A DNA stretch of 64,000 nt from Heterodontus francisci (taxonomy: Eukaryota), in NCBI RefSeq assembly GCF_036365525.1, contig NC_090401.1, positions 42,740,683-42,804,682 on the forward strand, read 5' to 3'. Of this stretch, positions 1-64,000 are shown one piece after another. Made by a program: the position numbers and the translations under genes. The notes beneath the pieces are model-generated. The model made no database searches, had not been told where the DNA came from, and was given only the letters and a program-made list of their open reading frames with translations. Each line of letters opens with the position of its first letter. Position 1 is the stretch's first letter.

Positions 1-328
1 CAGTTACATGGCAGGTGAACACAGCTCATATGAAAATGAAAGAATATCTTGGATGATTTATGAGTGTGGCTGTAGAAGGAGTAAGCAGCTTGGTTTATAA
101 TTAGAATCCTGAGCAAGAAGTGGAGCTTTGGCTCAGCGATGCTGTTCCATTCAACTTTCTGTTTATTTCATCATGGATTTCTTTCTACTCCCTGCTCAAC
201 CTGGGTACCGCTGTATTATACAGTGAAATCCCTCATCTGAGGGGAGAATGCAGGAATTAGCAGCAAGAAAGGTTGTTGATTAATGAACAGCAGTGAATGT
301 TCCAAGCTAAGAATAGCTTCCGAGGCGC

Positions 329-448
329 AAAAATCCCGACAGCACCTGATACTCCCAATGGCTCCTGGTATTCTCAATGAATCCTGGTATTTCTAGGCAG
401 TCGCCCATCCAAGTACTAAACAGGGTTGACTCTGCTTAGCTTCCGAGA
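329..448 (-). pseudogene. 5'-truncated 5S rRNA pseudogene with an internal 19-bp triplication
   Basis: Reverse complement reads TCTCGGAAGCTAAGCAGAGTCAACCCTGTTTAGTACTTGGATGGGCGACTGCCTAGAAATACCAGG...GGTGCTGTCGGGATTTTT. This matches vertebrate 5S rRNA from about nt 42 to the 3' end, including boxes A and C and a T-run. Confidence 0.85.
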
Positions 449-469
449 ATGCATGTTTAAAAAAATTAT

Positions 470-684
470 GATTCTGAGGGTCATGAGTCTTTGGAACACT
501 CTTCCTCAAAAGGTGGTGGAAGCAGAGTCTGAATATTTTTAAGGCAGAGGTTGATAGATTCTTGATAAACAAGGGGGTGAAAGGTTATTGAGGGTAGGTG
601 AAATGTAGAGTTGAGGTTACAATCAGATCAGCATGATCTTATTGAATGGCAGAGTAGGCTCTGGGTGGCCTACTCCTCCTAAAT
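470..684 (+). mobile_element. CR1 LINE 3' end fragment
   Basis: Tail GATCAGCATGATCTTATTGAATGGCAGAGTAGGCTC...GGCCTACTCCT resembles the CR1 tails at 5170-5250 and 27580-27660. Confidence 0.8.
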
Positions 685-685
685 C

Positions 686-1007
686 CGGCCTCACAGCTCC
701 AGCAACCCGGGTTCAATTCCGGGTACTGCCTGTGTGGAGTTTGCAAGTTCTCCCTGTGTCTGCGTGGGTTTCCTCTGGGTGCTCCGGTTTCCTCCCACAT
801 GCCAAAGACTTGCAGGTTGATAGGTAAGTTGACCATTATAAATTACCCTGTGTATAGGTAGATGGTAGGGAAATATAGGGACAGGTGGGGATGTGGTAGG
901 AATATGGGATTAGTGTAGGATTAGTATATATGGGTGGTTGATGGTCGGCGCAGACTCGGTGGGCCGAAGGGCCTGTTTCAGTGCTGTATCTCTAAACTAA
1001 ACTAAAC
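686..1007 (+). mobile_element. HE1-like V-SINE (tRNA-derived), 5'-truncated
   Basis: B-box GGTTCAATTCC, V-domain GTGTGGAGTTTGCAAGTTCTCCCTGTGTCTGCGTGGGTTTCC...CTCCGGTTTCCTCCCAC, LINE-type tail ending (CTAAA)n. Confidence 0.85.
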
Positions 1008-1029
1008 CAATTCGTATGTTCGTTTTCCA

Positions 1030-2430
1030 TGTAGAATATCCTCTTTTCTCCCATCCCACTCAGTTTATAAAAATGCTCAAACCAACTTGTATTTGATGTC
1101 TGAAGAAATCTCTCCACCCATTTGAGTCTAAAGAATTTTTCTTGAAATCAGTGTCTGGGAAATTTCGCTCTCCTTGATCCCTCTTTCCAATGATGGTATT
1201 GTAAGCAACCAAGGTTGGTGTCCCTTCCTGGAAAAACCTCACACAAGCCTCTTGGATGGACTTGTCTTGCCCATCCAAAGGTATCCTCCACCATCAATAT
1301 GTACCATAGTTTGGAGAACTGACACCACTGCCACACATCTTTGGACTTTAAAATGTGTTTACTCCCATCTTCCCAAAATCTTCTTAATTATCCTAACCAT
1401 CAGTTCCCAATTAAACTGTGTCCCTGTCTTCTTGCCCCTCCATATGAAGCCTCAGAAACTCCACCACCTTACAGGACTTTCCTCCAACCAGTCCCACCCC
1501 CTCTCCCCCCCAACCCTTCCCACAACAAGGCACGAGGATTTACTATAGTTCTCTCTGACTCCCGAAGCTCTACAGTACTCCTCCAATACTCAGCTTTCCT
1601 CATCAAGTCACCATCTCTCAAAGTTAAAGTTGTGTCATCCACATATTGGTATATCACTGAGACCAATGTGGAACTAGGAACACAATTCTAGTTACTCAAT
1701 ATTCGTGCATTACTCAGTCTAACCCAGAACTGGGAACACAATTCCGATTACTCCATTGTCTTTCTGCATCATATAGACCAATGATTCTTCTACCACTGTG
1801 TATAGCAATGGGGACAGGGGACCACACTGTCTAACTGACCCCTGTATCGTAAAATATTTTGATTGAAAAAAAAACATTGGATTTAACACTGCTAAAAATA
1901 TTTGAATCAACTATCCTTATCCATGCAATTTTTTTCTAAAGCCCTAAATAAAAACTCATGAGAGATCCTATTGAAGGCTTTCTCTTGATCTATCCTCAAC
2001 ACACAGCTTCCCACCCACTATCATCAGCTCTAACATATCTCGGGTTGAGACCACTGAGTCTGCGATGTCCTAGCCTATAACTCAATAGCACTGAAGGGCA
2101 AAACAGTGCCATCACCTCCTTCATACGATTTGCCATAACCCTTCCCAAGATTCTACAGTCCACATTCAATAATTCCAATTCTTTAAATCCCATCTATTCC
2201 CTTTATTTTTAAAGCCAAGCTTATAATACCTCTAAGAGAAAGAGACTTAAAATCTGAAAATTCTTTATAAAATTCTACTGTTAGTCCATCAGATGCTGGG
2301 ATCCCCCCCTTTCAATCCACTTATTGCTACTTTTGTTTTGGCTACTACTACATCTTTGTCACGAGCTTCCCTCATCCTCCTTCAAATCCTCAAATAAAAC
2401 TTTCTCCATCTCCAACATGGAAATGCTTTT
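1030..2430 (-). mobile_element. Degraded L1/Tx1-like LINE, reverse transcriptase region
   Basis: Minus-strand ORF fragments LLNVDCRILGRVMANRMKEVM, GSVRQCGPLSPLLY and YQYVDDTTL are L1/Tx1-type RT motifs, broken by frameshifts. Confidence 0.75.
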
Positions 2431-2685
2431 TGTTCGCTACAAGTCTTGATAAAAGTTGGTGGGGCAGGAGAGCCAGAATGTTGAGGCAGAGAGGAGAGAT
2501 AATGTGCATAGAAAATCAGGAGGAACTGAAAGCACAGAATAAAGAATAGTGTAGAAAGCATAAATTAGATGGAGGAAGAAAAAAAAATTAATAGCATAGT
2601 GTTGTAATGCATGTATATTCATGTGAGGAGTGTCACAAATAAGGTTGATGAGCTTCAGTTCAAGTTGCCACATGGGGTTATGATA

Positions 2686-2990
2686 TAAAAACAAAATGTT
2701 GGAAATACTCAGCAGGTCTGGTAGCATATGTGGAGAGAGAAACATAGTTAACATTTCAGGTTTGTGACCTTTCATCAAAAGTTAGTGATCTAACAGGTTT
2801 TAAGCAAGTACAGAACCGTGGGAAGGGAGGGGGAAAACAAAAGGGAAGATCTTATTGGGGTGGAGAGCAGGAGGGATTAAATGAAAAAAGGGATGATGGT
2901 GTAAGGCAAAGGGAGATGTTAATGGGACAAGTAAAGAAACATAAATGGGTCTAGAGGAAGTGTAAATGGGAGTGTTACAAATAAGGTTGA
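2686..2990 (-). mobile_element. Penelope-like terminal fragment with degenerate hammerhead core
   Basis: Same family as 6342-6650. Minus strand reads TTGATGA-AAGGTC-ACA-AACCT-GAAA-TGTT-AACT. Confidence 0.6.
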
Positions 2991-3107
2991 AGAACTGCAG
3001 GCACAAGTTGCCACATGGGGTTGTGATAAAGTGACTGCGATGCAGACTTGGCTTAAACATGAACAGAAATGGGAACTAAACATTTCTGACTTCAATGTAT
3101 TCTGGGG

Positions 3108-3695
3108 AGGTGTTGGGGTAGTGGTAATGTCACTGGACTAGTATTCCAAAATGCTCTGGGGTAAAGGCCTGCTCAGGTCTGCAGATAAAAACCTGACCCG
3201 AGTCCTTTCTCCCACGCCCAACCCGACCATAAGTTAACTTATCTTCTGTTTTTCACTTTCTTGCTAATCTGCAGAAGTTTAAATTAACTGTAACAAAACC
3301 ACCTTTCTAGTCCAAAAATTAAATTAACAGTGGAACCTGTGATAGAGAGTGCCCGACCCAAACCGAACTGAACCCGGAAATGCAACCCGACCTGAACCCG
3401 ACACGTCATCAGGTCCCGTCGGGTTTGGGTCAGGTAGCAGGCCTTTACTCTGGGGCCATGGGTTCAAATCCCACCACAGCAGATGGTGAAATTTGAATTC
3501 AATTAACAAATCTGGAATTAAAAAGTTAGTCTAATAGTGTTGATTGTTGTAAAATGCCGTTACCTGGTCTGACTCCTGATCCACAGCAATGCGCTTTACT
3601 CTTAAAATGTCCTCTGAAATGGCCTAGCAAGCACTTAGAAGGGCAATAAATGCTGGCCTAGCCAGCGATGCCCACATTCCCACAAACGAATAAAA
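3108..3695 (+). mobile_element. tRNA-derived SINE interrupted by a MITE
   Basis: A-box-like GGGGTAGTGG, B-box GGTTCAAATCCC, and tail GGGCAATAAATGCTGGCCTAGCCAGCGATGCCCACAT. Split at a duplicated CTCTGGGG. Confidence 0.75.
3162..3447. mobile_element. hAT-superfamily MITE
   Basis: 12-bp TIR TAAAGGCCTGCT/AGCAGGCCTTTA, perfect 8-bp TSD CTCTGGGG (3154-3161, 3448-3455), subterminal ACCCGA repeats. Confidence 0.9.
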
Positions 3696-3744
3696 TAATT
3701 GGAGGGGATAGGGAAGAAAAAAAGACAGGAGGGGAATGCCAGTA

Positions 3745-5250
3745 TTGATCAAGGATAATATTGCAGCTCTATTGGTCATCTTCCAAGATTCTATAGACTC
3801 TGGAACAGTTCCTACAGATTGGAGGGTAGCTAATGTAAGGGAGGTGGAGCGAAAGCAGGGAATTATAGCCCAGTCAGCCTGACGTCAGTAGTGGAGAAAA
3901 TTCTAGAGTCCAGTTTCAAAGATTTTATAGCAGAGCACTTGGAGAACAGTGGTAGAATCAGGCAGAGTCAGCATGGATTTACAAAATGGAAATCATGCTT
4001 GACAAATCTACTAGAATTCTTCGAAGATGTAGCTAGTAGAGTTGATGAGGGGGAGCCAGTGGATGTGGTTTATTTGGATTTTCAGAAGGCTTTCGACAAA
4101 GTCCCACATAAGAGATTAGCATGTAAAATTAAAGCCCATGGGATTGGGGGTAGTGTATTGCGATGGATAGAAGATTGGTTGGCGGACAGGAAACAAAGAG
4201 TAGGGATAAATGGGTCTTTTTCCGAATGGCAGGCAGTGACTAGTGGGGTACTGCAGGGATCGGTGCTAGTATCCCAGTTATTCACAATATATATTTATGG
4301 TTTAGATGAGGAAACTAAATGTAATATCTCCAAATTTGCAGATGAGACAAAACTGCGTGGGAGGGTGAGTTGTGGGGAGGATGTAGAGAGGCTTCAGGGT
4401 GATTTGGACAAGTTGAGTGAGTGGGCTAATGCATGGCAGATGCAGTATAATGTGGATAAATGTGAGGTTATCCACTTTGGTAGCAAAAACAGGAAGGCAG
4501 ATTATTATCTGAACGGCTGTAAACTGAGAGAGGGGAATATGCAGCGAGACCTGGGTGTTCTCGTACCCCAGTCGCTGAAGGTAAGCATGCAGATGCAACA
4601 GGCAGTAAAAAAGCCAAATGGTATGTTGGCCTTCATAGCGAGAGGATTCAAGTACAGAAGCTGCAATTATATAGGGCCTTGGTGAGGCCACACCTGGAAT
4701 ATTGTGTGCAGTTTGGTCTCCTTATCTGAGGAAGGATGTTCTTGCTATAGAGGGAGTGCAGCGAATGTTTACCAGACTGATTCCTGGGATGACGGGATTG
4801 ACATATAAGGAGAGATTGAGTCGGTTAGGATTATATTTGCTGGAGTTCAGGAGAGTGAGGGGGGATCTCTTAGAAACCTATAAAATTCTAACAGGACTTG
4901 ACAGGGTAAGATGCAGGAAGCATGTTCCTGATGGTGGGGGAGTCCAGAACCAGGGGGTCATAGTCTAAGGATATGGGGTAGACCTTTCAGGACTGAGATG
5001 AGGAGAAATTTCTTCACCCAGAGAGTGGTGAGCCTGTGGAATTCGCTACCACAGAAAACAGTTGAGGCCAAAACATTGTATGTTTTCAAGAAAGAGTTAG
5101 ATATAGCTCTTGGGTCTAAAGGGATCAAAGGGTATCAGGCGAAAGCCGGAACAGGCTACTGAGTTGGATGATCAGCCATGATCATAATGAATGGCGGAGC
5201 AGGCTCGAAGGGCCGAATGGCCTACTCCTGCTCCTATTTTCTATGTTTCT
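3745..5250 (+). mobile_element. CR1 LINE, 5'-truncated (RT domain and 3' tail)
   Basis: ORF 3891-4685 contains QHGFTKWKSCLTNL, VYLDFQKAFDKV, QGSVL and KFADET. Tail ...CCTACTCCTGCTCCTATTTTCTATGTTTCTA. Confidence 0.93.
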
Positions 5251-5254
5251 ACAG

Positions 5255-6340
5255 AAGGACAGTATACTAGAGGGTTCAAAGACTTGAATCTATTCAGTTA
5301 AGAGAAAAGGAGTTTTTCCCATTTACAGCTTGTGTTGTTCATTCAATGCAATATATTAAATAAATCACAATTAAATGCTTCCATTTTTACCATTATCCAG
5401 AAAAATCTCCCCTCAGTCCTTGTCCACTAAGGCAATGTTCTATTTTAGGGACAGACGCACCAATATAGCCACTCCTTTATGGTTATTGTTTGCGCAGCTT
5501 GCAAACACCTCTCCTTTTCAAACCTCCCACACTCTTCCTAGGATATCCTCTTCCCAAAAGGTTTCTTACAGAGCAGGTCAGTGCCTTTAATACATAGCAA
5601 CAACTGTTGCAATTTCTTCTCACCCCTCATTCTTTTAACATTTAATCAAGCCTAATGGGTTCATGGCCCCGACCAAAAGAAGTGTGGCTAATAATCCTTC
5701 CATCATTCAATCTCTGGCCCTTCCCTCCTCCTCAACAACAACCACTTTCTTTTATATAGCACCTTTAAAGTAGCACAATGTCCCAAGGTGCTTCCTTCTT
5801 GCACGCTCCTTCCTAACTCCTCAAGGAGCTGCTCCCCACAGTCCCACCGCTTTCTCTGGCTCCTTTTCACCACCTATCATAACATTTCTTGCTGTTTCAG
5901 CCCCTTCCTTACATTAGATTTGGGCTGAGGAACTGCCTCCTCGACCTTCCTTGTGCCCTCACTAACATCCTGTCGTTCCACACAATGGCACCTCACCTCC
6001 CCATTCCATGTCTCTGATTGCTTGAATTCTTCTAATAACTTACTCTCAGGCCTTAATGTAACCTCCTGTTCCTTCCCCACATCAAGTGAATCATCTCCCT
6101 TGGAGAGCCCTCCTGTTCACAGTTTATTCAACAATGCCGCTCTCTTCAGTCTCCGCCTCACTGCTAGCCGTTTTCTTTTTCTGGGCTAATGGCCCCTCTT
6201 CCCCTTTCTTACTCCGGTTCAGTGGTTTAGTCTGCTCTTTCCCCTCGCTGTATCTCTCCATTCCCAACACCCTCGGAGTGGCCAACTCTCCATCTGGCTG
6301 CTGTTTATGGACCACCTCCCTCCAGCCTCCCTGGGATTCA
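5255..6340 (-). mobile_element. Probable 5' part (APE/ORF1 remnants) of the L1/Tx1-like element
   Basis: Minus strand encodes HKGVAILV near 5455-5482, an L1-type endonuclease motif. It is colinear with the RT remnant at 1030-2430. Confidence 0.45.
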
Positions 6341-6341
6341 T

Positions 6342-6785
6342 AAACAGAAAATGCTGGAAATACTTAGCAGGTCAGGCAGCATCTGTGGAGAGAGAAACAG
6401 AGTTAATGTTTCAGGTCTGTTACCTTTCATCAGAACTGCCAATAGTTAGAAATGTAATAGGTTTTGAGTAAGTGAAAGAGGGTTGGTTGGGAAGAACAAA
6501 AGGGAAGTTCTATGATAGGGTGGAGGACAGGAGAGAATAAATGACAAAAGGTTTCATGGTACAGAACCAAAGGGAATGATAGGTATAATTAAAGAAACAA
6601 AAGATGTGTCTGGATGAGGTAAAAGGAGAAAGAAACAAGAGGGAAAATCTTAGAAATGTAAGGTCACACAGAACTGAAATGTTAACTCTGTTTCTCTCTC
6701 CACAGATGCTGCCTGATCTGCTGAGTGTTTCCGGTATGTTCTGTTTTTCTTTCAGATTTCCAGCATCTGCAGTATTTTATTTTTT
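6342..6785. mobile_element. Penelope-like element remnant with inverted terminal copies
   Basis: 6342-6420 and about 6670-6750 are reverse complements. The minus strand of 6401-6437 carries a hammerhead core. Confidence 0.65.
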
Positions 6786-6787
6786 AT

Positions 6788-7232
6788 TCCAGTTCTGGTT
6801 TCCGTGGAATCCGGTCCTGGTTTTACTGTGGGGGGGGGGGGGGGGCAGTTCCAGTCACCCTGGGATCCAGTCCCTGTTTTCATGGGATCGAGCTCCAGCC
6901 ATCCTGGGATCCGGTCCTGTTTTCCGATGAAGGGTCACTGACCCGAAACTTTAACTCTGCTTCTCTTTTCACAGATGCTGCCAGACCTGCTGAGTGGTTC
7001 CAGCATTTATTGTTTTTATTTCTGTTTTCCCTGGGATTCGGTCCTGTTTTCCCCGGGATCCAGCTCCAGTCACTCTGGTATCCAGTCCTGTTTTCCCCGG
7101 GATCCAGCTCCAGTCACTCTGGGAGCCGGTCCTGTTTTCCCCGGGATCCAGCTCCAGTCACTCTGGTATCCAGTCCTGTTTTCCCCGGGATCCAGCTCCA
7201 GTCACTCTGGGATCCCGTCCCGGTTTCCATGG
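6788..7232. repeat. 44-bp minisatellite interrupted by a Penelope-like terminus (about 6921-7025)
   Basis: Unit TCCTGTTTTCCCCGGGATCCAGCTCCAGTCACTCTGG(T/G)ATCC(A/G)G starts at 7042, 7086, 7130 and 7174. Degenerate units lie to the left. Confidence 0.9.
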
Positions 7233-7269
7233 TTTCCACTGTTCCAAAACTTCATTTCCCAGGATGCCT

Positions 7270-7420
7270 CTGGCCACGCCCACTCATTATATAAGCGGTT
7301 CTCAGATCACAGTCGCCGTGATTGGTGGGAGATGGCAGTGTGGGGCGGAGTCCATTAGTGATTGGGCAGTACTGCTGTCAGTTAATGCATGGGGTGGGGC
7401 GGGCGTGGTGACGCAGTTTG
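7270..7420 (+). promoter_or_regulatory. WDTC1: Putative WDTC1 CpG-rich promoter
   Basis: Two inverted CCAAT boxes (GATTGG near 7320 and 7360), GC boxes GGGGCGGAG (7342) and GGGGCGGGCG (about 7396), TGACG half-CRE near 7409, local CpG enrichment. Confidence 0.65.
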
Positions 7421-7521
7421 TGTGCGCGGCGAGCGGCCTAGTGGAGCCGGGACCGGGGACCGGCCTGAGCGAGTGGACTGTGCACTCAGCGGCTAGATGG
7501 AGGCGTTGGTAGAAGTGGCAG
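7410..7521 (+). other. WDTC1: Putative non-coding exon 1 of WDTC1 (start approximate)
   Basis: GC-rich segment after the promoter motifs, ending at donor GGCAG|GTAGGA (GT at 7522). A likely exon-2 acceptor TTTTTAG lies at 11741. Confidence 0.55.
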
Positions 7522-7691
7522 GTAGGAATGGCGCCTCCGATCCGCAGCTCACTATTATCTCGCGACTTGTGGCAGGGCCTGAGGCCTTGGCCTTGGCCTG
7601 ACATCGCAGTAGGGCCTTCGGACATTGCGAGCGGCGACAGCCCGGGCCCAACAGCGGTAGTAGGAATGCCAAGAGCTGAGTATCGTCTCAG

Positions 7692-9740
7692 CCCCCACCA
7701 TCTCCCCCCCCACACCCGTCATCTCTTCTTCCCCCCCCCCCCCCCACACCCGTCATCTCTTCCCCCCCCCCCACACCCGTCATCTCTTCCCCCCCCCCCA
7801 CACCCGTCATCTCTTCTTCCCCCCCCCCCACACCCGTCATCTCTTCTTCCCCCCCCCCCCCACACCCGTCATCTCTTCTTCCCCCCCCCCCCACACCCGT
7901 CATCTCTTCTTCCCCCCCCCCCCACACCCGTCATCTCTTCTTCCCCCCCCCCACACCCGTCATCTCTTCTTCCCCCCCCCCACACCCGTCATCTCTTCTC
8001 CCCCCCCCACACCCGTCATCTCTTCTCTTCTCCCCCCCCCCACACCGTCATCTCTTCTCCCCCCCCCACACCGTCATCTCTTCTCCCCCCCCCCCCACAC
8101 CCGTCATCTCTTCTTCCCCCCCCCCCACACCCGTCATCTCTTCTTCCCCCCCCCCCACACCCGTCATCTCTTCTTCCCCCCCCCCACACCGTCATCTCTT
8201 CTCCCCCCCCACACCCGTCATCTCTTCCCCCCCCCCACACCCGTCATCTCTTCTTCCCCCCCCCCCACACCCGTCATCTCTTCTCCCCCCCCCACACCCG
8301 TCATCTCTTCTCCCCCCCCCACACCCGTCATCTCTTCTCCCCCCCCCACACCCGTCATCTCTTCTCCCCCCCCCACACCCGTCATCTCTTCTCCCCCCCC
8401 CACACCCGTCATCTCTTCTCCCCCCCCCCCACACCCGTCATCTCTTCTCCCCCCCCACACCCGTCATCTCTTCTCCCCCCCCACACCCGTCATCTCTTCT
8501 CCCCCCCCACACCCGTCATCGTCATCTCTTCTTCCCCCCCCCACACCCGTCATCTCTTCTCCCCCCCCACACCCGTCATCTCTTCTCCCCCCCCCCCCAC
8601 ACCCGTCATCTCTTCTCCCCCCCCACACCCGTCATCTCTTCTCCCCCCCCACACCCGTCATCTCTTCTCCCCCCCCCCCCCCACCCGCCGTCGTCTCTTC
8701 TCCCACCCCCCCCCCACCCGTCGTCTCTTCTCCCACCCCCCCCCACCCGTCGTCTCTTCTCCCACCCCCCCCCACCCGTCGTCTCTTCCTCCTCCTCCTC
8801 CCCTCCCACCCCCCCCCACCCGTCGTCTCTTCCTCCTCCTCCTCCCCTCTCCCCCCCCACCCGTCGTCTCTTCCTCCTCCTCCCCCTCTCCCNNNNNNNN
8901 NNNNNNNNNNNNNNNNNNNNNNNNNNNNNNNNNNNNNNNNNNNNNNNNNNNNNNNNNNNNNNNNNNNNNNNNNNNNNNNNNNNNNNNNNNNNNNNNNNNN
9001 NNNNNNNNNNNNNNNNNNNNNNNNNNNNNNNNNNNNNNNNNNNNNNNNNNNNNNNNNNNNNNNNNNNNNNNNNNNNNNNNNNNNNNNNNNNNNNNNNNNN
9101 NNNNNNNNNNNNNNNNNNNNNNNNNNNNNNNNNNNNNNNNNNNNNNNNNNNNNNNNNNNNNNNNNNNNNNNNNNNNNNNNNNNNNNNNNNNNNNNNNNNN
9201 NNNNNNNNNNNNNNNNNNNNNNNNNNNNNNNNNNNNNNNNNNNNNNNNNNNNNNNNNNNNNNNNNNNNNNNNNNNNNNNNNNNNNNNNNNNNNNNNNNNN
9301 NNNNNNNNNNNNNNNNNNNNNNNNNNNNNNNNNNNNNNNNNNNNNNNNNNNNNNNNNNNNNNNNNNNNNNNNNNNNNNNNNNNNNNNNNNNNNNNNNNNN
9401 NNNNNNNNNNNNNNNNNNNNNNNNNNNNNNNNNNNNNNNNNNNNNNNNNNNNNNNNNNNNNNNNNNNNNNNNNNNNNNNNNNNNCCTCCTCCTCCCCCCC
9501 CACCCGTCGTCTCTTCCTCCTCCTCCTCCCCCCCTCCCCCCCTCCACCCGTCGTCTCTTCCTCCTCCTCCTCCTCCCCCCTCCACCCGTCGTCTCTTCCT
9601 CCTCCTCCCTCCACCCGTCGTCTCTTCCTCCTCCTCCTCCTCCTCCTCCCCCCCCACCCGTCGTCGCTTCCTCCTCCTCCTCCTCCCCCCCCACCCGTCG
9701 TCGCTTCCTCCTCCTCCCCCCCACCACCCGTCGTCTCTTC
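7692..9740. repeat. C-rich minisatellite (CACACCCGTCATCTCTT(CTT)Cn) spanning a gap
   Basis: Dozens of about 25-31-bp units with variable poly-C length. N-gap at 8893-9484. Confidence 0.95.
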
Positions 9741-11322
9741 ACTAGGGAAGAGGTACTGACCAAACTGATGGAGCTGTGGGCTGAAAATCCCCCAGGTCCT
9801 GATGGGCTTCATCGTAGGTTCTTAAAAGAGGTGGCTAATGAGGTGGTTGGTGTTAATTTTTCAAAATTCGCTAGGTTCTGGCAAGGTTCCATCAGACTGG
9901 AAAGTAGCAAATATAACCCCTCTATTCAAGAATTGGGGAAGGCAGAAAACGGGTAACTATAGGCCAGTTAGCTTGATGTCTGTCATGGGGAAGATGTTGG
10001 AATCAATCACTAAGGAGGCTGTAGCTGGGCACTGAGGAAAAACTCAAGGTAATCGGGAATAGTCAGCATGGCTTTGTGAAAGGGAGATCATGTTTAACTA
10101 ATCCATTAGCGCTCTTTGAAGGAATAACATGTGCCGTGGATAAAGGGAGCCTGTTGACTTACTGTACTTGGATTTCCAGAAGGCGTTTGACAAGGTGTCA
10201 CATAAAAGGTTATTGTACAAAGTAGGAGCTCATGGTGTAGTGGGTAACATATTAGCATGGATAGAAGATTGGTTGACTGACAGAAAACAGAGAGTATGCA
10301 TAAATGGGTCCTTTTCTGATTGGCAGGATGTGACGAGTGGAGTCCCACAGGGGTTTGTGCTGGGGCTTCAACCTTTTACAATTTATATCAATGACTTAGA
10401 TGAGGGGAGCAATGGCATGGTAGCTAAATTTACAGATGACACAAACATAGGTAGAAAATATATTGTGAAGAGGGCATAAGGAGCTTGCAGACCAATTTAG
10501 ATAGATTGAGTGGGCAAAAATCTGGCACGTGGAGTATAACGTGGGAAAAATGTGAAGTTGTTCACTTTGGCAGGAAGAATAAAAAAGTAGAGCATTTCTT
10601 AAACGGAGAACAACTGCAGAACTCAGAGTTGCAGAGGGATCCAGATGTTCTGTTGCTGGAGTCACAAAGTTAGTATGCAGGTACAGCAGGTAATAGAGAA
10701 GGCGAATGGAATGCGATCCTTTATTACGAGAGGAATTGAAAATAAAAGTAAGGCTGTTATGCTTCAATTATACAGGGCATTGGTGAGACCACATCTCGAG
10801 TACTGCGTGTAGTTTTGGTCTCCTTATTTAAGGAAGGATGTAAATGCGCTGGAGGCAGTTCAGAGGAGGTTTACTAGATTAATACCTGGAATGAGCAGGT
10901 TTTCTTATGAGGAAAGGTTGGACAGACTGGGTTTTTTTTCACTGGAGTTTAGAAGAGTGAGGGGAGACTTGATTGAAGTTTATAAGATCCTGAACAGCCT
11001 TGACAAGGTGGATGTGGAAAGGATGGTTCCTCTTGTGGGTGATGCCAGAACTAGGGGGCACTGTTTTAAAATTAGGGGTCGAATATTTAGGAGAAATAAG
11101 GAAAAACATTTTCTCTGAGTGTTGTGCGACTTTGGAACTCTCTCCTTCAGAAAGTGGTGGTGTCAGGGTCATTAATAGATAGATTCATGTGAGGCAAGGA
11201 AATCAAAGGTTATCTGGTAGATGGGAATGTGGAATTTGAGGCACAAACAGGTCAACCATGATACTGAATGGCAGAGCAGGCTAGAGGGGCCAAATGGCCT
11301 ACTTCTCCCAATTTGTATGTTT
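9741..11322 (+). mobile_element. CR1 LINE, 5'-truncated, degraded
   Basis: ORF fragments PGPDGLH, NYRPVSL, DFQKAFDKV, GVPQG and KFTDDT, followed by a CR1 tail. Confidence 0.92.
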
Positions 11323-11329
11323 GTACTTT

Positions 11330-11630
11330 CCACCCCCCACATCTGTCATCACCTTCTGTTCGCCCCCCACATCTGTCATCACCTTCTCTTTTCCCCCCCC
11401 CCCCCCCGTCTGCCATCGCCTTCTCTTACCCCCCACCCCCCGTCTGCCCGCGCCTTCTCTTCTCTCCCACCCGCCCCCCCGTCCGGCCGTGCCTTCTCTT
11501 CCGCCCCCGTCCGCCCGCCCGCCCCTTCTCTTCCGCCCCCGTCCACCCGCCCTCCCTCCGTCATCTCCTCGCCTCCCCCACCCCGCCCTTCCTCTCCTCT
11601 TACCCACTCCCCTGCCTCTGCCCGTCATTT
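11330..11630. repeat. C-rich low-complexity repeat related to the 7692-9740 array
   Basis: CCCCCCACATCTGTCATCACCTTCT and CCGTCATCTCC units. Confidence 0.7.
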
Positions 11631-11875
11631 GTTAAAGTTGTTATATAAATGCAGATTATTGTTGCATCAGTGGTGGGTGCTGTTCTCCATTGATTCCAGA
11701 CTTGTGCTATTTTGGATCCTCTGCTGTCTTTTATTTTTTAGATTCCTCTGTTGTGCGCTGTTCCTTGCCGGGCTATTTCTGCATTTCTGCTCTCTGTGTA
11801 AAGCCTGGTGGTGAACTACAGCAAGGTGAGAGGCAGCAGAGACCATTCATCCTGTGACCTTCTAAGTTGAAAGCA

Positions 11876-11923
11876 ATGGAGCCTCTTAACATAACCAGAG
11901 ACATCATCCAGCGGCAGATAAAG
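11876..11923 (+). CDS. WDTC1: WDTC1 coding exon 1 (MEPLNITRDIIQRQIK; DDB1-binding H-box)
   Basis: Matches the human N-terminus MAKVNITRDLIRRQIK. ATG in GCAATGG context, donor AAG|GTACAA. Confidence 0.95.
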
Positions 11924-12161
11924 GTACAAAGTATCTCCCCAGCCTACTTCCTGACACGTGCCGGAAATGGGGTGCTGCCCCGGGGAAGGGAGGGGTTGGA
12001 GCTTCCCTGGAGACGGTTGAGGGTGGGAGAGAACTGGTGCTGGGAAAGGCAAGGGGAGCTGGTCTGATGGGGGTGGGGCAAGTCTGGTAATTGAATGAGG
12101 CGAGGAGGTGGTGATGAATCCCAGTCTGTGTGTCTCTCTCACTGCCTCCCTGTCTGTATAG

Positions 12162-12245
12162 GAGAGGAACACTCTGCAGTTTGAACGCCGATATCACGTC
12201 ATTGATCCATTCATCAAGCGGCTGGGCCTGGAGTGCGAGCTGGAG
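12162..12245 (+). CDS. WDTC1: WDTC1 coding exon 2
   Basis: ERNTLQFERRYHVIDPFIKRLGLECELE, AG/GT flanks, 84 nt. Confidence 0.96.
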
Positions 12246-12364
12246 GTGAGATGTCTGAACCCCTGATGCCCCCTCCGCCCCACTGAAATATGAATGATTG
12301 AGTGAGTGGTGTGTGAAGTTCATTGGCTGCCTGCTGTGCTGTAACATTCATTTGGTGCATCATG

Positions 12365-12725
12365 ACTGTACCAGCTCTTTGGTAGAGCTATCCAATTAGT
12401 CCCATTCACCTGTTCTTTCCCCATAACCCAATAAATGTCCCCCCCCTTCAAGCATTTATCCGATACCCTTTTGAAAGTTACTATTGAATCTGCTTCCACT
12501 ATCTTTTCAAGCAGTGCGTTCCAGATCACAGCTTGCTACATAAAATTGTTCTCCTCATCTCGCCTCTGGTTCTTTTGCCAATCATCTTAAATCTGTGTCC
12601 TCTGATTACCCACTCTCCTGCCATTTGAAACAGCTTATCCTTGTCTATTTTATCTAAACCATTCATAATTTTGAACACCCCTATTAAATCTTCCAATACC
12701 TTATGTGCTGTAAGCAGAACGATCC
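12365..12725 (-). mobile_element. CR1 3' fragment
   Basis: Minus-strand IWNALLEKIVEADSIVTFKRVSDK is the CR1 ORF2 C-terminus. Confidence 0.75.
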
Positions 12726-12842
12726 CAGCTCCTGCTGTTCATAGACTCCCAGTAAATAATTTGTGTTGTGAGGTGTGTTTATAAGCTGTGGATGTATTTT
12801 TAACATTTGAATCTTATTTTGTTCTTTCTTTCTGCTCCACAG

Positions 12843-12889
12843 GGTCACTCTGGGTGTGTGAACTGTTTGGAATGGAATGAGAAGGGCAA
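12843..12889 (+). CDS. WDTC1: WDTC1 coding exon 3
   Basis: GHSGCVNCLEWNEKG, CAG|...AA|GTAAGT, 47 nt. Confidence 0.96.
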
Positions 12890-13010
12890 GTAAGTAATGG
12901 TCTCCACCCACCCGTTTTTCCCCCCCCCCCCCTCCACCCCTCATCCGCTCCAGCCCTTTGTGTCACAGAGCTCAAGCACTCACTTTGTCTCTCACTGTCT
13001 TCACTTGCAG

Positions 13011-13122
13011 TTTGCTGGCCTCAGGATCAGATGATCAGCATGCCATACTCTGGGATCCCTTTAGCTGCAAGAAACTGCTGACCATGCACACTGGACACAC
13101 GGCCAACATATTTACAGTGAAG
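13011..13122 (+). CDS. WDTC1: WDTC1 coding exon 4
   Basis: LLASGSDDQHAILWDPFSCKKLLTMHTGHTANIFTVK (WD40), 112 nt, phase consistent. Confidence 0.97.
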
Positions 13123-14621
13123 GTATCGGCTTCTTTCATGCTTACTGCACTCAATAGTAAACTTAATATTCATATTGGTTGTAGAGGGGATACAGTCAGT
13201 GAGAGTTTTGTGCTTTATATCGGTTGATCCTGAAGGTGGATTCCTGTTCAAACTGTGGGGCAGATTTATGTAAATCTTATATTTGATCTGATGTAAGTTT
13301 TATTTTTCCATTGTGCTGTTTCTGTCTCCATGACTGGCTCGCAATGGCTTGGGATCCTTCAACCCTGGGGCTGTTCCACCGACACTCTGAATATTTTAAT
13401 TCTGTAATTCTATCCAAAGGTGACGAAGCTTGCCATGCTCACTGGTGACTGTAAGGAATGAAAAGGTGATTGTGCCCCTGCACTTTTGGGGAAATTGCAT
13501 TGTGCCAGGCTGGAACACTGGTTGAATGGATCAAACACCAGTTGTAAATGGTTTGATTCACTGTTGTGTTAGGGATCAGCTGCAGTATTTCCCTGCCCTC
13601 TTGCCAGCATGATGCGCTGAATGGCCTGTGCTGTATGATTCTATAACCCTCAAGTATTAATGCTGAGTAAGCCTGGGAGGAGACTGAAGCCCATCGAGGA
13701 GACATAGCTTTCCAACAAAGAGCTCTCTGACTCTGAGGTGCTGTCTGTGGAACTTCATCCAGGGCTGCAACCTGGATCCTGAATCCAGCTGCTTGTCCAA
13801 TCACTTTCCCTTCGCTCCACCATAAGCAGCCTTGTATCATCTCATGGGTCCCAAGCTCTGGATTTCCCCCTCTCAACTCCTTCACCTCCCTTTCCTCAAA
13901 ACCTACTGACCATACTTTTAATCATTTCTCCCAATGTCTCCATTGAGTGGTGTCCGTTTTTTCCTTGCATCTCTGTAAATCACCTTGGGTCTTTTTTCTA
14001 CGAGTTAAATACGGAGTAAAGCTCCCTCTACCCTTTCCCATCATCACTCCCATGGGTTTTGAAATGTAGTCACTTTTTGTAGGCAGTAGCTAATTTGTGG
14101 TAGTAAGGTTCCACAATTGAGGAGATAAATTATCAGATAGTCTAGTTAGGTGGCGTTGGTTGAGAGAAGAATAACAGTGCAAATTGTGCATGGCCCAGAT
14201 TGTGACTGTGTCCCAAACTCCCATTTGGTGTAGGTCCTGAATAGCTAGCAGAGAGAGAATGAATAAGAGAAACACTTATCCCAGGAGTCAGTGCTTACTG
14301 CAAATCTGAATGGTGATTAATACTCTCCACCTTGATACCACTGAGCATAGGCAATGGTCACAGTGGTCATAGTTGATGATTGAGGTTAGGCCACTTTGTG
14401 TTAATTTGCACATATGGATTTCTACCCAGTGATTTGACGAAGGGTGCAGAGTCTGTTTATTCAGATTCACTGTTTGTTTAACCAGGATAATCATCTTTGT
14501 TTAATGCACCTCACCATACCTACAAAATAGCCGCACACAATTTGTATTGTCTGGCACGGGGGCTGCTTGCTGCATATTGGCATTGTGGAGTATTACCTCT
14601 TTATAATTCCCTATTTTTCAG

Positions 14622-14809
14622 TTCCTTCCTCACTCGAATGACCGTACGCTAATTACTGGAGCTGCTGATTCCAAGGTGCACGTCCATGACTTGACTGTAA
14701 AGGAAACTGTTCATATGTTTGGCGAACACACCAATCGTGTGAAGCGAATTGCAGCTGCTCCTATGTGGCCCAACACGTTCTGGAGTGCGGCAGAGGACGG
14801 GACAGTCAG
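14622..14809 (+). CDS. WDTC1: WDTC1 coding exon 5
   Basis: FLPHSNDRTLITGAADSKVHVHDLTVKETVHMFGEHTNRVKRIAAAPMWPNTFWSAAEDGTV, 188 nt. Confidence 0.97.
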
Positions 14810-15289
14810 GTATGTGTCCCAGGATAGGCTGCAGCTTGTAGCTGTGACTGTGAGCCCACTTATCACAATACTTTATAGTGTGGGAGAACCAGCCAGACTC
14901 CTCAACTCACAGATACTGTCCTTGTCATTCACGTCATTCTCTGTGCAGTTTTAAGGAAGTGTGTCTCAGGTTCGCTGTGTCTTCACACTCGCCTCTCATT
15001 TGTCTCCTATTCTTCCCCCAGGCCCAGAAATCTTCCCTGGCTCCCCCACGCCTTTCCCCCGCCTCCCCCACTCCCTGCCAAAATATTGCCCAGTGCAAGC
15101 TTGGGATTTTTTTGATGGGAGACCTGCCACTTTGGTACCACAAGTACCTCACATCATCTCTGCTCTTGGGCCGTTAACACTGAGCATTGCATCTGTTTTC
15201 ATGCAGCATCTGTGACACCAAAGCCCTTCACCCAAATGCAATCATCTAAAACCTTCTGGAGTTCGGGGTTTTTATGACAGCTGATTTTA

Positions 15290-15520
15290 AAAACTCGAAC
15301 GAAGAGGTAGGTTTTGAGGAGCATCTTAAAACAGGAAGTAGAGTCAGAGAGATTTAGGGAGGGAATTCCAGAACCTTAGGGCCTAGGCAGCTGAAGGCAT
15401 GGACACCAATGGTGGAGCGAAGGAAGTGGGGGGACATGCAGGAGGCCAGAATTGGAGGAACACAGAGATCTTGCAAGTTTGTAGGGCTGGGAGTGATTAT
15501 GGAGACAGGGAGGGGCAAGG
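15290..15520 (-). mobile_element. L2 LINE 3' fragment
   Basis: Reverse complement resembles the L2 3' region at 54900-55140. Confidence 0.6.
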
Positions 15521-15617
15521 GGAGGGCCAGCAATCGGGACATTGTCACAGAGGGGCTATTAGTAACTGAGCTTTCTTTCATCTCCATTAATGTGCAGTCT
15601 TTCCTTTTCTATTGCAG

Positions 15618-15800
15618 GCAGTATGACCTGAGAGAGAGCAGCAAGCGCTCGCAGGTACTGGTGGATCTCACGGAATACTGCGGGCAGCATGTGGAGGCGA
15701 AATGCCTAGCCATTAATCCTCAGAACAATAACTATCTTGCTGTTGGGGCGAGTGGGCCCTTTGTGCGAGTCTATGACATTCGCATGATTCACAATCACAG
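15618..15800 (+). CDS. WDTC1: WDTC1 coding exon 6
   Basis: QYDLRESSKRSQVLVDLTEYCG...GPFVRVYDIRMIHNH, containing the DxR motifs, 183 nt. Confidence 0.97.
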
Positions 15801-17191
15801 GTAGGGTAGAAGCTGCGGGCACAATGACAGCAACATGTACAAGTTGTGCAGAATATTCCCTTCCAACAGGTAGCGAGCTGGAGACCCCATTATTTCAGTT
15901 ATTGTAGGTGCAGGGTCCAAGTGCCATCCTTCCAGCCAGTGCAAATTTAGGCCCTCTGGCTTGGGGAGATTGGGAGCCATTTGTGAATTACTACTGTTAA
16001 ATTATGAGGTTCAGTAGAATGAGTGCCTGTTCCTTTTGAGGGTTGATCATTGTAAGAGTGGTTAGGGCAATGTCAGAAAAGCACTGTGTCCAGCATACAT
16101 TCCTGTACCTTCCCATAATGGGTTAGTCATGTACAGAAATCTGCATTCTCCTCAAGGAATACGTAGACTCAGTCCTCAGATGTATGGACTGCCTTTGTCT
16201 CCTTTCCTTCAACTTGTAGCCAAGCGCTGTTTCTAGTGCCTTTGATTGCTGGACTTTTGCTTCTTGGGGCACTGGCTGCCCTTGCCTCACACTAGTGGTA
16301 ATTCTTCATGTATAAGCCTAGAAAGTGAGTGTTGGCTTGGTACCTCATTGGCACATTATGTTTGAGCCCGATGCTTTCCTCACCAAATATTCACCTGTAT
16401 GTAAAGCTGACTGGAATGTTTGCAAGAGCAGGACCTTTGATGGTTTTCTGTTCTTCCAGCCGCAGAACACTTAAATCAATTATCTGAGCCCAACTGAGGT
16501 GAGCTACCTGATCATAGACTGGGCAGTGAACCTTTGACATTCTGTTCCCTGCACATCTGCTACTCTGTCATCATGGATGTTGTTTGCTTTTTTTTGTGGT
16601 TGTGAAGCTACCCACTGAGGTCACAAAGCCATGTGAAGCTGGTGGTTTTTGGACGTTAATCAAAGTGACAAATTAATATTTGGATTGATGTGCTCTTCAT
16701 CAGGTTTGACATGTGGATTCCAAGTGATTGAGAAAGGAACTCTAACCTCTGTCAGCTTCAGGCGTATAGGCGAGAGGGTGATTGGTGAGGGAGGGGTTTA
16801 CTGTGGAAAAAATCCCCTTGTTCCCTCTTTCACATCTGACACCATTCCATTGCCACCTCCTGTGCTCTGGTTGGCAATGGCAATTGCACTGTGTTATCCT
16901 GGGCAGAGCTGCCCCTCCTGTTTATCATCACCGTACAAGCCCATGTCATGGTGCAGTATTCAAATCATGCAAAATATTTATACAACACCAATTAATGGAG
17001 TTTATGATCTGTGGATTCACTTATAAGTAAGATTTGGGGTTAAAGCAATTTCTGTCAACTAAGTGGAGGATCACTGCAGTTTCTTTTGTCTGATTTCTCT
17101 CATCACCATCTCCCACTGCCTCCTCTGGTCTCTGCCTCCTCCAGTCTTCACCTTGTGTTGTGTGTAATCTTATTATCTTTCCTTTTGGTAG

Positions 17192-17286
17192 AAAAGCAGC
17201 AAAGCAGAGCTCGACCCCTGGGGTGCACACATTCTGCGACAGGTACAAGTCAATGCCAGATGGAGCTGTTCAGTATTATGTAGCAG
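17192..17286 (+). CDS. WDTC1: WDTC1 coding exon 7
   Basis: KAAKQSSTPGVHTFCDRYKSMPDGAVQYYVA, 95 nt, TAG|...G|GTATGT. Confidence 0.94.
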
Positions 17287-18764
17287 GTATGTAGTGTTCA
17301 GTGTTCCCTTTTGATGCATGCTGCCAGGTTTGTTTACAGACCCTGAAACAATAAGTTACTTCTGTTTCTCCAGATTCAAAATGATTTTTTTTTTCCTGTA
17401 TGTCCCTTTGTCAGCACTAGTAGTCCTTGGTGTATAGCTGCTGGGCCCTGGTGGCATATATTGGGGAATCCTAACCCAGTCCACAACCAAGCCAAGGACT
17501 TATAACCTTGGGCTAATCGGGTAAAGGTTGCAGATGCAGAGGGATGGTATGTTCTTCATTACAGTAATCGAAGACCCAGCAATACTCAGATGGCGGTTTC
17601 TACACTGGGATGGGATGGGCTTCATAAAATCTAGTATGGAGCATCAGAGAATACTCTGTTTCCAGCCTGACAATCTGAAGACTTCATTCATTTGCCACAG
17701 TAACTGACTTCTGTTTGGGCTCGATGACGGACCTGTTCCTAAGTGCCTATGCTGCTATCAGAAACAAGTCCAGCTACCCAACAACATCCCCAATCCCTTC
17801 ACTCTGCACAAATGCATCCAATTTATACTGTCCACTTCACTGTTCTTCCCTATAACTCATTCCTTCATTAGACTTTGGTTGAACTGAGTCTTGGATATAA
17901 CAGCTCACCGCATATACAATGCCTTTAATGTAAAACTTCACATGGTGTTGACAGATTGTGTATGGAATATAGGCATGAGCCAGAAATTAAAGGTGGTCAA
18001 AAGCCATGGGTTTGAGACTTTTAAAGGAGGTGAGAGGGTTGAAGTAGTAGAGATTTAGTGGGACAGTTCTGCCTGTGACACTGGAGGAAACAGTTGTTGG
18101 TGCTGGATATCATGTGTAGGGCATGTTCACAAGATGCTAATCCTTTCCAGGAGCAGGCTATCATTGTGAAGGCGGTGTTGCTAATGGGTCTGTCTATGGT
18201 ACCAGTAAGAGATGAATGAGAGGATGTGCAACATGTGACTGTTGTTACTGAAGGATAAAAACCTTAAACTAATCTGTTAATCCAGCATTAATTCTTCCTT
18301 GTCCCTGATAGCATTGCATGCATCAGCTGTGTCTCTTTAAATATTTTTGCATAGTTTATTTATATTAAAGTCACAATTAAAGCTTGAACCAGTTGGAGAA
18401 TTGTGTAATTGTTGCCACTGTTCTGAACGGAGACCATCCATGACCCTAATTCTCCTTTCCTCCGATCACCTTCAGAATATTAGTGCTGTTAGTAATGACT
18501 CTCCGTATAGGCTGCTGGACAATTCTGTAAATTTAGTAATGGCCCCATTATACCCTACAGAGGGCTGAAGCAGCCACACTTCTTACTCCTGCTAGAAAGT
18601 GCATGATTGGATCTTGAATGAGGCTATGTAATGCCTCTTGTAGTTAAATAGCTTGCCAGTACTGTCACTGAATAGGTAAGACCTGACCGAGACACTCTGG
18701 CTGTACATCCAGTTTATTGTTGTTCTGTAATTTCTTACTAATTCTACCTTTCTCTTTCTTCCAG

Positions 18765-18880
18765 GTCATCTCCCAGTAAAACAGCCCGATTATAACAATC
18801 GCCTCCGTGTGCTCGTAGCCACTTATGTGGCCTTCAACCCTGATGGAACTGAGCTCTTAGTCAACATGGGAGGGGAGCAG
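18765..18880 (+). CDS. WDTC1: WDTC1 coding exon 8
   Basis: HLPVKQPDYNNRLRVLVATYVAFNPDGTELLVNMGGEQ, 116 nt. Confidence 0.97.
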
Positions 18881-20012
18881 GTAGGACAGGCGCAGTCAAT
18901 TCATTATCTTTTTGTCAAAAGGCACCCTAGGGAAAAGTTTGAATCTTTTACATCAGAGTCCTGTACACCGGGGGTGTGGGGGGTGGTGGTGGTCGGGGGA
19001 GCATTGCTCCCTGGGCCCTGTAGATGGACAGACACTCTTTCTACGCACCCCCACCCCCCCAGCCAATCCCAGGCCCTGTACATGGGGTGGCACTCTATGC
19101 GCCCCAGCCCTGGACCCTGTGCGTTGCAAGGCACTGCCCTCCCTGCCCATCCCCACCCCACCAGGCCTTGACCAGCAGAGGAGGTCTGGAACAGAATGTT
19201 TTTCTCCCCACTCCATCTAAATCCGTGGCTTGAATATGTTGATGTAATTAATGAGGCGTAAGACAGGAGCTTTCTTACACAGTGCCCTGGAGGAGTGTCG
19301 ATGAGCAGTTCCTCATTTATTCTGTGAGATGACACTGAGTATTTCTTTAGAAAGACAATAATTATGTGCAAAGCTCTAGGCAAACTGGACTGTTTGACAG
19401 GCCGGGGGCTGCTTATACCTTGGGTATAAATAGAAATAAATACACTTAATTAACAAGTCACATCTGAGCAAAAACTTGAAATGGAAATGTGCCAAATTTG
19501 CTGCGGGATTAGTGTGATATAGCACGTACTGACCACATGGGAGGGACAGGAACCCTCAACCAGTGAAGAAAAACTCCCTCCCACTCCCTGTTCTGCACTG
19601 TCCTTGCAGGCACGGTTTAACTTGTAATTATGTCCATTGTCGATCAGTAGCAGAGCAGTTGCTGTGGGAATGTTAAGCCTGGAACAAAAACAGAAATATT
19701 TAGCACAAGTGGAAGTCATTCAGGGCTTGCTGCATGTGGTTAAGTTGGACTCTGCTTGGCTTGATTTTACATTGTTCCATTCCGCTTTTAAGGGAACTAT
19801 AGAAGAACCTAAATATCCCATCCGTGGATTCCTGATGGCGTTCATGAGGCAGAACACTATTTCTTCATATTTGCCAAGCTTTTTGTGGAGTTTTGTTGAA
19901 GGAGTCAGATTATTTAGTTGATTTGGTGCAAGACTGCACTAGATTTGTTTGGTTTTGAAGCTACATTGCATGGTTAACTCACAACAAGCAAATGAATGTC
20001 TCTCATTTACAG

Positions 20013-20088
20013 GTCTATTTGTTTGATCTGACGAATAAACAAAAGCCCTACACATTTCTCTTACCCAAGAAGTGCCACCCCTCTACTG
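20013..20088 (+). CDS. WDTC1: WDTC1 coding exon 9
   Basis: VYLFDLTNKQKPYTFLLPKKCHPST, 76 nt, donor G|GTGAGT. Confidence 0.95.
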
Positions 20089-23000
20089 GTGAGTTACTTA
20101 GCGTGTGTAATGTCTGTGGCAGATAAAGGGTCTGTGCGTGTCATGCACCACAGTATTGGCCCAGCCTCCTTCAACTTCTCTGTCCATGACTGAGATTCTC
20201 TTTCAGTATTTTCTGTACAAAATCTGAGCCTGAGGGGGGACAGTTCCTGGGATTCTCAAAGCCAGTGGCTGGCAGTGTGGGCGAGCTGTTTGTGATAGAG
20301 AGATGTGGGGCAGGATTGGAGCTGACTTCTTTCATTTGTCCTCCCCATTTGTAAGGAAGTTTGTGGCCGTACTTGTGTGAAACTGTAGCCCTACACTGTG
20401 GCCTGGATTATGGCTTGGATGTATTGCTGTAACTGATTGCAGCAACCAATTTCGAAGGAACTTTGGTTGAGTTGCTGCAGTGCATCTGTAGACGGTACAC
20501 ACTGTAGCCTCTATGCAGGAGGTTCTTAGTCCGACGGCAGGGGCGTCAATCTAGCCAATTGCTCTCTTGAGAAGGGATTGAGGTAGCGAGTGTTTAACAA
20601 CTGCACCAGGCAACTGATGAGTATCCATCAGATTCCTGATTCGAGCCCCTTTGTAGGTGGTGCACGGTTTGAGTGGGCAGGCTATGTGGAAGGTAGACAG
20701 CATAGAAAGCAACAGTATTATTAAACTGCCTGTTGTAATCATGTTAACTTATGCTGATATTGGGGCTTTATGTAGATTTTATAAGACTTTCAAAAAAACT
20801 CGTTGAATATTCGTGTAAGCAAATTGGTGGAGCAAGAACACAAAGGCCATGGACATAAATGGTGAATGAAGTTTTAAGTGTGGATATCTATTAAAAATGC
20901 GTTTTCCCAGAATTGTGGATATGTAAAAGGAAAAACTCCGAGAAAAAGTGTTTCATGTGACAACAAATTCCTTAAAGCTGGACAAAAAAGCAGTTTAGGT
21001 TTGAAGATTACAGTGATGAATACAGATTCTGACCCCTGGTGGTTTTGGACCTCTGGGACCCCGTGTCTGTTACCCATGGAAGCAAGTGATTGTGATATGC
21101 ATTCTTTACCTATTGGAAGGACATGGTTGTCTTCATCCTACATAACAATTGATACTCAGCAGGGTTTAGCCTTTACTGGGACCATGGCCTACATTTCCTC
21201 CATCGAATGATCCACTAAATAAGCATTCAAAGAATTGGACTGAAAGCTGAAAGTGTCATGGCTCTGCAGTTATATATATTTGTGTGTGACAGCCACATTC
21301 TCCTCACCATAGGCATCCATTAGAAAGGAGGGAGAAAGGAATAGAAGGATATGCTGTTCAGGTGAGATTAAATCAATAGACTGGGGGCAGGGTGCTTGTG
21401 CAGGGCCCATTACGGTGCTGTAAATTCTATTAAATATTTATTTACAGATGAGAACAAAATGTATGACTTTAAAAATAGGACTGACTCATATCTGCGCCCT
21501 GATTCAATTATCCCCCGCCCCAAACCCGCTTCACTTGAGCACCACATGATCTTTACAGCCATGGACAATGCCACAAGAGGTTGGGTAATTTATCATAAAA
21601 TGTTTTCCTGTGTAGTTGACCTCAATGACTCTAATATTGAAGAATTTAGGTTTCTCCAGGATTAAGTGACGTGGGATTTTCATGTGTAACAGCCAATGAA
21701 CCCGGGGACAAAGGATCACAAGGTTAGTTTGGATAAAGGCCCTCCATCAATCCATTTCATCTCATTATTTCAGAATAACAGCTTTGCTGTCTCCTGATTA
21801 CAACACCGAAACAGCCAGGCACAGCCTTGTTTGGCAGCTCCAACAACCTAGCATTCTTGTAACATGGCACTGAGTGTCAGCCTAGAATATGTGTTCGAGC
21901 ACAGGAGTGAGGCTTGAGTGCTCAATCTTGTGATCCGAGTGTTGAGAGTGTTGCCCACTCAGCCGAGCTGACACCCCCAGTTGACCAAAGTTCAATGCAG
22001 TGGACAACGATTTCGTCATAGGGTCAGCATATGCTGTGAGACAGCCGGTTACAAAGTACTTTACCCAAAAGTATTAATTCTGCTCAGGCCTTGGATAGGG
22101 TTCCAACAGTTGCTATATTAGTGATGGTCTATTCAAAAACCTGAGATTCCCAAACTTATGAAAATGAGTAGTTAGAGTTTTGACATGAGTCAACATCCAG
22201 AAGAGCCAGAAATATCTGCTAGCATGTAGATAAATTAAAACTTGTGTCAGAAAAGTGCCTCCTTTTTACCATCACAGCTCAGTGAGGCTCCTTGGCTGAA
22301 AGGTACAGCTTTACTTGTCAAAATGCTCTCTCTCCTCCCGAGAATCCTGACCGCACCCATGCATTTGCTCCGTTTCTGTAGAGATTTATTAAAATTGCAA
22401 ATGCTTGAAATCTGAAATAAGAACAGAAAATGCGGGAAGCACTAAGGCAGTCTGCTTGCTTCTTTGGGGATGACAGACAAGTTTAATTTCAGTTATATAC
22501 CCTTTGTCAGAAGGAGGTTATTCCCTCTTTCTTGGTCTGTCCTGGCTAATTGTAGTTGTTTATCTCTGTCTCCTCCATTGTGTTCACTATCTGATATCCT
22601 TACATTGGTCTCTGTGGAAATGGCCAATCTTTGTGATCACTGGGTGCACTCTGCTTTTGCTATTGTGCTGACATCAATCTCTGACCAACCCATCTGGGGA
22701 TGTGAATGAGACTGAGCTACATGCCAACAGCTAGCACTATGGTTTATGATTCCTAGTGGCTGGGTCAAAAACCTGGGTGCTGCATCTCTTGCTGCTCCTT
22801 GGCATTTGGGCGGTGGATCTGCCTGTGGCAACAGCTGCAGAAATTGGCTTGGGCAGCTTGTTTTAGATACTTTGAATCTTGTGTTTCTCTAAATTTATTC
22901 TATTTGTATTCAGTTTCTCTGTGTCTTTTATTTTGTATTCAGCATGTGAACTTAAACATCATACTCAAAACTTATCAAAAGGATGGTCTATATCCAGGGC

Positions 23001-23774
23001 TGCCCAGTACTTGGTGGGTGAAGGCAATGAATGCCTGGTGTGCTTATGGAGCCATCATCCCAGAAAGTATACAGGCTTAATCGTCCATCGCCAGGGCAGC
23101 AATTGGTGCATGACAGTTGGTCACAGTACCACTGCATTACAGAAGAAGAATGAGCCAGTGTTCCTACTACTGAACTGAACAAAAAGCAAAATATTTACTG
23201 GAAATCTGAAATAAAAACAGAAAATAGCTGTAAATGCTCAAGACAGTCAGACAGTGTCTGGGGAGGAAAAAGTTAGTCAGTCTGTTCCTCCTCGGAGCTC
23301 GGAAATATTAGAAATTTTCAACATTTTTTTAAAAAGAACACAAGGGAAAGGAACATGCACACTGGGAAAGAAATAGAGCAACTGTTAAAATGCTGGGTGG
23401 AGAACAAGAGATGGTTAAATGGTACATGATATTAGTGGGGGAAAGGGGGCATAATGAGAGAAAAAAGAGATGTACGAGGCACAGAGTATAGGAAAAGAGT
23501 TTCCAAGGAAAGGGAAGCATGAAAAATCAACACGATGGAACAGTGGTGTAGGTTGGCACTGGGATTGGACAGGATAGGACTGTGCTGTGGTGTGCGTGGA
23601 TTCTGGGTGAGGACAGGATTGGGATCAGATTCTGCTGGTATGCATCTGTTACCGTCCAGCTTCTTGAGGTGTGAAGTGAGGAAGTGAAGCTATTTGAATT
23701 ACTGTGGGAATGAGTGTGCTCTGTCACATGGCTGCAACATTGCTAGTGATTGGGAGCAAGCAGTAGACATTACT

Positions 23775-24078
23775 TAGAATTTACAGAAAAAACAGGCCAT
23801 TTGACCCAACTGGTATGTTGTGCTTGTATATATGCTCCACATCAGCCTCCTCCTGCTCTACTTCGTCTAGCCCTATCTACATATCTTACTATTCTGTTCA
23901 CCCTCCTGCTTATCTAGCTTCACCTTAAATGCATTTGTGCTAATTGTCTCACTATTCCACGTGGCAGCAAATTCCACCTTCTAACCGCTCTCTGAGAAAA
24001 GAAGCTTCTCTTGGAGTCCTTATTGGTTTTATTAGTGGCTATCTTATATTTATGGCCTCTAGTTTTGGACTCCCCTAC
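23775..24078 (-). mobile_element. CR1-type 3' fragment
   Basis: Reverse complement of the family seen at 54030-54340. Confidence 0.6.
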
Positions 24079-24168
24079 ATCAGTTCTAAAATTGATGCTG
24101 CAGCTACCAGTCCTGTCTAGTCTTTCGGACTGTAATTACATCGAATTCCTTTCTGTCTCCCTGGGAGA

Positions 24169-24561
24169 TAAAGGCCTGCTCAGGTCGTGAAAAAGAACCA
24201 GACCGATCCACAGCGGACCCGAGCCCAACCCCACTCGGTCCGACCCCACCATCCCTTTACTTACCTTCCGACTAGGAAGCTCCACGAAGCTGCAGCGCAT
24301 GCGTGATGGCATCATAGTGACATCACTCGCTCACTGCACAGACTCCGTTTCGTCCCGGACTCCCAGCTCAGCTAAGTTTTTATTTTTAACACTTACCGGC
24401 AGAGCACTTACCGTGTGTGTCCAGCCTGACCTGACCCCACTCGACCTGGACTCGACCCGACCCAAGTCCGAAAGCCGGACCCGGAAGAGGGGCCTGACCC
24501 GACCTGTGCCCGAGACCTGTCGTCAGGTCCCGTCGGGCTCGGGTCGGGTAGCAGGCCTTTA
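24169..24561. mobile_element. hAT MITE, same termini as 3162-3447
   Basis: TIR TAAAGGCCTGCT/AGCAGGCCTTTA, perfect 8-bp TSD CTGGGAGA (24161-24168, 24562-24569). Confidence 0.92.
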
Positions 24562-24824
24562 CTGGGAGAATGCTGTTATAGTCTCAAATTTGGAGGACTA
24601 TCATTGTCACAGGGTATGTTTGACTTTTCAGAGATTCACCTTGTGACCATTTAGCAACATATTAGCATTGTGTGTTTAAAAACATTACATTTCTACCCAA
24701 TGATTTGCATTACTATAATCACTCTGAATAGAAAAAAGTACTTCTCTCTTTATCAGGGAGTCAGTAAGCAGAACAGTGGGGGGTAGCTTTGGTTCACTAA
24801 CAAAGTGCGGGTAAAGACACGATG

Positions 24825-48964: not shown

Positions 48965-51330
48965 ACAATAAATGCCTGTATTTAATAGAAGGTTTAACAT
49001 AAGATATCCTGCACCACTTCACAAATGGAGATAGGCAAGAACCTCAACCATGGAGGGAGAGATCTGGAAAGATGGGGTTTAAGAAGATCTTTAAAGTGGA
49101 GAGAAAATTGGAGGAAGGGAAGGAGTTCCAGAGAATAAGCCAAGGCAACAGCAGACTTTGCCACCTGTGGGTGGGGTGGTCGGAGATGGGAGAGAGTCAG
49201 AGGGTGGAAAACTGCAGGAAGGGTACAAGACTGAAGGCATGCAAAGATGGTGGGAGAGGCTGTGGAGAGGAGGACAAGGATTTAAGCTTAAGATATTGGG
49301 AGTGGCTAAGTTTTGAACAAGTTAGAGGTTATGGATGGTGTAGGAGAGGCCAGGAAGGAGGAGATTGAAGTAATCAAGTCTGGATTTGCTGCAGGTTTCG
49401 GTAGCGGAGATGCTGGAGCGAGGCAGTGTAGTAGAAATTGAACTAAGTGGCCTTCCTGATTTGTGAGGATGTGGGATTTGAAGCTCAGTTCTGGGTTGAA
49501 CAGGTTGCCAGGGTTTCAAGGTCTGGTCCAGAGTGGGTGATTGGCTAGGAAGTTGGAGTCAGAGGCAAGAGAATGGAATTGATGGAAGTCGAAAATTATA
49601 TTTTGGTCTTTCTGATGTTAAGTTGGAGGAAATTGTAAGTCATTCAGATTGATGTCAGGGAGCATGGAGAGAGTTGGTGGTGGAAAGGTAGAGCTTGGTG
49701 CCCCCATCTTTATGGATGGTGCCACTAAGGGGCAGCTGGAAGATGGGGAAGAGGAGATGGTCAATGATGGATCCTAGGGGGACTGCAGAGGTGAAGGTGA
49801 AGAAATGGCCAGGGTTATGCTGATGTGAGAAGGAGAGAAACTGGATTGGAGGGGATTGAATTGGGAGTTTTGAGAGGCAGGCAAAAGGCTATAAGTAACA
49901 ATGCATTCAGGCACCTGGGAATGTTTAGAGTTGAGGTTTTCGGTGGAGGGGACAGATAGGTGTTATGACTGAGGTGGGAGGAGTGCACTGTCTTTTCTAG
50001 TTCCACTTTTCCACAGGTCACAACATATATTTAAAATATTTATCCAGTTACTGAAATGGTCAATCATAGACCCTACTCTTTATCCCAGAATAAAATACAC
50101 CAAACCAGTTTCTTTAATAAACAACAAAATTATCAGTTTATTATAAAACAAGACATAACCAGTAATGAAGCAAAGCATTAACACACAGATTGAAATATGA
50201 AAGTTCCCTTTTACCTTAGCCCCTCACACGTGTGCACGCTGGAAAACAAAGATTTTCTCTTTAGAACTCTGTTACAAAAGAAAGACTAAAAAGAATACTT
50301 TAGCCAAATACTTGCTAATTCTTGAAGAAAGAGAAGATATGGAAAGATGTCAGTTGTCACTTTTTGGTTTGGTTTCCCAATACACGTAGGCAGCTGTCAC
50401 TGGAATCGTTCTAGAACAGTTCTTTTCAAGGGACGTTGAAGATCAGTTTGGCAGACTTTCCAGAGAAATGTGGCAACTGGTTTTTGGCAGGCCTTTCAGG
50501 AGGAATGCAGCATCAATTTCTCTATTCCTTACACTCGCTTCTAAGAGCTTCTCAAAGAGATGGAAAAGGCTCAGCTGAGGTTTTGTCCTTGACTTTAAAC
50601 TCCTTTCAAAACACTGTCCAAAGTGAAACCAAAGACAATATCTCAAGAGTAAGCCTCCTGACCCCTATAAATCTTGATCTGTCACTTCTCTGTAAACATC
50701 CTCCCCAGGTCAAAAGTACCCACTGGGTACTTATCTGCAGACAAGTGACTTCCAGTAAGGGTTGTTTACAAACCTAGTTCAAAAGACCTTCTGATGACCT
50801 CTTTTTTTTTTTAAAAAAGCACAAAGTCCAGAATCTATGGAATCCTTTTCAGTTTTAAAACCCAAGTCCTCAAAAAAAAAAATTAACAAAAAAAATGGAA
50901 GCACTTTTGTAAATTAGGTCAAGGTGTGTTTTCTAAGCAGGTGGTGGCGGACAGTTTTGAAAGGGAGGGCCAGTGCTTGAGGACAGGGAGAACTTAGCAA
51001 TGTCAGCGAGCATGGGATCTTGGGAGGGAAAATTGAGTGAGGGAGAGGTCCTGCCACACTCCCACACCTCCATGTTGAATCTTTCCCCACCTACCTGGTC
51101 TGCATCAAATAACTCTGTGTCCTTGGCAATTTTAACCTACCCAAAACCTGGTTCCAGAGATGAGGAGGGGTGAGGCCACACAAGAATTTAAGCGCAAGTA
51201 TATTAAATTTGAGGTGTCAGGAGTCAATGCAGGTCAGTAGGGACAGGAGTGATTACTGAGGGATAATTAGTGTGGGGTAGGGTACAGGTACCAGAGTTTT
51301 GGATGAGCTGAGGTGTGCAGAGGATCGGAG
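48965..51330 (-). mobile_element. Old L2 LINE, interrupted by a solo LTR
   Basis: Reverse complement matches L2 segments at 54430-54720 (for example TTTCCTCCAACTTAACATCAGAAAGACC and AGACTTGATTACTTCAA). Confidence 0.65.
49961..50914. mobile_element. Solo LTR (Gypsy-like)
   Basis: Begins TGTTATGA, 4-bp TSD TAGG (49957-49960, 50915-50918). The right terminus is degenerate (TGTAAAT). Confidence 0.65.
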
Positions 51331-51625
51331 TCTGGACTGGGAACTATGTGGAGAGCAACTAACACCATAGCTCGTTACCCAGTGACTCTGAGCAGGAGTT
51401 TGTAAAGTCGGTTTCTATGGAGACATCAGCAGTATGCAGGTGTTAACCTCGTTATTTGCAATACCTTTAGGTAAGGGTCATTTTCATTTGCCATAACAGT
51501 CCCCCATCCACCACCTATCCTGTAACTGAGGGGAAGGAGACTCCACTTTAGTCATTCTGTTTTTTTTTTTAATCCACTTTCTGTGTTTGAACTGAGTTGC
51601 TGCTCTCCTTTCCCTGTTTTTACAG

Positions 51626-51800
51626 CTGATGAGAAGAAGGCAGGATCTACGACCCCAATTCGTATCCGATCGAGCGGCAGGAAGGATTCCATCTCTGATG
51701 ATGAGGTGATTCTGAGGGAGCGAGGTTATGATTACAAGTCACGTTATTGTGGTCACTGTAACACCACCACAGATATCAAAGAAGCCAACTTTTTTGGAAG
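51626..51800 (+). CDS. WDTC1: WDTC1 coding exon 13
   Basis: DEKKAGSTTPIRIRSSGRKDSISDDEVILRERGYDYKSRYCGHCNTTTDIKEANFFG, 175 nt. Confidence 0.97.
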
Positions 51801-53664
51801 GTAATTTTATAATTTACGAGAAGGCAGCAAGGTTTTGGAAGCCTGTCTAAAACAATTAAGCTATTGGAGTGTATGTAGAATAAAGCTTTGACTATATTGC
51901 AGCAAAATGGGATATAAAAGGATACCATTGTCCATTATTCTGTAAAATATTCCTGAAATTGTTTTTAGAAATCTCAACTTCCCTGTGAAGTGTCTTTAGA
52001 CGTTTTACTATGTTAAAATTGCTATATGAAAGCAAGTTGTTATGGCTCAAAAGGGAATTTCCGTGAGATTTTCTGTAAAATGGCTGTTAGTGTTCTGTGT
52101 TTTTGTGCCAATGTCAGGAGATTGCATAGTTGGGCAATGGATCTGTGCTGTTTTTGATACTCCTGTTCCGTGGAGCAAACTTGATGAGCCTGCTGGCCTT
52201 GCCCTGTGTATCTATATCCATAGGGATGGGGAGGTGGACATGGTGAGAATGGGAAGATGGGCCGAATGAAAACGTTACTTCAGTATTTGCAGAAGAGTGT
52301 GAAGGATGCCTCAAGCTTTTTTGGGGGCGGGACTTTATCTGGAGATGAATGAATCTCCGAGATGGGGTTAAATGGTCAGTAATGATGGCAATCAATAGAT
52401 AGCTGCATTAAGGAGTCCGTTCTTAAGGGGTTCAGGGTACTAACAAATTCAGTAGAGATTGGAGCTGGGACATTATTACAGCTGTTCAAATAGGGGGAAA
52501 GGGATAATCCCAGCAACTGCTGCTGGTCAACTAGTTAGTTGTCGATGGGTAACTTATAAGACCAATTGGAGTCAAAATAAATGACTAAACTGTATGGGCA
52601 TGGACTGATGAGAGATGGTCAGCGAAGGGTTGACTAATGGAATTCTTTTGAGAGAATAAGGAAAGCATAGATGCCGGTTTGGCTGGGGGGAGGGGGCCCA
52701 AGGGCTGGCGGTGGGTTATGTTAATGTAAACTTACAAAGTGTTTGACAAATTACTGATGGGCAATATAGTTTTTAAAAGTCAAGGTTTACTGCTTCTGAG
52801 CTGGGTGGAGCAGCAACTATCCTGGAGACACAAACAGGCTACGGAAAAGGGCAGATAAGTAGACGATACAAAATACAGAACGGAGTTAAATAATAAATTT
52901 TGTGAACAGAAACAAACAATGGAAATATAGAGCTTGGATGCTAAATTTCTGTGGGAATATCCTCCGGGATTCTCCCTGTCAGCTGTCCTAACTTGGATAA
53001 TCAGATTTATTTGGATGTGTGCTGCATTTTCTGAGAGGTCATCACAGCATTCAAAATTGCCCAGGAATAGAATATAAAAGGTTCTGGGGCTTAATACAAA
53101 GTGGAGTTGTCCCTGAAAAATGCCTAAATTCAGCAGAGGCAAGAAAGGCTGAATGGCCTCCTTTTGTGCTTAAATATCTAAAAGAAAGAAAATTGAGTTT
53201 GAATCTTGAGTGGCTGTGCTGTGTCTCTGGCTACAGATTGCCATGTTTTGTAGTTTCTTGCTCCTGAAGGCACTATCTCGGTCTAGGGTGCGGATTCTGC
53301 TGCTTGCTGATACTGCACCCAAGTGACCTTGTCTGAGCCTCACAGTAATAGTTCACTGGGTGGGTTGGGGCTCACAGCTGAGTTTGATCCTGTCCTTGCA
53401 TACCTGCACTTTACTTCAGGAGTCATTGGCTGGCAATTGCCCCATCTCTGACCCAGGCTGAGAACACTGATTGCCCCCAGTGCAGGATCAGTGGAAGTAA
53501 ACTGTTTGCCTGTTGAAACTTAGCTGACTGGGGATTTGTGAGGGATGGCCCTTGGGGAGTGTGAGGGAATGACCATATTTAAAAGGAAGTCTGTCTGGCT
53601 GTAGCAAAAATTGTTCCATTTTTGTGACGAATGGTTCCCGGAATGAATTTCTCTTGCCTTTCAG

Positions 53665-53857
53665 TAATGGTCAGTACATTGTCAGTGGTTCCGACGATGG
53701 ATCCTTCTTCATCTGGGAGAAAGAGACAACAAACCTTGTTCGTGTTCTGCAGGGCGACGAGTCGATTGTGAACTGTCTGCAGCCTCACCCGAAGCACTGC
53801 TTCCTTGCTACAAGTGGCATCGATCCTGTGGTTCGCCTCTGGAGCCCGAGACCAGAA
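53665..53857 (+). CDS. WDTC1: WDTC1 coding exon 14 (C-terminal WD40)
   Basis: NGQYIVSGSDDGSFFIWEKETTNLVRVLQGDESIVNCLQPHP...VVRLWSPRPE, 193 nt. Confidence 0.97.
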
Positions 53858-54029
53858 GTATGAACTCAGAGTGACTGTGGACCCTGAACTCATTGTCCTA
53901 ATGGGAGGGAACAAGAGCTACCTGCTAACCCAACACTAGCCCAGAGTGTGATAGCTACTTGCTAATACAACACTTGTCCAATTAACATCAACAAGAAAGA
54001 AAAAAAACTATTTGCCCAATCAATTCATT

Positions 54030-54342
54030 GGATAGGTTTAGAGATCTTTGCATTTGTGGGGTGGTCAAAAACTAGGAATCATAAATGTAAGGTAGTCACT
54101 ACTAAATCCAGTAAGAAACATTTTTACCTAGATAGTGGTTAGAATGTGGACCTTGCTACCACATGATGTAGTTGAGGCAAGTAGCATTGATGCATTTAAG
54201 GGGAAGCTAAATAAATAAGAATATAAAATTTTATGCTGATGGGGCAAGATGAAGTAAGGAAGGAGGAGGCACATGTGGAGCATAAATACAGGCATAGACC
54301 AATTGGGCCGAATAGCCTGTTCTGTGCTGTAAAAATCTATGT
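54030..54342 (+). mobile_element. CR1-type 3' fragment
   Basis: GGTTAGAATGTGGACCTTGCTACCACA...GGGCCGAATAGCCTGTTCTGTGCTGTA tail. Confidence 0.65.
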
Positions 54343-54399
54343 CAAAAAAAATTCACTGAGTCTGACCCATTGTCCTTCTCAAGTTGCCATACAATGTGT

Positions 54400-55232
54400 T
54401 CTATAAGTCAGTCGTCTTCTGTACTGGATGAGCAGAAATTTCCTCCAACTAAATATTGGGAAGACCGAAGCCATTGTCTTTGATCCCCACCAGCAACTCC
54501 ATTCCCTAATCACTGACTCCATCTGTCTCCGTGGCAATTGTCTGAGGCTGAACCACACCATTTGCTACCTTTGGTGTCATATTTGGCCCTGAGGTAAGCT
54601 CCCGACCACACATCTGTGCCATCATGAAGACTGCCTATTTCCACCTCTAACAGCACCTGCACCTGTCCCTGCCTCAGCTCATCTGCTTGCCTTTGTTACC
54701 TTTAGACTTGACTATTCCAGCACACTCCTCGCCTGCCTCCCACATTCTACTCTCTGTAAACTTAGGTCATCCAAAATTCTGCTGCCCATGTCCTAACTCA
54801 CACGATGTCCTATTCATCCATTACCCCTGTGCTCACTGACCATCATTGATTCCCGGTTAAGCAACGCCTCGATTTTAAAATTCTGATCCTTGTTTTCAAA
54901 TCCCTGCATGGTCCCAGCCCTCCCTATTTTTGTAATCATCTTCAGCCCCACAAGTCTCCGATATCTGTGCTTCTTTAATTCCCCAATTTTAACTGCTCTA
55001 TCATTGGTGATCGTGTCTTCAGCCAGCAAGGCCTTAAACTCTGGCGTTCCTTCTCTAAACCTCTCTTCCTCTCTACCCCTCTTCTTTAAGATGCTCCTTA
55101 AAACCTACCTCTTTGACCAAGCTTTTGGTCATCTGCTGTAATAGCTCATGTGGCTCTGTGTCAAATTTTGCTTCTCAAGCATCTTGAGAGGTTTTATTAT
55201 GTTAAAGGCATTATATAAATACAAGCTGTTTT
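54400..55232 (+). mobile_element. L2 LINE 3' portion
   Basis: NFLQLNIGKTEAIVF and RLDYS motifs, L2 tail GTTAAAGGCATTATATAAATACAAGCTG. Confidence 0.85.
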
Positions 55233-55378
55233 TAGTGAGGTGAAATGGGAACAGTAAAGACTTCTGAAACAAATTTTATGTCAATGGGATTCATTAATGA
55301 TTGGGAGAGAAGCGGTGGGGGGGGTAGTACAAAAATGTGCTTTTTATTGAACTAAAACCTAAGCTTTGATTTTTAACT

Positions 55379-56199
55379 TGTTACGACCGGTGAGAAAGGT
55401 ATCTAGGGGTCCCTCTCAGTCTTCACCTGGTCTTACTGTAACAGGGTTTAATTTTAAACACACCAGGTTTTTAGCTCCCCCTTTGGTGAATCCTTGTTCA
55501 CCGTTTTCCAATTATCAGGCAAAGAAACCAGCACAAACAGGTTTTCTTAGGTTTAAAGAAGAAAGGTTGAAATTTATTAAATTTGAACTTAAACTCTAAT
55601 TCGGTTGACGCCTACGGATACACGACGCACCCACGCGCAAATAGAGACAGGAAAGAGCAGAAGGAAAATAAATTGGAAAAATTTGTGGCAATATCTGAAG
55701 ATTTTTTGTTGCAGTTCTTCGAGCTCACCTTAGAGTCCTTGACTGTAGGTAGATCTTGCATTTCGTTGGGGCCCAGTATTCTTAAACCTTGTTCGCTGTA
55801 GGAGACTTTTCTCTTTCGGGGTCCACGTGTCTTCAGTGTATTCAGAGGCTTGTGATAAAGAGATGGGAGCAGACAGGAGAGAGGTCTTCTCAGTCTAGGA
55901 GCAAACAGTCTTTGAGTTCAAACTCTCTGTGGCCAGTTCAAAAGAAAACCCTGGAACAGCCAGTTTGTCATGTGACCAGCTGGTCTAACCAGTCCTGGCC
56001 CTTGTGGATTGTATCCTCCTTAGCAGGCCCTGGAATGCGCTTCCTCACCTTTGATGTCTGTTAGTATGTAAATGTTTTTTTCCAGCTATGACTGATCTGT
56101 TTAACAAGTCATTCCCTAGCTCCAGCAACAGTTAAAAATCAATGTTCATATGACAAAACCAATGTGCCTCATTCTTGGCAGATGGGGGCCTGCATGACA
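55379..56199. mobile_element. Solo LTR (Gypsy-like), 821 bp
   Basis: TG...CA termini (TGTTACG...CATGACA) with perfect 4-bp TSD AACT (55375-55378, 56200-56203). Confidence 0.85.
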
Positions 56200-56599
56200 A
56201 ACTGCAGGTCAGTTAACTGTAGTGGGTCACTGGTCAGGTTTTGTTGGTTTCTGTGCAGATTGGACTGACTGACCACTTGAAACTGCTTTGAGTCTGAATG
56301 GTATATAAATGGAGGTAATTGTTCAAGACCAGCTCCAGCTGAGCATACATCAGAGAAAGGTGGAGAGGGCAAGAGAGTAACTTCTGAAATGGAAATTCAG
56401 TGCAGAGGAGGAAGGGGCTGTTAAGTAGACTTACTGATTTTATGCACAAGTAATATAAATGCTTTATTTTTTTAAAAGTAGACATAAAAATGGCAGCAAA
56501 GCCTCGCACTGTACTGCCCCAGTGGTTGAACCCATGTGTCAGACTGAGGCGCAGATCTAGAGTCTGGTGGAAGAGCTGATTCATGTTTTTTTTTTCCAG

Positions 56600-56794
56600 A
56601 GTGAAGATCAAAATGAGCGAGTGATTGAAGACATGGAGGGGGCTTCACAGGCGAACCAGCGGCGAATGAATGCAGACCCCCTTGAGGTTATGCTCTTGAA
56701 TATGGGATACAGGATCACTGGACTGACCAACAGTGGAATGGCCTCAGATGATGAGGAAAACTCTGAAGGCCAGGTGCAGTGCCGGCCGAGCTAA
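56600..56794 (+). CDS. WDTC1: WDTC1 coding exon 15 (last), ending GQVQCRPS*
   Basis: SEDQNERVIEDMEGASQANQRRMNADPLEVMLLNMGYRITG...QVQCRPS-TAA. All coding exons sum to 2019 nt. Confidence 0.97.
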   Translation, partial: SEDQNERVIEDMEGASQANQRRMNADPLEVMLLNMGYRITGLTNSGMASDDEENSEGQVQCRPS

Positions 56795-59700
56795 ACAACA
56801 ACTCCAACAACAGCGTACTTGGGACAGACCAGGGAAAAACTCTCAGTTCAGAGTGTCTGTGGCTGAAACACTGCACTGTCCTCAGCTATGCACCAAAAGC
56901 TTTGTTCAGGAAGCAATGACAGGGTTTGCATTATCTCCAACATCTATCAGACTCACTTATGGATGAGTTCTATATCAGTCTGCAGAAGTCTGAGAGTGAT
57001 GGTGCTACCCTCTCAAGAACAGCTAACTGGGCCAAACCTGGCCTGAGACGCATACAGGAGACTTCAAATTGTTTCCGGTGATTGAAAAAGACTCATTTGA
57101 TAAGCAGATCTTTTTGTAAATTGTCTAGATGCTGCTTTCAGTTTGTATAAATGCTTCCTCCTCTATCACCTTCAGTCCCTTTGTCGTAATGGATTCTGCG
57201 CAGTCCATTAGCAACAAGCAGCCGTTAATATTGAGGTAAACTGCACTCCTTTCATCGCCCTGGAACCACTAGTTCAAGTCCCAGGGCTTCCTTATGTAGC
57301 TTTCATTGCAGGACATAGAGGGTCCTGACTGGTGGTCACAGCTGGTAGTCATGTCCCTTGGTCACGGCCATGTTTGTGACTCCTTTGCCTGCCTCTTCGC
57401 CAGTTTACAATGCGCATGCAGGATGTGTAGCTAAACATGGCCTGATATAGGGATCTCTGCATCATTTGTGGGGACTTAGACCATGGACACATAGGATGAA
57501 ATCACAGTGTACATGCAGAGAGGAGACTGTTTCATGGCGAAGTATGGGAGTTGGGTCAGGAAAACCCCCGCACTCAGTGTTGCGAACAACCTGGTGATGG
57601 GGCGGGGGGGGGTTGTGCCTACACACCTCTGTCTCCTGCACTCTATAGCTCTGTTCTTTGTCCAGCTTTCTTCCCCCAGTCTCGGCTGCCTGTCTACTTA
57701 CTGTCTTTTTCACTGCTTAACATTCATCTGTTCAAGCACTGATTCTGTGAGCAGTGTCTGCAGCCTGTTCACAGCTTCCAGAGTTTGCAAAGTGTGATAC
57801 TGCCCTCTCCTGGAATGCTTCTCACAGGGTGACTTTTTACTCAGGTGTCCCTAAAACTCGGCATTGTAAAACCAAGCCCCAGTCCCGTCAGGAGCTCTGA
57901 ATCAAATGTTCCGTTTGCAGAGCATATTTAAGAATGTGGGGGGGGTGGACTTATTAAGTATATTTTGGTTTCTTTTTCTGGCTGCTGCTTTTTGATGACT
58001 TCTGTTGCGATGTGTGAGCTAGTTTAAGTCTTGAGCTGTCAGCTTTGAGAAGCAGCAGTGATGCTCTTGGTAAAGTTGGGGAGGAAATTATCAGTTTAGT
58101 TCTCATTCTGATTCCTAATTTGCTGTTAAGTTTATCAAATTTTATTGAGAGTTTGGCTGGAAGCTGTAGCATGAGGTAGAGAAGAATGTTTCACTTCTGG
58201 GCAGGTTGGGGGAAACACTGAGTGAGGGGGTGGGGAGAATTTCTGCCTGACAAGGGAGGGGAGCAAGCTGACAATGTGGTAGGAAGTAATGAAAACAGCA
58301 ACAACTAACTGCAGCCATTCTGTTACAACACTGACCCAATAAATGGTAGCAAATGGAATGGAGTGCACACCCTGACTGGTAGAGTAGGTTAGCAAGCTAT
58401 CCTTCTACCTCTGAAACCTGTGCGAGATCTAACGCAGAGAGGAAATCCTACCTGCCAGCATGAAGCTCCTGTTTGAGTTTCAGGAGGTTCCACTTAAATT
58501 GACTGAAAATGTGGAAACTGATGTGTTCACAAAGATGGGAGGTGAAATATCTTTCTTACATGGCAGAGGGTGATGTTTTGTAGTAGTATGCAGTGTATAA
58601 AGAGTTACTGTTGTGAGGAGTTATGGTTTTGTTTATAACAAGGTGGGAGTTAAGGTCCTATGTACACAGTTCCAATTGATTTTGCCAGTGTGTGCACAAT
58701 ATAGAGATCACTTTAATCACTAATAGTGACTCCTTCACTTCCTGGACAAACAAATTCATCACATGCGGAGACTTCTCTGCTGCAAGTTCCATTTGCGTTT
58801 TAAGGCACATTCAATTGGGTTACACTGAATTGAAAGCAAGTTTGTGAAATGGTGATCACTGATTCGCTTCACTGCAGCTTCTCCTGGAAGGATTTGTTCA
58901 TCAATTTATTTTGAAAGCCACTAATTTGCTGTTTTCATGAGAAAACAGATGAAATCATTGGCTGAAATCTGTACAGCTCAGTTAGAAATTCCATTGCCTG
59001 TGCAATAACAGCAGAATTTGACTGGTTCGGTTACTGATCATGTGTGACTGCCTTAGCAGTTACTATGCTGGGTATGCTGTAGCCAGTTGATCACCTAAAC
59101 TAGTTACTGATCAGTTGCTGAGACGGTGAGCTGCTGCATCATTGCAGGCAGGTGTTTCCTGAGATCCTCCCTAGGGGTTGCAGGGTTAGAATTCAACCAG
59201 AAGGAGGCCTATAGTTCAGTAAAGTGTCTAATCCCAGTCCGGAGAGGCTGTGGTGTTAGAGCAGGCTTGATTTGAGATGTAGCCAGAACTTATTAGCTAA
59301 TCGCACCATCAGCCTTTATGTCTGTAATTGCATTGTTAAGTAATACCTTAAAGTGTAAATTAGGTTATGGTGGGATTGTTAATCAGGATAAATTATTCTG
59401 TTTAAAATCCTGCCCGATCCCTTCACTGGGATCGTTGCACCTTTGCGGTTGTTCAACAGCCTTGATCTGAAGCTTTAACCCCCTGTGTGGTATCAGTCAG
59501 TGCATTAAATGGTAAAGTATGTCAGTGGTGGGGTAGGTAGTTGGAAGTTCAATGTGCTGGATATTCCTCTGCAACAATTGCAGTCTCCCCCCCCAATCTG
59601 AGAGCTGCAGTGCCAATTGTGTGCATAAACCTCACTCAGTTTGTTGCTCCTGTCCTTGTCTGTGATTTGATGAGGAATTGCCCGTGGGAAGCTGCTAACT

Positions 59701-59861
59701 GTACAAATTAAATTGTTAATCCACGGTTGTGATGAGTTTAAAGCCAGCATTAAATGGCGGGTTTAGCAGAATGCTGTTTGGTTTGGTTGCTAATAATTCA
59801 TACTTGTATAGGGGCTGCTGCTTTCAACAAGCTTGTAGTTACTCCCAATGTACATTGGTGC

Positions 59862-59867
59862 AATAAA
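59862..59867 (+). terminator. WDTC1: Likely WDTC1 polyadenylation signal (3' UTR about 3.1 kb)
   Basis: AATAAA at the end of a repeat-poor tract following the stop codon. Repeats resume just downstream. Confidence 0.6.
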
Positions 59868-59974
59868 AACACAAACCACAGTAATCTGCTTACATTCAAA
59901 TACTAAATGTGCTGCACTCTCTCCAACAGGCACGATTTGTACGTGAGCACTGTGACTGACCAGTGCACATCTCA

Positions 59975-60396
59975 GTTTGGCTCAGTTAGTATTATCCTCA
60001 CTTCAGGTCTCAAAGTTGTGGGTTTGAGTCCCACTCCAGAGATTTTAGCGTGAAAGCCAGACTGGGAGTGCGACACTATTGAAGGTGCTGTCTTTCAGAT
60101 GTGGCGTTAAAACGAGGCCCTTTCTGCCCTCTTGGGTAGATGTAAAATCATCCCCTGGCCACTATTGGAAGAGCAGAGGTATTCTCCCTGGTGTCCTGGC
60201 AAATTTTTAATCCTTCAACATCACTAAAACAGAATTACCTGGTTATTTGTCCCAGTTGTTTGTTGCATCTGTGCGCTAATTGGTTGCTGCATTTCCCTAC
60301 ATTACAGCTGTGATTACACCTCAAAAGTACTGCAGCAGCTGCAGAACACTATGGGACATTGAGGATATGAAAGACACGGTATAAAGGTCTTCCTTT
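59975..60396 (+). mobile_element. SacSINE1-like Deu-SINE
   Basis: Head TGGCTCAGTTAGT...GGTTTGAGTCCC, Deu-like core and L2-like tail. Confidence 0.75.
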
Positions 60397-60779
60397 TTAA
60401 ATTTTAAAATCCAAGAAGAAAAAAGTGCAAAAGCTAAACCAGATTGTAATAGGGCAGGTTTTATAGAGATGAGTGAGTTGAGAGGTGGATGGTGAAATTG
60501 TCCCCGTGTTTGTGTGCTCTTCCCCCATCCCCACCCTGCTTGAGTGGGATGCAATCAGTGGAAAATCAGTCCTTTCAGGGTTTCCTGATTGGTGTGGAGA
60601 ATGTTTTAAAATCTTGATTCTCTCCTGGGGTTGGAAATGGCTGCACAATGAGTGATGAGACCAGCGCTCCTGATGCCAGTCTCCAGTGACCGTAGCAACA
60701 ACTACAGACATCACACAGCCAACAAATTAATGAATGTATTGAGGTGTGTAATCTGTAGCTTGGGCCCTTTAAACATCAC

Positions 60780-61420
60780 ATAATATCAGCAACACAATTC
60801 CATGGGGAAAGGGCACCTGTTGCATGGAACATGATGCAAACAATATTTTTTTGAATAAGTCAACAAGATGGTGGATGAGGGAAACCTAACAAATGTGTAC
60901 TTCAACCTTCAAAAAGATTTTGACAATACCCTGTACAACAAGCTTCAATACAAGATCGAAGCCTTAGAAATTAGAGGTAATATAAAAGCAAAAACAAGAA
61001 ATGCTGGAAATACTCAGCAGGTCTGGCAGTATCAGTGGAGAGAGAAGCAGAGTTAACGTTTCAGGTCAGTGACCCTATCAGTACAGTTAATATATTGACT
61101 GGGTTGAAAACTGGCTGTAAGGATGTAGGCAAAGAGTAGTTATAGATGGATTTGGAAACCAGGAGTGACCTACAAGGACCAGTGTTGGAACCATTGCCCT
61201 TTACAGTTTCTATTTAGAGATCTCGATGTAGATGCTGTTGGCTCCATCTGCAAATTTAGGACTAGATGATGCTCGACTACATCAGGCGGATCTTGATGTA
61301 CTGGGGGAATGGGTTTATGACTGGAAAATGTTTAATTTGGATAACTACAGTGTTCTGCGTGCGGACAGAGCAAATGTTGAACTTGTTTACAGTCTTCAGG
61401 GAGGTGGGGGGAGACATTAA
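60780..61420 (+). mobile_element. Very old CR1 fragment with a nested Penelope-like terminus (60985-61085, minus strand)
   Basis: VDEGNLTNVYFNLQKDFD is degenerate CR1 RT. The insert has GGGTC-ACT-GACCT-GAAA-CGTT-AACT on the minus strand. Confidence 0.65.
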
Positions 61421-61700
61421 AGCAAATGGGTGAGAAGATCTGGGCATGCTAGTGTACGTGCAGTGGGTGAGTGTAGGTGTGTTTGTGAGCTAAACCCTGT
61501 GATATTAAATTTCCTACCTGAGAGTGTGCCCGTTACTCCAAAGGCTGGTATAATTCACGTAACACGGTCTACACTGTCCCATCAAACAGGGACAGGTACA
61601 GCACGGGTTGGGTACGGAGTAAAGCTCCTTCTACACTGCCCCATCAAACACTCCCAGGGTTAGATATGGAGTAAAGCACTCAGTGTGAATTAAATAGATA

Positions 61701-61706
61701 TTTATT
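61701..61706 (-). terminator. TRNP1: Likely polyadenylation signal of TRNP1
   Basis: TTTATT on + (AATAAA on -), about 90 nt past the stop codon. Confidence 0.65.
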
Positions 61707-61793
61707 TTAATTTACATTCTGGTTAAGGGAAGAGTCAGAGACCCGGGAAATTGCACAACAGACCTGCGGCTCCCGGCCACTCGGCCCGTCTCC

Positions 61794-62222
61794 TCATTTA
61801 CTGGCCCAGGGGACACAGCCGCGCAGCCCCAAGGCAGCGGCCACCATCAGCGGCGCCCGGTGTCCCCTGAATTTGAGGTGGGTTTTGATGCTCTGGCTCC
61901 GGGCGCTAAGTCCAATCTCTCCCTGCTGAGCACCGCTCCGGATCCGGTTGACCAGCTCCCCGTGTTCCACTGCCTCCTGCTCGGCCCGGACCAGGATATC
62001 GTGCAGCTGCTGCAGGCCGATCTCCAGCTCCCGGACCCGGCGCTGCCGCCGCTCCATCTCCAGCAGTCTCCGCCGGGCTTCCGCAAACTCCAGGCTGCTG
62101 CTCGGCGTTAAGGCCCGGGACACCGGCTCGCTCCCCGGGCCCCGTTGCTCCTTCTCCTCGCCCGCGGCTGGCGGGGCAGTCGCAGCTCCTTTTCCCAACT
62201 GTTTGTCCCGCAGCTTCCCCAT
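61794..62222 (-). CDS. TRNP1: TMF1-regulated nuclear protein 1 homologue, 142 aa, single coding exon
   Basis: LEFAEARRRLLEMERRQRRVRELEIGLQQLHDILVRAE and AALGLRGCVPW match human TRNP1 LELAEARRRLLEVEGRRRLVSELESRVLQLHRVFLAAE and SALGLGGCVPW. Strong Kozak GCGATGG and an in-frame upstream stop. TRNP1 and WDTC1 are also linked on human 1p36.11. Confidence 0.9.
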   Translation of the reverse strand: MGKLRDKQLGKGAATAPPAAGEEKEQRGPGSEPVSRALTPSSSLEFAEARRRLLEMERRQRRVRELEIGLQQLHDILVRAEQEAVEHGELVNRIRSGAQQGEIGLSARSQSIKTHLKFRGHRAPLMVAAALGLRGCVPWASK

Positions 62223-62254
62223 CGCAATCCCCGAAGCTCAGCTCCGTCTGCGGA

Positions 62255-62527
62255 GATTCTGCAGTGTGGGCGGGACGGGGAATGGGCGGGATTCTGCAGT
62301 GTGGGCGGGACGGGGAATGGGCGGGATCTGCAGTGTGGGCGGGACGGGGAATGGGCGGGATTCTGCAGTGTGGGCGGGACGGGGAATGGGCGGGATTCTG
62401 CAGTGTGGGCGGGACGGGGAATGGGCGGGATTCTGCAGTGTGGGCGGGACGGGGAATGGGCGGGATTCTGCAGTGTGGGCGGGAAGGGGAATGGGCGGGA
62501 TTCTGCAGTGTGGGCGGGACGGGGATT
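62255..62527. repeat. 35-bp GC-rich minisatellite, about 8 copies
   Basis: Unit GATTCTGCAGTGTGGGCGGGACGGGGAATGGGCGG, starting at 62255, 62290 and onward. Confidence 0.95.
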
Positions 62528-62539
62528 AGCAGTTCATAT

Positions 62540-62630
62540 GCAAGGTCACAGGCCTGAAACTTTAACTTTGCTTCTCTCTCCACAGATGCTGCCAGATCTG
62601 CTGAGTATTTTCAACACTTTTTGTTTTTGT
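62540..62630 (+). mobile_element. Penelope-like terminal fragment
   Basis: AAGGTCACAGGCCTGAAACTTTAACTTTGCTTCTCTCTCCACAGATGCTGCCAGATCTGCTGAG. Confidence 0.6.
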
Positions 62631-63067
62631 GTCGGGGGCTTCGCAGGATGTGCGGGCCGGGAATTGGGCTGGGTTCTGCAGTGTGGGTAGGGGTAGCAGG
62701 GTGGGGCATTGGATCTGTCCGGCTCCGACCTGCAGTCTGTGACATTGGCCCAACCTCCAAACTATTTGGAGCAAAGGATCATCTGTCCTACACTGGGGCC
62801 AGTGAGCAAACTTTGGAAGGCTATAGACATTTGAAATTTATTTTACTGTTAATAAAATCAGCAATAAATGTATATTTTGAGAACACGCTTTAAATGAGAA
62901 GACTAATAATATACTATGTTGAACACTGATTTAGTGAAATTCCTGGCATTGTTTTTGCTTGAACAAGTAGACAATGCTTGTACACTTGTAGCAATGCAGA
63001 GTATTCCAGATAGATATTAGACTCTCAGGAGTGATCATGATCGCTCTCTTTCACCACCCCCCGCCCA

Positions 63068-63522
63068 TGTCTGTCTCTCTCCCCCTGCCCCCACGTGTCT
63101 GTCTGTCTCTCTCGACGTGTCTCTCTCTCTCCCCCTCTGTGTCTCACTCTCTCTTGCTCAATGTGTGTGTGTCTCCCCCCCCTCTGTGTTTGTATCTCTC
63201 TCTCTCCCCCTCTGTATCTCTTTCTCTCCCCATCTGTGTCTGTCTCTTTCTCACCCTCTGTGTGTCTCTCTCTACCCCCCCACCCCGTGTGTGTGTCTCT
63301 CTCGCCCCCTCTGTCTGTGTCCCTCTCTGTCTGTTTCCCTCTGTCTGTTTCTCCCCTCTCTGTGTTTGTCTCTCTCTCTCTGCCCCTATCTGTCTCTCCC
63401 TCTCTGTGTCCATCTCTCCCTCTCTCGCCCCTCTGTGTCTGTCTCTCTCCCTCTCTCTGTGTTGTCTCTCTCTTCCCCCCCCACTTTGTGTGTATGTGTG
63501 TGTGTGTCTCTCTCTCTCCTTC
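63068..63522. repeat. Compound (CT)n/(GT)n microsatellite
   Basis: Continuous degenerate CT and GT dinucleotide runs. Confidence 0.92.
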
Positions 63523-64000
63523 CCTCCTGCCAGGCAAATGCCGCAAGCCTTGGGCTCACCTTCACTTTAATCAGCATGCTGTTGGTTCCTCAGGCTGACT
63601 GCAACTACTGTCTCCTTCGTGACCCACTCTGCTCATTAACCTCCAGAGTCACGCCAGCAGGCCGCAGCCAATCACCACGCAGACACACAGTGCTCTCTGG
63701 GAGTTGCATCCCGGATTACGATTTCATCCATAGGGACCGGGGAGCAGGGGAGTCTGCATTTCCCAGCAGAGTTACTGAAAGCAGCAGAGGCGGCTGATTG
63801 TAATAGAAATCTTTGGCGGGTCGGAAGAAATTTCACATCCCTGAAGCTGAAAGCAAATGGCCGAGGTCAAAAACTGTGCAGCAAGGAGGAGGAACAGCAG
63901 GTACGGTTTTCATCTGCGGGACGGATGGAAAACTTTGACAGGCCAGACTCTGGCCTGCGGGCCACATGTTGGACAACCCTGTTCTAAAGCCAGTCCCTAA

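Follow-up and report, generated by a model that had tools for sequence, protein, structure and literature searches.

The locus considered here raises the question of whether TRNP1, studied for its control of neural stem cells and of the folding of the cortex, originated from a syntaxin, and which vertebrate syntaxin is closest to it. The gene lies in a window of 64,000 nucleotides of the shark Heterodontus francisci, the whole stretch of DNA that was analysed. TRNP1 was reportedly first described, by Volpe in 2006, as a conserved mammalian gene. A coiled-coil SNARE domain was predicted at residues 110-171 of dog TRNP1, with no syntaxin named (PMC10647097); for this species, the remark in the first-pass annotation that a SNARE-like central helix had been noted before is borne out. 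Neither 'SNARE' nor 'syntaxin' occurs in the text of PMC7429739 or PMC10032658. No derivation of TRNP1 from the STX11/19/21 clade was found in the open-access literature searched.

The shark TRNP1 gene

Positions 61794-62222 of the window, read on the minus strand, are the shark orthologue of TRNP1, as given by homology and gene order (Table 1). A word search returned 20 proteins out of 161 candidates, namely shark and ray TMF-regulated nuclear protein 1-like and teleost si:ch211-160f23.7; two of the 20 bear an automatic UniRef name that starts with 't-SNARE coiled-coil homology'. The top match of the shark protein in the ESM Atlas is the TRNP1 cluster (0.90), and the homology within the TRNP1 family spans the helix and the C-x-P-W tail. 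Translation of 61866-62078 yields exactly the 71 residues that had been quoted for this locus, residues 49-119 of the 142-residue reading frame. The fold model consists of one long helix (residues 40-130) behind a disordered N-terminus. A Foldseek search of the PDB with this model gave 0 matches, a single helix being uninformative.

Table 1. Features of the TRNP1 locus, in positions of the window.
Feature	Position	Strand	Description
TRNP1 orthologue (P0003)	61794..62222	(-)	142-aa ORF, one exon; relatives named TMF-regulated nuclear protein 1(-like); GC3 0.80
TRNP1 residues 1-39, N-terminal	62106..62222	(-)	disorder predicted, pLDDT < 50 for residues 1-34; without Habc domain
Qa-SNARE-derived helix, residues 49-119	61866..62078	(-)	layers -7 to +8 are residues 63-115; from alignment, profile searches and fold model
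His87 replacing the zero-layer Gln	61962..61964	(-)	His in 16/16 non-tetrapod TRNP1; SNAP-25 Gln50 in register (complex model)
Hydrophobic C-terminal tail, residues 124-139	61806..61853	(-)	phi-G-phi-x-x-C motif; Cys136, Pro138 and Trp139 invariant; common to the syntaxin-21-like family
Unspliced contig spanning the entire ORF	61689..62250	(-), inferred from the ORF, contigs being strandless	RNA-like runs
AATAAA, likely polyadenylation signal	61701..61706	(-)	12 bases from the contig end
G-rich tandem repeat of 35 bp, 7.9 copies	62250..62525	(.)	TRF; starts 28 bases before the TRNP1 start codon

The expectation of a single coding exon, as in STX11 and STX19, holds: the gene has one exon, and no intron interrupts the motif. 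Mammalian TRNP1 is likewise described with a single coding exon (PMC10032658). The ORF is crossed by a single jointless contig in four of four runs, which come from three studies and were judged RNA-like, none being recorded as RNA; this behaviour shows in a GT..AG joint in a neighbouring gene and in empty intronic bins. The 5' ends of the TRNP1 contigs halt at the tandem repeat. A search of the shark's own genome gave one TRNP1 gene and one fragment, and a divergent copy could escape this search. A second TRNP paralogue, considered for the proteins P0046-P0054, was rejected; the three that were looked up are frog TRNP1.

A syntaxin motif in register

SNARE motifs of the STX1-4 type were rebuilt from exons of the same shark, that of syntaxin-1A by joining two exons in silico. 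Residues 49-119 align to this syntaxin-1A motif with 0 gaps, 15 identities in 71 positions and a BLOSUM62 sum of 64, which confirms the earlier count of about 15 in 71. The match is specific to its register: the best of 28 shifted registers reaches -19, and a sum of 64 was attained by 0 of 20,000 plain shuffles and by 0 of 20,000 shuffles that preserve the heptad classes (mean -30, sd 16, for the latter). The shark helix shows the heptad motif with its 16 layers in the syntaxin register. Layers -7 to -3, +1, +2, +5 and +7 are hydrophobic, while -2 (Ala), 0 (His), +3 (Ala), +4 (Gly), +6 (Arg) and +8 (His) are atypical. Alignment and profile match agree that H87 takes the place of the zero-layer Gln of syntaxins, as had been proposed. 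Phe at layer -3 is a mark of Qa-SNAREs. This layer holds Leu77 in the shark protein, and Phe in 8 of 16 non-tetrapod and 14 of 16 tetrapod TRNP1 sequences; these belong to an anchored set with 16 sequences per group (out of 32 non-tetrapod and 22 tetrapod ones), from which near-duplicates, fragments and chimeric models were excluded.

Syntaxins rank first when the single shark sequence is searched against the PDB (E 0.003). A profile of 20 shark and teleost TRNP1 sequences improves the best E-value to 6.6e-6, with syntaxins in the first 21 of 36 rows. We regard the fish sequences as the bridge to the syntaxins, because a tetrapod-only profile, burdened with long low-complexity N-termini, reaches just 0.028. 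The shark stretch had been thought nearer to syntaxin than mammalian TRNP1 is. This is true of the groups, both in these E-values and in the mean score against shark STX1-4 (71 for non-tetrapod, 48 for tetrapod TRNP1), but not of single proteins, since hamster TRNP1 has 16 of 71 identities to shark syntaxin-1A and a score of 61.

Among 1.84 billion representative proteins, the TRNP1 profile found 37 matches at E <= 0.001. They comprise 31 members of the TRNP1 family (one of them chimeric), six syntaxins (E 1e-4 to 7e-4) and 0 unrelated coiled coils. Five of the six syntaxins carry Pfam SNARE and the sixth is named syntaxin; none is of the STX11/19/21 type. SNAP-25, used as a control SNARE coiled coil, gave 0.8% against TRNP1 in hhalign. 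A check against the Pfam SNARE and Syntaxin families, which had been recommended, was negative: no match was obtained in shark TRNP1, its 20-protein family set or any TRNP1 among the 31 representative matches. Searches by blastp and tblastn gave no Habc remnant in TRNP1 N-termini or in the 214 kb flanking the gene. Shark TRNP1 departs from a canonical syntaxin in three defining respects, namely zero-layer Gln, Habc and Pfam. Profile searches, the register test, hhalign and the absence of Habc together argue for an Habc-less syntaxin descendant, as was first suggested, and we are highly confident that TRNP1 descends from a Qa syntaxin of the secretory kind. A resemblance between the shark N-terminus and the syntaxin N-peptide, seen by eye, was unsupported.

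TRNP1 from sharks to mammals

Named TRNP1 matches come from chimaera, sharks, rays, bichir, teleosts, coelacanth, axolotl, frogs, squamates, a parrot and mammals, with no cyclostome among them; the gene dates to the jawed-vertebrate ancestor at least. The zero-layer His is not confined to sharks and occurs also in chimaera, rays, bichir, teleosts and coelacanth. The 16 tetrapods of the anchored set carry Arg (10), Gln (5) or Ser (1) instead. In 15 of 16 non-tetrapod sequences the protein ends 3-5 residues past C-x-P-W, whereas all 16 tetrapod sequences have a C-terminal extension of 26-111 residues, mostly Arg-rich. In the frog-type sequences (P0046, P0047, P0048, P0050 and P0054) the zero layer is Gln, the N-terminus is long and rich in Ser and Pro, and the tail motif is shortened.

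Shark and mammalian TRNP1 have the helix, the C-x-P-W tail and the neighbouring genes in common. They differ in that the shark protein has His and not Arg at the zero layer, and is without the Arg-rich C-terminal region, the N-terminal 16-residue motif of the mammalian protein and the MPG[CL] start of some amniote sequences. Mouse Trnp1 resides in the nucleus and is reported to interact with proteins of the nucleolus, of splicing and of chromatin; its retention there is described as depending on the C-terminal part, and its phase separation and function on the first 16 residues (PMC7429739). Because the Arg-rich extension and the MPG[CL] N-terminus are missing, shark TRNP1 is without both of the parts tied to these properties in mouse.

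A possible role in SNARE assembly

A complex was modelled from three chains, shark TRNP1, SNAP-25 from a metagenome contig (not from shark) and a partial shark VAMP exon. In the model, the shark helix occupies the place of syntaxin next to SNAP-25 and VAMP, with a score of 0.72 compared to 0.00 for the best of three controls. At least 96% of contacts agree between runs, and the pLDDT of the partners is at least 77. H87 lies opposite SNAP-25 Gln50, and confident contacts end at residue 109. In calibration, 51 of 78 solved pairs reached the score mark, as did 2 of 108 mismatched ones; the present three-chain complex differs in kind from these pairs. Because close relatives of true partners also pass, a passing score may be taken for likeness to, and compatibility with, a SNARE bundle, not for binding, and it may stem from likeness to solved complexes. 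The earlier idea that shark TRNP1 might enter or inhibit SNARE complexes gains from the fit to the syntaxin slot in this one predicted model, and is held back by the same possible explanation of the score.

The anchor region of the shark protein has no full transmembrane segment, but a short tail with one invariant Cys. A tentative mechanism can be outlined as follows. Fish TRNP1 would be cytosolic, or held at the membrane via its hydrophobic tail and Cys136, and would pair with SNAP-25/23 and a VAMP through the well-kept N-terminal layers; we give these two predicted steps, taken jointly, somewhat less than an even chance. Zippering would be poor at the membrane-proximal end (layers +3, +4, +6 and +8). 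Since these layers are degenerate, fish TRNP1 would compete with true syntaxins or tune them, and would not drive fusion. The role in the nucleus that is known for the mouse protein would be a later gain, made with the tetrapod Arg-rich extension and the change from His to Arg. That the fish protein acts as a non-fusogenic Qa mimic competing in SNARE assembly is our preferred, though tentative, reading. Amisyn and tomosyn are soluble R-SNARE mimics. They too compete for complex assembly with an anchor-less SNARE motif; they mimic VAMP, however, whereas TRNP1 would mimic the Qa helix.

The main rival keeps the same origin but has the fish protein already removed from fusion. Like mammalian TRNP1, it would serve as an adaptor that works through its coiled coil, either in the nucleus or at the golgin TMF1; we think this has a substantial, though minor, share of the probability. 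Layers -2, 0, +4, +6 and +8 are unlike those of all syntaxins, and the fish-specific surface residues are invariant. The mouse Trnp1 helix is reported to bind other coiled-coil proteins, with Trnp1 found as a TMF1 interactor (PMC7429739), and TMF1 is described as a Golgi vesicle tether (PMC9969905). What speaks against such an adaptor is that the fish protein has neither the C-terminal extension that retains the mouse protein in the nucleus nor the N-terminal stretch for phase separation, and that the SNARE-complex model passed.

The nearest syntaxin

Three single-ORF syntaxins occur in this genome, STX11, STX19 and P0023. The family of P0023, here called STX21-like, comprises 82 proteins that range from sharks to reptiles and are annotated as syntaxin-3-like or 1A-like; its named matches include no mammal, bird or derived teleost. 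Syntaxins 11, 19 and 21 are given as vertebrate paralogues in PMC6143360, and we infer that the P0023 family is likely the syntaxin 21 of that paper. The shark sequence P0023 (L009:1471-2346, at C15:83.796 Mb) is one residue short beside the zero layer when compared to its relatives, which is either a true deletion or an assembly error.

An intron lies at the zero layer in STX1-4, and none is present there in TRNP1, STX11, STX19 and STX21-like. TRNP1 is likely a truncated duplicate from this intronless STX11/19/21 group. Within it, hhalign favours STX21-like (96.8%, score 73.8), the match extending nearly ungapped into the tail over 100 columns, compared to 93.6% and 54.2 for STX11 and 81.2% and 42.9 for STX19. 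The tail motif phi-G-phi-x-x-C, at +44/+45 from the zero layer, is present in 14 of 16 non-tetrapod and 6 of 16 tetrapod TRNP1 sequences, and in 74 of 79 STX21-like proteins (3 of the 82 being excluded as partial or odd). Transmembrane (TM) syntaxins do not have it (0 of 5), nor, among the best 120 of 873 matches, do STX11 (0 of 107) and STX19 (0 of 11, the named STX19 in this sample being exclusively from cartilaginous fishes). STX21-like and TRNP1 further agree in the Qa motif being in register and free of introns, and in lying on paralogous chromosomes. In contrast to TRNP1, STX21-like retains Habc (Pfam Syntaxin), a zero-layer Gln (76 of 79) and 3-6 cysteines in the tail. This tail is also more hydrophobic and could form a marginal anchor in the membrane (KD17 2.2, compared to 1.34 in shark TRNP1 and a mean of 3.0 in TM syntaxins).

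STX11 and STX19 resemble TRNP1 as single-ORF genes without a hydrophobic anchor, with tail Cys and on paralogous chromosomes. They differ by a full Habc, a zero-layer Gln and a short tail with 5-7 Cys, which these two syntaxins have in common. The tails of STX11 and STX19 are S-acylated.

HMMs built from core and tail prefer STX21-like for 14 of 16 non-tetrapod and all 16 tetrapod TRNP1 sequences. Core-only HMMs do not: TM syntaxins are best for 14 of 16 non-tetrapod sequences. Core states shared exclusively with TRNP1 number two each for TM syntaxins and STX11, and one for STX21-like. All six trees that include STX21-like (67, 52 and 41 rows; three of them built without the tail) join it to TRNP1, at 98/83, 99/97, 100/98, 99/94, 98/96 and 100/97 (bootstrap/SH-aLRT). 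Long branches meeting were flagged in four of the six, and in one tree the long outgroup landed inside the ingroup. AU tests of alternative sisters gave p-values of 0.047 and 0.072 for the core, and 0.058, 0.154 and 0.119 for core and tail. The phylogeny that had been called for thus places TRNP1 with a syntaxin clade, that of STX21-like, but does not clearly reject the alternatives (p 0.047-0.154).

Chromosomal neighbourhoods

The chromosomal neighbours of TRNP1 on C31 encode, according to Pfam, DUF4656, a nuclear-receptor ligand-binding domain, ATP_bind_1, WD40 repeats and BAF250_C; NHE1-like exons were recognised by eye and missed by a search with PF16644. We take these neighbours to be KDF1, NR0B2, GPN2, WDTC1, ARID1A and SLC9A1, the names being given partly by eye. 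The exons of the WD40 gene read as WDTC1 lie at 12898-59860 (+) of the window, with a spliced last exon at 56600-59860. In C31:42.54-43.00 Mb, the SLC9A1-WDTC1 block is apparently rearranged with respect to the mammalian orientation, with WDTC1 tail-to-tail with TRNP1. The gene list around cattle TRNP1 matches the shark neighbours and includes TENT5B beside TRNP1 (PMC12075139). TENT5 was not found in 464 kb of C31.

TRNP1 itself is located at C31:42.80 Mb, and an SH3BGR-family gene at 44.09 Mb of the same chromosome. STX21-like at C15:83.80 Mb is flanked by TENT5 (83.12 Mb) and an SH3BGR-family gene (84.65 Mb). P0023 has TENT5 on one side and a BRWD-like gene on the other, the interval to TENT5 being about 580 kb, with other genes possible within it. 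SH3BGR-family genes occur on C3, C10, C15 and C31, and TENT5 on C3, C10 and C15. STX19 is found at C10:60.72 Mb with ARL13B-like exons adjoining, and STX11 at C13:1.01 Mb, with a utrophin-like gene 0.8 Mb away. The ARID1 pair is split between C31 and C13, which supports the suggested paralogy of the TRNP1 and STX11 neighbourhoods.

Taking these data together, we think it probable that TRNP1 is sister to the STX21-like gene and arose in the genome duplications of early vertebrates. The first-pass annotation had named an STX11-like gene as the ohnologue of TRNP1. The affinity to the clade stands, while STX21-like fits better than STX11 as the direct sister in profile score, tail, trees and neighbourhood. 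A direct STX11 ohnologue, whose syntaxin-21 likeness would be a retained ancestral tail plus long-branch attraction, is improbable. It would suit the ARID1 pair, and 1p36 and 6q are the usual pair of the second genome duplication; moreover, TRNP1 falls among STX11 once STX21-like is omitted, and the mean identity of tetrapod TRNP1 is highest to STX11 (18.3 of 72). Against it stand the hhalign score of 54 compared to 74, the missing tail motif in STX11 (best 120 of 873 matches), the separate Cys-rich tail of STX11 and STX19, and AU p-values of 0.047 (core) and 0.058 (core and tail), a marginal rejection.

Another possibility, which we hold to be quite improbable, is that TRNP1 arose separately as an intronless, retro-type copy of a TM syntaxin resembling STX1-4, with loss of Habc and a shorter anchor. 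STX1-type proteins have the same G-E following the zero layer and the same R preceding layer +2, the core-only HMMs prefer TM syntaxins for most non-tetrapod sequences, all six syntaxin matches in the 1.84 billion proteins fall outside STX11/19/21, and the AU p-values are 0.072 and 0.119. Likeness to STX1 is to be expected under any origin, however, because slow-evolving STX1 presumably keeps ancestral states. In addition, the tail motif is missing from the five TM syntaxins compared, the three core trees separate them from TRNP1 at 100/98, and the location on a fourth paralogon chromosome would be coincidental. Convergence of a generic coiled coil, which could appeal to an identity of about 21%, the silence of Pfam SNARE and the modest single-sequence E-value of 0.003, is very improbable and largely refuted by the top rank of syntaxins in the PDB profile search, by the one scoring register, by the 37 matches without an unrelated coiled coil and by the nearly ungapped run into the tail.

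Implications for TRNP1 biology

On balance, the evidence leans towards shark TRNP1 being a syntaxin-derived TRNP1, probably nearest to syntaxin 21, with the fish form a non-fusogenic syntaxin mimic. A more far-reaching version, rather unlikely in its entirety, would make TRNP1 the missing fourth member beside STX11, STX19 and STX21 from the vertebrate duplications, a Qa decoy with a zero-layer His that tunes exocytosis in fishes and was co-opted to the nucleus in tetrapods by the Arg-rich tail and the zero-layer Arg.

A syntaxin origin offers a structural framework for TRNP1, with named layers to mutate. If true, a vesicle-fusion gene was turned into a driver of cortical folding, and a stepwise route from fusion protein to nuclear condensate protein is suggested. 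As the teleost His form is annotated as si:ch211-160f23.7, the ancestral function is testable in zebrafish. Attention is also drawn to a poorly annotated third STX11-like syntaxin that extends from sharks to reptiles among the named matches.

Some further observations concern the genome. The TRNP1 fragment is 112 bp of coding sequence, 96% identical, at L002:1507-1618 (C11, about 112.863 Mb). It lies about 700 bases from a Mab-21/MB21D2-like exon, named by eye, and resembles a recent stray copy. The window also contains long low-complexity tandem arrays with masked stretches at 7500-9950 and 33900-38700, and many LINE-like reverse-transcriptase fragments throughout.
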